In this document: in pieces, positions 1-64,000 of the stretch
How the letters are laid out: each line of letters begins with the position of its first letter
Numbering within the stretch: the stretch's first letter is position 1
IMG/VR virus record: IMGVR_UViG_3300050821_011467
Span: 10,261 to 74,260 of that record
Strand: one strand, 5' to 3'
From: a virus
Length of the DNA stretch: 64,000 nucleotides
Notes under the pieces: generated by a model
Database searches by the model: none
Told to the model about the DNA's origin: nothing
What the model saw: only the letters and a program-made list of their open reading frames with translations
Position numbers and translations under genes: made by a program

Positions 1-36
1 CGGATATGCGTGTTTCTGACGGCGGTGCACGGCTCA

Positions 37-1646
37 TGCTAACCCGAACGCGCCCCTCATCCCCCTGGCCCCGATTGGGGCTTTTTTTGTGCCTGGGGCT
101 TGCCTCGCAGGCGGCTGCGGCGCCGCCATCCTACACGTCCTTCGCGATGTGCCTACCGACCGCGCACCTGTTGGCGCCCCCTCAGACCGACTCAACCCCC
201 AATCCGTACTGGTGGTACAACGGCAAGATGTACCTGCTGGCTCCCTCCGGCAATGTAATGGTGAGCCCCGGCAACAGCTGGAACCTGACCTCGCGCACCA
301 CCTACAATCCCGGCTTGACCAGTGGCGGGGCTGTCGACTCGGCCCCCGACATCAGCAGCATTACCGGATGGGTCAATGCGCAGCGCACCCGCCGCCCGTG
401 GGTGTCCGGGGTCATTAGCATCGGGGCCCCCGGCAGTGAGGTGCTCTACGGGTTCTACCATGAGGAGCAGGGCGCCTGCCCCTCGACCCCGGCGACGCCG
501 GTCAAATGCACCTCGGCGACGGCGCAGGCCCAATGTCCCGGAGCGGGCCCATTTTGGCAGTGCTATTGGGACAAGTATTCGTCGCTGCCCGATCCGCGAC
601 CTGGCGGTGACGGCTACTGCATGACGACGACGTCCGGTCGCGCTGGCGTCGCAATGTCGACCGACCATGGCAATACCTGGATCGATCGCGGGCGGATTGT
701 CAGCGAGTCGCTGGCTGCCGAGTACTGCGCAGCGGCAACCACCGGGGTAGGCTGGTCTGGCGGCGTCGAATTTCCGGTGCCGATGCTTGATCCGGATGGT
801 TACGTCTATGTCACGATATCAAACCTCAGTGGCGATCCGGCGAACCCGACGGCATTGGTCAATCAAGGGGTGCTGATCGCGCGGATATCGATCGCGGACC
901 TGGCGCAGCCGGACGCCCAGAACCGATTTAACTTTTGGGATAATGTCACGCATAGTTGGACCTTCTCAACCCAGGGAACGTCGGCGAGCGCGGTCCCGCC
1001 ATGCCCGACCTGCACTTGGGCGAATTATTTGACGCATGTGCAACCGCTGGCTAATCCACATAATACGCAAAGCTGGTCCACTCCCGGCCCCTACCCGAGC
1101 CCGCAAGGGACTTATTCCTTGCCGCAGACCGCCTGGAATACGAATTTGGGAACATACATTTTGCAGGCGACCAATTTCATCAGGATCAATGGTGGGACGC
1201 AACAGCCCGGGCTGTGGTACTTCGCCGGGGCTTCCCTGGCCAGCGATCCGCTAAACTGGCAGGGGTTTACGACCTGGAGGACGCCCGACGGGCAGATCTG
1301 GCAGGGCAGCGATTGGAATAATTTTACGGATATTGTTTATGATTTCACCCCGCCGGGGGGCCCCCATTTGCAATCGCAGTGTCAGTATTATCTAGAGATG
1401 GTTGGGGGTGCGGCTAATGCGGGATGCTCGGCCGCCCGCGGCGGGGGCACCGACGGCCTAGAGACCGACAAGTGCTTTGCTGACGCAGATTGGTACACCA
1501 ATAATTTCGGCTGCCCTACTCCTGGGACCTGGACCGGCGTCCACGAGTCTTACATGCAGATCAAATTTCGCGCGGGGGCCGATGCGACGTGCGCGGGGCC
1601 CAACACGCCGGTTGCTGCCAGCCCCGGCCGACGTTGGTTCCCATGA
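37..1646 (+). CDS. Large Cys/Trp-rich, probably exported protein with an Asp-box (BNR) motif; possible beta-propeller glycoside hydrolase-like
   Basis: ORF 6..1646; signal-peptide-like LGLFLCLGLASQAAAA; Asp-box AMSTDHGNTW; start uncertain (6/37/147), and a hairpin+T7 at 68-88 overlaps the 5' end. Confidence 0.5.
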
Positions 1647-1743
1647 GGGGGTGGCTGTGGCTGTCGCTGGCGGCGGCCATTGCCGGTGCGCTCGTCGCAC
1701 ACGCCATGTAATCTATAGGCACGTAAAAGGAGTTGCAAAGGAA

Positions 1744-2157
1744 ATGGCACGTAGGATCGAGCTCAAAATTATCGACGTGACCGAAGCCGCAGGGGGCTCG
1801 GTCTTCAATTACGGCGAGCTGCTGACCAATATACTGCGGTTTGGCCCGCCTGGCGGTGGCATGAGTGCCGATGAGGTCCTGCGTTGCGGCAATGCGCAGG
1901 AACCGCTTCTGGCGGCGATCAAGGACGAGGCCGATCATTTTATCATGACCGACGAGCAGTGGCGCACGCTGCGCGACAAGGCGGACAAGTTCCAATATAC
2001 CGTCGCGATCCAGGAGGTTTGCGACTTTATTCTGATGATCCGTAACGCCAAGGAGATCGGTGCCGAGGAGGAGAAAGCAAAACGGCCGAGAGCGGGAGCC
2101 GATGGCCATAGCGCCCCCAAACCCACCCACGCAGAGGCGGGAGCTACCCCGATGTAG
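1744..2157 (+). CDS. hypothetical phage protein
   Basis: ATG at 1744 after AAAGGA; C-terminal part of ORF 1477..2157. Confidence 0.6.
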   Translation: MARRIELKIIDVTEAAGGSVFNYGELLTNILRFGPPGGGMSADEVLRCGNAQEPLLAAIKDEADHFIMTDEQWRTLRDKADKFQYTVAIQEVCDFILMIRNAKEIGAEEEKAKRPRAGADGHSAPKPTHAEAGATPM

Positions 2158-2319
2158 CGGGTGTCGCGGAAAAAATACCGCTTGCCTTTTCGCCTAATTT
2201 CCCCGATTATTTTTCTGCACCGAAAAATTCGGGGTCGCTTCGGCGGCCAGCCACAGCCCCCACCTCGGGGGCTGTTGCGTTTCCAGCTCTTCGCCTACCC
2301 AGTTTACCCAAGACCCGGC

Positions 2320-2351
2320 GCCCCAGCCTCAATCGGCTGGGGCTTTTTTTT
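2320..2351 (+). terminator. Rho-independent terminator
   Basis: GCCCCAGCC-tcaatc-GGCTGGGGC followed by T8. Confidence 0.8.
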
Positions 2352-2364
2352 GTTTCTAAAGGGC

Positions 2365-2441
2365 TGGTGCCGGGGGCCGGAGTTGAACCGACAACCTGCC
2401 GCTTACAAGGCGGCTGCTCTACCGGTTGGAGCTACCCCGGC
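2365..2441 (-). tRNA. tRNA-Thr(UGU)
   Basis: Reverse complement folds as a cloverleaf: acceptor GCCGGGG/CCCCGGC, D-arm GCTC/GAGC, anticodon arm GCCGC-CTTGTAA-GCGGC, T-loop TTCAACT, encoded A-CCA end. Confidence 0.95.
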
Positions 2442-2772
2442 TGTTCATCGGATGGCCGGCAGACATTGAAATCAGCGTCTTTGTCAGGATCGGTTTGAAT
2501 CAAAAAGACGTCGTAAGTTCGGCCGCACTCCGCGGCGAAACTGCAAATCCACTCCGCGGCAACTTTGCCCATCATTGGGGCACGCTGGGAGTATGCCGCC
2601 GCTTCCGGGCACGAAGAGGGATCACCGCATAACAGACCAAGCCAAGTACATAAGAAGGCGATATGCATCTCAAGCCATCAAGTTCTCGCGGGCCCCGCCC
2701 CTTCGGGTGTTCCTCCTTGCGCGCCATTATCCAACGCGCACCGAGACCCGCTCGGCCCCGCCCGCAAGCTTG

Positions 2773-3426
2773 TCAACGGCGCCTAAACCCATGCCGGTGC
2801 ATCATAAAGCCGAGACCGAGCAGAGCCCCACCGAGCAGGGCCAGCGAGCTCGGCTCGGGGATGGCAACGGGGGTTCCAACGGCAACAATGCTCACCGAAT
2901 AAGACGCTGACGGACTCGACAGGCAGGTTGGCACCGGAACGGCAGTGCCGGCACAGACGCCTTGGCCAGTCCACTGGCCGGCCCATACAGACTCATCAAA
3001 TCCGTTGCCCGTGACAACCCCGACCATCGAAAACTCAAGCGCGTCGCTGCCGAGATCGACAATTTCGCTCATGTCCAGCGGGGTGCGCTGAATAGCACCG
3101 ATAGCCGTGACATCGAAAGTAAAGCCTCCATAGCTGTAGATGGTCCCGCTCGGAGCCAGCAGATTGATTGTTGCGGCAGTCACCGGACCAGCGAGGTTGC
3201 AGGCGGGGGCAGCGCTGGTGAATGAGCCGGTGCAAGTGTTAGACGCTGGCGTCCCTTGGGTGACGATGTTCAAGCTCGATACGATAGACGTGCTCGGCAC
3301 GGGCGGCACCGTAACGCCGCCATCACTAAGCGAGATTGCGCCAGTAATTGGTTCAGAATGGAGAGCCGAGGTTCCGGGTAGCAGTGACGCGACAATGGCG
3401 GCCGCAGCAAACAATGATAATTTCAT
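2773..3426 (-). CDS. PEP-CTERM exosortase-sorted protein
   Basis: N-terminal signal peptide MKLSLFAAAAIVASLL; C-terminal IPEPSSLALLGGALLGLGFMMHRHGFRRR (PEP motif, TM helix, basic tail). Confidence 0.88.
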   Translation of the reverse strand: MKLSLFAAAAIVASLLPGTSALHSEPITGAISLSDGGVTVPPVPSTSIVSSLNIVTQGTPASNTCTGSFTSAAPACNLAGPVTAATINLLAPSGTIYSYGGFTFDVTAIGAIQRTPLDMSEIVDLGSDALEFSMVGVVTGNGFDESVWAGQWTGQGVCAGTAVPVPTCLSSPSASYSVSIVAVGTPVAIPEPSSLALLGGALLGLGFMMHRHGFRRR

Positions 3427-3591
3427 CGGCGATTCTCCAGCACGTTTAATTCTCCGTAAGCTCGTCAGCTCGGGAGGTACCGGATTTTGCGCTTTCTGCT
3501 TCGCTCGGCCAAGTTACTTCTTCATGAACAAAATAATCCGGCACATAGGCCGGGGTAATAAAATTCTTTTCGCTTTGATTTAAATCTTTAT

Positions 3592-3816
3592 TCATTTACC
3601 AGGGCGCCGTGGTAATCTTTTGTCCTTCTCCAGCGCCCGATATGCCTGCAGCTTGGTCGATCTCAACGCGTTGCGGCCACCACGCTGGTAGAGCCTGACC
3701 CATTCGGCAAATTCCTCCTGAGAGATCGCGTACTCGACGAGGATCGCCACCAGCGAGCGCTCACCGCTGCGGCACGCCTCGATCAGCGCGGCCTTACGCT
3801 GGCTGGTCCAGCGCAT
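3592..3816 (-). CDS. sciP: SciP/DUF1153-like CtrA-inhibitor homolog
   Basis: RWTSQRKAALIEACRSGERSL...YAISQEEFAEW...GRNALRSTKLQAYR matches the SciP pattern RW..RKA.VV.AVRGG.LS...Y.L..EEF..W...G..GLR.TR.Q.YR. Confidence 0.8.
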   Translation of the reverse strand: MRWTSQRKAALIEACRSGERSLVAILVEYAISQEEFAEWVRLYQRGGRNALRSTKLQAYRALEKDKRLPRRPGK

Positions 3817-4015
3817 CGCACCATTCCCACGATCCGTCGGCCTTGGCGCGCAACACCGCGCCCACGGGTCCGCACGGGATCGCAATCCATGCCATATGTT
3901 TTGGCGGACGTGTCAGCAGCTCGCCGACCAGCTTGACCAGCAGCCAGACGCTCAGGCCGGCGCCGATGCCCAGGATTGCCGACACGCCGATTTGTATGGC
4001 GAGGCGCTTCATCAT
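3794..4015 (-). CDS. small membrane protein
   Basis: ATG at 4015; one hydrophobic segment; translationally coupled to neighbours. Confidence 0.45.
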   Translation of the reverse strand: MMKRLAIQIGVSAILGIGAGLSVWLLVKLVGELLTRPPKHMAWIAIPCGPVGAVLRAKADGSWEWCDALDQPA

Positions 4016-4299
4016 AGCGGGTCGAGCCCGGCCCCGGCCGCCCGGTACAGCCAGCTGGCGATCGCCGCGCGGCTCGTCAGCCCTTCGACATCGGAACGCA
4101 GCTCGGCCAGCCAGCCTCGGCCCTCCTCGGAGACGTCCGGGTGGTCCCAAACGTCCGACATAATCCACTGGCGGCAGTAAGCCCGCAGGGCGGCGATTTG
4201 CGCGCCGGTCAGGGGCTCGTCGTTCAGGTAGGCTTCGACCGCCGGGCGAAGCACACCGCTAGACTCGTACATCCAATAAACCGGCTTGGTCACGGCCAT
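4012..4299 (-). CDS. hypothetical phage protein
   Basis: MAVTKPVYWMYESSG...; within the leftward operon. Confidence 0.55.
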   Translation of the reverse strand: MAVTKPVYWMYESSGVLRPAVEAYLNDEPLTGAQIAALRAYCRQWIMSDVWDHPDVSEEGRGWLAELRSDVEGLTSRAAIASWLYRAAGAGLDPL

Positions 4300-4586
4300 A
4301 CGAGCTGCATTGCCGGCTGGCGGTCGAGCCCGTAGCCGGCAAACACCGCCTTGACCCGGACCCCGCCGTCGAGCGCCCAGGCGACGTCGACATTGCTGGT
4401 GCGCGGCACATACCCGAGCATTTGCGCATCGTCGGCCCACACCTGGACCGCCAGAGGATCATGCGGGTTCCCGGGCTCGCGAACCAACTGCAGCGGCGCT
4501 CCAAGCGGCAGTGCGTTCAGTTTCTTGGCTGCGCCCCGCTGGAACACGGCGCCGACGATCGGTACGGTCAGCGGAGGTTTAGCCAT
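4290..4586 (-). CDS. HIRAN domain protein
   Basis: LQLVREPGNPHDPLAVQV...MLGYVP is the HIRAN signature. Confidence 0.8.
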   Translation of the reverse strand: MAKPPLTVPIVGAVFQRGAAKKLNALPLGAPLQLVREPGNPHDPLAVQVWADDAQMLGYVPRTSNVDVAWALDGGVRVKAVFAGYGLDRQPAMQLVWP

Positions 4587-4710
4587 GCTACACCCGCCCA
4601 TATCAGTATGGACCCGGCGATGATTGCCAACGGGATCGGCCAATAGCTTGGCCGGCGGCGCGGTGGCATCGCGACCACCGCCCCGGTCGCCAACAGACGC
4701 TGCCATTCGC

Positions 4711-5973
4711 TCATGCTTGAGCGGCGCCCGCGTTGATCACATTCATCAGGTTCGCGTGGAACATGGGCCATTCGATCTGGAGACGTGCCAACTCGGTCTC
4801 GTGGGCCTCGCGGAACCGAACATAATCCCGCGCTGGCCGCTTCAGTTTGTCCATCTCGCTGAGCTTGAGGCGGGCCGGCATGTGCCATTTACTGATCGTC
4901 ATGCCATCGAGCAGCGGCACCAGGACATCGTATTGCGGCTTGCCGTCGTCGGGTTCTGTGGATGTTGCGGCAGGCGCTTCGGCCGCCTCTATCTCGCCCT
5001 GCAACCGGCCGTATTCAGCATTGAGCATGTCGGCGGCTGTGGCGTGGCCGCGCTCGCGCAATGCTGCGAGCAGCTGGCTACCGTTTTGCCAGGTCGCCTC
5101 GAGCCGCTGGGGGTTGCCGCGAGCGGCTTCGAGCCGCTCGGCATAGATGGGGACCACCTCGTCGAGGCTGTCAAACTCGTGCACCTCGCCATATTCGTCG
5201 TTAAAGAAATACGGCCGCTCGGCGGGTTCAGCTACGGCGGTCTCGGCGGGGACCGGCGCTGCCGCCGGCTCCTCAGTTGCCACCGGCTCCTCAGTTGCCA
5301 CCGGCTCAGTCGCGCGGGGGCGGCCGCGCCGGGGGACGCGCGGCGCCGCACTGGGCTCGGTAAAGTCTGCGAGCTCGGGGCGCGGTGGCGGGGTGACGTC
5401 GGTCAAATGATTGCCCCAGGTGTCCTCGACCTCGTCGGCCGTAGGCAACCCCATCATTACCTCGGGGCAATACAGCCGGATCAGCCATGTCGCCGACCGC
5501 CAGCGTAGCATCTGCTCCGGCATCGAGGTGTATTTGGCGTTGCGGGTCCAGCCGTCGGCCTTTGCCGTCGCCATCGACACTGTGACCTCGACCCGCTCGC
5601 CCTCGCTGACATGCGCGAGATCGCCATAGCATGTTACCTCCAGATCGATCCCCTGGCCTTTTGTGCGCCAGCGCAGCGGCCCGCGAAAAATCCCGCTGCG
5701 GTTGGCCCGTGCGATCATGTAAGCGGCCGACCATCCGGCTTTGGCATTGACGATGTAAATATTCTGCATGACCATCAACGGGTCCTCACCCATTGCGTCA
5801 GCCATCTGCAGTGCAATAAAGCAGTCGGAAATATTTTTCTGCAAGTGCTCCGGAACGAGTTTTGATTCCGAATAGAGCCGCGCCACCCGTTGGGTGAACT
5901 CAAAGCGGCTGGGGTCGCGCAGGATCGAGAGGTGGCCGGTGGTGGTGGTCGGCAGTCGGGCGTCATCAGGCAT
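4711..5973 (-). CDS. RecT/Red-beta-like ssDNA annealing protein with long C-terminal extension
   Basis: CFIALQMA...DPLMVMQNIYIVNAK, AKADGW...MPEQMLRWRSATWLIRLYCPEVMMG motifs; RBS GGAGG. Confidence 0.75.
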   Translation of the reverse strand: MPDDARLPTTTTGHLSILRDPSRFEFTQRVARLYSESKLVPEHLQKNISDCFIALQMADAMGEDPLMVMQNIYIVNAKAGWSAAYMIARANRSGIFRGPLRWRTKGQGIDLEVTCYGDLAHVSEGERVEVTVSMATAKADGWTRNAKYTSMPEQMLRWRSATWLIRLYCPEVMMGLPTADEVEDTWGNHLTDVTPPPRPELADFTEPSAAPRVPRRGRPRATEPVATEEPVATEEPAAAPVPAETAVAEPAERPYFFNDEYGEVHEFDSLDEVVPIYAERLEAARGNPQRLEATWQNGSQLLAALRERGHATAADMLNAEYGRLQGEIEAAEAPAATSTEPDDGKPQYDVLVPLLDGMTISKWHMPARLKLSEMDKLKRPARDYVRFREAHETELARLQIEWPMFHANLMNVINAGAAQA

Positions 5974-5997
5974 GGGGGAAACCTCCTGTTTGGGGAT

Positions 5998-6819
5998 TTA
6001 GCACTTGCGGATGGTGAATCGATCGGCCGAAAATATTCGGATGCCGGGAATGTCATCGTCCCGCGCACCTGCTGCGATCAGTTCGCGCACCACCTTGTCA
6101 TCGATCATCAGACAGCCGCGCGGCACGAGGGCGGGGGCGATCTCCTCGTAATCATACTTCTCGACGGAAAATCCGGTCGATCCGTATTCTCCCTTGACCG
6201 CGGTGGATGCGGGCGGGCGCTCGATAATCGCAGCTGCCACCAACGCCTCGGTTTTGGCGTGCTCGGCGCGTTGGGTCGCCGCCACAGCGCCGGGGCGATC
6301 GCCGGCGACTTCTTTGGCGCGGGCCTCCTCGGCCGCGCGTGCGGCTTCGGCTTCGGCACGCTGCCGGGCCACCTCGGCTTGGCGCTTTTCGGCTGCCTCG
6401 CGGCGCCGCTGTTCGGCCTTTTTGATGTCGTGGTATTGCTGGAGCCGCTTCTCGGTCAGTCCAACGATATCCTTTAATTTTTTTATCGGATCATTAAAAA
6501 ACCGGTCGACCACATTACCGGTATGCAGATAGGGCGCTTTTTCCTTGGTGTGGGCTTTGTCGAGCTCGCCCATCAGGTCTTTGACTTGTTTGCCGCCCCA
6601 GGTGACGGCCTTTTCGGCTTCAGCCTCGGTGGTAATTTTTGCCGGCACCTTGGCAAACCCCAAACTGAACTCGGCAACCCGCGCCAGCTGCTCGGGATAG
6701 CGGCGCTCGAGCTGCGCGCGCAATACTGCCGGGTCGCTGGTGACCAGGTTTGCCTCGACCGGCTCGGGGGGTTGATTATGCCCGATCCCCGGTGATTGCA
6801 GTGCTGCGCCATCGGCCAT
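5998..6819 (-). CDS. coiled-coil phage protein in the recombination module
   Basis: IGHNQPP N-terminal motif, long E/A/R/K-rich helix, adjacent to the annealase. Confidence 0.6.
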   Translation of the reverse strand: MADGAALQSPGIGHNQPPEPVEANLVTSDPAVLRAQLERRYPEQLARVAEFSLGFAKVPAKITTEAEAEKAVTWGGKQVKDLMGELDKAHTKEKAPYLHTGNVVDRFFNDPIKKLKDIVGLTEKRLQQYHDIKKAEQRRREAAEKRQAEVARQRAEAEAARAAEEARAKEVAGDRPGAVAATQRAEHAKTEALVAAAIIERPPASTAVKGEYGSTGFSVEKYDYEEIAPALVPRGCLMIDDKVVRELIAAGARDDDIPGIRIFSADRFTIRKC

Positions 6820-6985
6820 AAAATGCCTCTTGAAATGCTCGGTTTATCCGAGCGGAAATATACTTCATTCGGAATTTCGGTGCAACTGTGAAGGCCAGGG
6901 TTTACGCTATTTTCCAAAAAATATGATTTCCCTGGATCCGCGAAAAAATATTGCCTTTTCCCGGCGCCGCACTATTTTTAATAAA

Positions 6986-7228
6986 ATGACCATGCCGAGC
7001 GAAGCCGATCAGGAGCGCGCTAAATGGGCGCTTCTCCAGGCGCAGATCGATCTTGCCCACGCGCAGGTCGAACAGATCGGCCGACAAGCCCGGTTGGACC
7101 GCTGGGAAGTACCAAAGGCGATCGCGATGATCGCGCTGGCCTTGGCGGCGATTGTCGTCGCCAGCCGGGTGGCCGATCTGGTGCTGCCCGTCCGGCCTCA
7201 GACCATAATTGTTCATCTGGAAAAATAG
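6986..7228 (+). CDS. small coiled-coil plus C-terminal TM protein
   Basis: ATG at 6986 after an AT-rich intergenic stretch; TM AIAMIALALAAIVVA. Confidence 0.55.
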   Translation: MTMPSEADQERAKWALLQAQIDLAHAQVEQIGRQARLDRWEVPKAIAMIALALAAIVVASRVADLVLPVRPQTIIVHLEK

Positions 7229-7229
7229 C

Positions 7230-7757
7230 ATGCCGCGGCTGCCCGCGCTGCCCTCGCGGCGCCTCCCCATCGAGGTTGCCAAGCGCTTTGCTGGCAAATC
7301 ATCAACCGACACGCCGCGCGGCTTGCAGACCAGCGATCCCGCACCCGGCTTTTTCAAGCTGAAGTTCGCCCGCGGCGGCCCGTGGATCCCTGCAATCATT
7401 TGGCGACCGTGCCCGTTGGTGATCCCGGAGCCGCTTGAGGAATATACCGAGCCGCCCGAATATTGGTGCTATCCGACCGAAGCCTCCTCGCCTCCTAGCC
7501 AGGTGTGGTCGTGCACACAAGAATTGCCGCCACAGCTGGTTGCGGAAGGGCCGACCATGTGGTCGGGATTGTGGGCGCGCATCGGCGACGACGAGGTCGA
7601 CCCGCTCGAAGTATGGGGACGCGGTCCTCAGATCGGCCCCGCCGAATATTTGTGGCGCCTGCGGCTGCGCGAATGGGCGGTGCAGTTTGCTCCAGCCGAG
7701 CCCGAGGCAAACCCAAAACGTCCCGCCGATCTCGCATCGCTGCCGTCATTATTCTGA
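7230..7757 (+). CDS. hypothetical phage protein
   Basis: PAPGFFKLKFARGGPWIPAIIW; ATG immediately after the upstream stop. Confidence 0.55.
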   Translation: MPRLPALPSRRLPIEVAKRFAGKSSTDTPRGLQTSDPAPGFFKLKFARGGPWIPAIIWRPCPLVIPEPLEEYTEPPEYWCYPTEASSPPSQVWSCTQELPPQLVAEGPTMWSGLWARIGDDEVDPLEVWGRGPQIGPAEYLWRLRLREWAVQFAPAEPEANPKRPADLASLPSLF

Positions 7758-7795
7758 AGCTTGCCCGTCGCGGGCGAGCGTAATATTCCTCGGTC

Positions 7796-8044
7796 ATGCC
7801 GAGTGAGCGGGAGCCGGGTCTGGAAATCGCCATCGATCGGGCCGGTGGGATTAACGCCTTGGCGCGTGCGCTCAAACTGACGTCTCAAACCGTAGCCGAA
7901 TGGACGCGAATACCCCAACCGCACGTCCTGCTCATCGAGCAGCTCTACAAAATACCGCGCACCGAGCTGCGCCCCGATGTCTACCCACCGCCACGCCGTG
8001 GCCGGCCGCGACGGCAGCACCCCTTGGGAAAAACCGTTCGTTAA
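7796..8044 (+). CDS. Cro/YdaS-family HTH regulator
   Basis: AIDRAGGINALARALKLTSQTVAEW...IPRTELRPDVY. Confidence 0.85.
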   Translation: MPSEREPGLEIAIDRAGGINALARALKLTSQTVAEWTRIPQPHVLLIEQLYKIPRTELRPDVYPPPRRGRPRRQHPLGKTVR

Positions 8045-8072
8045 ACGCTCGGTTTGCCAGCCGGCGAGTGAT

Positions 8073-8432
8073 TTAACATTCGTCGTCCTGGAGCTCTGGA
8101 TCGCGGGTATCAGCGGGCATGGGGCCTTCCAGATAATCGCTTTGCAGCGCGCGCAGCACCCGTAGGGCGCGCGCCAGATCATCTCCTTTGAGGCCCGCGC
8201 AAATAGTGTGCAAGGCATGGGCATCGCCTGGCGGCCAACCCACCAAGGCTGCCGGGGTACAGGTCAGCGCCTCGGCACAGGCGCGCAAAAATTCCAGGTT
8301 ACACTCTTGTCGTCCGGTCTCGATTCGGTAGAGGGTCGTGCAGGATAGATTGAGTTTTTCGGCGAGCTCGATTTTTTTCATTCGCCGCCACTTGCGCCAT
8401 TCGGTGATATAGTGCCTCTGCTCTGTGGCCAA
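8073..8432 (-). CDS. XRE-family HTH repressor
   Basis: ITEWRKWRRMKKIELAEKLNLSCTTLYRIETGRQ HTH_3 pattern; TTG start. Confidence 0.8.
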   Translation of the reverse strand: MATEQRHYITEWRKWRRMKKIELAEKLNLSCTTLYRIETGRQECNLEFLRACAEALTCTPAALVGWPPGDAHALHTICAGLKGDDLARALRVLRALQSDYLEGPMPADTRDPELQDDEC

Positions 8433-8591
8433 AATTTTTCTCCCCCGAATTTTTTATATTACCCGATTTGGTCTCCCGCTCGCTCGGTTTTGACGAGTTT
8501 TTGACGGCCCGCCGATATTGCACCAAACGAATGGTTTGGGGTGTAATGAATTTGCAAGAAAAAGAATCACTCGGTCCGGAGGGGGAATGGA

Positions 8592-9143
8592 ATGAACGGG
8601 GAAACCTCGGCAGACATCGAAGCGCGCCTGATTAAAATCCTGAGGCGATTGCGGCCGCGCTTTTTGATCGGCCGCTGCGTCGGGGGGGTGGTGTTAATCG
8701 CCGCCGCGGCGATCTTGATCGGTCTTTATCTTGATCCGGGCTCGCTGCCGACGCGGCTGCATTTTGGCCCGATCATTATCGCTCAGGTCTTTGCGACGCG
8801 CCAGATCCACAGCTGGGCCGGCCGGACGGCGGGTGTCGCGGCTGGTCTGGCGGTTGGCGGTATCGCGCTCAGCGTGACGCTCGTGCTGATGGCTCTGGAT
8901 GTCCCAAATGCCGGCGACACGCAGTGGTTTGTCAGCCGGGTTGTTTTCGTGATCGCGGTAATGGCCGGACTGACCTTCCCCACACATAGGTCCGGTAGAT
9001 CATTTCCTCGAGCGCGGAGGTCACGTTCGGATCAATCGGCTGGCCTTCGCGACGACGTTTGGTCAGCAGATCATACACGGTCCGAACAATTTCCGCCTCC
9101 ATCTCGGTTGGCAGCTTTGCGTCGCGCAGACCGCGCCGCATAA
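8592..9143 (+). CDS. multi-pass membrane protein
   Basis: GGAGG upstream; 3-4 hydrophobic segments; 3' end overlaps the opposite-strand ORF. Confidence 0.4.
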   Translation: MNGETSADIEARLIKILRRLRPRFLIGRCVGGVVLIAAAAILIGLYLDPGSLPTRLHFGPIIIAQVFATRQIHSWAGRTAGVAAGLAVGGIALSVTLVLMALDVPNAGDTQWFVSRVVFVIAVMAGLTFPTHRSGRSFPRARRSRSDQSAGLRDDVWSADHTRSEQFPPPSRLAALRRADRAA

Positions 9144-9399
9144 TTTCCAACGCCATCTGCAGCACGGCCGTCGATACCTCCTCAAACCCCATCGCCTCGG
9201 CCAGGCTCCAGTCGGCAGCCCGCGCCAATTTTTCGATCGTATCGATCCGCCGACTGGTGCGCGGCGGATGACTAAACGCATCCGGGGCCATCCCGGCAGC
9301 GGTCAGTAAATCCCGCACGGGGATGCCGAGTTCGGCGGCGCGGCGGCGGATCCGGGTCTGAAGGGCCTGCTCCGACCATTCCGGGGTAGACACAGTCAT
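8932..9399 (-). CDS. HTH-like regulator
   Basis: RIRRRAAELGIPVRDLLTAAG...IDTIEKLARAADWSLAE resembles an XRE fold. Confidence 0.55.
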   Translation of the reverse strand: MTVSTPEWSEQALQTRIRRRAAELGIPVRDLLTAAGMAPDAFSHPPRTSRRIDTIEKLARAADWSLAEAMGFEEVSTAVLQMALEIMRRGLRDAKLPTEMEAEIVRTVYDLLTKRRREGQPIDPNVTSALEEMIYRTYVWGRSVRPLPRSRKQPG

Positions 9400-9607
9400 G
9401 GCGCGCCAAGGTGCTGGTTTTAAAGCGAAGGTGTTTATCCCGGAAATTTATTCCCCGTCGAATAAATTGCCATATTTAATTTTTGCCTGAGCGGCTTTAT
9501 CCACAGAAATATCCACCTGTAATCTTGCGGCATGCGGCGGCCCCTGTTGCCAGTTACGTCGGGAAAGACGTAACCTTGACGGCGGCAAATACGCGGGGGG
9601 CAAATCG

Positions 9608-10177
9608 ATGAGCGAGGTGCGCGGCGAACTATCCCCAGCCCCAGCCAGCAACGTCACTCGGGAAACCTTCCTCGGGTTTGTCGAGGAGCTCGACAACGCC
9701 GACCAGATGGTCGCCGAGGCGGTCGGCAATCGCAAGGACGTCTTCAAACGCGCCGAGGGAGCCGGCCTCAAAAAAAGCGCATTGATACAGGCGCGCAAGG
9801 TGGCCCAGCAGGCAGGCGAAAAGCGCGAGCAGCACGACCGCGATTTTCGCCAATACATGCTGTGGTTTGGCAAGCCGCTGGGGTATCAGGGCGATCTGTT
9901 CGCCCCCGACGGGCCCGCGCTACGCGCCCGCCCGAGCAACGGCGAAGAGATCAGCGAGCACCAGGCCAACCAGATCGCGGCCGAGGGGCGCAAAGCCGGC
10001 GAGGCCGGGCGCAACCGCGGCAACAATCCGTGGTCCCCAGGCACGGATAGCGCCGAACGGTGGGACGCGGGCTGGCTCGAAGGCCAAGCGGCGCTCGCCG
10101 CGACGCTGGCGCCGCCTGAGACCCCGCGGCGGCGCGGCCGCCCGCCGGGCTCGCGCAACCGGCCCAAGCTATCATGA
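9608..10177 (+). CDS. GapR/DUF2312-like DNA-binding protein with C-terminal extension and AT-hook
   Basis: FVEELDNAD...RKDVFKRAEGAGLKKSAL..ARK......R...D..FRQYM..FG parallels GapR; ends RRRGRPPGSRNRPK. Confidence 0.6.
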   Translation: MSEVRGELSPAPASNVTRETFLGFVEELDNADQMVAEAVGNRKDVFKRAEGAGLKKSALIQARKVAQQAGEKREQHDRDFRQYMLWFGKPLGYQGDLFAPDGPALRARPSNGEEISEHQANQIAAEGRKAGEAGRNRGNNPWSPGTDSAERWDAGWLEGQAALAATLAPPETPRRRGRPPGSRNRPKLS

Positions 10178-10380
10178 CCACACTGGAAGAGCAGATCGCC
10201 GCGGTCCGCCGCGAGCTGGCACTGCGCGAACGCGTCTACCCGCGGTTTGTCGCCAACCGGCAAATGACCAAGGCTAAGGCCGACTACGAGCTGGAGACAA
10301 TGCGCGCGGTGTTGCGGACGTTGCTCGATGTGAGCGGTGATCGCGGCGAACCCGCCAGGGTTGCCGGTTTATTCGATTAA
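10174..10380 (+). CDS. conserved small phage protein
   Basis: TLEEQIAAVRRELALRERVYPRFV; ATGA coupling. Confidence 0.65.
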   Translation: MTTLEEQIAAVRRELALRERVYPRFVANRQMTKAKADYELETMRAVLRTLLDVSGDRGEPARVAGLFD

Positions 10381-10552
10381 AACCGGGTGAAAGTCGCATA
10401 ACCGTGTTTATGAAAAATCCGACCCGAGCATTTCTGCGGAAAAATCGAATTTCCCGCAAAGCGGGTCCGTCCGATGAATTAACCGCAATAAATTCGGATG
10501 GTACCCACTCGTAAAAATAGCATTTGGATCAACCGTCGATGAGAGGGGAGAG

Positions 10553-10810
10553 ATGGCTCAAAGCATCCAACCGGTCAGCCGCACATCACAAGGCTTGGTC
10601 GACGCGCTGTTTGATACGATCGACAAGCTCAACAGCCATCAGATCGATGCCGAGCAGGCGCGGGCGATCTCGCACACCGCTCGCACTATCGTCACCGTCG
10701 CCGCGCTCGAGCTGGATTTTCGCAAATGGGCTGCCGACGTCGAGTCGGTGCCGCTGAAATCACTAGTGATCGACAGCGGCGAGGGACCGCCCGCCGAGCC
10801 CGCAGCGTGA
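10553..10810 (+). CDS. hypothetical protein
   Basis: RBS GAGGGGAG upstream; 85 aa. Confidence 0.55.
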   Translation: MAQSIQPVSRTSQGLVDALFDTIDKLNSHQIDAEQARAISHTARTIVTVAALELDFRKWAADVESVPLKSLVIDSGEGPPAEPAA

Positions 10811-11038
10811 TTGTCACACCGCTAACCGGCGCGTGTCGCCCGCTCTATCCGGTGCATTGCCCGATCTGTGGAAAATTTCTCGGGGCGCTCTATCGCGATG
10901 GCCTGAGCCTCAGAGCGGCGGCGAGCCCATGCACTGAGCGTTGTGTGCGTCTCGCCCGCCATGCCCGAGGCCGCTCGCGCTGGCGGCAACTTCCTTTCCA
11001 CCTACGCCAGGCATGGCTTGCTGCGGGACTGCTGCAAG

Positions 11039-12109
11039 ATGAAGCGAACACCTAAGGACCGGCTGAAGCTCTATTCTCAACTTCTGCCGCAAGCGACGCT
11101 TCGCCAACGGGACGGATATGACCCGTTTTTGTGGGAGCACATCAGCCTGCTTTCAGAGGCAACTGTATTTGATTGCCGACAGATGCCGGTGGGATGGGTT
11201 CAGAACAGTGGCGACACGGCATGTGACGAGATCGTTGAAACCGGAGGACGAGTGCGATTGCCGTTCCCGGTCTGTTACTTTGAATTTTCTGCCGACTCTC
11301 CGTTCACGGCCGTACTGGCCGAGGAGGTCGAGGTCTACCCCACTTCGGCTCTGCCGCCCGGTGCGCCGCCGCTGCCGGGCAAAGCCTACGACAGCTCTTT
11401 ACATAGGATGATCGATGACCGAGCGGCTGAGATGGACGGCGAGGTGTTGTGGCGTCGCCCAGCGAGCTCTCTGGGTACCGTCGTCAGAGTGCGGTTCTAT
11501 TCGAATGTCGATTGGGCGGCGGCGGCAAAGGAGGATCCCGAGCCGTTCCGCGACATGATGTACGGCGCCCTGTTTAACGGTCTCAGCGCCGATTTTCCCA
11601 ATGGGGTAATATCTCCAGCTCATCCCGAGGGGGCGTTTTTTGTGCCGTTTGCCCATTGGGCGGTCCTCGACGCCGATGACGAGCAACAGTGCCGGTTTCT
11701 CGCCATCGCAGCGATTTTGTTGATCGGGATAGTCAGTCTGCTGACCGACAAACTGCTGATCGACAGGTTCGCGCCGGACCCGGCGCCGTGGTGGACGCGC
11801 GGGCGGCGCAAAAAGGGCAAGCCGCCGACAAACGGGGACACGCACATCCTGACCGTCAACGTGCCTGCGGTGCGCTACGCCGTCAGTCGCAGTGTCGCAA
11901 TCCGCGGCAATAGCCAAGAGTCACCGGCATTGCACTGGCGCCGCGGGCATTGGCGCGCCTATCACCGCGGCAGCGAGTTTGAGCATCAGGGCTGGGTGCG
12001 GCGCTGTTTGGTTGGCGATCCCGCCAAGGGCTTTGTGCGGCCTGCGCAATATCGGCTGACCCACGAGCCGCCGCTGCTGCACGTCATTGATGGCGGGCTA
12101 GGGCGGTAA
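11039..12109 (+). CDS. hypothetical phage protein
   Basis: Long ORF; C-terminal SPALHWRRGHWR...WVRRCLVGD motif; start uncertain (10943 possible). Confidence 0.6.
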   Translation: MKRTPKDRLKLYSQLLPQATLRQRDGYDPFLWEHISLLSEATVFDCRQMPVGWVQNSGDTACDEIVETGGRVRLPFPVCYFEFSADSPFTAVLAEEVEVYPTSALPPGAPPLPGKAYDSSLHRMIDDRAAEMDGEVLWRRPASSLGTVVRVRFYSNVDWAAAAKEDPEPFRDMMYGALFNGLSADFPNGVISPAHPEGAFFVPFAHWAVLDADDEQQCRFLAIAAILLIGIVSLLTDKLLIDRFAPDPAPWWTRGRRKKGKPPTNGDTHILTVNVPAVRYAVSRSVAIRGNSQESPALHWRRGHWRAYHRGSEFEHQGWVRRCLVGDPAKGFVRPAQYRLTHEPPLLHVIDGGLGR

Positions 12110-12508
12110 CAGAGGGGGTGACGATGATCAACCCGGTCACCGACCGGCATCCCGGTGTTTGGCCGCACGGTCTGGCTGGCGGCTTTATCCTGCTGCTGGC
12201 ACTGTCACTGTGGTGGCTGATCCTGTGGGCCGCCATTGGGATTTTCGGGTGAGGGCTAGTCGGGCAGACGTCGAAGTCGGCGTAGCGGCAATCCGAGATA
12301 GGTGCGCTGCGGCACAAAATCATGGTCGCGATGATAACGCGACTCGAACACGTAGCCACCCTGGAACTCCCGGCACCATTTGCACCGGCAAAACTGCCGC
12401 TTTTTGTCGTCGCGGTAAAAGACCCGGCGCTTGATCATGACTCGACGTATGCGCCAGCGGCGCAATAGCTCGGTGGCCGCGGCCATCTCCTCACGGGTTC
12501 CAGGGGGG

Positions 12509-12775
12509 TCAAGTCCCAAAGCCGATCGGCTCCCAATAGCGCGCCTCGTCGCCGCAATAGACCTGCTTGGTGCGCGGGTCCGTCTCCCAGGATCGTGCGG
12601 TTTGACAGTCCAGATGCCACGCCGGTCTGATTTCGCCGGTGACGCGGCTCGGCGGGCTTGCGGGCATCAGCGAGCTCGAATGCCGACATTCCCAGTCATA
12701 GACGCGCTGCATTGACAAGTCGGCAGCGCGGGTGACCGCCCAGCGGCAGTCCTTGCACAGCTTGGGTTCCGTCAT
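12509..12775 (-). CDS. Cys-rich small protein
   Basis: LCKDCRW...WECRH...DCQTAR...YCG; coupled to the upstream gene. Confidence 0.55.
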   Translation of the reverse strand: MTEPKLCKDCRWAVTRAADLSMQRVYDWECRHSSSLMPASPPSRVTGEIRPAWHLDCQTARSWETDPRTKQVYCGDEARYWEPIGFGT

Positions 12776-13047
12776 TCGCGTTCTATGCGCGCGAGGATTT
12801 CCTCGGGTTTGAGACCCTCCTCATAATCTTCCGCGATCCAGTACCAATTGTCCTGGATCCATTCGGGCAGATATTCAATTGTGAGATCGGGGGCCTCGTT
12901 ATGGTCGACGGTAGCGATGATGATATGATTGGCGAAGATGGTCCATTGGGAGGGATAGCCGCCCTGCGCGTCAAGCCGCCCACTGTCCTGGCACTCCATT
13001 ATTAGATTTGCCATCTTTTTTAATTGTTTCCAGTTGATCGAGTTCAT
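12772..13047 (-). CDS. hypothetical protein
   Basis: ATGA-coupled member of the leftward operon. Confidence 0.55.
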   Translation of the reverse strand: MNSINWKQLKKMANLIMECQDSGRLDAQGGYPSQWTIFANHIIIATVDHNEAPDLTIEYLPEWIQDNWYWIAEDYEEGLKPEEILARIERE

Positions 13048-13697
13048 AGCTGTTCGCCGGTGCCGTCGCCAGGCATGCTCGCCAGAAACTTTCTGGCATC
13101 TCGAGCCGCAGCGATTAGCTGAATATTGAGATTTCCGAGAGCGCCGACCATATTTGTCAGCGTCAGCTCAATCGAGCGTTCGATCCCGATGAATTTCATG
13201 AACTGCGCTGGGGCACGTTTCGTGATTTTCTCGTCACGCATGAGCTTGCCAATGCGACTCCAATGAACAAGTTGATTTTCCATATAAAGCCTTGTCCTCG
13301 CAGCCAAGTCGTCTGGCATCTTTTCGAGGTGCTTGGTCATCAGGCGTATCTCGTAATTGATGCCCCGTTTGTTGGATTTAATCGAAAACGGCGGCCAAAT
13401 CGTCTTGCCAAATTCCGCCGCCCGATTGATCATGGCACGAATTTCCTGGCGCTTCGCGCCCCGGCCTCGGGCAAAGATTGGGTCGACATCATTATCTGGC
13501 GGCAGCTCACCGACTTCCATGAGCCACTTGTCAAACTCCTGGATGCTAAGCAGGAATAGCTGGTCTTCAGACAATTCCGCCTCGGCAAAGCGATCAGAGA
13601 AATCTTCCATAAAGGCCTCCGCGAAGAATGCCTCCCGCGTGACCGCTGCTTCGTCAGTTTGTTCAAAGAGTTCGGGCAGGTTGTTGGATTTTGTCAT
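13044..13697 (-). CDS. hypothetical protein
   Basis: RBS AAGGAG; 217 aa. Confidence 0.65.
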   Translation of the reverse strand: MTKSNNLPELFEQTDEAAVTREAFFAEAFMEDFSDRFAEAELSEDQLFLLSIQEFDKWLMEVGELPPDNDVDPIFARGRGAKRQEIRAMINRAAEFGKTIWPPFSIKSNKRGINYEIRLMTKHLEKMPDDLAARTRLYMENQLVHWSRIGKLMRDEKITKRAPAQFMKFIGIERSIELTLTNMVGALGNLNIQLIAAARDARKFLASMPGDGTGEQL

Positions 13698-13726
13698 TTT
13701 GATGCTTCTCCTTTGCGGGTTGGGAA

Positions 13727-15376
13727 TTACTGACGGGAGATCGCCGACCGGAGCAGAGTAACCTGCCCGGGGATCTCCTTTGCGCCGCGGACATAGCCAC
13801 TTTTGGCGCGCAACCGTTCGATTTCATCGGTTGCGTGCATTTCTAGAGAACGTAGTTTTTCTTCAAAATCGTCTGGCGGGCTGGCACCCTTGTCCAGTAG
13901 ATCCATCATCTTGGCGACGGCGCCGAATACCGTAGCCGCGCCTCTTATTGCATTTGCCAACTCGACCTTGAAACTTTCACCGAGGGTACGGGCGCGGCGT
14001 TCGTCTTCGCGGGCCGCGCGCTGGTTCTGTTCCAGAAAGCCCCGGATATAAGAGCCGACGTAGTTCGCCGACAGATGTTCGAGCGCCGACCTGCCCCTAT
14101 TATCCTTTTCGAATTGCTCGCACATACGCTTAACGAGGGCCAGCTGCTCGGTGATCGGAAACCAATGCCGGTCATTCGGGTCGGTCACCAACTCACGGAA
14201 CCGGCTCAAGCAGTTATGATTGCGGAAGTATGGCACGATGCGGCTGTCGAGCAGAGGATCGGCCTGAGCCGCTTTGGCGGCTAAAGCAAAAAGTTCGGCC
14301 TCCTTTTCTTCAGCGGCTAGGCGACGCTTTTCGCGCAGCTCATTCTGCATTTTCTCGTGTTCACGTTGATCTTTGTCTTTGGCCGCTTGCTCGCGCTCGC
14401 GCTGCTCGCGTGCCACTTGTTCGCGGGTCAGTGCCGCGGCGGCTTCTTGTTCTTGTCGCTGAGCATCTTCGGCCTTGCGTTTTTGTTCCCGCGCCAATTT
14501 ATCCTGTTGTCGCCGCTGAGCATCCTGCCAAGCCCATTCGGCTGCCTCGGCGTCCCGGCGAGCGCGTTCCTGACGTTCGCGTTCTTTCCTCTCCCGCTCT
14601 AGGGCTTCGCGTTCCTGGCGCTCGGCTTCCTCTTGCTCGCGCTTGAGACGCCTCTCTTCAGCTTCACGCACCAGGGTCTCGATACGCAGCCGTTCGGTCT
14701 CCTCGATAGCACGTTCTTGCCGCACCTTTTCGGTGACCTGTTCGATGATCCGCTGATAGCCGCCATCGACCTTGAGCGTGGCGATGGAGCTGCGGATCTC
14801 GGTAGCGTCCAAACTGCCGGCGGGCGCGTATTTTAGGATCAGATCCCGACCGATCCCGTCGCCCTTGAGCAGTGTGCCGCGAGCAACCTCAAACGCCTTC
14901 TGGCTGTTGAATAACCTCTCTGCGTCGGATCTCTGGAGAATTCTCCAGAGATCCTCCAGGCTCTCAGCCCGCAGCAGAAAGTACGCCACCCTTCGGGTGA
15001 TGGCGGCGACGCTATCGAGCGAGGCGGCGGAATTGTTGACCCGTTGCGTGCCGTTCTCTACGGCCAGCATCAGGATCATCTCGTCGTCGTCGTGGGGGCC
15101 GACCTCGAGCCGGATTGTTTTGTAGCCGAGGCGCTTGGCGGCGTCCTTGCGGTGGTGACCGAAGCAGATTTCGTAACTATTCGGTTCCTTTGCCGGGCGC
15201 GCCGGCATGGCATGCCAAAGGCCGGTATCGGCGGGAACTCCGGTTTCCGAAAAGGCTTGAAGCGAAGCCATGAGCCGCGCGATCTGCGCTTCGTCTATCG
15301 GGTAGTTCGTGAAATCGCGATAGGGGTTGTCGAGCACCCGATCGATATCGGCCTCGACAATGACAGTTTTGGGCAT
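13727..15376 (-). CDS. ParB/Srx N-terminal domain protein with long coiled coil
   Basis: NPYRD...IDEAQIARLMASL...YEICFGHHRKDAAKRLG (ParB GxxR box); E/R/A-rich helix; RBS AAGGAGG. Confidence 0.75.
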   Translation of the reverse strand: MPKTVIVEADIDRVLDNPYRDFTNYPIDEAQIARLMASLQAFSETGVPADTGLWHAMPARPAKEPNSYEICFGHHRKDAAKRLGYKTIRLEVGPHDDDEMILMLAVENGTQRVNNSAASLDSVAAITRRVAYFLLRAESLEDLWRILQRSDAERLFNSQKAFEVARGTLLKGDGIGRDLILKYAPAGSLDATEIRSSIATLKVDGGYQRIIEQVTEKVRQERAIEETERLRIETLVREAEERRLKREQEEAERQEREALERERKERERQERARRDAEAAEWAWQDAQRRQQDKLAREQKRKAEDAQRQEQEAAAALTREQVAREQREREQAAKDKDQREHEKMQNELREKRRLAAEEKEAELFALAAKAAQADPLLDSRIVPYFRNHNCLSRFRELVTDPNDRHWFPITEQLALVKRMCEQFEKDNRGRSALEHLSANYVGSYIRGFLEQNQRAAREDERRARTLGESFKVELANAIRGAATVFGAVAKMMDLLDKGASPPDDFEEKLRSLEMHATDEIERLRAKSGYVRGAKEIPGQVTLLRSAISRQ

Positions 15377-15553
15377 ATTTTGCCTCCTTGATCTATAAAG
15401 CTGCTCCGGCAAAACAGCATGAGCGTTTATAGTGATGGCACTCTGTTATTTCAGATTTGGCTCGTCAAGCCGGTTTCTGCGGTTTACGCAAAATAAAAAT
15501 AATGAATTATTTGAAACTCGCGCTATGAATATTATTATTTCTCGGAGGCTACG

Positions 15554-15817
15554 ATGATCTGGCGTGACGCCGCCCGACAGTTCGGGTTACCAACCCTCTT
15601 TGTGCTGGTGTGGACGGCGGCTATTCTTGCGTGGGTGGGCGTCTTCAATGCGCTCCCACTGCCCGACAGCAAGATCAGCCGGCCCGACAGCAAGATCAGC
15701 CGGCTATGTGACGAGCAGGTGCAGCAAGTGCTGACGACAACAGACCCGGTCGAGCTGCAGCGCGCGATCTTTCTGGTCGGCTGGTTCAATTGCGCCATCG
15801 GGCGGCGGCTGCCGTGA
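15554..15817 (+). CDS. small membrane protein with a 21-bp tandem duplication
   Basis: GGAGG RBS; TM segment; PDSKISR x2 at ~15661-15704. Confidence 0.55.
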   Translation: MIWRDAARQFGLPTLFVLVWTAAILAWVGVFNALPLPDSKISRPDSKISRLCDEQVQQVLTTTDPVELQRAIFLVGWFNCAIGRRLP

Positions 15818-16251
15818 CCGCCCGCCCGTTCCGCCTGACCGCGCCCGAGCCGCTCGAGCAGACGATTCAGGAGCAGGTTTGCGCGGCTTTAGACGCTTTG
15901 CTGTTGCCGCCGGCCTTCTGGTTCAGCGCCGGGATCGGCGCCACCAAATTGACACCGCAGCAGGCCAAAGCGCTGAGCCGGAAAGGTATTAAACGCGGGC
16001 TTCCCGATTTATTCTGCGTCTACCAGGGGCTGATTTTTGGGATCGAGCTGAAGACCCGTACGGGGCGTCTTTCGAAAACACGCGTGGTGCACACCCGCCG
16101 CGGGAGCCCCCGGGTGCTGGAAGGCCAAGAGGAGGTATTTCCGCGGCTGCGGGAGGCTGGGATGACGATCGCCGTTTGCCGCTCGGTCGACGAGGCGCTG
16201 GACCAGATTGCCCGGTGGGGCATCCCGTTGCGCGGGAGGCTCGCCGCATAA
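15814..16251 (+). CDS. VRR-NUC (PD-(D/E)xK) nuclease / resolvase
   Basis: GLPDLFCV...GIELKTRTGRLS; GTGA coupling. Confidence 0.8.
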   Translation: MTARPFRLTAPEPLEQTIQEQVCAALDALLLPPAFWFSAGIGATKLTPQQAKALSRKGIKRGLPDLFCVYQGLIFGIELKTRTGRLSKTRVVHTRRGSPRVLEGQEEVFPRLREAGMTIAVCRSVDEALDQIARWGIPLRGRLAA

Positions 16252-16267
16252 ACCGCCGGCTGGGGGC

Positions 16268-17413
16268 TTAAGACATTGTGACGGCGGCGCGGCCCCGGCG
16301 CGTCAGCGCGATCAGCCCTAACACCAGCGTGGCTAGCGCACCCGACAACACCAGCACACCCTGCCAACCGACCAGCGGCAACGCCATCCCGGGGACTTGC
16401 ACGCCGATCAGGGCGCCGACATTGAAGATCGTGTTGGCCAGCGCCACCGGCCGGGCTCGCACATCCGGCGGGGTGTATTGCGTGGCCCAGACAATCGCGG
16501 TGGGCAGCGTAATCCCGTAGCCGACGGCAAAGCAGAGACCGGCGGCCAGCGCGGCACCCTGCGACAATGGCGCGACACTGGTCGCGAGCAGCACGTAAAA
16601 CCCGGCGCCGTATGCGGTCAGTGCCAGGCCGATCGCCAGCGGCGGTCCGAGCCGCTGCAACTGTTGCAGCTGCAGACGCACCGCTAACAATCCCGCGGCA
16701 AACGGTACAAAAAACCACGCGACGGGGATGTGACGCTCGGTCAATAGGATCGGCAAAAAACTGGTGGCAAATGTAACGCCCAGACCCGACACGGCGGCCG
16801 CCAGATTGGGCAGCAACAGCCGCCGATCGGTGATCAAGCTAAGGTAACCGGCGGGATTTTTGGGGGTTTCGCCGGGAATTGTCGGCAACAGCCAGGTGAG
16901 CCCCATCGCTGCGGCCAGCGGGAGCAGCGCCAGAACAAAAACCATGCTCTCGCCGGCTTGGTTCAACAACCATTCAGTCAGCGCCGGGGCATAAAAGTTG
17001 GGGACCATAAACATCAACGAGAACATGCCGATGGCCCGCCCGCGCTCGGCTTCGCCGACCACCGCTTGGGCGTATATCTGACCGGCCGGCATGATGCAGG
17101 CGGCGGCAATCCCGCGGGCGATATTGACAATCATCGCCGGCGGCAATTGATCCAGGCAAAACGGCAACGCAGCGATACCGGCGATTGCAAACAAGCCGGC
17201 CAACCGGATCACCCGCAACGGGCCATGCCGCGCGCTGAGCCAGCCGGCCACCGGGATCATCGCGATCATCGTCACGGCAGACGCCGAAAATACCGCGGCG
17301 ATTGCCGACGGCGCCATCCCGTGATTGTGCAATATCACGCCCAAGAGGATCATCAGCGAGCTTGATGAGCCCCACAAAAATCCGATCAGCAGTAGGATGG
17401 TGAAAGGTCGCAA
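16268..17413 (-). CDS. MFS transporter
   Basis: ~12 TM segments; GWLSARHGPLR motif A; ERGRAIG. Confidence 0.85.
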   Translation of the reverse strand: MRPFTILLLIGFLWGSSSSLMILLGVILHNHGMAPSAIAAVFSASAVTMIAMIPVAGWLSARHGPLRVIRLAGLFAIAGIAALPFCLDQLPPAMIVNIARGIAAACIMPAGQIYAQAVVGEAERGRAIGMFSLMFMVPNFYAPALTEWLLNQAGESMVFVLALLPLAAAMGLTWLLPTIPGETPKNPAGYLSLITDRRLLLPNLAAAVSGLGVTFATSFLPILLTERHIPVAWFFVPFAAGLLAVRLQLQQLQRLGPPLAIGLALTAYGAGFYVLLATSVAPLSQGAALAAGLCFAVGYGITLPTAIVWATQYTPPDVRARPVALANTIFNVGALIGVQVPGMALPLVGWQGVLVLSGALATLVLGLIALTRRGRAAVTMS

Positions 17414-17420
17414 GAATGCA

Positions 17421-17918
17421 TCACAGGTAGGTCACATTGCTTTCCCCATCCGGAGCAGCCATGCCTCGATCGGTGGCAATCCCCGGACAGCGCAGGCACG
17501 CCGCCTTGCCCTCCTGATTAAACCAGAGACAGCTTGGGCGGATTGAGCAGGGCGGCACCCGCACGACTACCGGGTCGAATTGTTCGATGACCCGTTTGGC
17601 CAGCGAGCAGGCATCGCCGGTCCAATGACGACAACCACCCTCTTGGCAATTCGCCGAGATCCGCACAACGGCGCGTGGACTCACCCCATCCGGTAGATTT
17701 CGCGGTACCCCAGGCAGTGGCTTGGACAAATACCTAACCCACGGCTGCTCGGGGGTGCCGCCAATGATGCCAAAAGTGCGCGCCTCAGGCCAATATTCGG
17801 GGGCTGAGGGACATTGCGGCTTTGGGGCGGGCTCTTTGGGCAGGGGTGCTTCGGGATCTTCCAGTACAGACCCGAGCGCCTCGAAGTCTATCAGATAATC
17901 CATCACTACCTCCTCCAA
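17421..17918 (-). CDS. Cys-rich conserved protein of unknown function
   Basis: CPSAP...FGIIGGT...CQEGGCRHW...CSL...PPCSIRPSCLWFNQEG.AACLRCP. Confidence 0.7.
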   Translation of the reverse strand: MEEVVMDYLIDFEALGSVLEDPEAPLPKEPAPKPQCPSAPEYWPEARTFGIIGGTPEQPWVRYLSKPLPGVPRNLPDGVSPRAVVRISANCQEGGCRHWTGDACSLAKRVIEQFDPVVVRVPPCSIRPSCLWFNQEGKAACLRCPGIATDRGMAAPDGESNVTYL

Positions 17919-17933
17919 AGAGCCCGCGAGTCT

Positions 17934-18149
17934 CTAGTTCGACGGGTGGTCTTTGGATATGGCGCCCGAGCCGCCGACGCGGATGACCTGCTGGTCGGGC
18001 TGTTGCTGCATGCGCTCGGCAACCGCTCGTTCGATCGCCTGCCGAATTAGATTAGGCACTTCGTTGTATGCGGCCACGGCGATACCGCCGGCGCTGGCCG
18101 CAGCGATGCCGATCGAAAGGTAAGCAGTGGTTTTTTTCACAATCAACAC
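17934..18149 (-). CDS. small N-terminally hydrophobic protein
   Basis: AAGGAG RBS; first gene of the three-gene leftward cassette. Confidence 0.45.
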   Translation of the reverse strand: MLIVKKTTAYLSIGIAAASAGGIAVAAYNEVPNLIRQAIERAVAERMQQQPDQQVIRVGGSGAISKDHPSN

Positions 18150-18251
18150 TCCTTGGTGTGTAGGCCCTAAATTCTTTCACAAATTTTTAAGATGTGCAAC
18201 AGGCACCTTAGGTCACGTGGCTTGCCAAGCGTTGTTGTGCTTTAATGCGGG

Positions 18252-18416
18252 ATGATGCTCAACCAACGAGTCCCGCTCAACATCGATCCCGATCAGTTGC
18301 AGGCGATCGACGAGTGGCGGCGCGTGCAGCCGGACCTGCCGTCGCGATCCGAGGCGATCAGGCGCCTGATCGATATCGCGCTAGATCGTTCGCAGCAGGC
18401 CGTGCGCCGACGTTAG
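18252..18416 (+). CDS. ribbon-helix-helix regulator (54 aa, below the ORF-track cutoff)
   Basis: Translated by hand: MMLNQRVPLNIDPDQLQAIDEWRRVQPDLPSRSEAIRRLIDIALDRSQQAVRRR. Confidence 0.75.
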   Translation: MMLNQRVPLNIDPDQLQAIDEWRRVQPDLPSRSEAIRRLIDIALDRSQQAVRRR

Positions 18417-19142
18417 CTAAGCGGTTCGACGAGCTGACGCACCAGGCGGTGGCGCAATTCGTTCTCGGCCTTGAGGCTCAGCAGCTCAGCGTCGCCCGCG
18501 CGCTGCAGCATCAGCTCGAGCTCCAGCATCTGCCAGTTGACGATGATCTCGCGGCTGCCGAGGCTGGCGCGCACCAATTCCAGCTCGACCGCATCAGCCG
18601 GCGGGCCGCCGATCAGCCCGATCAGTCGCCGCGCCGTCGGGTGATCGAGCACGCCATCGGCGATCGCCTCGTCGAGCGCAATTCCGCTCAGCACGCACAA
18701 CCGCAGCGCTACCAGAAATTGACGCAGATCGCCCGGCGGACGCAATAGACGGTAATCGTCCAGCGCGTACGAATCGGCAACCTGATGTTCGCCCGACGTT
18801 CTTGTTGCCGGGTCGGCGGCGACAGGATTATCCTGCCCGTTTAGGCGGCGCTGCAAGGAGACCGGTCCCCCCGAACCAATCAACCCAGAAATACTTCCAC
18901 ACACCAAAAACCCCCGTTGGCGCGGGGGTTGGCGATCTCGGTGAAGATCGGAAAAGCTGTAGACAGCGGCTTTTTCCCATTTTCCCGAAAAATAATCAAG
19001 CGAATTTTTCGTGACGCCTAAAGTGCGCCCGAATTTCCGCTGATTTGCTCGCCAGCCCAACAGCTTCCGGGATTTTTTATAAGGAGGCTGAACGCGTGCG
19101 ACAGGCAAATAATCCGAATATTTTTGGGCTGGCGATTCGGTT

Positions 19143-20741
19143 ATGAGCGGGCTCGGCACCGGCTACACCAACGGCCGCGACAAATCCGGCAACGGCTTTC
19201 ACCACCCGTCGGGGATTGACCCGCTACCGGTGGGGATGATCCCGGCGAACGATCACCTCGAGCAGCAGCTGCTCGCCGCGCTCCTCAACGACAACCAGCG
19301 AGTCGCTGATGTCGGCAAGCTCAAGCCCGAGCACTTTGGACTCGCCGTGCATGGCCGCATCTTTGAGTTGATCCGCTATCTGGTCGACGACGACCTGCCG
19401 GCCGCCCCCCAAACCATGAGCTACATGGTCAAGGACGATATCGCGCTCGCCGACCGGGTCGATTATCTCGGCTCGCTCGCCCGTTCATCGATTTCCTACA
19501 CTTCGCACGCGGTCACTCACTACGCCCGCGAGCTTATTAACCTCCATTATGCGCGTCTCCTGGCAGGGATCAGCACCGACGCGCCGGCCATTCTGGCTGG
19601 CAATGTCAAACAGCCCAGCATGACGCCGCGACTCGAAGCCATGCGCAGCGAGTACGAGAACATCTTTCGTGACTGGCGTCAGGATGTTCCCGCAGCCGAG
19701 ATCGAGCCTGTCCTGTCCCTGGCCGATTGGCTCGAACAGCCCATTCCCGAGCCCGATTTCTTGTTGGGCGAGCTGATCTCGACAACCTCCCGCATGATGC
19801 TGATCGGACCCACTGGCCTGGGCAAGACCAATGTCCTGATGGCAATGGGAATGGCAATCTCGCTCGGCAGTTCGTTTCTGCATTGGAAAGGCTGTGGGCG
19901 AGCTCGTAAGGTGTTGTTTATCGACGGCGAAATGTCCAAGCGCCAATTAAAGAAACGCCTCAACGACGCCATTGGCCGTGCCGGGTTCTTCCCCGACACA
20001 TTTTATGTCCTCAGTGCCGAGGACGCCAATGTCCCGCTGTTGCTCGACACGGCCGAAGGGCAGCAGCTTATCGACCATCACATCGAGCGGCTTGGCGGTG
20101 TCGACCTGATAATTTTCGACAATATCAATTGCCTGTTTAGCCGTGACGACAGCTTTGGCGCCGACAGCTGGGCCGCCGGCCAAACTTGGCGGCTCGACCT
20201 GACCCGCCGCGGCATCGGGCAAATCTACGCCCATCACACAGGCCAGGATGAAACCCACGGCTACGGCACCAAGACCCGCGAGTGGGCGCTCGACACCGTC
20301 GGCATCATGGAAAAGCTCGAAGACGCGGCCCTGGTCGCCTTCAGCCTTAAATTCGCCAAGGCCCGCGAGCGCGGACCCGACAACTTCGCCGACTTCGAGG
20401 ACGCCAAGATCACCCTGGCAGATGACCGATGGGCCTATGAGCGTGGGGATGATGAGGGTATCGTTAATCGGACCCGGGGCCGACCGAGCAAGCTCGAAGA
20501 CATTGCGCTGCGAGCGCTTGATGACGCTCTTGCTAGCCCGCTCGCTGCCCCTCACCCCCATCCCAAGATCCAGGGCAAGCTTTGCGTTACCCGTGATCTC
20601 TGGTGTCGGCATTTCAAGCAAATCTATGTCGGCGATGCCGATGAAAAGTCAGTCCTGCGGGCCTTTCGGATGTACGCCAACAAGTTGCAGGCCGCGAACC
20701 GCGTTGGACACTTGGAGGGCTTTGTATGGGTGAACAAATAG
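19143..20741 (+). CDS. replication helicase: DnaB-like N-terminal domain plus RepA/AAA_25 RecA-fold ATPase
   Basis: LEQQLLAALL...KPEHF..AVHGRIF (DnaB_N); Walker A GPTGLGKT; FIDGEM; IIFDNI; AHHTG. Confidence 0.85.
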   Translation: MSGLGTGYTNGRDKSGNGFHHPSGIDPLPVGMIPANDHLEQQLLAALLNDNQRVADVGKLKPEHFGLAVHGRIFELIRYLVDDDLPAAPQTMSYMVKDDIALADRVDYLGSLARSSISYTSHAVTHYARELINLHYARLLAGISTDAPAILAGNVKQPSMTPRLEAMRSEYENIFRDWRQDVPAAEIEPVLSLADWLEQPIPEPDFLLGELISTTSRMMLIGPTGLGKTNVLMAMGMAISLGSSFLHWKGCGRARKVLFIDGEMSKRQLKKRLNDAIGRAGFFPDTFYVLSAEDANVPLLLDTAEGQQLIDHHIERLGGVDLIIFDNINCLFSRDDSFGADSWAAGQTWRLDLTRRGIGQIYAHHTGQDETHGYGTKTREWALDTVGIMEKLEDAALVAFSLKFAKARERGPDNFADFEDAKITLADDRWAYERGDDEGIVNRTRGRPSKLEDIALRALDDALASPLAAPHPHPKIQGKLCVTRDLWCRHFKQIYVGDADEKSVLRAFRMYANKLQAANRVGHLEGFVWVNK

Positions 20742-20744
20742 GGG

Positions 20745-20873
20745 GCGGAAAAAAAGGAAAAAATTCTTTCCGGAATAAATTCCGCATGCGGAAAAAAACC
20801 TCCTCTAAAGAGGAGAGGTTTTTTTTCCGCTGGTGATGCCCGGAATAAATTCCGCTGCCGGATTTTTTTCCGC
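20745..20873. repeat. nested inverted and direct repeats, candidate replication origin
   Basis: CCGGAATAAATTCCGC at 20770 and 20840; GCGGAAAAAAACCTC...GAGGTTTTTTTTCCGC stem 20788-20830; outer GCGGAAAAAA/TTTTTTCCGC. Confidence 0.6.
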
Positions 20874-20908
20874 TTTTGCATATCGTAGGTTGAATAAAGG
20901 AATGAGCC

Positions 20909-21166
20909 ATGGCAACGAAGGAATTTGAGAGACGCGCCTGCGATCGATGTGGGCACGAAGTCGAAATTCAAGGAGCGAGCACCACAACCCGCAACCCGCC
21001 AGGTGGGTGGGCCACGCTCCTAGCGCTGGAGGTTGTCCCGAACACGAACGTGCGGAGGCTGATCATTGGGCGGGTGACAAGTCGCGGTGACCACGACGGA
21101 ATCGATCTCTGCCCCGATTGCGCGGGGATCTTAAAAGACTGGTGGGGTGGGCGGGGCGTTTCATGA
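20909..21166 (+). CDS. small zinc-ribbon protein
   Basis: CDRC and CPDC pairs. Confidence 0.6.
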   Translation: MATKEFERRACDRCGHEVEIQGASTTTRNPPGGWATLLALEVVPNTNVRRLIIGRVTSRGDHDGIDLCPDCAGILKDWWGGRGVS

Positions 21167-21213
21167 CCCCCCATCCTTGCCAAATTTGACGCGTCTCGCG
21201 TGAGGAGAAATCG

Positions 21214-21447
21214 ATGAGCCGCTGGACCGAGTTCGTCCGCCACCTGCCGGTCGCCCGGCCGGGTGAGGCGATCGACTTTGTCATCTGCGTTCCGTGCGGC
21301 GATGGGCACCCGCTGATCTTGCTCGACAACGAGATCGCCGATTGCTGCAAGTGCGGCATCCGCGTCCAATTCCGCCCCGAGTGTCCGCCAGCCCCAAAGG
21401 TCTGCGTCGGGTGCGCTGTGGCGATCGCGAAGGAGCAGGGGCTGTGA
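21214..21447 (+). CDS. small Cys-rich protein
   Basis: GAGGAG RBS; CCKCG, CVGC. Confidence 0.55.
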   Translation: MSRWTEFVRHLPVARPGEAIDFVICVPCGDGHPLILLDNEIADCCKCGIRVQFRPECPPAPKVCVGCAVAIAKEQGL

Positions 21448-21520
21448 AAATCGAGGCCAAAAATCTGCGGGTGCGCTATCGCGGCGGCACACCGGGTCTG
21501 CCCTGAAAGGACAACTTTTA

Positions 21521-21814
21521 ATGTTCAACGTCGAAATGAATGCCGCCCAGCTAATCGTGCACCTCAACGAGCCGATGATTGCCGCGACGGCGCTGGTCGC
21601 CGGCACAAGCACCTTGATCGCGCTCAATTTGCGTCGGCTGCGGCCCTACCTGCAATGCGCCGCAGTGGTGGCACTAATGCTGGCAAACGGCGCGATGATG
21701 GCGCTTTTTGTGCGAACCGCACAACTCAACGATACTCGCGCTTACGCTGAGGCGAAGGCGCATCATCCCGAGCTCTTGCGCTATTGGCACCCAGATATCG
21801 AGACTGTCGAATGA
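21521..21814 (+). CDS. small membrane protein
   Basis: AAAGGA RBS; two hydrophobic segments. Confidence 0.5.
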   Translation: MFNVEMNAAQLIVHLNEPMIAATALVAGTSTLIALNLRRLRPYLQCAAVVALMLANGAMMALFVRTAQLNDTRAYAEAKAHHPELLRYWHPDIETVE

Positions 21815-22221
21815 TCTCGATTGCCGAGGCGGCGGCTCCGGTGATCGACAACCTGCGCCGCGTCGTCGAGCTGCGCGAATTAATCGAGGCGCTCGACCGG
21901 GGTGCAGGGCCAGCGGGGATGCCGGTGCGGCGCTGGCACAATCTGCTCGACGACAGCGCGATGTTTTTTGCCGATGATCCGGGCTGGGGCTTGTTGGCCT
22001 TGGACCTTGGCTGGACCCCCCGCCAGCTGCTCGGTGCCAATCGCACCAAGCCCTATGCCCGGATCGACCAGCAGGGTCTGCTGTGGTTGGTCGCGGGCAA
22101 CCACATCGAATATCTCGACGAGGCTGGTTGCGTGCTGATCACCCGCTCGAACTCGTTTCTGACGTACCGGGCTCGACCGCACCCGCTCGAGGAAATTTGT
22201 ATGCCGTGGGAATTCACATGA
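21811..22221 (+). CDS. hypothetical phage protein
   Basis: ALDLGWTPRQLLG...YARIDQQGLLWL; ATGA coupling. Confidence 0.6.
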   Translation: MISIAEAAAPVIDNLRRVVELRELIEALDRGAGPAGMPVRRWHNLLDDSAMFFADDPGWGLLALDLGWTPRQLLGANRTKPYARIDQQGLLWLVAGNHIEYLDEAGCVLITRSNSFLTYRARPHPLEEICMPWEFT

Positions 22222-22469
22222 TCGGCACATCGAAAACCCGCGAGATCATCGCGATCGTCGAGCAGATCAAGCCGCTGCTGGCCGGGCAAAAGCCCGAGGT
22301 CATTGCCGCCGTCCTCGCCGACCTGATGGCGATCCTGCTAGCCGGGCATTACGCCGAGGGCGACGAAAACGAGACCCGTAAAATGCGCGCCGAATTGTTG
22401 GCGATGCACTGTGCCAAGGTCCGCGAGCTGACGAGGATCAACGCCGAGATCATGGGAACCACGCCATGA
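22218..22469 (+). CDS. hypothetical protein
   Basis: ATGA coupled. Confidence 0.55.
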   Translation: MIGTSKTREIIAIVEQIKPLLAGQKPEVIAAVLADLMAILLAGHYAEGDENETRKMRAELLAMHCAKVRELTRINAEIMGTTP

Positions 22470-22741
22470 GGGAGAAGCCGATGCTCAAACGCGCGACGAT
22501 CCGCCCGGCCCAGCCTCGCCCAAAGGTGCACGAAATTGGCGTCGGCGCGCATGTCATCGCCGCGGTACATGGCGACGGCAAGCTGCGCATCAACTGGCCC
22601 CAGGTTGAGGCTCTGGCTAGCGAGGCGGTTCCCCCTGCGAGTTTTGACATCATGCTCGACAGCGTGGCCGCGGCGCGAGTGCTCGCTCGCCTGCTGATCG
22701 TCGCCCGCAGCTCCGCGCAAGACGGATTAAATGCCCGCTAA
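22466..22741 (+). CDS. hypothetical protein
   Basis: ATGA coupled; last gene before the repeat array. Confidence 0.5.
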   Translation: MREKPMLKRATIRPAQPRPKVHEIGVGAHVIAAVHGDGKLRINWPQVEALASEAVPPASFDIMLDSVAAARVLARLLIVARSSAQDGLNAR

Positions 22742-22840
22742 GGCCGATTTGCCGGCCGCTGAGTGGCCTTGGCACCGGTGGTCGTGTGGGGGTTCCCCGT
22801 CCGGGCGAGAAACGCGCCCCACGGGCTCCGTAGGGGTTTC

Positions 22841-23394
22841 GAGCGAGCCATGAAGGTCGAGAGCACCATTTGAGGAGAGCGAGCCACTACAAGCGAGAGC
22901 ACCAGAACGTCGGAGCGATCCACATTCCGCGAGAGCACCAAAGATCGAGAGCGAGCGCGAGCCACTGAGTGAGAGAGTACCAAAGGCGTTGAGCGAGCCA
23001 AGGTCAATGAGAGCACCACATTCGGCGAGCGAGCCAGAATTGCTGAGAGCGCCATAATCGAGGAGCGAGCCACACCGCGGGAGAGCACCAAAAAGGCCGA
23101 GCGAGCCACGTTTGGTGAGAGCACCACAGAGGACGAGCGAGCCAGGAGGTCCGAGAGTACCAGGGGCCCAGAGCGAGCCAAAACGGAGGAGAGCACCAGG
23201 GGGCGTGAGCGAGCCATAACGGCAGAGAGCACCATGGTAATTGAGCGAGCCACTGAAGGTGAGAGCACCACTGAAGGAGGAGCGAGCCACGCGCCAGGAG
23301 AGCACCACGGAATTTGAGCGAGCCAAAGCGTACGAGAGCACCAGTGTCGTAGAGCGAGCCATAACGGCAGAGAGCACCATAAAAGCAGAGCGAG
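22841..23394 (+). ncRNA. TIGR-type dual-repeat guide-RNA array, 15 units of 36 bp
   Basis: Strict alternation GAGCGAGCCA-N8-GAGAGCACCA-N8 with variable 8-mers; one 6-bp repeat duplication (22949-22964) and one 9-nt spacer (23271-23279). Confidence 0.9.
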
Positions 23395-23401
23395 GAAAAA
23401 G

Positions 23402-24199
23402 ATGGCCAACATAGATCTTGAGCCGGTAAGGCGACTGAGTCGCGATATTCGCCAGGCGGCGCTGGTATTGGGCGACGAAGAAGCCCGCTACCTATGTGAT
23501 GCTTATTACATCATGCAGGACGACAGAAAGCGGACGTTCGCGCAGCAACGCACGCTCGGCGAGAACGCCGAGCCCAATCTCGTGATAGGATGGCTGGCCG
23601 ATCAATCGGCGACACTGGAAACTCAAATCAAGTCGGCATTGGATGTCTATACCAAAGGCCACGAAATGGGTTCTTGGATGCGGTCGATCTATGGCGTGGG
23701 GCCCGTGATCAGCGCCGGCCTGTTGGCGCATATCGACATTGAGAAATGTCCGACCGTGGGTCACATCTGGCAATTCGCCGGCATTGCCGGGGCTGGTCAA
23801 AAGCCCTGGGACAGGGGCACCAAGCGCCCCTTCAACGCCCAGCTCAAAACTTTATGCTGGAAGGCCGGGCAGTCGTTCATGAAGTTCTCCAATCAGGAGG
23901 AGTGCGTTTACGGGCGCCACTATCGAGAGCAAAAAGCCAAATACATTGCCAAGAATGATGCTGACGGCTTCCGCGATCGTGCATTAGAACGCGCCCCCAA
24001 GGTCGGCAAGACCACAGAAGCCTTTAAGCATTACAGCATCGGCAAGTTGCCGCCCGGCCATATCGACGCAATGGCTCGGCGCTGGGCTGTAAAGCTGTTC
24101 CTCGCGCATCTGCACAGTGAATGGCACCAGCGGCATTTTGGCAGGCCCGCGCCGCTACCGTATCCGATCGCCGTTCTTGGGCACGCCCATATAATCTAG
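23402..24199 (+). CDS. tasA: TasA-like Nop/IS110-C-terminal-domain RNA-guided DNA-binding protein with no nuclease domain
   Basis: Helical N-half, then SIYGVGPVISAGLLAHIDI...TVGHIWQFAGI and GHIDAMARRWAVKLFLAHL as in the IS110 Transposase_20/Nop fold; no DEDD RuvC, no HNH, no catalytic SG; embedded in the array. Confidence 0.85.
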   Translation: MANIDLEPVRRLSRDIRQAALVLGDEEARYLCDAYYIMQDDRKRTFAQQRTLGENAEPNLVIGWLADQSATLETQIKSALDVYTKGHEMGSWMRSIYGVGPVISAGLLAHIDIEKCPTVGHIWQFAGIAGAGQKPWDRGTKRPFNAQLKTLCWKAGQSFMKFSNQEECVYGRHYREQKAKYIAKNDADGFRDRALERAPKVGKTTEAFKHYSIGKLPPGHIDAMARRWAVKLFLAHLHSEWHQRHFGRPAPLPYPIAVLGHAHII

Positions 24200-24378
24200 C
24201 CAAATGGAGAGCACCAAAACGCACGAGCGAGCCACTACAACAGAGAGTACCAGGGGGCGTGAGCGAGCCACGCCGCAGGAGAGCACCACGGGATCTGAGC
24301 GAGCCAAGGGGTGGGAGAGCACCATTGGTCATGAGCGAGCCAAGGTTTGAGAGAGCACCAGAAACCCCGAGCGAGCCA
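24198..24378 (+). ncRNA. second part of the TIGR-type array, 4 full units plus a partial unit
   Basis: The same two 10-bp repeats with 8-nt spacers resume directly at the stop codon. Confidence 0.88.
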
Positions 24379-24402
24379 GCGCCCTATCGAGAACATGGGG
24401 AA

Positions 24403-24603
24403 ATGACGACCGAAAACGATGATCTAGCGTGGACAGAAGTTGCTCGTTTCTACCTCTACGAGGCGAGCATAACCGATGATTTCGACGAAAGGCGGAAGTT
24501 ACAGAAAAAAGCTGAATCCGCCTTGAGGAGATGCCTGAATCCCGAGACGGTTAGGATGCAGCTTACGGGAACTGTATATCGTGACGATATTCCACAGGAT
24601 TGA
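24403..24603 (+). CDS. hypothetical protein
   Basis: MTTENDDLAWTEVARF..., 66 aa directly after the array. Confidence 0.5.
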   Translation: MTTENDDLAWTEVARFYLYEASITDDFDERRKLQKKAESALRRCLNPETVRMQLTGTVYRDDIPQD

Positions 24604-24624
24604 CGCGGAATATTTTGCGGGTTA

Positions 24625-25197
24625 GTGGCTGCGGGTGTGACCCGCCGTCGCCTAAAAGCCCGCCGCGACCGCCGCGGGCGCCCCCGTAAAGCCACCGCCC
24701 GGCATCGTGCGACAACCGTTGCCGGCCGCGCCGCGCCGCCCGATCTGGGCACCGATGAGCTGCGGCGTCATCGGCTCGCCGCAACCACGCAGAGTGGACT
24801 GCCCGACGACCTGTTGGGCGTGCTCTATGGGCGCGCGGTCATCGATCTCGAGCAATACACCGCCGGCCGCGACTTTTCCGATGTCGTGCGTCTGGTGCGC
24901 CTCGGGCTCGGGCTGACCGAGGCCTCGCCGGCGGGGGCCTGGCGCAATATCCTCAGTGCCGCCAGCGCCGGCCGTGCCACGATTGTCGATGTGGCCTATC
25001 CCGGTGCCGACAGCGCGCGGCGCGCACTGATCCGCTTTCGCCGCGAACTCGGGCGGGCTAGCTGGGCCGCGGTCAATGCCGCTGCCGACAATATTTGGCC
25101 GATCGGTGAGTTTCCGCGGTTTGTGATGAATTTGCGGCCGGGGCTGGATTATCTTGCGGTGCGGTTGCCGCTGTCGAGCCGGCGGGTGGCGCGTTAA
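24625..25197 (+). CDS. DUF6456-like alphaproteobacterial phage protein
   Basis: LGVLYGRAVIDLEQYTAGRDF motif; last gene of the rightward early operon. Confidence 0.45.
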   Translation: MAAGVTRRRLKARRDRRGRPRKATARHRATTVAGRAAPPDLGTDELRRHRLAATTQSGLPDDLLGVLYGRAVIDLEQYTAGRDFSDVVRLVRLGLGLTEASPAGAWRNILSAASAGRATIVDVAYPGADSARRALIRFRRELGRASWAAVNAAADNIWPIGEFPRFVMNLRPGLDYLAVRLPLSSRRVAR

Positions 25198-25373
25198 ACT
25201 TCTATCAAAATAATAATATTTATTATCGAGCTTCGTGAATATTATTATTTTTTATCGGCGTAATTGTAAATTTTGCTTGACGCCCACAAGATATGCCTAA
25301 CTATGCGAATTAAAGGAGAATGCGGCGGCGTGCCTCCGCAGCTCCCTCAGCCGATAATCAGCTTAACGATCGC

Positions 25374-25595
25374 TCACGGCTTGCCTCCGGTGAACCCGCG
25401 CATGCCGTGGCGCATGGTTCCGTCAGGCTCGTGGTCTTCGTAGGCAGTTTCCATAGCCTCGATCTCGGCCTTGTGGTCGGCGTCGATGGCGGCAAATGCC
25501 TGGTTGATTTCGCGGATGACGGCGGCCCGCAAGGGCACATAGTCACCGCGGCTCTCGCTGACCGCGATATGCCAGATTTGCTCACCCAAGGTCAC
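25374..25595 (-). CDS. hypothetical small protein
   Basis: GTG start overlapping the upstream TGA; VTLGEQIWHIAV...GGKP. Confidence 0.45.
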   Translation of the reverse strand: MTLGEQIWHIAVSESRGDYVPLRAAVIREINQAFAAIDADHKAEIEAMETAYEDHEPDGTMRHGMRGFTGGKP

Positions 25596-25789
25596 GGCAG
25601 GCTGTCCCTGGCTGAGCGGCGGATGTAGAGCGGCACCTGGCGCCACAGCACCGTGGCGTCGAGTGACCGATCGGCCGCGCCCATGCGCCAGGCGCGCAGC
25701 TTGCGGGCGCCGCGTCTGGTGGGTTCGATGACATAGGTCTGGGCGCTGGCAATGTCGGTAACCATCAGCCAGGGCAGGGGCGTCGTCAC
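25592..25789 (-). CDS. hypothetical small protein
   Basis: GTG start inside the junction repeat. Confidence 0.5.
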   Translation of the reverse strand: MTTPLPWLMVTDIASAQTYVIEPTRRGARKLRAWRMGAADRSLDATVLWRQVPLYIRRSARDSLP

Positions 25790-25959
25790 GGCCGTCCTCC
25801 ATCGCGCCGTAGCCTCAGATGGATAAAAATGTTGTCGGCGCTCCTATGCATTCCGGCATCAGTCAGGGTCGTCGCTGCCTGTCGTAGGACTGCGGGCGAA
25901 TACTGATATTTGTTTGGGTCGTCAGCGATCTCTGTTGCTTCCCGCAGTTCCTTCGTCAC
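25786..25959 (-). CDS. hypothetical small protein (57 aa)
   Basis: Hand translation MTKELREATEIADDPNKYQYSPAVLRQAATTLTDAGMHRSADNIFIHLRLRRDGGRP; bounded by junction repeats. Confidence 0.55.
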   Translation of the reverse strand: MTKELREATEIADDPNKYQYSPAVLRQAATTLTDAGMHRSADNIFIHLRLRRDGGRP

Positions 25960-26141
25960 GGCCGGCCTCCATCGCGCAGCTCGCCGTCCCCTTCAAAGGA
26001 CCGGGCCAAGATGTCGCGCTCTAGCAGCAGCACATATCCGCCGTTCGCTTGGGCGTCGTCGCTCGCACGCTTAAACGAGCGATAGAGGCCGAAAGCTCTA
26101 GGATTCGTCTTCTCGTCAGTGATGACGATATAGTTCGTCAC
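25956..26141 (-). CDS. hypothetical small protein
   Basis: Bounded by junction repeats; ends LRDGGRP. Confidence 0.55.
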   Translation of the reverse strand: MTNYIVITDEKTNPRAFGLYRSFKRASDDAQANGGYVLLLERDILARSFEGDGELRDGGRP

Positions 26142-26356
26142 GGCCGGCCGCCATCGCGCAGGCATTCGTCATGCAGCCGCACCAGGGTCTGCTTGTCGCA
26201 GCTACCAAAGGCGCATTTCTTCTGCTCGTCGTAGTAGAGCCGGCAGCTGTAGGGTGGTGGCTGCTCGGATGCGGCGACCTGCGTCGGCTGATAGTGTGGC
26301 TTGGGCGGCGCCTCGGCGCAGGCCACTAGGGCCAGCGCCAGGATCAGGGGTTTCAT
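26138..26356 (-). CDS. small lipoprotein
   Basis: MKPLILALALVA-C lipobox; four further Cys; ends LRDGGRP. Confidence 0.65.
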   Translation of the reverse strand: MKPLILALALVACAEAPPKPHYQPTQVAASEQPPPYSCRLYYDEQKKCAFGSCDKQTLVRLHDECLRDGGRP

Positions 26357-26763
26357 CGTGATGCAGCTTTTTGAGCGGCACGCCAGATGTATTTGGCGTC
26401 CTTGTGGCGGTTTCGTACTTTACAGTACTGGCTAAGGAGTAATGCGCCTAATAACCAAAGAAGGATGGTAAGCGGGAAAAAGACGAACAAGGCGAAGATA
26501 CCCGCCCCAAAAAGTGCCAATGACATTGGAATTACAAATATCAAGCTTAACAGTCCGCTTACAAGGCCAAACCGATTGCGCTTGTAATTGCGGTTTGCTT
26601 GAGCAAGAGCGACCGCGGATGCAACGTCAAGACGGGGTGGCGAGGGTGATGCGGTTGATTGAGTATTGGTCCGTCGCCTGATTGTCGTCGGCGGGAGGGT
26701 GAAATAGCGGGTCGTCCTTTGGAAGGGAATGGCCGGAACTGCCGGCGTCTTGAGTGTGTTCAT
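26353..26763 (-). CDS. membrane protein
   Basis: Two long TM segments; lower GC; start uncertain. Confidence 0.5.
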   Translation of the reverse strand: MNTLKTPAVPAIPFQRTTRYFTLPPTTIRRRTNTQSTASPSPPRLDVASAVALAQANRNYKRNRFGLVSGLLSLIFVIPMSLALFGAGIFALFVFFPLTILLWLLGALLLSQYCKVRNRHKDAKYIWRAAQKAASR

Positions 26764-26851
26764 TCGAATTTGCTCCGTATGTCATTTACCGTCGTCTCGA
26801 TGCGATCGAGACGCCCGTCCATAGCGATAAGCCGCTCCTCGACCGCGGAGT

Positions 26852-27070
26852 TTAGACGGCGATGTAGAGCAGCAGTTCTTCGGCACCAAAAACCTGCTCG
26901 GCGCCGCAACTCTCGCAGGTGTAGTTGCAGGCATCGGGTTCGACGCCGTCGACGTCGGTGCCGCAGTTCAAGCAAAAGCCTGGATTGTCGAGGCTCACCA
27001 TCTCGCGTTCGACCGCCTCGACGATGCGATCCTCGGTGAGCGACGGGTGCCACAGTTTGCGTGCGATCAT
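26852..27070 (-). CDS. small zinc-ribbon phage protein
   Basis: GFCLNCG...GVEPDACNYTCESCG...VFGAEELL. Confidence 0.7.
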   Translation of the reverse strand: MIARKLWHPSLTEDRIVEAVEREMVSLDNPGFCLNCGTDVDGVEPDACNYTCESCGAEQVFGAEELLLYIAV

Positions 27071-27255
27071 TGCTCAGTACTCGCTCGGCAGCAGGACTCG
27101 CTCCATACCAGTTTGTCATCCTGGTAAACCGCGACTTCCTTCACCTCGGGTCGGTTCAACAAAGCTACCGCCAACTCTCTGGCGCTGCTGCTGCTGCGAC
27201 GACGCGTCTGCACCACTTCCCCGTTATGGTAGGTGATCATTACAGCGTGCTTCAT
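27067..27255 (-). CDS. hypothetical small protein flanked by a 26-bp direct repeat
   Basis: TGCTCAGTACTCGCTCGGCAGCAGGA at 27071 and 27258. Confidence 0.5.
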   Translation of the reverse strand: MKHAVMITYHNGEVVQTRRRSSSSARELAVALLNRPEVKEVAVYQDDKLVWSESCCRASTEQ

Positions 27256-27260
27256 GATGC

Positions 27261-27617
27261 TCAGTACTCGCTCGGCAGCAGGATGACGTTATTGGTGAGC
27301 CACAAGGCGATCTCCGGCTCCGGGAAATCGGTGTACGGGATTAGCTGGCGGTACACTTCATTGTCGTTGCCGTCCTCGCAGGTGAGGATTGCAACGGCGT
27401 TGCTGCTGACCGCCAGCTTCCACACCTGAAACTCTTCGCTGCTGATCTTGCTGATCCGCTGGGCGAAGACGATTTCGTCCAATAGCCAAAAAGCGCCGGC
27501 GGTTTCGGCGACATATTTCACTCCGTCGGTATAGGTGATTTTTGGGGCTGCCCAATGGCGGTACCACCGCTCGGTCCCGGTGAATTGGGCGAGGGTCGTC
27601 TGGTCAAGCTTTGGCAT
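27261..27617 (-). CDS. DUF6876-family protein
   Basis: LAQFTGTERWYRH...YTDGVKYVAE..GAFWLLDEI...FQVWKL...YTDFP...LLPSEY. Confidence 0.75.
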   Translation of the reverse strand: MPKLDQTTLAQFTGTERWYRHWAAPKITYTDGVKYVAETAGAFWLLDEIVFAQRISKISSEEFQVWKLAVSSNAVAILTCEDGNDNEVYRQLIPYTDFPEPEIALWLTNNVILLPSEY

Positions 27618-27684
27618 GGATTGTCTCTTTTGAAAGGGAATGGCCGTTCTGATAAATTGAACATATGCGCGATATGCGTATATT

Positions 27685-27891
27685 TCAAGGGCTATTTTTA
27701 GTCGGCGGCGGATTATTTTTGAGCCATGCGGCGTAGCGTTCTAACCAGCTCGCCTTATCGTCCGGGAGCCGCGCTCGACCGCGCTCGGCTTGGCGCAGTG
27801 AGGCTTCCGAGGCATAGCCCAGCAGGCGTGCGAGATTGCCGCGGCTGCGTCCAATGGTGGCGATGATCTGGCGCAATCGCTCGGGGGTCAT
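27685..27891 (-). CDS. small HTH protein
   Basis: MTPERLRQIIATIGRSRGNLARLLG...LRQAERGRARLP. Confidence 0.6.
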   Translation of the reverse strand: MTPERLRQIIATIGRSRGNLARLLGYASEASLRQAERGRARLPDDKASWLERYAAWLKNNPPPTKNSP

Positions 27892-28331
27892 GCGTGCTCG
27901 GCTAATAGGTCGCGCAGCTGCTGCTCGGAAAACACTGACGCGACGATTTGCTTGCCGGCTCTCTCGCCAATTTCGGTTAGCCAGCCGCCCAGCTTGACGC
28001 ATTCGGTGCCGGTCGATTGGCCGAGCGTTTTGCCAGTTGGTAGCATGAAATCGAGCAGGCAAATTTGCGCCTTGATGCTGTCGATCATCTCCCGTGACGG
28101 CAGCCGGGGCGCGGTGTGGGCGTAGGATCGATAGTTGTTGATAAACCAATACTCAACGATGCTTTCGATATATTCCGGATGAGCCTCAATTTCGGCGAGG
28201 CAGAGGTCAAGCAATTCTTCCCTGCTTGCCTGTGGATTATCGGCAGCTAGTTGAAAGAGCAGAGCGCGCGGGTTATCGGCCTTGTAAGATTGGGCTTTGG
28301 TCGCTCCCCAAGGGGCAAGTGTTCGATTCAT
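27888..28331 (-). CDS. hypothetical phage protein
   Basis: ATGA coupled; LLDFMLPTGKTL...GGWL. Confidence 0.55.
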   Translation of the reverse strand: MNRTLAPWGATKAQSYKADNPRALLFQLAADNPQASREELLDLCLAEIEAHPEYIESIVEYWFINNYRSYAHTAPRLPSREMIDSIKAQICLLDFMLPTGKTLGQSTGTECVKLGGWLTEIGERAGKQIVASVFSEQQLRDLLAEHA

Positions 28332-28651
28332 ATCTTGATCCCCAGTTCTTTGAGTGCAATCAACGCTGCTCGCTCGCGCTGACGGCGCTCGCGTTTGTAT
28401 TCGAGCTGTTGGGCATTTTTGGCGGTACGGTCGCGCGTCAGATCGTGCCAGCGCCACGCACAGCGCTTGGAGCATTGTTTTTGATCCGATCGTCGCGGGG
28501 AATAGTCGCGACCACACACTCGGCATTTGCGGAGTTTTACGGATTGCCCCGCCGATCCCACAGAAAATCGGATGGCTTGCCCGGTTTCATTTGCGCAGCC
28601 CCGCCAAACAGGTCCGGCAATATATATAAGCGCGTTCCACGCATAAGGCAA
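28328..28651 (-). CDS. zinc-finger hypothetical protein
   Basis: CRVCG...QCSKRC; start uncertain. Confidence 0.45.
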   Translation of the reverse strand: MPYAWNALIYIAGPVWRGCANETGQAIRFSVGSAGQSVKLRKCRVCGRDYSPRRSDQKQCSKRCAWRWHDLTRDRTAKNAQQLEYKRERRQRERAALIALKELGIKI

Positions 28652-28694
28652 ACGGGCAATTGCAGGCCGCCGCTGCGCTTTGGGGGCGAGGCCG

Positions 28695-30701
28695 ATGTTC
28701 CATCGCTACATCCCCCAGGTCCGATTGCACCTGTGGTGGCACGGCGCGCGTGATGCGGGTGAGTTTAAGGAGAGCGAGCACCCGCGCGAGAAGAGCAGCG
28801 GCAAATTCACCAAAGGGGGCGGTGGCGGCGGCTCTGGCGCAAAGGCGGTTCCGACGCCCCCGCAGATCAAGTCGACCCATGCGACCAATGTCGGCAAGCA
28901 GAAGCATTTGAACGCGCTGCATGCGCTGGCCGAGGCGGGCTCGTGGGAGCAGATCGCGGCGTACCCGACACCGGGCTCCAACACCTACGCCAAGATGGTG
29001 CAGAAGTACAAAGCCGACCTGCTCAAACATGCCCCGGAGGGCACGCCCGAGCCGGCCGAGATTAAGACGCCGGAACCAAAAGCCGAGCCGAAAGCGGCGG
29101 TCTATGGGCCGTTAAAAAACGCGATAAAGGCCAAGGGGTTTCAGCCAGTCGGTGGCGCCACGGCTTCAGGCAAAGAACTGTACAACCATCCTGAAACCGA
29201 CTTTAGCGTGATTGTGGAGCCGCCGACTAACCCAAGCAGCATGATGGGCTCGTCAGCCTGGACGCTCTACAGTCCGGACGGCGACGCGGTCGCCAACGAT
29301 TTCGGTTGGGTGTCGCTCTCGAACGCGATCTCGAAAGCAAACCAGGCCGCGGCCGCTCCAGCCGCGCCAAAGCACAATATTGCCGCCCCCGTCGATCTCG
29401 CCGGGATGGAGCAGACCGGCCCCAAGCTCGGCAGCAATCCAGGCGGCACCTACAAGGCTCCGGACGGCAAGGAGTATTACGTCAAGATCCCCAAGAGCGA
29501 CGATCACGCCAAGAATGAAATGCTGGCCGCTGCATTGTTCGGCGCAGCGGGCGGCAACACCCTGGTCTATCATCCGGTCAACACCCCCGACGGCAAGCTC
29601 GCAGTCGGCACCGAGAAGGAAAAGCTTGATAAGGACAATATCTCGCAGCTGAGCCCAGCGGAGAAACAACAGGCGCAGCGCGATTTCGCACTGCACGCCT
29701 GGCTCGCTAATTGGGATGCTGCCGGGCTGACCGGCGATAATGTCGGCACTGTCGGCAACACCGTCTTGCCGCTCGATTTTGGCGGGTCGTTGCTCTATCG
29801 CGCGCAAGGCGCCCCTAAGGGCGCAGCCTTTGGCAACCAGGCCGACGAGTGGACCACTCTGCGGAACTCGTCCAAGAACCCGTCATCGGCCAAGCTCTAC
29901 GGCGACATGACCAAGGAGCAACTGCTCGAATCGGCGCAGCGGCTCGGCTCGATCAGCAATCAGGATATCGTCGACCTCGTCAACCGGTTCGGCCCGGGCG
30001 ATCTAAAAGCCAAGGTTGAGCTTGCGCAGAAACTCGCCGAACGCCGCAACAACGTGATGCAACAGGCGGCTGCCGAGGCCAAGAAGCCCGCACCACCGCC
30101 GCCCGAGCCGCCCGACACGCCCAAGCCGCTGTCGTCCGCCGCTGCGGCGCCGCCCAAGCCGCACGCGGAAATCAAAGAGTTGATCGACAGCAAGCAGTTT
30201 AGCGCCGCTTACCACGCGCTTGAATCGCACGCGCCGAAGATCACCGATACCCAGGCGAGCGCTTTGAGCAATTACAAGGGCGCCTCCTACCAAGACATGA
30301 ATGAGTGCATGCGCAGCCAGGACAACTGCAAGGATGTCCGGGTAAAGGAGCTGCAGGATTGGCTGGCGCAGGCCAAAACGCCGATGCCGATGACAGTGTG
30401 GCGCCGGCTCAAAGGGGCATTCGCCGACGCGCTCTATTCGGTCGGCACGGTCGGCATGCGTTTTCAGGAGCGCGGCTTTCTGTCGACCTCGCTTGATCCG
30501 GGGCCGATGTCAACCTGGGGCAAACTGACGATGGAAATTCAGGCGCCGGAGGGAATGCCCGGCACCACCGTCAACAACAACACGGAAAGCGAAGTGCTGT
30601 TCAATCGCGGCATCCACCTGACGATCAAGAGCTTTGACCGCAACAAAAAGCACATGGTGGTGACGATGGACGCGGGTAAGCCGGGTGAGGAGTTGGGCTA
30701 G
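28695..30701 (+). CDS. fusion of a PI3K/HipA-like kinase-fold domain and a VIP2/C3-type ADP-ribosyltransferase
   Basis: N-terminal FKESEHPR...GKF; GSNPGG..YYVK..NEMLA..WLANWD...DNV...LDFGGSL; C-terminal VWRR / GFLSTS / ESEVL (R-S-E triad). Confidence 0.8.
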   Translation: MFHRYIPQVRLHLWWHGARDAGEFKESEHPREKSSGKFTKGGGGGGSGAKAVPTPPQIKSTHATNVGKQKHLNALHALAEAGSWEQIAAYPTPGSNTYAKMVQKYKADLLKHAPEGTPEPAEIKTPEPKAEPKAAVYGPLKNAIKAKGFQPVGGATASGKELYNHPETDFSVIVEPPTNPSSMMGSSAWTLYSPDGDAVANDFGWVSLSNAISKANQAAAAPAAPKHNIAAPVDLAGMEQTGPKLGSNPGGTYKAPDGKEYYVKIPKSDDHAKNEMLAAALFGAAGGNTLVYHPVNTPDGKLAVGTEKEKLDKDNISQLSPAEKQQAQRDFALHAWLANWDAAGLTGDNVGTVGNTVLPLDFGGSLLYRAQGAPKGAAFGNQADEWTTLRNSSKNPSSAKLYGDMTKEQLLESAQRLGSISNQDIVDLVNRFGPGDLKAKVELAQKLAERRNNVMQQAAAEAKKPAPPPPEPPDTPKPLSSAAAAPPKPHAEIKELIDSKQFSAAYHALESHAPKITDTQASALSNYKGASYQDMNECMRSQDNCKDVRVKELQDWLAQAKTPMPMTVWRRLKGAFADALYSVGTVGMRFQERGFLSTSLDPGPMSTWGKLTMEIQAPEGMPGTTVNNNTESEVLFNRGIHLTIKSFDRNKKHMVVTMDAGKPGEELG

Positions 30702-30928
30702 CGCTTGTCGTAATGGACGTGAATTTGCGGTCGGCGCCGGGCGCGATCCTGCTCGCGTTGCTTGTGCCGCCACAACTCGCCGAGGCTGACCTTCTCGCCG
30801 TCGGGCATCACCACGTCGACTTGGTCGGCATGCTCGGCGACAAAGCGGTTTTCATCGGTTGGCTCGGGCAACTGAGCCGGTGGGTCTTGGGCCAGATTTC
30901 TTCTCCTTCGTGTTAGAGATATAATCAT
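30698..30928 (-). CDS. small hypothetical protein
   Basis: Convergent with the ART gene; ends QIHVHYDKR; start uncertain. Confidence 0.45.
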   Translation of the reverse strand: MIISLTRRRRNLAQDPPAQLPEPTDENRFVAEHADQVDVVMPDGEKVSLGELWRHKQREQDRARRRPQIHVHYDKR

Positions 30929-31869
30929 TGCCTGCGAAAATTGCGACCGCGCCGCACGGGGCCGAGCGCATCGCGCTGCGCGCCACGGCTGCCTTGATAC
31001 CCTACGCCCGCAACCCGCGCACCCATTCTGACGATCAGGTGGCGCAGATCGCCGCTTCGATCAGGGAATTCGGTTTTACCAACCCGGTGCTGGTTGACGG
31101 CGCCGGCGGGATCATCGCCGGGCATGGCCGCGTGCTGGCGGCGCAGCAGCTCGGCCTGGCCGAAGTGCCGACCATCGCGCTGGGCTATCTGACGCCGATA
31201 CAGCGCCGTGCCTACGTCATTGCCGACAACCAGCTCGCGTTAAATGCCGGCTGGAACCTTGAGCTGCTGCGCCTCGAGATGCAGGCGCTCGACACCGATC
31301 ACTTTGACCTGTCGCTGACCGGGTTTGGCGAGGATCAGCTCGCCGATCTGTTGGCTGGGCGCGATCTGCCTGAATTCACCGGCGAGTTTGAGTGGTACAC
31401 GCCAGCAGAAATCATCGAACCTGCACGATCCGTCCTCGGTGGGATCGATCTAGACCCGGCTTCGAGCGAGACGGCACAACGCACAATCCGGGCGAAGCGG
31501 TACTACACCCGAGAGGATGACGGGCTGAGCAGGAAGTGGCGCGGGCGCGTCTGGCTCAATCCTCCGTATGCGGCCAATCTGGTCGGCAAGTTCGTCGCCA
31601 AGCTCTGCGAGCATGTTGCTGCGGGTGATGTTAAGGCCGCAATCATGCTGGTCGACGACAGAACCGATACTAGGTGGTTTCACGCGGCCGCTGTTGCGGC
31701 GGAGCGGATCTGCTTTCCTGCAGGTCGCATCCACTTCGTCCGTCCCGCGGGCGATCCGGGCGGGCCGCTGAACGGCTCGGCGCTGTTCTATTTTGGCGGT
31801 GCGCCCGATGCTTTCGAGGATGTCTTTGGCAAGATCGGCTTGGTGTTATGTCGGACCACTAAACCATGA
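30928..31869 (+). CDS. ParB-like domain fused to a phage N6-adenine DNA methyltransferase
   Basis: YARNPRTHS...FGFTNPVLVD...IIAGHGR; EWYTP...IDLDPAS...VWLNPPY. Confidence 0.9.
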   Translation: MPAKIATAPHGAERIALRATAALIPYARNPRTHSDDQVAQIAASIREFGFTNPVLVDGAGGIIAGHGRVLAAQQLGLAEVPTIALGYLTPIQRRAYVIADNQLALNAGWNLELLRLEMQALDTDHFDLSLTGFGEDQLADLLAGRDLPEFTGEFEWYTPAEIIEPARSVLGGIDLDPASSETAQRTIRAKRYYTREDDGLSRKWRGRVWLNPPYAANLVGKFVAKLCEHVAAGDVKAAIMLVDDRTDTRWFHAAAVAAERICFPAGRIHFVRPAGDPGGPLNGSALFYFGGAPDAFEDVFGKIGLVLCRTTKP

Positions 31870-32342
31870 AAAACCGTTTTAAGATCGAGCAAGTCGCCGA
31901 GGCGCTGCGCAAGAGTGCCGGCATTCAGGCGGGCGCCGCAAGAATTCTCGGCTGCACCCGTCAGGCCATCAGTCTATACGTCGCGCGCTATCCGCAATTG
32001 GCGCGGGTCGTCGACGACGCGGTAGAATTTAATCTCGACCTCGCCGAGACCAAGTTGATCGACGCGGTCAACCAGGGTGAGATGACCGCGATCAAATTTT
32101 ACTTAGAAACCAAGGGTAAGAGCCGCAACTACACCAGGCGCCATGAAGTCACTGGCGCCAACGGTGGTGCAATCGAGGTGACCGGTGCCCGAGACAGACT
32201 CATCGCAACCCTCGACGAAATGGCAGAACGTCTTGCCATCGGGAATGCCGAGCTTGGATCTATCACCAGCCGAGCGCCTGATTCAGGAGCTAAACCAAAC
32301 GGAGCGGGCGCAATTACTGAGGAAACAACTCAGCGACATTGA
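31866..32342 (+). CDS. terminase small subunit
   Basis: N-terminal HTH, AIKFYLETKGK..Y...EVTGANGGAIE; directly upstream of the large subunit. Confidence 0.75.
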   Translation: MKNRFKIEQVAEALRKSAGIQAGAARILGCTRQAISLYVARYPQLARVVDDAVEFNLDLAETKLIDAVNQGEMTAIKFYLETKGKSRNYTRRHEVTGANGGAIEVTGARDRLIATLDEMAERLAIGNAELGSITSRAPDSGAKPNGAGAITEETTQRH

Positions 32343-33585
32343 CGCGGCGGGGCTGGTTTATGATTGGCCGTTCTGGGCCCGCCCCTCGCAATTGCCGCCG
32401 GCTGACCCCGATTGGGTCTATTTTATGCTCATGGCCGGGCGCGGAAGCGGCAAAACCCGCAGCGGCGCCGAGTACATTCGAAACGTTAAAAATGTCGCTT
32501 CGCCAATTGCCCTGATCGGCGCCACCGCGGCTGACGTCCGCGACGTCATGGTGCGCGGCCCGGCGGGGTTGCTCTCCATTGCGCCGCCCGGTGACTATCC
32601 CGACTACCAGCCGAGCAACCGGCGGGTCGTGTGGAAGAACGGCGCCGAGGCGCTGATGTTCTCGGCCGAGGAGCCGGACCGGCTGCGGGGACCGCAGTTT
32701 GCAGCAGGTTGGTGCGACGAAATTTCGAGCTGGTCTTATCCGGACGACACCTGGTCAAACTTCCTGTTTGGGCTGCGCCTCGGCAAAAACCCGCGTGCGG
32801 TAATCACCACGACCCCGCGACCGATCAAGCTGGTCCGCGAGCTGATCGCCGACCCGCAATGCCGCGTCAGCCGGACCTCGAGCTACGCCAACCGCGCTCA
32901 CCTGGCGCCCGCATTCTTTTCAAAGATCATCGCCCGGTATGAGGGGACGAGGCTCGGCCGCCAGGAGATCTATGCCGAGCTCCTCGATGATGTGCCGGGT
33001 GCGCTATGGACTCGCGACAACCTCGAACGCGACCGGTTGCCGTTTGGCACCAAGCTTCCCGAGATGGCGCGCATCGTCATCGGTCTTGATCCCGCAGTCA
33101 CCAGCGGTGAAGACTCGGACGAGACCGGCATTATCGTTTGCGCCAAAGATTATCAGGGGCAAGCCTACGTGCTGGCCGACCGCAGCGGGCACTATCAGCC
33201 GACCGAGTGGGCGCGCGAGGCCGTCGCGCAGTACCACCATCCTGACCGCCCCGCCGACCGCATCATCGCCGAAATCAACAACGGCGGCGAAATGGTCGAG
33301 CACACCTTGCGAATGGTCGACCCCGGCGTCCCGGTCAAGACGGTGCACGCTTCGCGCGGCAAGGTCATTCGCGCCGAGCCGATATCCGCGCTCTACGAAA
33401 AGGGGCGCGTCCATCACGTCGGGTTTTTCCCGCTGCTCGAAGATTCAATGACGAGTTTCACGGTCGACTACGACCGGTCGGTCAATGGTTCGCCGGATCG
33501 AATTGATGCTCTGGTTTGGGCCTTAACCGAGCTGTTGGTCGAGGACGCGGGTAATGCCTATCTCGAATCCTGGGGAAGGTGGTAG
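32245..33585 (+). CDS. terL: terminase large subunit
   Basis: AGRGSGKT Walker A; LRGPQF...WCDE; TTTP; IGLDPA; SPDRIDA. Confidence 0.95.
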   Translation: MPSLDLSPAERLIQELNQTERAQLLRKQLSDIDAAGLVYDWPFWARPSQLPPADPDWVYFMLMAGRGSGKTRSGAEYIRNVKNVASPIALIGATAADVRDVMVRGPAGLLSIAPPGDYPDYQPSNRRVVWKNGAEALMFSAEEPDRLRGPQFAAGWCDEISSWSYPDDTWSNFLFGLRLGKNPRAVITTTPRPIKLVRELIADPQCRVSRTSSYANRAHLAPAFFSKIIARYEGTRLGRQEIYAELLDDVPGALWTRDNLERDRLPFGTKLPEMARIVIGLDPAVTSGEDSDETGIIVCAKDYQGQAYVLADRSGHYQPTEWAREAVAQYHHPDRPADRIIAEINNGGEMVEHTLRMVDPGVPVKTVHASRGKVIRAEPISALYEKGRVHHVGFFPLLEDSMTSFTVDYDRSVNGSPDRIDALVWALTELLVEDAGNAYLESWGRW

Positions 33586-33878
33586 GCGGACCGGTCGGAG
33601 GGGACGTCGGTTATTTGATGGTCCGCTGGCTCAAATTCGGGGAGAGGGTTTTTACTGCCCATAAATACTACCCAGCGTTTCCATTGGCGCTCATCGCCAG
33701 CCTCTTGCCAATCGCGCCACGGTCCTGCCGACCAACCGAGACGGTGATAGCACCAGTGCTCGCAGTAATGCCCAGGATAGCCAGGTAGAGGGTCTCCTCG
33801 TTTGCAGAGTTGCACATTGCGTATTTCGTGCTTATTGCGTGGCCATCCTTGTTCATCAATGCGATTCGACTGAGCCAT
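33558..33878 (-). CDS. antisense-oriented hypothetical protein between terminase and portal
   Basis: 106-aa ORF filling the gap. Confidence 0.5.
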   Translation of the reverse strand: MAQSNRIDEQGWPRNKHEIRNVQLCKRGDPLPGYPGHYCEHWCYHRLGWSAGPWRDWQEAGDERQWKRWVVFMGSKNPLPEFEPADHQITDVPSDRSAYHLPQDSR

Positions 33879-33927
33879 CTTGCCCCCTAAACAATGTTGT
33901 ACCTTTTTATCAGCGCGGGAGAAATGA

Positions 33928-35535
33928 ATGCTTACTCCCGAGCCGATGCGCGTGCGGGTGGCGGCGAGCAGCCGTGATCTAAAGACCGGCGAGATCAGTC
34001 ACCCATCCGGACCGGTAAGCGACAGTTATCAGAACTTTCTGGCCAGTATTGGCCAACACACCAACAACCTCTCGGCCGGCAGCACTTATGGGTTTAACCC
34101 GCTCAGTCGCGAGCGGATCATGCTCGAGTGGATGTATCGCAGCAGCTGGGTGTGCGGTGTCGCTGTCGATGCTGTCGCCGACGATATGGTCAAGATGGGC
34201 ATCGATTTTGGCGGCACGATCCCGCCCGAGGATGCCGATCAGCTCGAAAAGACGTTGAATACATTGCAGCTTTGGGCTTCGCTTAACGAGCTCATAAAAT
34301 GGGGGCGCTTATACGGTGGCGCCATTGCCGTCATCGATATCGAGGGGCAAGACCCGGCGACGCCATTGCGGGTCGAGACCGTCGGCAAGGGGATGTTCAA
34401 GGGGCTGTCGGTCTTTGATCGCTGGATGGTCGAGCCGTCGCTGAATGATCTGATCACCCAGATGGGCCCGGATCGCGGGTTGCCGAGGTATTATCGCACC
34501 CACGCCGACGCCTACAGCATCCCGCAGATGACGGTGCATTACAGCCGCATCATTCGTTACGAGGGCATTCCGCTCCCTTACTGGCAGCGGGTGCAGGAAA
34601 ATCTCTGGGGCATGTCTATTTACGAGCGCCTGTGGGACCGGCTAACGGCGTTTGACAGCTCGACCCAGGGTGTCGCGCAGCTGGTCTATCGGGCCTATCT
34701 GCGCATCGTCAAATTGAAGGATCTGCGCGAAGTCGCTTCGATGAGCCAGGAGGCGCAGCGCGGGCTGATGCGCCGGATCGAGCTGATGACCCGGTTTCAA
34801 TCGAGCGAGGGCATCACCGTGCTCGGCGAAGGCGACGAGTTCCAATCGATCGCTTACGCCTTTGGCGGGCTCGACAGCGTGCTTCTCCAGTTCGGTCAGC
34901 AGTTGTGCGGCGCGCTCCAGATCCCTGGTGTGCGTCTGTTTGGCCAGTCGCCCGCTGGGCTGAACGCAACCGGCGACTCGGACTGGAGAAACTATTTTGA
35001 TGGCATTCACCAGCAACAGGAATTGCGCCTGCGCCGCCCGGTGACCACCGTGCTGCATGTGCTCGCTCAGTCGGACGGGGTCAAATTGCCCGATGAATGG
35101 AATTACCAGTTCCGCAACCTGTGGCAGATGACCACGGTCGAAAAATCCCAGGTCGCCGAGACCAACACCCGCACCATCCTGGCCGCCGACGAGCTCGGCA
35201 TCCTGCCGCGCAAGACCATCCTCCAGGAGCTGCGCCAGGCCAGCCGCGAGTCGGGGATCTGGCAGACCATCACCGACGAGCAGATCGAGGCGGCGGATAT
35301 GCAGCTGCCGCCCGGAATGCCCGGAATGCCCGGAATGCCCGGAATGCCCGGAATGCCGGGACAGCCGCAAGCCGGCGTGGCGGGGCAGTCTGGGAAAGCT
35401 GAGCCGCCGGGCGGGAAACCGCCGGTACCGCTGCCCAAGATCCCTGATCTGCACCTGCACGCGCCCACGGGGCAAACCGCGGTGCTGCACACCCACTATG
35501 ACGAGCCGCCTGATAAATCCAACGGCGCGGGATGA
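33928..35535 (+). CDS. portal protein (DUF1073 family)
   Basis: MYRSSWVCGVAVDAVADDM, WGRLYGGA, RLFGQSPAGLNATGDSD..NYFD. Confidence 0.9.
   Translation: MLTPEPMRVRVAASSRDLKTGEISHPSGPVSDSYQNFLASIGQHTNNLSAGSTYGFNPLSRERIMLEWMYRSSWVCGVAVDAVADDMVKMGIDFGGTIPPEDADQLEKTLNTLQLWASLNELIKWGRLYGGAIAVIDIEGQDPATPLRVETVGKGMFKGLSVFDRWMVEPSLNDLITQMGPDRGLPRYYRTHADAYSIPQMTVHYSRIIRYEGIPLPYWQRVQENLWGMSIYERLWDRLTAFDSSTQGVAQLVYRAYLRIVKLKDLREVASMSQEAQRGLMRRIELMTRFQSSEGITVLGEGDEFQSIAYAFGGLDSVLLQFGQQLCGALQIPGVRLFGQSPAGLNATGDSDWRNYFDGIHQQQELRLRRPVTTVLHVLAQSDGVKLPDEWNYQFRNLWQMTTVEKSQVAETNTRTILAADELGILPRKTILQELRQASRESGIWQTITDEQIEAADMQLPPGMPGMPGMPGMPGMPGQPQAGVAGQSGKAEPPGGKPPVPLPKIPDLHLHAPTGQTAVLHTHYDEPPDKSNGAG
35311..35355 (+). 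repeat. 9-bp tandem repeat (CCCGGAATG)x5
   Basis: Encodes PGM x5 in the portal C-terminal tail. Confidence 0.9.
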
Positions 35536-35981
35536 AGGTGCCCATTAGCTTTTGCCGTTACCTGCTGTAACCGCTTCAATCGCGTGGCCGAGCGCTGGCG
35601 GGCGATTTTCAACTCCTTCTGTAGCTTCTTGTTGTCGGCTTCCAAGCGCTCGCGGACTTGATCGCGCCATGTCCCATTCAGATACTGGTCGGCAGACTCT
35701 ATGGTCGGCAGCGCGTTCGGTTCGAATTGTCCACAAAAATGATTTGACCAATATTCTTTCCACTCAGGAAAGAGCGTGCAGCGGATTTTAATCGCTCTGT
35801 TCGCCGCGCGCACATACTCACGGGCGTGCCGCCAATCCCACTCGCACTGTCGTTCGGCCAAATGATCGGCGCAGGGCACCTCGCGCCAGTTCCCGGCAGG
35901 CGGCTCAGACAATCGTGAATGAGCGCATTGCAAACATATGACGCTCTGTGCGCCGCCCGAATACGTACGAAATACGGTCAC
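35496..35981 (-). CDS. antisense-oriented Cys-containing hypothetical protein
   Basis: 161 aa; GGAG RBS; lies between portal and MuF. Confidence 0.55.
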   Translation of the reverse strand: MTVFRTYSGGAQSVICLQCAHSRLSEPPAGNWREVPCADHLAERQCEWDWRHAREYVRAANRAIKIRCTLFPEWKEYWSNHFCGQFEPNALPTIESADQYLNGTWRDQVRERLEADNKKLQKELKIARQRSATRLKRLQQVTAKANGHLHPAPLDLSGGSS

Positions 35982-36036
35982 TAGCTCTACTCCCTGTGAA
36001 ACTCGGATGGCTCCGGCATTTTAATGGTACGGCGGA

Positions 36037-36996
36037 ATGAGAGGCAACCAGCGCGGCGTTTCCGAGAGCTACGATCCCGAAGGCTCCTGGTTCCGTGGTT
36101 GGTCGCCATTCGTCACCCGCCCCGGCGGGTTGCTCGGCCGCGGCGCCCATGTCGGGTTTGAGGCAGCCAGGCGAGCGGCCACACGAGCTCGCCGGGCCGA
36201 GACCCAGTTCGCCCAGCAGCTGCGTCACATGGCGCGCACGATCGGTCACATCGTCGGCTCGATGTACGAGAGCGATCCGACCGAATGGTGGCGCATCCGC
36301 GAGGCGCTCGAGCATTATGGACAGCTGATCACGCCATGGGCCAACGCAGTCGCACAGCGTCAGCTCGCCGAGGTGTCGCGCCGCGACGCTGCGTCATGGC
36401 ATGAGCACGGGCGACTAATCAGCCGGGCGCTTGGGCAGGAGATCGCCACAGCGCCGCTCGGCCCGACCCTGCAGGGGCTGCTCGCTAACCAGGTGCATCT
36501 AATCACCAGCCTGCCGCGCGAGGTCGCCGAGCAGGTGCAGCAGTTGTCGGTCGAGGCGATGACCGCCGGCAGCCGATGGGAAGACTTGGTGCCGTGGGTC
36601 AAGGAACGGCTGATCGCCACCGGCGGCAATGCATTAGCCCGCGCCAACTTGATCGCCCGCACCGAAACCGGCCGCGCCGCAACCGAGATCCAGCGGGTGC
36701 GCGCCGAGCACGTCGGCAGCGAGGGGTATGTGTGGCGAACCGCTAGGGATCGCGACGTGCGCCAGCGTCACAAGGAGCTCGAGGGCACTTTCCATAGATG
36801 GGATGACCCGCCGGTGGCCACTGATCGCGGGCAGCGCGAGGTCAGGGCGCACCCCGGGTCGATCTACAACTGCCGGTGTTTTCCCGAGATCGTGCTGCCG
36901 AGCGAAGTGCCGCAGCTGGGGCCACGGCTACGCAACCCGGCCCACTTAGCCGCGCTGCGCGCCCAGGGCTACACCGAGGGCACCGCCTTCGAATAG
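36037..36996 (+). CDS. MuF / SPP1 gp7-like minor head protein
   Basis: RANLIARTE; YVWRTARDRDVR..H..LEG; HPG.IYNCRC. Confidence 0.92.
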   Translation: MRGNQRGVSESYDPEGSWFRGWSPFVTRPGGLLGRGAHVGFEAARRAATRARRAETQFAQQLRHMARTIGHIVGSMYESDPTEWWRIREALEHYGQLITPWANAVAQRQLAEVSRRDAASWHEHGRLISRALGQEIATAPLGPTLQGLLANQVHLITSLPREVAEQVQQLSVEAMTAGSRWEDLVPWVKERLIATGGNALARANLIARTETGRAATEIQRVRAEHVGSEGYVWRTARDRDVRQRHKELEGTFHRWDDPPVATDRGQREVRAHPGSIYNCRCFPEIVLPSEVPQLGPRLRNPAHLAALRAQGYTEGTAFE

Positions 36997-37153
36997 GTGA
37001 GGCGAGAAGCCAGCGAGTCCTGCCCAAGGCGCGCCGGTTAACTCATCCGCTTCCTCGATGGTCCCGGCGAGGTCGCGATCCCCGATCCTGCCATCGTCAA
37101 CCCTTGTTGGGCCGCCTCGCTGACGATCCTAAACAATGCGGCGGGGGTCGCCA

Positions 37154-38755
37154 ATGCAATATCACACGGTCGAAACGATCGGCCCCAAGCGCTCGCGCAC
37201 GGCGCACGGTTTTATGCTGTGCCAGGACGTGCCGATCGCGCGTACTGGCATGCAGCTCTATGGCCCCGACGAGACGCCAATCAGAGCCGGTGCCGCTGAC
37301 GTAGTGCGCATTGAGCGCGATGCCGAAGAAGTCTTTCACCCGGACTGCATTGCCTCGCTGCAGGGGGTGCCGATTGTCAACGAGCACCCGACTGATGAGT
37401 TTGGCGGTCGGGCCGACGTAACTATCGACAACTGGCGCGACCTGGCGGTCGGCCATGTTCTCAATCCACGACGCGGATTGGGTGCAGACGACGACGTGCT
37501 GATCGCCGATCTGCTGTTTACCGATGCCGACGCTATTGGACTGATCAACGCCGGTAAGCGTGAACTCAGTTGCGGCTACGACGCTGAGTACGACGAGCTG
37601 GGTCCCGGCCACGGCCGTCAGCGCGCTATCCGCTGCAACCACGTAGCCCTCGTCGAGCGCGGGCGCTGCGGCGCGCGTTGCAGCATTGGCGACCACGACC
37701 TGGTCGGCATCACTGAATGCCAAATCACCGAACAACCCGACGCCACGGAGGACAGGGCGATGCGAAAAGGACTGACCTGGGCCGATCGGATTCGCGCCGC
37801 CTTTAAAGCGCGTGACGCCGACGCGCTCGAAAATGTGCTGGGCGAGGAGCCGGAAGAAGAGCCGGGCAACGGCAATGCCGAGCACCACGTGCATGTCCAT
37901 CTGCCTGGCGCGCCCGAAACCCCCGCAGGCACGCCGGCGGCTGAAAAAGGCGACGGTCTGACACCAGCCTCGCCGGCGCCGGCGACGCCCTCGCCGCTCG
38001 ACCAGCCGGCTGAGGCGGCACCTGAGGAGGCTCCGGCTAATGGCGGCGATCTCTCGCAGGCGTTTCAGCAGCACGTGCAGCAAAACAACGCCGAGCACGA
38101 GGAGCTGTGGAACGCGATCGAAAGCCTGGCGGGTGCGGGCAATGGCGCCGAGGCACCGACCGCCGGTAACGGTGATGCAGCCCGCCCACACCGTGATGCG
38201 CGCCGGCTGCGCGACAGTGTTCGAGCAAAGGACGAGCTCGGCGAGGCGCCGCCGGTCGAGGAGGGCACCACGGTGCTTTCCGGGTTTGAGATGGAGGCGC
38301 CACCGGGCACTCAGCAAAACGACATGCGGCGAGCTCGCGACTCGGCGCTGTTTGTCGACAGCTTTAACGACACGGTAGCGCTGGCCGAAATCATCGTGCC
38401 GGGCATCCGGCTGCCGACCTATGACCAGGCGGCCCCACCCAAAAAGACCTTTGATGCGATCTGCGCGTTTCGCGCCCAGGTGCTCGACACAGCATGGCGC
38501 GAGCCCGAGACCCGCGAGATCATCGAAGAGATCACCGGGGGCCGTTTTAGCAGCGCCAAAAATATGACGTGCGACAGTGTCCGCGTGCTGTTCCGCGCCG
38601 TCGGCAATGCCAAAGCTCGGGCCAATAAAGCGGCGATGGGCGGTGCCGCACGAGCCTTTGCGGGCGACGTCCAAACCGGTGGCGAGATCCGCTCCCCCAA
38701 AGACCTGCAGGCGGTGCTCAACGCGCACTACGCCGCGCAGCGCCACCACACCTAA
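37154..38755 (+). CDS. DUF2213 prohead protease/scaffold
   Basis: DVPIARTG..LY; VPIVNEHP; GKRELSCGY; NHVALVERGRCG..CSIGD. Confidence 0.92.
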   Translation: MQYHTVETIGPKRSRTAHGFMLCQDVPIARTGMQLYGPDETPIRAGAADVVRIERDAEEVFHPDCIASLQGVPIVNEHPTDEFGGRADVTIDNWRDLAVGHVLNPRRGLGADDDVLIADLLFTDADAIGLINAGKRELSCGYDAEYDELGPGHGRQRAIRCNHVALVERGRCGARCSIGDHDLVGITECQITEQPDATEDRAMRKGLTWADRIRAAFKARDADALENVLGEEPEEEPGNGNAEHHVHVHLPGAPETPAGTPAAEKGDGLTPASPAPATPSPLDQPAEAAPEEAPANGGDLSQAFQQHVQQNNAEHEELWNAIESLAGAGNGAEAPTAGNGDAARPHRDARRLRDSVRAKDELGEAPPVEEGTTVLSGFEMEAPPGTQQNDMRRARDSALFVDSFNDTVALAEIIVPGIRLPTYDQAAPPKKTFDAICAFRAQVLDTAWREPETREIIEEITGGRFSSAKNMTCDSVRVLFRAVGNAKARANKAAMGGAARAFAGDVQTGGEIRSPKDLQAVLNAHYAAQRHHT

Positions 38756-38782
38756 CCCGACTTTCGAAAGGAGAGGACTGCA

Positions 38783-39331
38783 ATGCCGCTCGCCGACAAT
38801 ATGAATTTTGGCTATCGCATGGGGGCGGGGTTTCCCGGCGAGGTCACCCGCATGACCCCGGCGGCGATTATCGAGCCGTGCGCCACTGACCCAACCACGC
38901 CACCGCTGTTTGTCGGGCAAGTCGTCACGATCGACGCCACTAGCGGCTGCGCGCGCCCCATCGCGCTAGCAACCGAGGTGGCTTATGGCATCGTCGTGCG
39001 CAGCTTCCCGACCCAGGCGCCCAACGCCACCGGCTATTACGGCGCTGCGGGATTTGGCTCGGTGTCGCCCTGGCTTACCACGGGGCAGCCGCAAAACGCG
39101 GTCGATGTCCTGCGCCAAGGCTACATAAATGTGAATGTCAACGGCGCCACCCGAAAAGGCGGCCCGGTGTTTGTCTGGACCGCCGCCACCGCGGCGCCAC
39201 ACGTCCAGGGCGGGCTTGAGGCCGCAACCCCCGGGGCCAACGGCTTCCAACTGCCCGCGTCCTGCACCTACCAGGGGGCGGCCGACGCCAATGGCGTCAC
39301 CGAAATCGCATTTAACATCGGCCTCAGCTAG
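38783..39331 (+). CDS. head decoration/cement protein
   Basis: RMGAGFPGEVTR, GIVVRSFP, DVLRQGYI; position before the capsid gene. Confidence 0.75.
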   Translation: MPLADNMNFGYRMGAGFPGEVTRMTPAAIIEPCATDPTTPPLFVGQVVTIDATSGCARPIALATEVAYGIVVRSFPTQAPNATGYYGAAGFGSVSPWLTTGQPQNAVDVLRQGYINVNVNGATRKGGPVFVWTAATAAPHVQGGLEAATPGANGFQLPASCTYQGAADANGVTEIAFNIGLS

Positions 39332-39343
39332 GGGGACCAGACA

Positions 39344-40540
39344 ATGCCTTTTGACGGCTTGCTAACCAGCACGGCGCTGAGCGCTCCGGCGATCATTCAT
39401 CGCGGGCGGTGGCGCACCGCCGACGATCTGTCGCTGCTTGATCAGCGGCGTCCCACCTACGATGCCGGGGGCAACCATCTCGGCCGCCAGTACGACCGGC
39501 CCTACCGGTCGCATGACGGCAAGTACTACGACAGCTCGGGCGCGTTCTATCACGGCGAGCTGGTCCGCCTCGACCAGGACCTGCACTTGCCGCTGGCCTC
39601 GATCAGCTGGGGGCGCGACATCGATCTGCGTCAGGACGTGACGATTGCCGACGAGGCGACCGCGTGGACCCTGTCGACCTTTGCCTCGCCTGGCGGGCTT
39701 GGGATGGGCAACGCGATCACCGGCGGCAAAGCGTGGATCGGCAAGAGCACCACCGAAATCGCCGGTGTCAGCGTCGATATCGCGCAGATCACCAAGCCGT
39801 TGCGGCCCTGGGCGATCGAATTGAAGTACACGGTTCTCGAACTCGAGAGCGCCCTAAAAATGGGTCGCCCGATCGATCAACAAAAATACCAGGGCATGAA
39901 GCTCAAACACCAGATGGACATCGATGCCATGGTGTATGTGGGCGACACCGATACTGGGGATAAGGGCCTTGTTAACTTGCCTGTTGCTGCACCCGGTGTT
40001 CCTGGTGTTGGTACTATTACAAATCTACCAGCGGGGGCTGGCGGCAGCACGGGCTGGTCGGTCGGCGGCACCACCGGCAAAACCCCCGCCGAAATCCTCG
40101 CCGACGTCAACTTTGCGCTAAACTTGACATGGAGCAATTCGGCGTGGGCTGTGGTGCCGAACCGCCTCCTATTGCCCACAGCGCAATATGGCTACATCGC
40201 GACCCAGCTGGTGTCGACCGCTGGCACAACCTCGATCCTCCGCTATGTCGAAGAAAATAACCTGCTGTCGCGCAGTGGCGCCGGGCGGTTAGAGATTTTC
40301 CCGTGCAAATGGTGCAATGGCGCTGGTGCAGGCGGCACGATCGGCACTCCAGCGCCGGGCGCGAATGACCGCATGGTGGTCTACACCAAGGACAAGGAAT
40401 ACATCCGCTATCCGATGACGTTACTTGGTCGGACGCCAATACAGTATGACGCAATTTGGCAAAAATCTACATATTATGGCCGGCTTGGAGTAGTAGAGGT
40501 GGTTTACCCCTCAACTATCGCTTACTTTGATAAACTCTAA
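39344..40540 (+). CDS. major capsid protein (DUF2184)
   Basis: ELVRLD..LH.PL..WGRDIDLR; GRPIDQQK..G.KLKHQMDID; DRMVVY; GVVEVVYP. Confidence 0.93.
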   Translation: MPFDGLLTSTALSAPAIIHRGRWRTADDLSLLDQRRPTYDAGGNHLGRQYDRPYRSHDGKYYDSSGAFYHGELVRLDQDLHLPLASISWGRDIDLRQDVTIADEATAWTLSTFASPGGLGMGNAITGGKAWIGKSTTEIAGVSVDIAQITKPLRPWAIELKYTVLELESALKMGRPIDQQKYQGMKLKHQMDIDAMVYVGDTDTGDKGLVNLPVAAPGVPGVGTITNLPAGAGGSTGWSVGGTTGKTPAEILADVNFALNLTWSNSAWAVVPNRLLLPTAQYGYIATQLVSTAGTTSILRYVEENNLLSRSGAGRLEIFPCKWCNGAGAGGTIGTPAPGANDRMVVYTKDKEYIRYPMTLLGRTPIQYDAIWQKSTYYGRLGVVEVVYPSTIAYFDKL

Positions 40541-40565
40541 GTAAATCGCATGAAAGGATCGCGTC

Positions 40566-40967
40566 ATGGCGCAGTCAGGACCCCCACCGCGGCAACCGCC
40601 TCATCCGGAGCCGCATCCAGCGCCTCATCCAGCGCCTCCGGCCGCGCCGCAGGAGACCGAGGCTGAGCGGCGAGCGCGTGCCGTCGCCGAGGAAGAGGCG
40701 ACGCGTGCGAAGGCGGAGGCGGCGACGGCACATCTGCCGCGCCAGGGCACGCCCCTGGGCGACCCAATGAGCGCGCTCGCGGCGTTTCCCGATGAGCCGA
40801 CTGTGTTGATGAACTTCCCCGACACGGTGACGCTGACGCTGAGCGGCGAGAAGGGTTACACGATGGTGACCTTCCCGGCTGGGGTTCAGCCGGTGCCGGA
40901 AAGCCTCGTCGACGAGCAGTATCTGAAGGACAGCGGCGTCACGCCCGTCACCGCGCCAAAGAGCTGA
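40566..40967 (+). CDS. head-module hypothetical protein
   Basis: C-terminal FPAGVQPVPESLVD..YLK..GV; Pro-rich N-terminus. Confidence 0.6.
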   Translation: MAQSGPPPRQPPHPEPHPAPHPAPPAAPQETEAERRARAVAEEEATRAKAEAATAHLPRQGTPLGDPMSALAAFPDEPTVLMNFPDTVTLTLSGEKGYTMVTFPAGVQPVPESLVDEQYLKDSGVTPVTAPKS

Positions 40968-40970
40968 GCC

Positions 40971-41588
40971 ATGCCGCTTACCGAAAAGGGCTCCAAAGTT
41001 CTGTCTGCAATGAAAGAAGAATACGGCCCAGAAAAGGGCGAGTCCGTTTTCTACGCGTCTCGGAACAAGGGAACCATTAGCGGGGTAGACACCATGGCTA
41101 GGGAAACCTCACGACCGTTTGGCGCCGAAGATCCGGTGACCAAAGGCGAGAGCATCAGCGGTGACCAGGAGGGGCCGCAGCATGAGCGCCCGCTCGATCC
41201 GGTGCCGGAGACCGAGCACCCGCAAAAAGACCCGGGCGAGTCGACGGACCCCGAGCCAGCGACTCCGGGCGGCGACGATGCGCCTCCAGCGCCCGTGGCA
41301 GCCGATGCGCGCCCGTTTGGTGCCGAGGACCCGGTTGACTGCGGCGACCAGATGGCAACTGCAATGCCCTCGATGCCGCCCCCGGTCGGCGACGACATCG
41401 CGAGCGGGTTCGCCGACATCAACGGCGGAATTACCGGTGGCGCCATCCCGCAGACCTGGGGCACCCAATGGCGCGGCCCGACCAGCGATGCATTGCCAAC
41501 CGAGTGCAGCCTCGCCGACATGATGCGCGATGGGGACCGGTATTGGGGGCAATGGACGCCGCGCCCACTGGGGCCTGATCAGAAGTGA
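40971..41588 (+). CDS. head-module hypothetical protein
   Basis: MPLTEKG.KVL.AM.EEYG..KGE.VFYAS.NKG domain plus low-complexity tail with RPFGAEDPV x2. Confidence 0.7.
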   Translation: MPLTEKGSKVLSAMKEEYGPEKGESVFYASRNKGTISGVDTMARETSRPFGAEDPVTKGESISGDQEGPQHERPLDPVPETEHPQKDPGESTDPEPATPGGDDAPPAPVAADARPFGAEDPVDCGDQMATAMPSMPPPVGDDIASGFADINGGITGGAIPQTWGTQWRGPTSDALPTECSLADMMRDGDRYWGQWTPRPLGPDQK

Positions 41589-42055
41589 CCACGCCTCAAG
41601 CGCCGCTGACCGTCGATCAATTCCGGGCGATCTTCACGACTTTCTCCGACCCGGCGGCCTATCCCGATCCAGCGGTGCAATTTTGGCTTGATACGTGCCC
41701 GGCCGACCCCTGCGCCTGGGGCAGTATGTATCAAGCGGGGCAAGGATGGTGGACAGCGCACGAACTATGGAAGTTTGGCCCGGCCAATGCGCTCCCGGGG
41801 GTTCCTCCGCCAGGTATATCGGGGCCGATTTCATCAAAAGGTGTCGGGCCGGTCAGCGTCGGCTACGATCCCAATATCGGCACGGAAGAAGGGGCTGGGC
41901 AATTCAACCTGACGCCGTGGGGTAAGCAGTACTATCATTACGCGTGCCTTTTTGGCATGGGGCCAATCCAGGTTGGCGCCGTCACCGTGCCGCCCTATGG
42001 CGTGCCGGGATTTGCTTGGGTCGGGCCGGTCCCGCTGCCTGGATGGTTTGGCTGA
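41585..42055 (+). CDS. DUF4054 head-tail adaptor
   Basis: FR..F..FSD...YPD; ISSK.VGPVSVGYD; FNLTPWGKQY. Confidence 0.85.
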   Translation: MTTPQAPLTVDQFRAIFTTFSDPAAYPDPAVQFWLDTCPADPCAWGSMYQAGQGWWTAHELWKFGPANALPGVPPPGISGPISSKGVGPVSVGYDPNIGTEEGAGQFNLTPWGKQYYHYACLFGMGPIQVGAVTVPPYGVPGFAWVGPVPLPGWFG

Positions 42056-42068
42056 GGAGAGGCTATCG

Positions 42069-42461
42069 ATGAGCATTACCAGGCGCGTGCTGCTATGTGC
42101 GCCAGCCGTCCCGTTGCTGCTGTCGCCGGCGCGGGCACAGTGTTCGGGGGTGAACATCACCGTCAACGGCTCGTCGCAAGCGCCGACCGTGCTAGCCGGC
42201 ACCCCGCTGGCAATCGCCGTATTCAACGGTCCGGCCAAGCCGACCGATTGGGTGGGGATCTCGCTGGTCGAGACGCCTGATGATGCGGTTATCGAGCGCT
42301 GCTATCTCAACGGCGCGCAGACGCCGCCGCCGGTTGGTTTGCGGTTTGCCAATTTCACGATGACCGCACCCACGAATATGTGGATCTACGAAGCGCGGCT
42401 GTATTTTGAGAACACATTCTCGATATTGGCGCGGGCGACGTTTGTAGTGCACACCGCCTGA
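42069..42461 (+). CDS. exported Ig-like protein
   Basis: TRRVLL...ARA signal; DWVGI, YEARLY beta-sandwich pattern. Confidence 0.6.
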   Translation: MSITRRVLLCAPAVPLLLSPARAQCSGVNITVNGSSQAPTVLAGTPLAIAVFNGPAKPTDWVGISLVETPDDAVIERCYLNGAQTPPPVGLRFANFTMTAPTNMWIYEARLYFENTFSILARATFVVHTA

Positions 42462-42467
42462 GCAAGC

Positions 42468-42620
42468 ATGGACCTGCTGCTTATCGTTCTCGTCATCATT
42501 CTCCTTTTCGGCGGCGGCTTTGGCTATTCCCGCTGGGGGTATGGCGGCGGGCTCGGCATCGGCGGCATCTTGCTGATCGTGTTGGTGATCTACCTGCTGG
42601 TCGGCCGCGGCCGGTTGTGA
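42468..42620 (+). CDS. DUF3309-like small membrane protein (50 aa)
   Basis: Hand translation MDLLLIVLVIILLFGGGFGYSRWGYGGGLGIGGILLIVLVIYLLVGRGRL. Confidence 0.75.
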   Translation: MDLLLIVLVIILLFGGGFGYSRWGYGGGLGIGGILLIVLVIYLLVGRGRL

Positions 42621-42640
42621 CTTAGGTAGGAGGCAGGCTG

Positions 42641-42856
42641 ATGCTGTACCTCGTTCTGTTGGTATTCGCTTTTGTCTTTGCGATTATTGCCGCGCTGGTT
42701 CGGGTGCGCGAGCCGGCTACCGTAGGTTATTTCGGATTGGTGCACTGGGGCTGGCTGTCCTTCGCATTTTATCTGGCGGCTTTACTTTTTGGCCCGGGTG
42801 GTCCGGTGACGCATCTTGGCCGGATTGGCAGCCTAGCCAGGGTGTGGATCGGGTGA
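42641..42856 (+). CDS. two-TM membrane protein, holin candidate
   Basis: AGGAGG RBS; two TM segments; upstream of the amidase. Confidence 0.55.
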   Translation: MLYLVLLVFAFVFAIIAALVRVREPATVGYFGLVHWGWLSFAFYLAALLFGPGGPVTHLGRIGSLARVWIG

Positions 42857-43070
42857 TCGATCACGACGACGCGCCGCCCGAATTGATGCCGCTAGAGCGG
42901 TGTGACTGTTGCCGCGTCGAGGTCTCGTATCGCCGGGGATCTATCTGGCATGGCCAGGCGCGGATTTGCCGCCCGTGTTTTTACATCTGGTATGACGGCG
43001 GTGTGGTCACCCCCGCCGAGATCCGCGCCGAACGGTTGCGCATCTATGGCACCAGCGACGCCGACCCCTG

Positions 43071-43448
43071 ATGAGTTGGAAGGCCGAGCACCCCGAAGAG
43101 CATGAGGGGCGCGTTGTCCACAACGGACAATGCGTCCGTTACGTGCAGGAGTGCGCCGGGTTGCCGCACACCAGCCAGTGGAGACGCGGTGTGCAGGTGC
43201 GCGGCAACGATGTCGAGACCGGCACGGCCATCGCCACTTTTGACCCAAACGGCAATTATGGCAACCACACCGATGGCCGCTCGCACGCTGCGATCTTTAT
43301 CGCCGAGCTGGACGAAGGCCTGCGCGTCTGGGACCAATGGAGGGGTCACCCGGTTTCGCGGCGCACGATCTTCTTTCGCAACGGTGTCGGCAAAAAGGTG
43401 AACGACGGAGATCAATTTTTTACAATTATATCGGTCGACGAAACATAA
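43071..43448 (+). CDS. BPSL0067/Tae2-like cysteine peptidoglycan hydrolase, candidate endolysin
   Basis: GQCVRYVQ...HTSQWRRG...GTAIATFD..G.Y...SHAAIF...VWDQW (Cys-His dyad). Confidence 0.82.
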   Translation: MSWKAEHPEEHEGRVVHNGQCVRYVQECAGLPHTSQWRRGVQVRGNDVETGTAIATFDPNGNYGNHTDGRSHAAIFIAELDEGLRVWDQWRGHPVSRRTIFFRNGVGKKVNDGDQFFTIISVDET

Positions 43449-43810
43449 TCCTTACATTTATCAAGATGATAACGATGTAGATTTCCCAGGTGGGCTTCTA
43501 ACCCGCAATGTGGGCAACGACTTTTAATCGTAAAGCCGCCTCTGATGCTGGTTGGTTTGGATATCCCTTTCTGGGCGTTGCCGATATTTATTCGATGTTC
43601 AGGTGTAAGCGTTTTCCCTTTGTGACTTTTACTGGCCTTGGCACGTGACTCTGGCGACCATGGATTGATAATTCGCCCATTCCAAGCGGCTTTTCTTTTG
43701 GCGCGCGACTCTGGAGATGCCTTAGCTCTAGGTAAGCCACGCCGTCGCGCGTTTGCCGCACTAATTGCGGCGCTGTGTGCTGGCGATATCGGCCCGTACT
43801 TGCGCCCCAT
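43412..43810 (-). CDS. NUMOD3-like repeat protein with C-terminal zinc motif (homing endonuclease remnant)
   Basis: SPESRAK x2, HKGKTLTPEHRINIGNAQKG, CPHCG...RYHLDKCK; lower GC. Confidence 0.7.
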   Translation of the reverse strand: MGRKYGPISPAHSAAISAANARRRGLPRAKASPESRAKRKAAWNGRIINPWSPESRAKASKSHKGKTLTPEHRINIGNAQKGISKPTSIRGGFTIKSRCPHCGLEAHLGNLHRYHLDKCKDYVSSTDIIVKN

Positions 43811-44004
43811 CGCGGGCTCCTGCAGCCGGTGGTGTCAAGGGCGGTGCCGGTGCGATCAACACAAGCGCCGCCCGCTTTATGTCCGTTTGCGGGGGCAAAT
43901 GCAATGAGCGAGCAAGCCCCCGCGCGTGGTGACACAGCGCGTCGCTGAACCCGTTCTAGGTGCGCTAGTCGGATCGCTTCTCCCCACCTGCGCGGAGGTG
44001 TCCA

Positions 44005-45105
44005 ATGCCGCGTGGGTACTCGGCCGACTCCTTCGGGGGCCGGCCTTTTTTAACCCGCCGCTCGCTGTTGCGGGTTGGTGCGCTCTCGCCGCTGATCATT
44101 CCGGGCCGGAGCCTTGCGCGAGTTGGCGGGGCGCCCGCGGTGGTGACTGGGCCGTGTGGTAGCCCGACCCCGGTCTTTACCTCCAACGCAACCGAGATAA
44201 TCGGGCCGGGCTGCTATGCTTTGCAGAATGATATTACCGACATTCCCGCATTATCCACCATGGGTGGGCTGACGATATTGGGCAATGGGCACTCGGTGAC
44301 CCCGCCGCCCGGCAACTTTTTTAAAATTGGTTTTGGATTAAATGCATTTGTACACACCATTCGGGATTTGACCGTCACTGCGGATGGCATAGAAATTAAC
44401 GGCAACGTCAGCACTACACAGACCAGCCCGTGTGTTTATCTGTACAATGTCACGATGAACGCCACGGGTGCTGGCGGAACGGGATCGGTCGGTTCCCTGG
44501 TACACATGAGCGGATCAAACATTGTCCTGGAGAAGTGCGCGATCAACACGTGGGCAAGCGGAGGGACCACTGGCTACGATGACGGCGTGATATTAAGCCC
44601 GTTTTCCGGCGTAGGGAATGTGCCGGCGTCGTATGTCACATTCGACACTGTAACCTTTGGACCCAATTGGGACGTGGCGATTGAGGGGTTTAGCACTCAG
44701 GGAACGGCGGTCTCGCCGCACTGGAACCATGTAACTATCAAGAATTGCGTAACCACCTTCAGCCCCTTTTCGGTCGCGGGGGCCGACTTTGGCGGATACT
44801 ACGGAGGCCCTAATTCTGGCGATTTGACTTTTACATTTCAGAATGGCGTATTTACCGGCAATACCCTGAAAACCGGCGGTTGGTTTTTTGCCAATGCAGC
44901 CCACACTAATTATGATCGTGCGGACAGCGATGCTGCAGCCAACGGGCTTTGGGCCGCAACCGGAAATGCCTTTGGCGCCAACACCTACCTTGCGTTGACC
45001 CGCGAGCAGTGCGAGGCACGCGCCAAGCTGTGGGCCGCCAATCGCCGCAACCCACCGCCGGGGCCGCCGCCCGAGGTGTGGAACGAGAAAATCATCTGTC
45101 CGTGA
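44005..45105 (+). CDS. Tat-signal pectin-lyase-like beta-helix protein
   Basis: LTRRSLLRVGAL twin-arginine motif; IIGPGCYALQNDI; N/T/G-rich beta-helix-like body. Confidence 0.6.
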   Translation: MPRGYSADSFGGRPFLTRRSLLRVGALSPLIIPGRSLARVGGAPAVVTGPCGSPTPVFTSNATEIIGPGCYALQNDITDIPALSTMGGLTILGNGHSVTPPPGNFFKIGFGLNAFVHTIRDLTVTADGIEINGNVSTTQTSPCVYLYNVTMNATGAGGTGSVGSLVHMSGSNIVLEKCAINTWASGGTTGYDDGVILSPFSGVGNVPASYVTFDTVTFGPNWDVAIEGFSTQGTAVSPHWNHVTIKNCVTTFSPFSVAGADFGGYYGGPNSGDLTFTFQNGVFTGNTLKTGGWFFANAAHTNYDRADSDAAANGLWAATGNAFGANTYLALTREQCEARAKLWAANRRNPPPGPPPEVWNEKIICP

Positions 45106-45734
45106 GCGACCCAAAGCCGCCGCCCGATCGCGGCAGCCTGATCGGCGGCACCATCGCCCAGGCACTTGGCTATATGGACAAGCCCTGGAAGGCGCTGGTG
45201 CTGATCGTGCTGGTGATCCTCGGCGGGCTTGGCTGGGTCGCCTATAGCCACCAGGACGAGCTGATCGAGGCGTGGCTTACACCGTCGTCGGTCGAACTAA
45301 AGATGGCCGACATTCCCGAGGCGCTGACCAAGCTGGGCGAGGAGACCAGCGCCGACCTGGTACAGATCTGGGAAGTCGATCTGAGCACCAACAGCCAGCG
45401 CTTTATTGCGGCGCGCCGGCATGACGGCGAACGCCCGGTGATCCCCTCACCGCGGCGGCTGCCGATCATCGTCACCGTGTCGGACGTGCGGGCGCTGGAG
45501 CATATTCTGGACGGCCGCCCGGTGTGCGTGCAGATCACGGAATTTGGTTCGCCGTTGGCAAGACGACTTGCCGAGCGCGGCATGACGCGCGGGTGCGCCA
45601 TTCCGATCCCGCCGGGGGGCCAGAAATTTCTCGGCGTGATATATCTCGCATGGACAAAAGCGGTCGATGAAACTGCCGAGAACGTCGCGGTTGGGGCGGC
45701 GCGCGAGATTGCCGCACAGCTGGTTAGCCGCTAG
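45102..45734 (+). CDS. single-TM protein with a GAF-like domain (possible T4-holin-like)
   Basis: TM WKALVLIVLVILGGLGWVAY; GCAIPIP...FLGVIYLAW. Confidence 0.5.
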   Translation: MSDPKPPPDRGSLIGGTIAQALGYMDKPWKALVLIVLVILGGLGWVAYSHQDELIEAWLTPSSVELKMADIPEALTKLGEETSADLVQIWEVDLSTNSQRFIAARRHDGERPVIPSPRRLPIIVTVSDVRALEHILDGRPVCVQITEFGSPLARRLAERGMTRGCAIPIPPGGQKFLGVIYLAWTKAVDETAENVAVGAAREIAAQLVSR

Positions 45735-45764
45735 GTTCCTGGTCGGTTCTCACATTTTGGGAAA

Positions 45765-45780
45765 TGTTTCACGTGAAACA
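45765..45780. promoter_or_regulatory. parS: parS site
   Basis: Perfect palindrome TGTTTCACGTGAAACA. Confidence 0.9.
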
Positions 45781-45806
45781 ATCGCGTCAACTGAGCGGGG
45801 TGCCCG

Positions 45807-46082
45807 ATGGCCAAGATCATCCAATCCCCGCGAAACCCTGACCCGCCGCCCAAGATCCAGGAGCCCGACGGCGAGCCCACAAACGATGATTGGCGGGATC
45901 ACGATTATCCCGATCCCGACTATGTCGATGACCTCGAGGTCGAGGTTGCCGAGCTGATCACTCAGCTAAAAACCGAGATCGGTTTGCGCTACTGCTCGTT
46001 TCCGCTGCGGTTGCAAATCGAGAAGATCGAGGTCTTGATCCTGGATCGATCGCGGGACCGTGCCGACCGATGTTTCACGTGA
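45807..46082 (+). CDS. hypothetical protein bracketed by two parS sites
   Basis: 91-aa acidic ORF. Confidence 0.45.
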   Translation: MAKIIQSPRNPDPPPKIQEPDGEPTNDDWRDHDYPDPDYVDDLEVEVAELITQLKTEIGLRYCSFPLRLQIEKIEVLILDRSRDRADRCFT

Positions 46083-46086
46083 AACA
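46071..46086. promoter_or_regulatory. parS: parS site
   Basis: Perfect palindrome TGTTTCACGTGAAACA. Confidence 0.9.
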
Positions 46087-46095
46087 TTTCGCCTG

Positions 46096-46596
46096 ATGGA
46101 CCCCGAGGACATCGAGAAGGCCATCCGGCGGCTGGCGTCGCGCCAGCTGCTGATCGGCATACCGGCGGACCACGATGCGCGGCCCGGCGACCCGATTGGC
46201 AATGCTTCGCTTGGCTATATCCACGAGACCGGTTCCCCCGCGCGCAACATTCCGGCGCGCCCGCACCTCGTTCCGGGCGTCGAGCAGGCGCTGCCGGCGA
46301 TCACCAAGCGGCTCGAAGAGGCGGCCCGTGCGGCACTCGAGGGCAACATCGCCGGTGTCGACCAGGGCTTTGGGCGCGCTGGGGTCGAAGCCGTCAACTC
46401 GGTGCGCGCGGTCATCCAGGCGGGTATCCCGCCGCCACTGGCGCCCGCGACCGTGGCGGCACGCCGTCGGCGCACGCCGGGCTCGAGCTATCGCCGGCAG
46501 GCAACGACCGCGGCCGACGTGACACCGCTCATAGATTCCGGGGACTACATTAAGAATCTGACGTATGTTGTCAGAGATCGCAGCCGACAGGGCTGA
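46096..46596 (+). CDS. neck / virion morphogenesis protein
   Basis: NASLGYIHETGSPARNIPARP; PPLAPAT; PLIDSG. Confidence 0.8.
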   Translation: MDPEDIEKAIRRLASRQLLIGIPADHDARPGDPIGNASLGYIHETGSPARNIPARPHLVPGVEQALPAITKRLEEAARAALEGNIAGVDQGFGRAGVEAVNSVRAVIQAGIPPPLAPATVAARRRRTPGSSYRRQATTAADVTPLIDSGDYIKNLTYVVRDRSRQG

Positions 46597-46676
46597 CGAT
46601 CTCCCTAGTACTCCCTAGACTTGGGCATCCCGGCTTGCCCCCCCCCGGAGGCCCGTCCCTTTTGCGGGAGCCTGCG

Positions 46677-47120
46677 ATGACCGTAGCGCTGTCCGCTTTC
46701 ACCGATCTGACCATCGTTTCGATCGAATATGCAGCCAACGGCCTCGATTGGGCGCGGCTCTACGACAACCACGCCATCGGCTGGCTGGTCGACGAAACCA
46801 CCCCGATCGTGGCACCCGGAGAATTGAAGCCGGTGACAACCGGAACGCACGAGCCGTTTCCGATCATCCTCGGCTCGCTGCCAGTCCCGGCGCCGGTCAC
46901 TGCGCCAATCCAATCGCCGCAATGGTGCAAATTTATCAATCCCGCGCTGCTTATCGCCGATGGGGCGCGGTTTAGAAACCTCTGGGACTTCTTGACCTGG
47001 CTGGCGACCAACAACGGCGCGCACCGTCTTCTGGAGTCGCAGTTTATCGTTGAGCCCGTCCTGATCGACGAATTTGCCAGCTGGGCGAGCACGCACACCG
47101 ACCTGGTCTATCGACCATAA
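46677..47120 (+). CDS. hypothetical protein, paralog 1
   Basis: WARLYDN...SPQW...DFLTWLATNNGAHR shared with the next gene. Confidence 0.7.
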   Translation: MTVALSAFTDLTIVSIEYAANGLDWARLYDNHAIGWLVDETTPIVAPGELKPVTTGTHEPFPIILGSLPVPAPVTAPIQSPQWCKFINPALLIADGARFRNLWDFLTWLATNNGAHRLLESQFIVEPVLIDEFASWASTHTDLVYRP

Positions 47121-47131
47121 AGGGAAAGCAA

Positions 47132-47539
47132 ATGGCCGTTATTCCTACGACCGGGATCATTATTGCGATCGAGTATCCGGGCGACGACGCCAAGCGCTGG
47201 GCGCGGTTGTATGACAACCGGGTGCGCGCCTTGATCGTCGACGAGACGGGAGCAACCCCAATGAAACCGCAGATCATGGGAGGCTTTCCGCTGGCTGCGA
47301 CCGACACCGCGCCGATTCTGTCGCCGCAATGGGCGGGGTTTGACGCGCCCGCGGTCGTCGTCGAGAATTTGTGGCGCGGCACCGTCTCCGACTTTTTTAC
47401 CTGGCTGGCGACCAACAATGGCGCGCACCGCCCATTGCAGGCGCGCTTTGTCATCGAGGCGGAACTGGTCAACAGCTTTGCCATCTGGGCAAACCTGCAC
47501 CCCGAGCTGGTGTTTGACGGCGAGCCGCCGGCGCCCTGA
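47132..47539 (+). CDS. hypothetical protein, paralog 2
   Basis: WARLYDN...SPQW...DFFTWLATNNGAHR. Confidence 0.7.
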   Translation: MAVIPTTGIIIAIEYPGDDAKRWARLYDNRVRALIVDETGATPMKPQIMGGFPLAATDTAPILSPQWAGFDAPAVVVENLWRGTVSDFFTWLATNNGAHRPLQARFVIEAELVNSFAIWANLHPELVFDGEPPAP

Positions 47540-47699
47540 TGCGTTGCCCGCGCTGCGCCAACAGCTCGACCCCCGGCTGGATCGTGATGACGGTTCAGCG
47601 AGCAAGCGGCATCTATCGGATCTACGAGCCATGCTCGGAGTGCATCGGGGGTGTTGCAAGCTGTTGCGATACGGCGGGCTCGGCGCAACCCGAGCCGAG

Positions 47700-47715
47700 T
47701 GTTTCACGTGAAACA
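47700..47715. promoter_or_regulatory. parS: parS site
   Basis: Perfect palindrome TGTTTCACGTGAAACA. Confidence 0.9.
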
Positions 47716-47736
47716 CCGCCGCGGAAGTGAGGCCAA

Positions 47737-48120
47737 ATGCCTACCCTCGACGTAAGCGACGTCGTCGTCTGCGAAGAATTCGCGGACAGATTCGATGTCA
47801 TCAGAAGGCCCGAGGGGATCAGCCAGAGCGGGCGCTCGACGGTCAGTCAGGTCACCGTACCCGGTCTCTACGGCACGATCTACGCGACTGGCGACAATTC
47901 GTTGACCCGGGTTGCCGACTTTGAGCACGGGCGCAAAACGCTGACGATTTGCACCAAGTATCGGCTGCAGCAGGCGGCACCCGGCTATCAGCCGGATCTC
48001 GTGCTCTACCGCGGCAATCAATTCGTCGTTACCAACGTCAAAGATTGGTCGCCCTACGGCGCCGGCTTTATCGAGGCCGAGTGCTCCTCGATTCTGGCGA
48101 TCGAAGCGCCGCCGCAATAA
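47737..48120 (+). CDS. head-closure / head-tail joining protein
   Basis: MPTLDVSDV...FADRF.VIRR; PDLVLYRG..FVV..V.DWS.YGAGF. Confidence 0.75.
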   Translation: MPTLDVSDVVVCEEFADRFDVIRRPEGISQSGRSTVSQVTVPGLYGTIYATGDNSLTRVADFEHGRKTLTICTKYRLQQAAPGYQPDLVLYRGNQFVVTNVKDWSPYGAGFIEAECSSILAIEAPPQ

Positions 48121-48280
48121 ACGCCACCCGCCAATCCGTCACAGCTCACGAGTATGCCGGCCCGGGCGGACCCCCTCCCGGTTCCGGCAGAGGGTAGGGC
48201 CGTACTCGCAGGCCCCTGCGAGTACTGGGTTGGGTGTGAACTGCGCGAGGGGCCTCGTGCTTCACCAGAAAGGAAATTGC

Positions 48281-48967
48281 ATGCCTACTTTTGACGCCAC
48301 GTTTGTCGGCAAGCTCATTCTGCCAGAGGTCAGCACCGGACCAGTGCCGCCTGGGCCAGGTAAGCCGCCGGGCATCTGGGGGCCGACTGATCCGCGGCCG
48401 ACGCCGCCGATCTATATCCCGGTGGTGCCGCCCGGTCTGAGGCCCGAGCATCCGATTTACATTCCGGTCTACCCGGCGCACCCGATCGTACTGCCGCCGG
48501 ACAATGTCGGCGAGCCGCCGGTGGTTTGGCCGCCCTTGCCGCCGCCGGGCATCTGGGGGCCGACTGATCCGCGGCCGACGCCGCCGATCTATATCCCGCC
48601 GAGCACGCCAGGCACGCCACCTCCGGGCATTTGGGGCGGAGCCAATGAGCCGTTCCCGACACCCCCGATCTATATTCCAATAGTGCCGCCAGACGGGCCG
48701 CCGCCGGAAGCAGGGGCGCCGCCGCAGGTGACGCACCCGATATATCTGCCGGTCTATCCGACGCATCCGATCGTTCTACCGGGGCATCCGGAGCACCCGA
48801 TCGTGATTCCGCCCGAGCTCCCGCCGGCCTTTATCAGCCCGCCGACCAGCTCCCGTGGCTATTGGGGGTACAGCCCCTATTACGGATCGCCGGTGTTTGT
48901 TCCGTACGCAGGCACGGCGCCGTCAGCACCCGGAGTGACGCCCTCAGCGGCACCATCACGTCGCTAG
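48281..48967 (+). CDS. proline-rich repeat protein
   Basis: PPGIWG...PTPPIYIP x3 and HPIxxP repeats; AGAAAGGA RBS. Confidence 0.7.
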   Translation: MPTFDATFVGKLILPEVSTGPVPPGPGKPPGIWGPTDPRPTPPIYIPVVPPGLRPEHPIYIPVYPAHPIVLPPDNVGEPPVVWPPLPPPGIWGPTDPRPTPPIYIPPSTPGTPPPGIWGGANEPFPTPPIYIPIVPPDGPPPEAGAPPQVTHPIYLPVYPTHPIVLPGHPEHPIVIPPELPPAFISPPTSSRGYWGYSPYYGSPVFVPYAGTAPSAPGVTPSAAPSRR

Positions 48968-49036
48968 CAGACTGCGGCAATTGCGGAAGGGCCTCGGGCT
49001 CGCCCGGGGTCCGATCCGCTGGGTCAGGAGACGCCG

Positions 49037-49699
49037 ATGATTCCCAATCAGGCGCCTGATTCAAGCGTAGCGGGCTATCTCCAACCAGGCCGCACCGACG
49101 ATTTCGCGCTCGACCAGCCGCCGGGGCTGGATCAGGGCGTCTTCGAGCTGCCCAATCTGGAGGGGCCGCTCCTCGACGATTATCTGCAGCAATTTGTAGC
49201 GGGTATCTCTGGGCTCGACGGGACCCTGGTTCGGCCCCGCTGGCAGCCGGAACCGCCGAATATCCCCGACTTTGGGACGACATGGGCGTCGTTGGGAATT
49301 ATGCGTCGACGCTCGCTCGGCTTTGTCGGCGCCACACTGCACGACCCGGCCGGCAATGGTCACAGCATCATGCTGCGGCATGAGCAACTCGAAATCCTGA
49401 TTTCGTTCTACGGCCCGCAGTGCGACGAGGCTGCGGGCAATCTGCACGACGGGCTGATGCTCGAGCAAAACCGCATCGTCTTGCGGTCGATGAACATGGG
49501 GCTGGTCGAGATCACCGACGGCATCAGCAACCCCGAGCTGATCAAGGAGCGCTGGCTGGACCGCGTCGACAAGACGCTGTTTATCAACCGCTGCATCGCT
49601 CGCGAATATCCGGTGCTCAATCAGTTGACGGCGAGCGGCACCGTCATCCCCGACCCGGGCGGCGGCTACCAGGCGCCGTTCACCGTCAACCCGCCTTAA
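49037..49699 (+). CDS. neck/tail terminator protein
   Basis: GISGL.G.LVRPRWQPEPP; RHE.LEIL.SFYGP; PELIK.RW..RVD. Confidence 0.8.
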   Translation: MIPNQAPDSSVAGYLQPGRTDDFALDQPPGLDQGVFELPNLEGPLLDDYLQQFVAGISGLDGTLVRPRWQPEPPNIPDFGTTWASLGIMRRRSLGFVGATLHDPAGNGHSIMLRHEQLEILISFYGPQCDEAAGNLHDGLMLEQNRIVLRSMNMGLVEITDGISNPELIKERWLDRVDKTLFINRCIAREYPVLNQLTASGTVIPDPGGGYQAPFTVNPP

Positions 49700-49886
49700 T
49701 CCACACCGCCAACGCCTGCAGATCGTCGGCGCTGAAGTCGCCGTCAAGACAGATCGTCGTGGTGCCGGGAACCCACAGAAGATAGGGCACTCCTAAGGAA
49801 ACCCCGCCGTCAACGGCGATCTCGATCCCGCGTGCAATCAGATGGGCGCGGGCCGCCGCTCGCGCGCTTTCATCAATATCAGTCAT
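49686..49886 (-). CDS. antisense-oriented small hypothetical protein
   Basis: MTDIDES...ICLDGDFSADDLQALAVWI; fills the gap before the sheath gene. Confidence 0.5.
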   Translation of the reverse strand: MTDIDESARAAARAHLIARGIEIAVDGGVSLGVPYLLWVPGTTTICLDGDFSADDLQALAVWIKAG

Positions 49887-49899
49887 GGAGACTTTATAC

Positions 49900-51417
49900 A
49901 TGCTGAGCACCGGCTTGTCGGTCAGCCGACTCGTGTCCGTTTCCGTCTCGTTGACAACACCGGCGATCACCGCGCCGGCGATCAACGCGCTGCTGATCTT
50001 GGGCAGCAGCAATGTGATCGGCTCGGCCGAGCGCATGCGAGCCTATGGCTCCATCTCGGATGTCGGGGCCGACTTTCTGACGAGCTCGCCCGAGTTCCAA
50101 TCGGCGGATATGTGGTTTAGTCAGGCGCCGTCGCCCGAGGTCGTCTACATCGGGCGCTGGTTTAAGACACCCGCGGCAGGCCAACTGGTCGGCCGTCCGC
50201 TGACCGGCACCGAGCAGACGATCGCCACCTGGAACGCGATCGTCGCCGGCGGATTCTCGGTGACGATCGACGCGTTGCCGATCATCCATGTCACCGGGCT
50301 GACCTTTGCCGCGGCGGGCAATCTGAACGCGGTGGCCGCGGCGATCCAGGCTAATGCCAGCATCACCGGTAAAGCGACGGTGGTTTGGGACAGCGCAAAC
50401 GCGCGCTTTGTAATGACCAGCGTCACCACCGGCATCGCCTCGGCGGTGTCGTTTCTAACCGCACCGACCGCCGGCACCGACATTTCCGCGATGCTCGGCA
50501 TGACGGCGGCCGACGCTGCGAGCGGCGCTTTCTCGGGCCCCGGGGTGGCGACCGAGAGCGCGCTGACGGCGCTGACCGTCATCGATGGGTTGTTCTCGAC
50601 GCAGTTCTACGGCGTGGTGTGCCCGGAGGGGGTGGCGGCTGATCACCTGGCTCTCGCCAATTATTGCGAGGCCGCCGATCCGCCGCACTACTACGGGGTG
50701 ACGACCGGCGATCCGCTGACGCTGACGGCCGAGCCACCGAGCACGCCGGGCACGCCGGGCAGCCTCGCCAACCAGCTCGCCGCACTCGGCTACAACCACA
50801 CCGCGGTGCAGTTCTCGACCAGCAACCCCTATGCGATCTCGAGCTATCTGGCGCGCATCCTGACCACCGCTTGGACGGGGTCCAATACGACGATCGACCT
50901 GATGTACAAGCGCGAGCCGGGGGTCGCACCCGAGCAGCTCAACGCCACCCAGGCCAATAGACTGGCCGACAAGAGCTGCAACGTCTATGCCGCCTATGCC
51001 AATGGTGCGACGATGATCCAGCACGGTGTGTCGTGCTCCGGGGTCTACACCGACACGATCGTCGGCGCCGACGCTATGGCCGGCGATGTCCAGGCCGCGA
51101 TCTTTAATACAATGTACACCTCGGCGACCAAGGTGCCCCAGACGGATGCCGGCATGAGCCTCTTGTTCACTGCCGCGACGTCAATCTGCAACCAATACGC
51201 CCGCAACGGCTACATCGGCGACGGGATATGGACCTCGCAGGGATTTGGCACGCTGAACGCGGGCGATCATCTGCCCGGCTTCTATGTCTTTGCGCCGTCG
51301 ATCCTGACGCAATCGACCGCTGACCGGGCGGCCCGTAAAGCGCCCCTGATTCAGATCGCGGCGAAAACTGCGGGAGCGATCGAGTCGGCTGACATCTCCA
51401 TCTTCGTCAACCAGTAA
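49900..51417 (+). CDS. tail sheath protein (DUF3383)
   Basis: GLSVSRLV.V.V.L; FSQAPSP..VYIGRW; MYK.EPGV..E.L; KVPQTDAG; DRAARKAP; AGAI. Confidence 0.92.
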   Translation: MLSTGLSVSRLVSVSVSLTTPAITAPAINALLILGSSNVIGSAERMRAYGSISDVGADFLTSSPEFQSADMWFSQAPSPEVVYIGRWFKTPAAGQLVGRPLTGTEQTIATWNAIVAGGFSVTIDALPIIHVTGLTFAAAGNLNAVAAAIQANASITGKATVVWDSANARFVMTSVTTGIASAVSFLTAPTAGTDISAMLGMTAADAASGAFSGPGVATESALTALTVIDGLFSTQFYGVVCPEGVAADHLALANYCEAADPPHYYGVTTGDPLTLTAEPPSTPGTPGSLANQLAALGYNHTAVQFSTSNPYAISSYLARILTTAWTGSNTTIDLMYKREPGVAPEQLNATQANRLADKSCNVYAAYANGATMIQHGVSCSGVYTDTIVGADAMAGDVQAAIFNTMYTSATKVPQTDAGMSLLFTAATSICNQYARNGYIGDGIWTSQGFGTLNAGDHLPGFYVFAPSILTQSTADRAARKAPLIQIAAKTAGAIESADISIFVNQ

Positions 51418-51432
51418 TCAGGAGACCGGGCA

Positions 51433-51942
51433 ATGGCGACGCCGCTATACGGCAACTATTCATTCGTCGATGTCGTGGCCACAATTTTCGGCCCCGGCGG
51501 CGCCTTTACGATCGCCGGACCCGACACCGCGACGGCCGAGGAAGGGATCACGATCACCTGGGGTGAAGAAATGAACACGCAGACCATTGGAGCCGATGGG
51601 GCGGTGATGAACTCACTGCACGCCTCGATGGCCGGCACGATGAATATTCGGCTGCAAAAGATCTCGCCGGTAAATCAGAAGCTGACCCAAATGATCCGCT
51701 TTCAGCGCTCGTCATCGGCGGTATGGGGGCAGAACACGATCACGGTCCGCGATCTGGCGCGTGGCGATATCTACAATCTGGTCGGCTGCGCCTGGAAGCG
51801 GTTCCCAGTAAACGCCTACGCCAAGATCGGCAACGTCTTGGATTACGAACTCGATATTGCCCAGATCGACCCAAATTTGGGCGCGCCACTACAGCAATTC
51901 GGGCTGACGGCCGGCGGTCTGGTTACCGGATTTGGAGGATAG
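51433..51942 (+). CDS. tail tube protein (DUF3277)
   Basis: YSFVDV.ATI.GPGG; AEEGIT; IGADG.VM.SLHA; SPVN..L. Confidence 0.88.
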   Translation: MATPLYGNYSFVDVVATIFGPGGAFTIAGPDTATAEEGITITWGEEMNTQTIGADGAVMNSLHASMAGTMNIRLQKISPVNQKLTQMIRFQRSSSAVWGQNTITVRDLARGDIYNLVGCAWKRFPVNAYAKIGNVLDYELDIAQIDPNLGAPLQQFGLTAGGLVTGFGG

Positions 51943-51946
51943 CCAC

Positions 51947-52621
51947 ATGCTCACCGAGGCTCGATACCAGACCGAGGCGCAGGCGGCCGAGACGCGGCGC
52001 GCATCAGCCAAAAGCGACGACGAGGCGCGGGTGTTTGGCGAGATCGCCGGCGCCTACGCGACGGCGGGGCGGCACGTCCGGTTTCATGGCGAATGGTCGC
52101 GGCGGGCGGCCAGCGAGCGCCAGGCGGCACGGCTCGGGCCGCTGCGCGTCGGCGGCGGCTACGGTCCGATCAACCCGGCGCAGCAAGCGGCAGGCTTGGC
52201 GCAGGCCGAGCAGAGCGCGCAGATTGCGGCCAACCACAAGGGGATGGCTGAGGCCTATCAAGAGGCGGCCGAGGGGCTGCTGCCGACATTGCCGGCGCCG
52301 CCGGGCCCTGATCAGGGGCTGCCGCCAGGCGAGCCCGGCACGCCCGACCAGAGCCTGCCGCTGGTGTGCAACGACACACCCTATGTCGATGGTGCCGGAA
52401 CCGTGGGTTCGACGCTGACCTGCACGATGGGCAACTGGACCGGGTCGCCCTCGAGCTACGCCTATCAATGGAAGAGCGACGGGACGGCAGACATCGGGAC
52501 CGGAGCTTCGTACGTCGTCGTCGACGCCGATGTCGGGCATAGTCTGACCTGCGTGGTGACCGCGAGCAATTATCTCGGGTCCGCTACTGCGCCGCCGTCG
52601 AACGCTGTCTTTGTGACTTAG
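51947..52621 (+). CDS. protein with C-terminal Ig-like domain
   Basis: GTVGSTLTCT.GNW...YAYQW...YVV..ADVG..LTCVVTASN. Confidence 0.7.
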   Translation: MLTEARYQTEAQAAETRRASAKSDDEARVFGEIAGAYATAGRHVRFHGEWSRRAASERQAARLGPLRVGGGYGPINPAQQAAGLAQAEQSAQIAANHKGMAEAYQEAAEGLLPTLPAPPGPDQGLPPGEPGTPDQSLPLVCNDTPYVDGAGTVGSTLTCTMGNWTGSPSSYAYQWKSDGTADIGTGASYVVVDADVGHSLTCVVTASNYLGSATAPPSNAVFVT

Positions 52622-52878
52622 CGCGGCACCTGAATGATGATCGGGGCCGGCGGGGTCGAGCCGATCCTGTAGCCGGCCAGCCCAGCGACGAGCCCGACGA
52701 GCACGGCGAGCGCGGTCATGCCGGCGATCAGCGTCTTGGAAAATTCAAGCCGATAAAGTCCGGGGGCCAGCTCGATCTCCTGGCGCTTGCGGTCGGCGTC
52801 GGCGCGCAGTTGATCGCTGCGGGCCAGCTCGGCGCGCACCCACACCTGAAAGTCATCGGGTATAATTGGGTCAGCCAT
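52618..52878 (-). CDS. antisense-oriented coiled-coil plus TM protein
   Basis: GAGGG RBS; TM LIAGMTALAVLVGLVAGLAGY. Confidence 0.55.
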   Translation of the reverse strand: MADPIIPDDFQVWVRAELARSDQLRADADRKRQEIELAPGLYRLEFSKTLIAGMTALAVLVGLVAGLAGYRIGSTPPAPIIIQVPR

Positions 52879-52961
52879 TGTCGATCGTTTCCCTCGACGG
52901 TGGTTAGAGGCCCGCACCGTCTGCACGGCGGCTGCGGGCCTCGTCTTTTGCGGAACATAGC

Positions 52962-53432
52962 ATGAGCGAAATTCAAATAAACGGCGACATATTCCTGTGC
53001 GGGCGAATGAATGCCCGTAAGCAATTTCACGTCGCCCGGCGACTGACGCCGATCATCAACCATCTGGTGCCGTTGATGAACGGCACCCCGATGCTGGTCA
53101 ATGACGGGACCGGCACAATGGTCCCGTCACTCGGCAATCTGGGTATCGTGCAGGCAATAGCGGCGATTTCCGACACGATCCGCGAACTTCCCGACGCCGA
53201 CGCCGACTATGTGATCGACACCTGTCTGGACGCGGTCAAATTCCGCTCGGGCAACAGCTGGGCGCCATTGCGCGCACCAGGAAGCCCCCCGGGCGGCGGG
53301 CTGATGTTGGGCAGCGCCGACCGGTTTGACACTCAGATGCGTCTGGTGGGGGAGGTGTTGTGGGAGAACCTCTCGGATTTTTCTTTAGAGACCGTACTGC
53401 CATCCCAGACGGAGAATGGTCAAACGGCGTAG
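52962..53432 (+). CDS. tail assembly chaperone
   Basis: MNARKQFHVARRLTP; D.DADYVI..CL..V; position before the tape measure gene. Confidence 0.8.
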   Translation: MSEIQINGDIFLCGRMNARKQFHVARRLTPIINHLVPLMNGTPMLVNDGTGTMVPSLGNLGIVQAIAAISDTIRELPDADADYVIDTCLDAVKFRSGNSWAPLRAPGSPPGGGLMLGSADRFDTQMRLVGEVLWENLSDFSLETVLPSQTENGQTA

Positions 53433-53626
53433 AGCTGGTGCATCTGAACAGCGGCGAAGAATGGCTGTTGCGCCCGGTACTGTCTCAACTCTGCCGCTAT
53501 GAAAGCCTGGTCGACGGCACCCTTAATCTCGCCGACATCGATGTGATGAACGAATTCCTCGACGTGCGCGACGAGAACGAGCGGCGGCTCGCCGAAGCGT
53601 ATAGACGGAGCCACCCGCATGGCTGA
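53375..53626 (+). CDS. second tail chaperone segment (probably reached by -1 frameshift)
   Basis: EEWLLRPV...CRYESL.DGTL.L.DI..MNE.LD; -1 frame relative to the chaperone; G_GAT_TTT at 53375-53381. Confidence 0.65.
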   Translation, partial: GFFFRDRTAIPDGEWSNGVELVHLNSGEEWLLRPVLSQLCRYESLVDGTLNLADIDVMNEFLDVRDENERRLAEAYRRSHPHG

Positions 53627-56600
53627 CGCAGCGGTCCTAAAGGAGTTCCTTGTCGGGGTCGGCTACAAGGTCGATGAATCCAGCCAGGATCGCTTTACCA
53701 AGGGCCTGGCGGGTGCCGGTGCCGCGGTAGCTAAGGTTCAGCAGGGGGTCCAACAGTTCGGCAAGTCAATCGCCGATCTGGGGAAAAGGCTGGTCGAGCA
53801 CGGTGAGCGACCGGTGCGCCAATACGAGGAGGCCACCCGCAAGATCGGCATCAGCACCGAGAAAGTGCTAAAAAGCGTGGTCGAACTGGGGGCCGCAGCG
53901 GTCGCCACCGGCACCGCTTTTGTCGGCGCTATGCGCTCGGTCGCGGTGCAGTACGAGCAGCTCTATTACGTCGCCCAGCGCATTGGGACCTCGGTCGAGG
54001 ACCTCAACAAAATGCGCTTTGCCGCCGATCGGGCGGGCTTGGGCGCTGATGAATTTACGGCCTCGCTTGAGGCCCTCAATCACACCATGCGCGCCTCGCC
54101 GGGGCTCAAGGTGCTGGTCGACAGCTGGATCGGAGCCGATTGGGACACGCTCAAAAACAAATCCGAGGGGCAGATCAAGGTCCTCGAGCATTTGCGCCAG
54201 CTCCCGCGCTATATTGCCTACGAGTGGGCCAGCAAATTCGGCATTTCGGCCAAGCTGCTCGATCAGTACTTCGCTGATCCTGAAGCGTATCGCAAAGCCA
54301 GGGAAGAAGCCGATCGGATTTTTAAAATAATCGGTGTCAATCAAAAGGAGCTAGCCGAAAAATCCGTCACCTTTATGCAGACCTTGGGGACCTTGGCTAA
54401 AGAGGTCGGCGGGATATTCCAGCAAGCCTTTATCGAGTCCTTTCCGCAACTGATGGGGTATTTCAAGACATTCCAGGGGATGCTCGAAGGGCTGCTGCGA
54501 TGGAACGAGGCGCACCCCGGCATGGCGATGGTCGAGGCCATCGCTGCGGCCGGGGTTGGCATCGTCGGGCTGCTCGGGTTGCTCGGCAAGCTGCGTTGGG
54601 CGCTGTTTACGCTGACCCCGGTCACCGCCGCGCTGGCGGGTGCCGCCTATCTGATCATCAAGAACTGGGACCGGGTCGGTCCCTTTCTCAAAAAGCACTT
54701 TGACGACATTTACGCAGCATTCCAGCGGAGCCCCCGAGAAGGGTTCCGGGCGCTGTGGGAAGCGGCCAAGGAGACCTTCTCGGCGATCGCCACTTACGTC
54801 AAAGACGAGTTCCGGAAGATCGACTGGCAGGAGGTCGGCAAGGTTGCTGGCGATGCTTTTACCGCGGCCTGGAAGGCAGCGCTGGGGGTCGGGAAATGGC
54901 TGGAAGACCTAATCGACGAGCAACTCAAAAAGATCGATTTCCCAGCATTGGGGTCAAAACTCGGTACCGCGCTCGGAAAGGCTTTAGAGGAAGCCTTTAC
55001 GGGACAGATCGACAGTGCCGATCCTACGTCAGTGCTGCTGAAAAAGTTGGGTGAAGCGAATGCAAGGGTTGTGAAGATAGGTCAGGAGTTTATGGCTGCG
55101 TTTTTCCGCGGCATGTGGGAGCAACTCAAGAACGATCCAACCCTGGTGGCGATCGAAGAGGCTTTTGACAAAGTATTTGGCTGGCCTGGGCGAATACACG
55201 ATCGTCTGTTTGGCAAAACCCCAGCAGCAGCGGCACCCGCACCCGCACCCGCAGCACCGGCTCCAGCACGCGCCCCGGCGGTTGAGGCAGAACCGCCTCG
55301 CCCCGAACGCAAACCCGAACCGCCAGCGGCTCTCGAAGATCGGTTTGGTGGCCCATCATGGCAGATTGGGCCGCCGCCTCCCGGCATGACCGATGTGCAA
55401 ATGCCAGGTGGTCACACGGTCCAACTGCCCCAGCTCAACGTCCCGCACATGCAGCATGGCGGCATCGTGCGCGCCGACCTGCACGAGGGCGAGATGGTCT
55501 TGCCGCTGTGGATCTCGCGCGGTCTGCAGGCACTGATCAGCGGCGGGCAGAAGGTGGCGAGCAATGTCGGGGGCGCGCTCAGCTTTGCCAGCGAGCGGGT
55601 CGGCGAAACGCTCGATGAGTGGCTAACCGGGACCAGCGGAAGAATGCCGCAAGTCAAGGTTGGGAATGTTGACGACATCATCGACGGGATGCGCGATCTC
55701 GAGGACGAGCGCGCGGCCGAGGGGAAGCCGACCAGTGCCACTGTTCAAGGTCCGCCCGAGGCGCGCCGCCGCCGCGGAGCTGGGGGTGGTGGTGATAGCG
55801 GTGAAATGCCCGGCGATCTTAACCTCGCCGGCAGCGAGTTCCTCGCCTCGCAGCGCAAACAAGCCAGTGAGGAGCTCGAGAAAAGCCCGGAATTGATGGC
55901 TCGTTTGGCGGCAATCGTCAGCCTCGAAGCGTCAAGTGCCAGGGGGCGAATAGCAATCGCTGAAAGCCTGTTCAACCGCATCGCAGAATTCGGCGGCACG
56001 GTAGAGGGCCGTACTGGCGGCGGCAAAGGCAGCTTCTATGGCCCGGTGCGCAGGGGCGAAGTGGCGCCCCGTGTTCAAGAGTTGCTGAAAGATCCGCAAC
56101 GGTTGGAAGCGCTCAAAAAACTGATCAGGCAAGCATACAGCAGCAATATCACCAAGGGCTATACTGACCAGGGCAGCATTGGCGCGACCGGCATCCCTGA
56201 TCCGAATTACTATACAGGCGGCTCTGGCATAACCATTGACGGCGAGCGCCATAACTACTACCTGGGCGACACACCAGAACATCGCGCATGGCGCGAACGG
56301 CAACAGGCGCAGGTCGACAAGAGCGCTTCGGTGCCGCCCACAGCCGTGCCCGGCGCGGCACTGGTTCCCGGCGGGATGCGACCGCGTAGCGCGCTCACCC
56401 TGCCAATGCCAAACATTCCGCGCGACATGCCATGGGACCGGATCGGCGCCGCCTCGGCGCGGCTCGACCGCATCCAGCCGCTGACGATGAACGGTGGTGG
56501 CACCACCACCAACGAGGGCAATCGCGACGTTACGATGAACATCACCAACCATATCACGGTCGCCGGCGGCTCCAATGGAGCGGCTGAGACTGGACGTCAG

Positions 56601-56666
56601 TACTCCGATCTTTATCGGCGTCTCTATGGCGACATGATCCGCGATATGAAGCCGGCGTTGACATGA
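53619..56666 (+). CDS. tape measure protein with C-terminal cell-wall-hydrolase-like domain
   Basis: LKEFLV.VGYKVD N-terminus; LYY.AQRIG; amphipathic repeats; LAAIVSLEA...IAIAESLFNR (SleB-like). Confidence 0.88.
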   Translation: MADAAVLKEFLVGVGYKVDESSQDRFTKGLAGAGAAVAKVQQGVQQFGKSIADLGKRLVEHGERPVRQYEEATRKIGISTEKVLKSVVELGAAAVATGTAFVGAMRSVAVQYEQLYYVAQRIGTSVEDLNKMRFAADRAGLGADEFTASLEALNHTMRASPGLKVLVDSWIGADWDTLKNKSEGQIKVLEHLRQLPRYIAYEWASKFGISAKLLDQYFADPEAYRKAREEADRIFKIIGVNQKELAEKSVTFMQTLGTLAKEVGGIFQQAFIESFPQLMGYFKTFQGMLEGLLRWNEAHPGMAMVEAIAAAGVGIVGLLGLLGKLRWALFTLTPVTAALAGAAYLIIKNWDRVGPFLKKHFDDIYAAFQRSPREGFRALWEAAKETFSAIATYVKDEFRKIDWQEVGKVAGDAFTAAWKAALGVGKWLEDLIDEQLKKIDFPALGSKLGTALGKALEEAFTGQIDSADPTSVLLKKLGEANARVVKIGQEFMAAFFRGMWEQLKNDPTLVAIEEAFDKVFGWPGRIHDRLFGKTPAAAAPAPAPAAPAPARAPAVEAEPPRPERKPEPPAALEDRFGGPSWQIGPPPPGMTDVQMPGGHTVQLPQLNVPHMQHGGIVRADLHEGEMVLPLWISRGLQALISGGQKVASNVGGALSFASERVGETLDEWLTGTSGRMPQVKVGNVDDIIDGMRDLEDERAAEGKPTSATVQGPPEARRRRGAGGGGDSGEMPGDLNLAGSEFLASQRKQASEELEKSPELMARLAAIVSLEASSARGRIAIAESLFNRIAEFGGTVEGRTGGGKGSFYGPVRRGEVAPRVQELLKDPQRLEALKKLIRQAYSSNITKGYTDQGSIGATGIPDPNYYTGGSGITIDGERHNYYLGDTPEHRAWRERQQAQVDKSASVPPTAVPGAALVPGGMRPRSALTLPMPNIPRDMPWDRIGAASARLDRIQPLTMNGGGTTTNEGNRDVTMNITNHITVAGGSNGAAETGRQYSDLYRRLYGDMIRDMKPALT

Positions 56667-57325
56667 GCGGGTTTCCGCCTTTTGGCACTATCGTGGGAGG
56701 GCTCCCGTCTGGAGCGTTTGGCGCATTAAATCTAGTGGCGCTCGACCTCAGTCTTATCAGAGGGCTGACGACCCCTAACCCCGAGTCGTTGTGGCGGGGG
56801 CAAATTCGGATGATCGATCCGGGAGGGTACGGATTGATCCCCCAGGTCACCATCGACGAGGACGCCGACGATGAGCTGATCATCACCGAGCACCCGGTCG
56901 AATACGGGGCGGCGATCACCGATCATGCCTACAAACGCCCCGCCGAGGTTCGCCTCCGGCTCGGCTGGTCAAACGCCTATATCGGCGATGTACGGCTCGT
57001 CTACGAGCAGATCCAGGCACTGCAGCTGTCGCGCAAGCCGTTTCTGGTTTTCACCGGAAAACGCATTTATCAGAATATGCTGATCGCCAGTCTGCGCACG
57101 CACACCGACGCCAAGCTCGAGTACAGCTTTATCGCCGATATCGTCTTTCGCCAGATCATCCTGGTGTCGACGCAAACCTTGCCGGCGAGCGCCAATCCAC
57201 AGAACCTCGGGTCACCTCAACAAAATCAGCCGAGTGCAGATACCGGGCCAGTGCAGCCGCAGCCGGTTCCCGACACCTCGATCCCCGACGGCACGGTGAC
57301 CATCTCGGATCTCGAGGCTCACTGA
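56663..57325 (+). CDS. baseplate/distal tail protein
   Basis: LIITEHPVEYGAAITDHAYKRP; TGKRIYQNMLI. Confidence 0.85.
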   Translation: MSGFPPFGTIVGGLPSGAFGALNLVALDLSLIRGLTTPNPESLWRGQIRMIDPGGYGLIPQVTIDEDADDELIITEHPVEYGAAITDHAYKRPAEVRLRLGWSNAYIGDVRLVYEQIQALQLSRKPFLVFTGKRIYQNMLIASLRTHTDAKLEYSFIADIVFRQIILVSTQTLPASANPQNLGSPQQNQPSADTGPVQPQPVPDTSIPDGTVTISDLEAH

Positions 57326-57328
57326 GCG

Positions 57329-57637
57329 GTGGCAACCGTCGAGATCCCGCTGGCCTCGCGCCCGCAGCGCTTTAGCGTGACGCTGGACGGCGTGCAGTAT
57401 CAGATGCGGCTTTACTGGCTGGACCCGGCGCAATGCTGGGCGCTCGACATCGCCGATCGGTTTAGCACCCCGCTGGTCAACGGCGTGCCGTTGGTTACCG
57501 GCGCCGATCTTCTGCGGCAATACCGCTATCTCGGGTTTGGTGGTCACATGATTGTCGTCAGCCAGATAAAGCCGCCCGACACGGTGCCGGGCTGGACCGA
57601 CCTCGGGGTCACCGGACATATCTTTTGGGTTAGCTGA
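57329..57637 (+). CDS. baseplate plug-like protein
   Basis: EIPL...PQRF.V.L.G; GVPLVTGADLL.QY.YLG. Confidence 0.8.
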   Translation: MATVEIPLASRPQRFSVTLDGVQYQMRLYWLDPAQCWALDIADRFSTPLVNGVPLVTGADLLRQYRYLGFGGHMIVVSQIKPPDTVPGWTDLGVTGHIFWVS

Positions 57638-57638
57638 G

Positions 57639-58790
57639 ATGCCTGATCCAGGTTATTCAATACCGAGTTACCCGGGTGCTCAATCTGGCACTCAGGGAAA
57701 TCTCAATGATCAGTACTTGCGGCGGTGGACGCTGTCGCTCGGAAAATCGGGGGCTCCGCTCAGCCAGACGGCGCAAGGCCCGGTGCAATCCGGAGCGATG
57801 AAGGTGCTGACTACCGAAACGCCGGGCTACGACTTTCGCATGGTGTTTCGCATCCGGCACGCCGATTTTGACACGCCCGGCACGGCTGAGATCAGGATCT
57901 ATAACCTGGCCGACAGCACTGCGGCCGACGTGATCAACGAATGGGACGCGGTGACCCTGCAGGCCGGGTATCAGACTGGGCATTACGGGATCATCTTCAA
58001 AGGCACCATCCGGCAATACAAGCGCGGCCGAGAAAACGCTACCGACAGCTATCTCGACATCTTTGCAGCCGACGGCGACGCCGCTCTTAATTTTGCGCAA
58101 ATGAATACTACGATAAAAAATCCGACGTTAACAAACGTCCAAAAAGCCATTGCCGACGCTAAGCAGAAGGCCCAGCAAGATCTGACGATCGGCGAGATGG
58201 CAGAGGGGAGCGGGTTGGGCCCTAACTTTACCCGCCCGGCGATCCTCTATGGCAGCGCCGTCGACGAGGCGCGGGCCTATGGCAAAACTACCGGCACCAC
58301 TTGGTCGGTCCAGAATGGCGTTTTGCAAAACACCAAGACGACCGCCTATGCGCGCGGCGAAATGCCGGTGATCAATTCCGGTACTGGCATGATCGGCATC
58401 CCCGAGGTCACCCAGGACGGGATTTTGATCAAAACCCTGCTCAACCCGAATTATTACATCAAGCAACGCGTTCAGGTTGATAACCGCAGCCTTAACAATG
58501 TCTTGTTGCCAGGCGGGCAAGAGCTGAGCGGACAGGACGAGACCTTCACTTTCCCGCGATACGTTGGCCCTGGCCAATTTTTTGCCGCGACCAATCGCGA
58601 CGGGATCTATTGCATTTTGGTGATTGATCAGGAAGGCGACACCCGCGGACTGCCGTGGTACTCGCATCTGACCTGCATCAATGTCGACCCGACGGCGAAA
58701 CAAAATAGTGTACCGGCAGGCAGTCTGGATTTCTCGGGCAACCCTCCGGCGTTTTTGATCCCCGGCACCGATACCGACCTGAATCGGTAA
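57639..58790 (+). CDS. baseplate hub protein
   Basis: AEIRIYNL; LQAGY...GIIFKG.I; WSVQNG; NSGTGMIG.PE; LLNP; GDTRG..WY. Confidence 0.85.
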   Translation: MPDPGYSIPSYPGAQSGTQGNLNDQYLRRWTLSLGKSGAPLSQTAQGPVQSGAMKVLTTETPGYDFRMVFRIRHADFDTPGTAEIRIYNLADSTAADVINEWDAVTLQAGYQTGHYGIIFKGTIRQYKRGRENATDSYLDIFAADGDAALNFAQMNTTIKNPTLTNVQKAIADAKQKAQQDLTIGEMAEGSGLGPNFTRPAILYGSAVDEARAYGKTTGTTWSVQNGVLQNTKTTAYARGEMPVINSGTGMIGIPEVTQDGILIKTLLNPNYYIKQRVQVDNRSLNNVLLPGGQELSGQDETFTFPRYVGPGQFFAATNRDGIYCILVIDQEGDTRGLPWYSHLTCINVDPTAKQNSVPAGSLDFSGNPPAFLIPGTDTDLNR

Positions 58791-58792
58791 AA

Positions 58793-59668
58793 ATGGACCC
58801 GCGCGAGCGCTTTGACAATCCGACCGAGGTGTTCCGCAACGGCACGGAACGCGCCCTCAGCCGGGTCTGGACAGCGATGCCGGTGCATGTCCTTGAGGAC
58901 TCCGACGGGTTCACCGTCGAGCTGCAACCGACGATTAAGGGCCGGGATGAGATCCTGGGAAAAGACGTTGAGATGCCGACGCTTGGCAAAGTGCCGGTGC
59001 AATTCGCCGCCGGCGGCGGCTTTACGATCACCCACCCGATCAAAAAAGGCGACGAGGGGATCGCTGTATTCTCCGCGCGGAATATCGATCAGTGGTGGGA
59101 CAAGGGCGGGGTGCAGCCGCAGGGGTACCTGCGCACGCACAATCTCAGCGACGCGATGTACATCCCCGGCATCCGGTCAAAACCGCGCGCCCTTGGCGGC
59201 AACCCCAACAGTCAAAGCGGCAACGGCGCGGCTCAGCATATCGTCATTGATCTGCGCAACGGGCAACAACAACAGACCAGGAAGGTCTCGACCGACAAGC
59301 TCGAGGTCCGCACCGACAAGGGCGATGTTTGCATTGAGGTGACCAACGACAGCGTCAACATCTACTGCCCGGAAAAGGTCACCGTAAAGTGCAAGGAGAT
59401 GGACATCACGGCATCCCAAAAGCTGCATATCGAAACGCCGCTGGTCGAGATCCTCGCCAGCAACAAGATCCATATCGAGAGCCCGCTGGTCGAGACCAAC
59501 GGCCGGATCACCGCCGAGAAGGATATCCACACCGACCAGAATGTCACCGCTAACGGCGACATCACCGCCAACGGCGATGTCCGGGCCGGCGGGGTGAGCC
59601 TCCGGCATCATACGCACGGCGGCGTCCGTGGGGGCTTTGAGCACACCCAACCACCCGACGGAGGATAA
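58793..59668 (+). CDS. Gp138-like baseplate spike
   Basis: VPVQF..GGGF.IT.PI..GDE...VFS.R.ID.WW..G; R.HNLSD; terminal SLRHHTHGGV. Confidence 0.9.
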   Translation: MDPRERFDNPTEVFRNGTERALSRVWTAMPVHVLEDSDGFTVELQPTIKGRDEILGKDVEMPTLGKVPVQFAAGGGFTITHPIKKGDEGIAVFSARNIDQWWDKGGVQPQGYLRTHNLSDAMYIPGIRSKPRALGGNPNSQSGNGAAQHIVIDLRNGQQQQTRKVSTDKLEVRTDKGDVCIEVTNDSVNIYCPEKVTVKCKEMDITASQKLHIETPLVEILASNKIHIESPLVETNGRITAEKDIHTDQNVTANGDITANGDVRAGGVSLRHHTHGGVRGGFEHTQPPDGG

Positions 59669-59672
59669 TCGC

Positions 59673-59912
59673 ATGGCAGACCAGATAACCGGGCTGGTGA
59701 CCGCCGCCTGGTGCGGCAATTACTGCCCGAAGTTCCGCGTCAACGACGTGGTCTACGGGCTCAGCCCAAGCGACACCACGGCGATCTTCCGGTGGACCCT
59801 GATCCTGCAGCGCATGGCAGCCAACCAGCCGGTAACGCTGGAGACCAGCGGTGTGGTGCTCGGCAACCCCGATGCCCCGGAGACCTTCCCCAACTGCACG
59901 CTGATCACCTAG
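59673..59912 (+). CDS. hypothetical protein
   Basis: GGAGG RBS; 79 aa. Confidence 0.55.
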   Translation: MADQITGLVTAAWCGNYCPKFRVNDVVYGLSPSDTTAIFRWTLILQRMAANQPVTLETSGVVLGNPDAPETFPNCTLIT

Positions 59913-59919
59913 GGGCCCG

Positions 59920-60393
59920 GTGACCTTTCGCTATCGCGCGCTTGACGCCAACGGGGACATGACCTTTGGCAGAGGGGCGGCCAACTTCCTCGTCGATAGC
60001 CCCGCCGCGGTCGCGCAGGCGATCCTGACGCGGCTCAATCTGTGGACTGGAGAATGGTGGCTCGATCTTTCAATCGGGACTCCCTGGCTACAGCAGATCC
60101 TCGGCAAGCCGCGCGGGCCCGGAAGTCCTGACGCGGCGATCCGTCAGCGCATCCTGACCACGCCGTATGTGACCAACCTGACCGATTACGCTTCAAACTA
60201 CAACCCGACCAACCGCAGCTGGGTGGTGTCTTGCAAAGTATTCACCGCCTTTGGCCAGGTGACCAACCCGCAACCGGGGATCTCGGTGACGCCTTCAGGA
60301 AGCATAGTGTTTCGCCTGACCCCGGTGGCGAGTGTTTCACGTGAAACACCTGCGCTGGCCGCACCGCAGCGCCGGCTGACAGCACCGCGCTAA
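59920..60393 (+). CDS. baseplate wedge protein (gp25/W-like)
   Basis: YRALD.NGD.TFG.G..NFL.DSP.AVAQA..TRL.LW.GEW.LD...GTPW. Confidence 0.85.
   Translation: MTFRYRALDANGDMTFGRGAANFLVDSPAAVAQAILTRLNLWTGEWWLDLSIGTPWLQQILGKPRGPGSPDAAIRQRILTTPYVTNLTDYASNYNPTNRSWVVSCKVFTAFGQVTNPQPGISVTPSGSIVFRLTPVASVSRETPALAAPQRRLTAPR
60333..60348. promoter_or_regulatory. parS: parS site
   Basis: Perfect palindrome TGTTTCACGTGAAACA within the 3' extension of the wedge gene. Confidence 0.9.
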
Positions 60394-60423
60394 CCCGCCG
60401 AGCCTTCTTTCCGCGCCTAAACA

Positions 60424-60450
60424 GGCCGCCGTTCTGGCGGCCATTTTTTT
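60424..60450 (+). terminator. terminator-like hairpin
   Basis: GGCCGCC-gttct-GGCGGCC-A-T7. Confidence 0.6.
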
Positions 60451-60466
60451 GGGGGACCACCCTCTT

Positions 60467-61588
60467 ATGCCGCAGAACGACTTTTTGCCGTTTTCGACTG
60501 GCGCGGGCGCCAACGTCGTCACGCAATCGAACTACGCGAACGATCCTGTGACGGCGGCCGGCTTTTCCTCCGGCATTGCGCCATCGGCGAAGTTTAACAA
60601 GGTGTGGCGGCAGTCTTCGTTTGTCTCCTCGGCGCTGGCGCAGCTGGTCTGTGATCAGCTCGGGATCGACATTCTCGATGACGGGAACATGGCCGAGTTC
60701 AAGGCCAATCTGCGCGCGGCGTTACTCGGGCTCAACCCGCGCCAGGTGGCGCCGATCGGCGGCACGCAGTTCTGGGTAAATGTGGCGACCGGCAGTGACG
60801 CCAACACCGGCATCAGCCCGAGCGTACCCTGGAAGACGCTGCAACAGGCGGCCAACTATGTCGCCGAAAATGTCGACGCCAATCTGCAAAAAATCATAGT
60901 CAACATCGCCGACGGCACCTATCCGGGTTTTACCCTAAACAGCCCAGTGCTCGGGTTGTCGGATCCAAGCAATCTGGTCTTTCTCGGCAACACGGCTTCT
61001 CCCCAGAACGTGGTCATCCAATCCCCTGCCGGCGGTGGTGTTACTGCCTGTGTCTCCGCGCAAAATGGCGCGATGTTTCTGATACAGGGTGTGCGGTTTA
61101 GCTCGACCGGCACTGGGATTTGGATCAATAATTTTGGTCGCGTGCGCTACGGTTTTTGTGATTTCGCGGCCTGCGCCGGGGATCACGTATATTGCGAATT
61201 TCATTCACATGCGCGGATGCTGAACAATTGCACGGTCAGCGGCAGTGCCAACAACCACATTCATCTTAGAGCCGCGGCAACCTTTATAACGGCGGGCCCG
61301 CTGACCTTAAACATGATCGGGACGCCGCATTGGGGGAGTCAGTTTTTGGGGGCCGGTGGTAACTCGTATGTCGATTTTAATGATCAGGACTCCCCGCTGG
61401 CTGGAAGTGGCAGCCTGGTCTTTAGCGGCCCATCAACCGGGCGGCGCTTTTGGGTGCATGGCGGCGCTGTGGTGCACACCAATGTCGGCGACGCCGCGAC
61501 GCCAAATTATCTGCCGGGCGACGCCCCCGGGCTGATCGATACCGCAACCTATGGCGTCTACAATTCAGGCGGCGGCGGCGAAGGCTAG
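60467..61588 (+). CDS. tail fiber/spike protein with beta-helix-like body
   Basis: NDFLPF.TGAGANV..Q..Y...GFSSG.A.SA..NKVWRQ fiber N-terminus; TGSD.N.G.S...PWKTLQ.A; IADGTY. Confidence 0.8.
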   Translation: MPQNDFLPFSTGAGANVVTQSNYANDPVTAAGFSSGIAPSAKFNKVWRQSSFVSSALAQLVCDQLGIDILDDGNMAEFKANLRAALLGLNPRQVAPIGGTQFWVNVATGSDANTGISPSVPWKTLQQAANYVAENVDANLQKIIVNIADGTYPGFTLNSPVLGLSDPSNLVFLGNTASPQNVVIQSPAGGGVTACVSAQNGAMFLIQGVRFSSTGTGIWINNFGRVRYGFCDFAACAGDHVYCEFHSHARMLNNCTVSGSANNHIHLRAAATFITAGPLTLNMIGTPHWGSQFLGAGGNSYVDFNDQDSPLAGSGSLVFSGPSTGRRFWVHGGAVVHTNVGDAATPNYLPGDAPGLIDTATYGVYNSGGGGEG

Positions 61589-61590
61589 TA

Positions 61591-62826
61591 ATGCCCGGGC
61601 CGTATCCACTTCAAACTTTGAGTGTATCGATCAACGCCGACGGGATTACTGCGCCGCCATTTGAAGACATCTTGGCCAGCCTCCAGGCGAGCTGGATGCA
61701 GATCTACGGCTCGGATGTGTACCTGGCGCCCGACAGTCAGGACGGGCAGCTCCTCGCGGTGCAAGCTCAGGCGATCCATGACACCAACCAGGCGCTGATC
61801 GCCGGCTACTTCTCGTATGCGCCGACCACCGCTCAGGGCGTCGGGCTCTCCTCGGTCGTCAAGATCAACGGGTTGCGGCGGCTGTCGCCCAGCAACAGCA
61901 CGGTCGAGGTGTTGCTGGTCGGCCAGGCCGGCACGACGATCAACAATGGTGTGGTCAGCGACGGCTTTAACGTCCTGTGGAATTTGCCGCCACAGGTGGT
62001 GATCCCGGTTGAGGGGCAGATCCTGGTCACTGCGATCGCCCAGCAACCGGGCGCCATCCTGGCCGCACCCGACACGGTGACGACGATCCAGACCACGGTG
62101 CCGGGCTGGCAGACCGTCACCAACCCGGCTTCGGCTTTCCCGGGACTGCCCGTTGAGAGCGACGCGACGCTGCGCAAGCGGCAGGCGTTCTCGACGAGCC
62201 TGCCGGCGGTCACCCCGCGCGAGACGCTGGCGGGTGCGGTGGCCAATGTCGCCGGGGTCGGGCGCTCGGTCGTTTATGACAACGACAGCGATGTCTACGA
62301 CGTGAATTTGGTACCTCCCCACTCGGTCGCGGTGGTGGTCGAAGGCGGTGACGCGTTCGAACTCGGCACCGTCATCGCGCTAAAGAAAAACACCGGTTGC
62401 GGCACGCACGGCACCACCCAGCAGATCGTCTACGACCAGGAGGGGGTGCCAAACGTCGTAAACTTTTTTTTCATGTCGTCGATCCCGGTCTGGGTCGTGA
62501 TCACGATCCAGCCACTGACCGGCTATCTCGATACGACCGGGCAGCTGATCATCAAATCGATTGTCGAGTACGCGGCGAGCGCGCCGATCGGCGAGGATGT
62601 CTACGCCTCACGGCTGGCCGCGCCCGCGGATCTCGCGGGAGACGCCGCGATGCGCGCCTCTGGGCTCACCCAGCAGCAGCTTGACGCGCTGTCACTTCAG
62701 TACGTCGTGCGCAGCATCTGGCTCGGGACGGAAGTGAACCCGACGAGCTCAGCCGACGTGGTCATCCCGTTTAACGCCGCCGCCTCGGTCAACGCCAGCA
62801 ACATCACGCTGGTGGTGGCACCATGA
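61591..62826 (+). CDS. baseplate J-like protein
   Basis: GITAP.F..IL; IYGSD.YL.PDSQDGQ; VKING.RR; ESDA.LR.RQ; PPHS...VVEGG. Confidence 0.92.
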   Translation: MPGPYPLQTLSVSINADGITAPPFEDILASLQASWMQIYGSDVYLAPDSQDGQLLAVQAQAIHDTNQALIAGYFSYAPTTAQGVGLSSVVKINGLRRLSPSNSTVEVLLVGQAGTTINNGVVSDGFNVLWNLPPQVVIPVEGQILVTAIAQQPGAILAAPDTVTTIQTTVPGWQTVTNPASAFPGLPVESDATLRKRQAFSTSLPAVTPRETLAGAVANVAGVGRSVVYDNDSDVYDVNLVPPHSVAVVVEGGDAFELGTVIALKKNTGCGTHGTTQQIVYDQEGVPNVVNFFFMSSIPVWVVITIQPLTGYLDTTGQLIIKSIVEYAASAPIGEDVYASRLAAPADLAGDAAMRASGLTQQQLDALSLQYVVRSIWLGTEVNPTSSADVVIPFNAAASVNASNITLVVAP

Positions 62827-62827
62827 G

Positions 62828-63112
62828 TTAAGGCCACCATCCTTTTTTGTCTATGTGCAGCTTGGCGAGCATGGCCGGAGTGCCGTCCGGCCGGTAACCG
62901 GGACGCTCGTCGATCCAATGCGCGCCGCAGATCCCGCAGATGCATTCCTTAGCGCCGTCGCCTGGTCCGGGCACGTAATGCTCCGGAGCAAAATCGGTGA
63001 ACCATTTGGATTTGATCATCTTCCGGTTTGCAACAAGGTCATGGTTCACGGTGCAGATGTAATGCCCGTTCTCGCAGGTCACCTTGGCGCCAGGGGGGAG
63101 CATCTTTGTCAT
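62828..63112 (-). CDS. antisense-oriented small zinc-binding protein
   Basis: VTCENGHYIC and CICGICG; exactly fills the gap between baseplate J and DUF2612. Confidence 0.6.
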   Translation of the reverse strand: MTKMLPPGAKVTCENGHYICTVNHDLVANRKMIKSKWFTDFAPEHYVPGPGDGAKECICGICGAHWIDERPGYRPDGTPAMLAKLHIDKKGWWP

Positions 63113-64000
63113 GGCGGCACCTGAAGATTATTTCAGCAAAATCGCCGCTGAGCACAGCCAACGCCCGCGCTTTATGGCCACGGTGGCGCTGTCGGTGCAA
63201 CCCTATGTCGACGGCATCAATGCCGCCAACTCGCTGATCGGGCTCTTCGACCTCGACAGCGCGGTCGGCGAGCAACTGGATTTTTTAGGGCAATGGGTGG
63301 GCGTGTCGCGCTACATCGCGGTCGAGACCCACAAGTGGTTCACCCTCGACGAACACCACTACGATCTGGGGCTCGATCAGGGGCTATGGCTGACCCCCTA
63401 CGACACCGCCAGCGAGCTCGTGCCGCTCGACGACAGCCAGTATCGCGCGCTGCTCCATGGCCGGATCATCGCCAACCAGTGGGACGGGACGATTCCGGGG
63501 CTCTACGAGGCGTGGAACGCGGTGTTCTACGGCACCGGGTATCAGGTGCTGATCCAGGACGGCATGACCCGCGCCGAGACGGATTTCACACTCGACTTTA
63601 TGGGCCGCGGGCTCGATCAGAGCCTGTGGTACGAGGTGCCCAAGCTCGACACGTTGATCTACTTTAGCCTGGATAGTACCGATCCCGCCCAGGGGCTCGA
63701 TCAAGGCTTGCTGCTCGGCCCGCCAGGCAGCGAGATCCTGCTGCCGGTGGCGCGCACCAACGGCAACATGCACCTGATCGAGGCGCTGCTCGGCCCGCCC
63801 GTCGATCCGCTCACTCAGGCGCTGTTTACCGGCGATTATCTGGGGCTCAAATCAGCCGGGGTCGGGGTCGACTATTACCGGCAAAATCAGGGGCCGGCGG
63901 CCGGGCATCCGCCTGACGGGACCTCGGGGATCGGGCTGCCGCTGTTCTGCCTCGATGCCCAGGCCGAGCGATCCTACTGGCTGAGCTTAGACACGGCGGG
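63111..64000 (+). CDS. DUF2612 baseplate protein (runs off the window edge)
   Basis: Hand translation: EHSQRPRFMATV...FDLDSAVGEQLDFLGQWVGVSR...IIANQWDGT. Confidence 0.85.
   Translation, partial: MAAPEDYFSKIAAEHSQRPRFMATVALSVQPYVDGINAANSLIGLFDLDSAVGEQLDFLGQWVGVSRYIAVETHKWFTLDEHHYDLGLDQGLWLTPYDTASELVPLDDSQYRALLHGRIIANQWDGTIPGLYEAWNAVFYGTGYQVLIQDGMTRAETDFTLDFMGRGLDQSLWYEVPKLDTLIYFSLDSTDPAQGLDQGLLLGPPGSEILLPVARTNGNMHLIEALLGPPVDPLTQALFTGDYLGLKSAGVGVDYYRQNQGPAAGHPPDGTSGIGLPLFCLDAQAERSYWLSLDTA

Follow-up and report, generated by a model that had tools for sequence, protein, structure and literature searches.

The locus described here is, with a probability of about 0.9, a dual-repeat TIGR-TasA system of an uncultured tailed phage that acts as an RNA-guided DNA binder without cutting its target. 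This reading is carried by the anatomy of the repeat array, the family membership and fold of the TasA protein, its lack of a nuclease domain, the conservation of its processing residues, the phage context and the absence of self-targets. The window, i.e. the whole stretch of DNA analyzed (64,000 bp), corresponds to bases 10261-74260 of a 74,260-bp IMG/VR record, which is classed as complete and carries direct terminal repeats of 97 bp. Positions are those of the window unless stated otherwise, and the features of the locus are collected in Table 1.

Table 1. Features of the tasA locus, in window coordinates.
Feature	Position	Strand	Basis or composition
Upstream TIGR array	22841..23397	+	15 units: edge repeat GAGCGAGCCA, spacer A of 8 nt, loop repeat GAGAGCACCA, spacer B of 8 nt; 3'-truncated edge repeat last
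Irregular 16-nt edge repeat GAGCGAGCGCGAGCCA, with 6 nt inserted, at the junction of units 3 and 4	22949..22964	+	
Spacer B of unit 12, the sole 9-nt spacer	23271..23279	+	
Final upstream edge repeat, 3'-truncated, GAGCGAG	23388..23397	+	Read from sequence
tasA, 265 aa, solo Nop-domain Tas protein without nuclease domain	23402..24199	+	NF052498, PDB matches, AlphaFold model, phrog_4285
Codons Y254 to H261, C-terminal loop; putative counterpart of the SpTasH Y289/H296 pre-tigRNA processing pair	24161..24184	+	
Downstream TIGR array	24198..24378	+	AGCCA half edge repeat over the tasA stop codon, partial unit, 4 full units, closing edge repeat

Repeat arrays flanking tasA

Two 10-nt repeats, GAGCGAGCCA (R1) and GAGAGCACCA (R2), were read and parsed on the + strand of 22841-24378, interleaved with 8-nt variable spacers in a unit layout of 10-8-10-8 nt; Tandem Repeats Finder returned 36-nt periods in both array stretches. 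In the upstream array (22841-23397) R2 is present 15 times with R1 on each side of every copy, and the downstream array (24207-24378) consists of a unit without a full 5' R1, followed by four full units and a closing R1. Parsing thus confirmed the 19 full units counted in the preliminary description, 15 before and four (plus a partial unit) after a 265-aa gene, as well as its observation that each repeat opens with GAG and closes with CCA and that the 8-mers vary. The GAG start and the CCA end correspond to box D and box C, respectively, and both repeats fit the published rule that box D and box C motifs co-vary between edge and loop repeats. R1 was designated the edge repeat and R2 the loop repeat because R1 contains the GCGAGCCA core of the TaTIGR and SpTIGR edge repeats (the former being TGCGAGCCA).

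The pattern R1-N8-R2, with up to three mismatches allowed, occurs 19 times in the 74,260-bp genome, in all 19 cases at the tasA locus on the + strand. Over the whole genome the same pattern gave no match on the - strand and the reversed control pattern gave none at all. No dispersed arrays were found outside the tasA locus by the whole-genome motif search; beyond the locus, R1 and R2 10-mers occur only as scattered chance matches with 1-2 mismatches. The arrays that hold the 19 units begin or end within 8 nt of the ends of tasA and share its strand (+). Their inner ends are the GAGCGAG repeat upstream and the AGCCA half repeat downstream, their outer ends are full repeats, and no terminator-like site was found on the + strand. 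The GAGGA ribosome-binding site of tasA coincides with the end of the truncated GAGCGAG repeat, 7 nt before the ATG at 23402. A consensus scan of the + strand between 22000 and 25300 yielded no promoter or terminator, and no Rfam match was obtained between 22000 and 25000. Published TIGR arrays often have an intrinsic terminator at their end.

Family membership, fold and processing loop of TasA

The protein matched the NCBIfam equivalog NF052498 (TIGR-Tas system protein) at 207.5 bits (E 2.3e-61; cut-off 100 bits) over residues 28-241 and profile positions 1-214 of 215, and this match was reproduced in the genome-wide search. Among PDB sequences the best match was TaTasR (9mty, 8e-11), with SpTasH at 1e-7 and IS621 at 0.011. 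An AlphaFold2 model computed from 99 homologues (pLDDT 90.2, pTM 0.86) is helical throughout, the helices starting at residue 14, and a Foldseek search with this model placed TasH and TasR chains at all of ranks 1-10, with the bridge recombinases IS621 and ISCro4 next. The IS110 model NF033542 scored 16.4 bits against a cut-off of 140, over profile positions 196-310 only, and Pfam Transposase_20 gave a weak match below cut-off (E 0.0034). In PHROGs the protein belongs to phrog_4285, a family labeled "transposase".

Pfam found no nuclease domain in the protein. Just 27 residues lie N-terminal to the Tas profile and the array abuts the gene at both ends, so that neither an HNH nor a RuvC domain could be accommodated; the 265-aa protein was therefore named TasA. 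The NCBIfam name "RNA-guided endonuclease" should not be taken to mean DNA cleavage by this TasA. The HMM comparison and structure prediction that had been proposed at the outset returned a Nop fold, with Tas matches ahead of those to IS110. Other elements of the preliminary description of the protein were upheld as well: the GVGPVISAGLL and IWQFAGI motifs are located in ORF 23402-24199; the reported lack of a RuvC DEDD domain, an HNH domain and a catalytic serine agrees with the Pfam result, the NF033542 score and the all-helical model; and the identification as a phage TIGR array with a nuclease-less Nop-domain TasA is supported by the NF052498 score, the Foldseek ranking and the phage genome.

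In SpTasH, the guide precursor is cut by Y289 and H296 in a C-terminal loop. This loop reads LPY....LGH in TasA (Y254 and H261) and PLY....LGH in SpTasH (taken as the translation from the Salicola phage record), with an identical spacing of 7 residues. H261 is present in 99 of 99 relatives; at position 254, 88 of the 99 have Y and 10 have F. Judged by sequence, TasA keeps the Tyr/His guide-processing pair of SpTasH and is a putative processing enzyme.

Three other explanations of the locus were weighed against these results. Two - strand frames are open over the entire upstream array (ORFs 22727-23380 and 22738-23412, encoding 217 and 224 aa), and a period of 36 nt is divisible by three, as would be expected if the array encoded a 12-residue repeat protein; this is given almost no credence, because shuffling the letters within spacers leaves a fully open - frame in 37% of trials, two overlapping frames cannot both code, and variation is confined to the 8-nt blocks instead of falling on codon third positions. 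Related arrays moreover have 37-nt periods (locus L002) or stops in six frames (L010 and L017). The repeats themselves and the purine richness of the spacers account for the open frames, which relatives do not conserve. Descent from an IS110-family element, in which a bridge-RNA recombinase has lost its catalytic domain and the repeats are debris, would account for the sub-threshold Transposase_20 match, the PHROGs label and the rank of IS621 and ISCro4 as next-best folds after Tas. It is likewise extremely improbable, since the IS110 model falls far below its cut-off, a DEDD domain is absent, the Tas model and Tas structures fit the protein much more closely, the edge and loop repeats form an ordered array, and 2,489 homologues of similar length (E ≤ 1e-10, in a large protein collection) mark a maintained family.

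An unlikely explanation, which deserves somewhat more weight than the other two, is that TasA only finds the target and that a separate phage or host nuclease is recruited to cut the bound DNA, making the outcome destruction instead of silencing. Consistent with it are the NCBIfam family name, the cleavage of DNA by relatives with fused HNH or RuvC domains, and the eight small ORFs beside tasA (six upstream, two downstream), none of which has a Pfam match. No nuclease family was detected in these six upstream and two downstream ORFs, however, the published survey reports TasA to be without clear protein associations, and purified TasA complexes bind and repress but do not cut (10.64898/2026.09.09.750476). 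As an annotation matter, the 217- and 224-aa ORFs running through the array on the - strand (22727-23412) are by-products of the repeats that automatic annotation is likely to call as genes.

Phage genome, related loci and target searches

The source is an uncultured tailed phage, soil-type and high-GC. PHROGs assignments include structural and packaging genes (large terminase, portal, head protease, major head protein, tail sheath and tape measure), genes for RecT, an exonuclease and a DnaB-like helicase, and a ParB-methyltransferase fusion; a search for a tyrosine integrase gave no match. Because the genome is complete, has terminal repeats and encodes head and tail proteins, the TIGR-Tas locus is phage-encoded. 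A host search detected no relatives of TasA or of the portal protein among genome contigs. The phage also carries a tRNA-Thr gene (anticodon TGT) at 2365-2441 on the - strand.

No parB-like gene lies in an operon with tasA, the arrangement that defines the TasA-TasParB subtype. The sole ParB_N gene (30928-31866, +) encodes a protein that joins a ParB N-terminal domain to a Dam-type DNA adenine methyltransferase, and is located 6.7 kb downstream of tasA, next to the packaging genes; as it shares no operon with tasA, it does not correspond to the TasParB partner described in the literature. Directly upstream of the ParB-methyltransferase and packaging genes, 28680-30698 (+) encodes a 673-aa protein without a PHROG match, the C-terminal 150 residues of which match the ADP-ribosyltransferase exoenzyme family (PF03496, E 6.5e-15, above cut-off). 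The large-terminase profile matched ORF 32185-33582 (+) mainly in its C-terminal half, and a 158-aa ORF (31866-32342) overlaps the start of this ORF; the terminase start may be misplaced or a frameshift may be present in 31866-33585.

The closest homologues of TasA (P0002-P0007) are 79-88% identical to it. The 23 related loci that were collected (five in IMG/VR, 18 in metagenomes) include several cases of one contig present twice. Thirteen distinct loci have an array, in every case on the tas strand, with the same repeat types and mostly 8-nt spacers; their repeats are GAGCGAGCCA or near variants of it, together with GAGAGNACCA, and the GAG/GA...CC(A) pattern is retained in both. Spacers are common only to copies of one contig, except for four that L007 and L023 have in common, and none is shared with the array of this phage. 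One locus, L013 (Ga0210399_10153992), is the same phage from another sample and equals window positions 23803-25703, with three substitutions in 1,901 bp (24351, 24358 and 24364). All three fall in the last array unit, where boxes D and C of the loop repeat are disrupted and spacer B is altered.

Targets were sought as sites in which spacer A precedes the reverse complement of spacer B, a rule read off the TaTasR tigRNA1 and the synthetic target published with it. In the 74-kb genome with the array masked, no site was found with two or fewer mismatches (1.1 expected), and 23 sites were found with three mismatches (14.8 expected), none a convincing self-target. Exact 16-mers of seven of the 20 guides (units 12, 15, 2, 5, 8, 14 and 19) were searched against IMG/VR and gave only chance-level matches, with no natural target among them: 1 to 31 matches were returned per guide, no contig matched two guides, and a second near-match was present in one locus family only (G001). 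The 31 matches of unit 2 are groups of redundant contigs in each of which the 16-mer reads YKPTF in high-GC codons, and are ascribed to codon usage for that reason. G001 (IMGVR_UViG_3300010348_002226) is a 69-kb phage of 68.6% GC in which guide 2 has an exact site, guide 9 has a site with one mismatch, and four further sites have two mismatches; the six lie at 55365, 50943, 44385, 66155, 34839 and 4976 of that genome. These matches are marginal, with P of about 0.06-0.09 each, and barely exceed chance once the way in which G001 was picked is allowed for. Natural targets of most systems in the published survey were likewise not found (10.64898/2026.09.09.750476).

Proposed mode of action, array evolution and comparison with known systems

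For transcription, processing, guide boundaries, DNA binding and repression, the following model is built by analogy with published relatives. Array and tasA would be read on the + strand, probably as a single transcript with neighboring + strand genes. A TasA dimer would hold each unit through boxes D (GAG, at the start) and C (CCA, at the end) of its edge and loop repeats, and the precursor would be cut inside the edge repeat by the C-terminal Tyr254/His261 loop of TasA. The predicted 36-nt guide is AGCCA-A8-GAGAGCACCA-B8-GAGCG, the ends of which were set by analogy, as the synthetic tigRNA1 of TaTasR starts with AGCCA and ends with UGCG. Such a guide would direct the dimer to a 16-bp DNA site composed of spacer A and the reverse complement of spacer B, each spacer pairing with one strand. 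The TasA complex would then bind and bend the DNA and block transcription or replication; because TasA has no nuclease domain, it would do so without cutting. The most likely targets would be the host or a competing mobile element, as no target is present in the phage's own genome. Binding without cutting, already suggested in the preliminary description, would agree with published work in which TasA exerts RNA-guided, reversible repression without cleavage (10.64898/2026.09.09.750476). The only experimental result for any dual-repeat TasA is the binding of 36-nt RNAs by FpTasA (PMC12045711), and the repression experiments were done with MbTasA of a Minisyncoccota bacterium, outside the dual-repeat clade of this phage (10.64898/2026.09.09.750476).

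Several spacers of the array resemble one another. Two pairs are identical (0.05 expected) and 13 pairs are alike at six or more of eight positions (3.8 expected). Unit 17 is mosaic-like, its spacer A resembling that of unit 2 and its spacer B being that of unit 10, and the block of units 8-11 is similar to that of units 12-15 (P about 0.013). When the array was pooled with 12 related loci, about 0.3% of non-adjacent within-locus spacer pairs were identical. TIGR arrays may perhaps gain guides without acquisition machinery, by duplication and recombination of whole units and later point mutation within the 8-nt spacers, a suggestion offered with some doubt, toward which the confinement of the L013 differences to one array unit was also counted.

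Within single units, spacers A and B of unit 12 are nearly identical, so that its predicted target is a near-palindrome; 14 of 16 positions are self-complementary in the target of unit 12 and 12 of 16 in that of unit 15. Palindromic targets were rejected as a rule, as spacers A and B were no more alike than random pairs in the 83 units of the array and its relatives. In five of 20 units between 22851 and 24368, spacers A and B end in dinucleotides that are reverse complements of each other (1.1 expected; P 0.005, uncorrected), which, if true, could mean a 14-bp target with a 2-bp overlap. Complementary 3' dinucleotides were also rejected as a rule of the family, being found in two of 67 units of the relatives (2.8 expected).

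[quoted passage not shown] Among the closest known systems is SpTIGR-TasH of Salicola phage CGphi29 (NC_020844; PDB 9w03, 9w04 and 21kl; PMC12045711, PMC13421893), in which the array is AAGCGAGCCA-N8-AAGACAACCA-N8. Both systems belong to tailed phages and have 36-nt units of 10-8-10-8 nt on the tas strand, their edge repeats are similar (AAGCGAGCCA and GAGCGAGCCA), and CCA ends both repeats in each. SpTasH and TasA share the Nop fold, among the best Foldseek matches, and the Tyr...LGH loop with identical spacing, at about 25% identity over 140 residues. SpTasH is in addition a DNA-cutting enzyme, with an HNH nuclease of about 110 residues at its N terminus, whereas TasA starts at the coiled-coil and Nop part. 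The SpTIGR array lies only downstream of its gene and ends in a terminator hairpin; here arrays lie on both sides and no terminator was found.

TaTIGR-TasR (9mty) shares the GCGAGCCA edge core, the implied cut point and the target rule, but differs in its active N-terminal RuvC domain, its 9-nt repeats and spacers, and its archaeal origin. FpTasA of Flavonifractor plautii (PMC12045711) is likewise a solo Nop-domain effector, the commonest Tas architecture (PMC12045711), with a dual-repeat array and 36-nt guides; this likeness is by description, and FpTIGR has 9+9-nt spacers in place of 8+8. The nuclease-free MbTasA (10.64898/2026.09.09.750476) and PlTasA (10.64898/2026.08.11.744272) serve as functional models for TasA: MbTasA bound target DNA and reversibly silenced transcription (10.64898/2026.09.09.750476), and PlTasA bound target DNA in EMSA and its structure was solved with DNA (10.64898/2026.08.11.744272). 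TasA differs from both in being of the dual-repeat class and in retaining the loop. The IS110/IS621 recombinases have a homologous RNA-binding Nop-like domain, but also a DEDD RuvC-like domain, a catalytic serine, a single structured bridge RNA and mobility, none of which is found here.

These comparisons do not bear out two suggestions of novelty. Spacers of 8+8 nt had been thought possibly undescribed, but the SpTIGR array has a 16-nt split spacer (PMC12045711), seen as 8+8 in the CGphi29 array; a gene placed inside its array had been thought so too, but arrays flanking tas on both sides were already published, and a 2026 survey of 6,685 arrays reports them upstream, downstream or on both sides of tas (10.64898/2026.09.09.750476). 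RNA-guided DNA binders of this type entered the literature in 2025-2026. The locus is a genuine, intact and ordinary TIGR-TasA system and leaves knowledge of the family unchanged. It provides a clean example of dual-repeat TasA from a complete genome, with 19 guides, processing residues and a tight array-gene-array layout, and its internally related spacers are a small data point on array evolution. TasA could also serve as a compact dual-repeat effector for tests of programmable repression.
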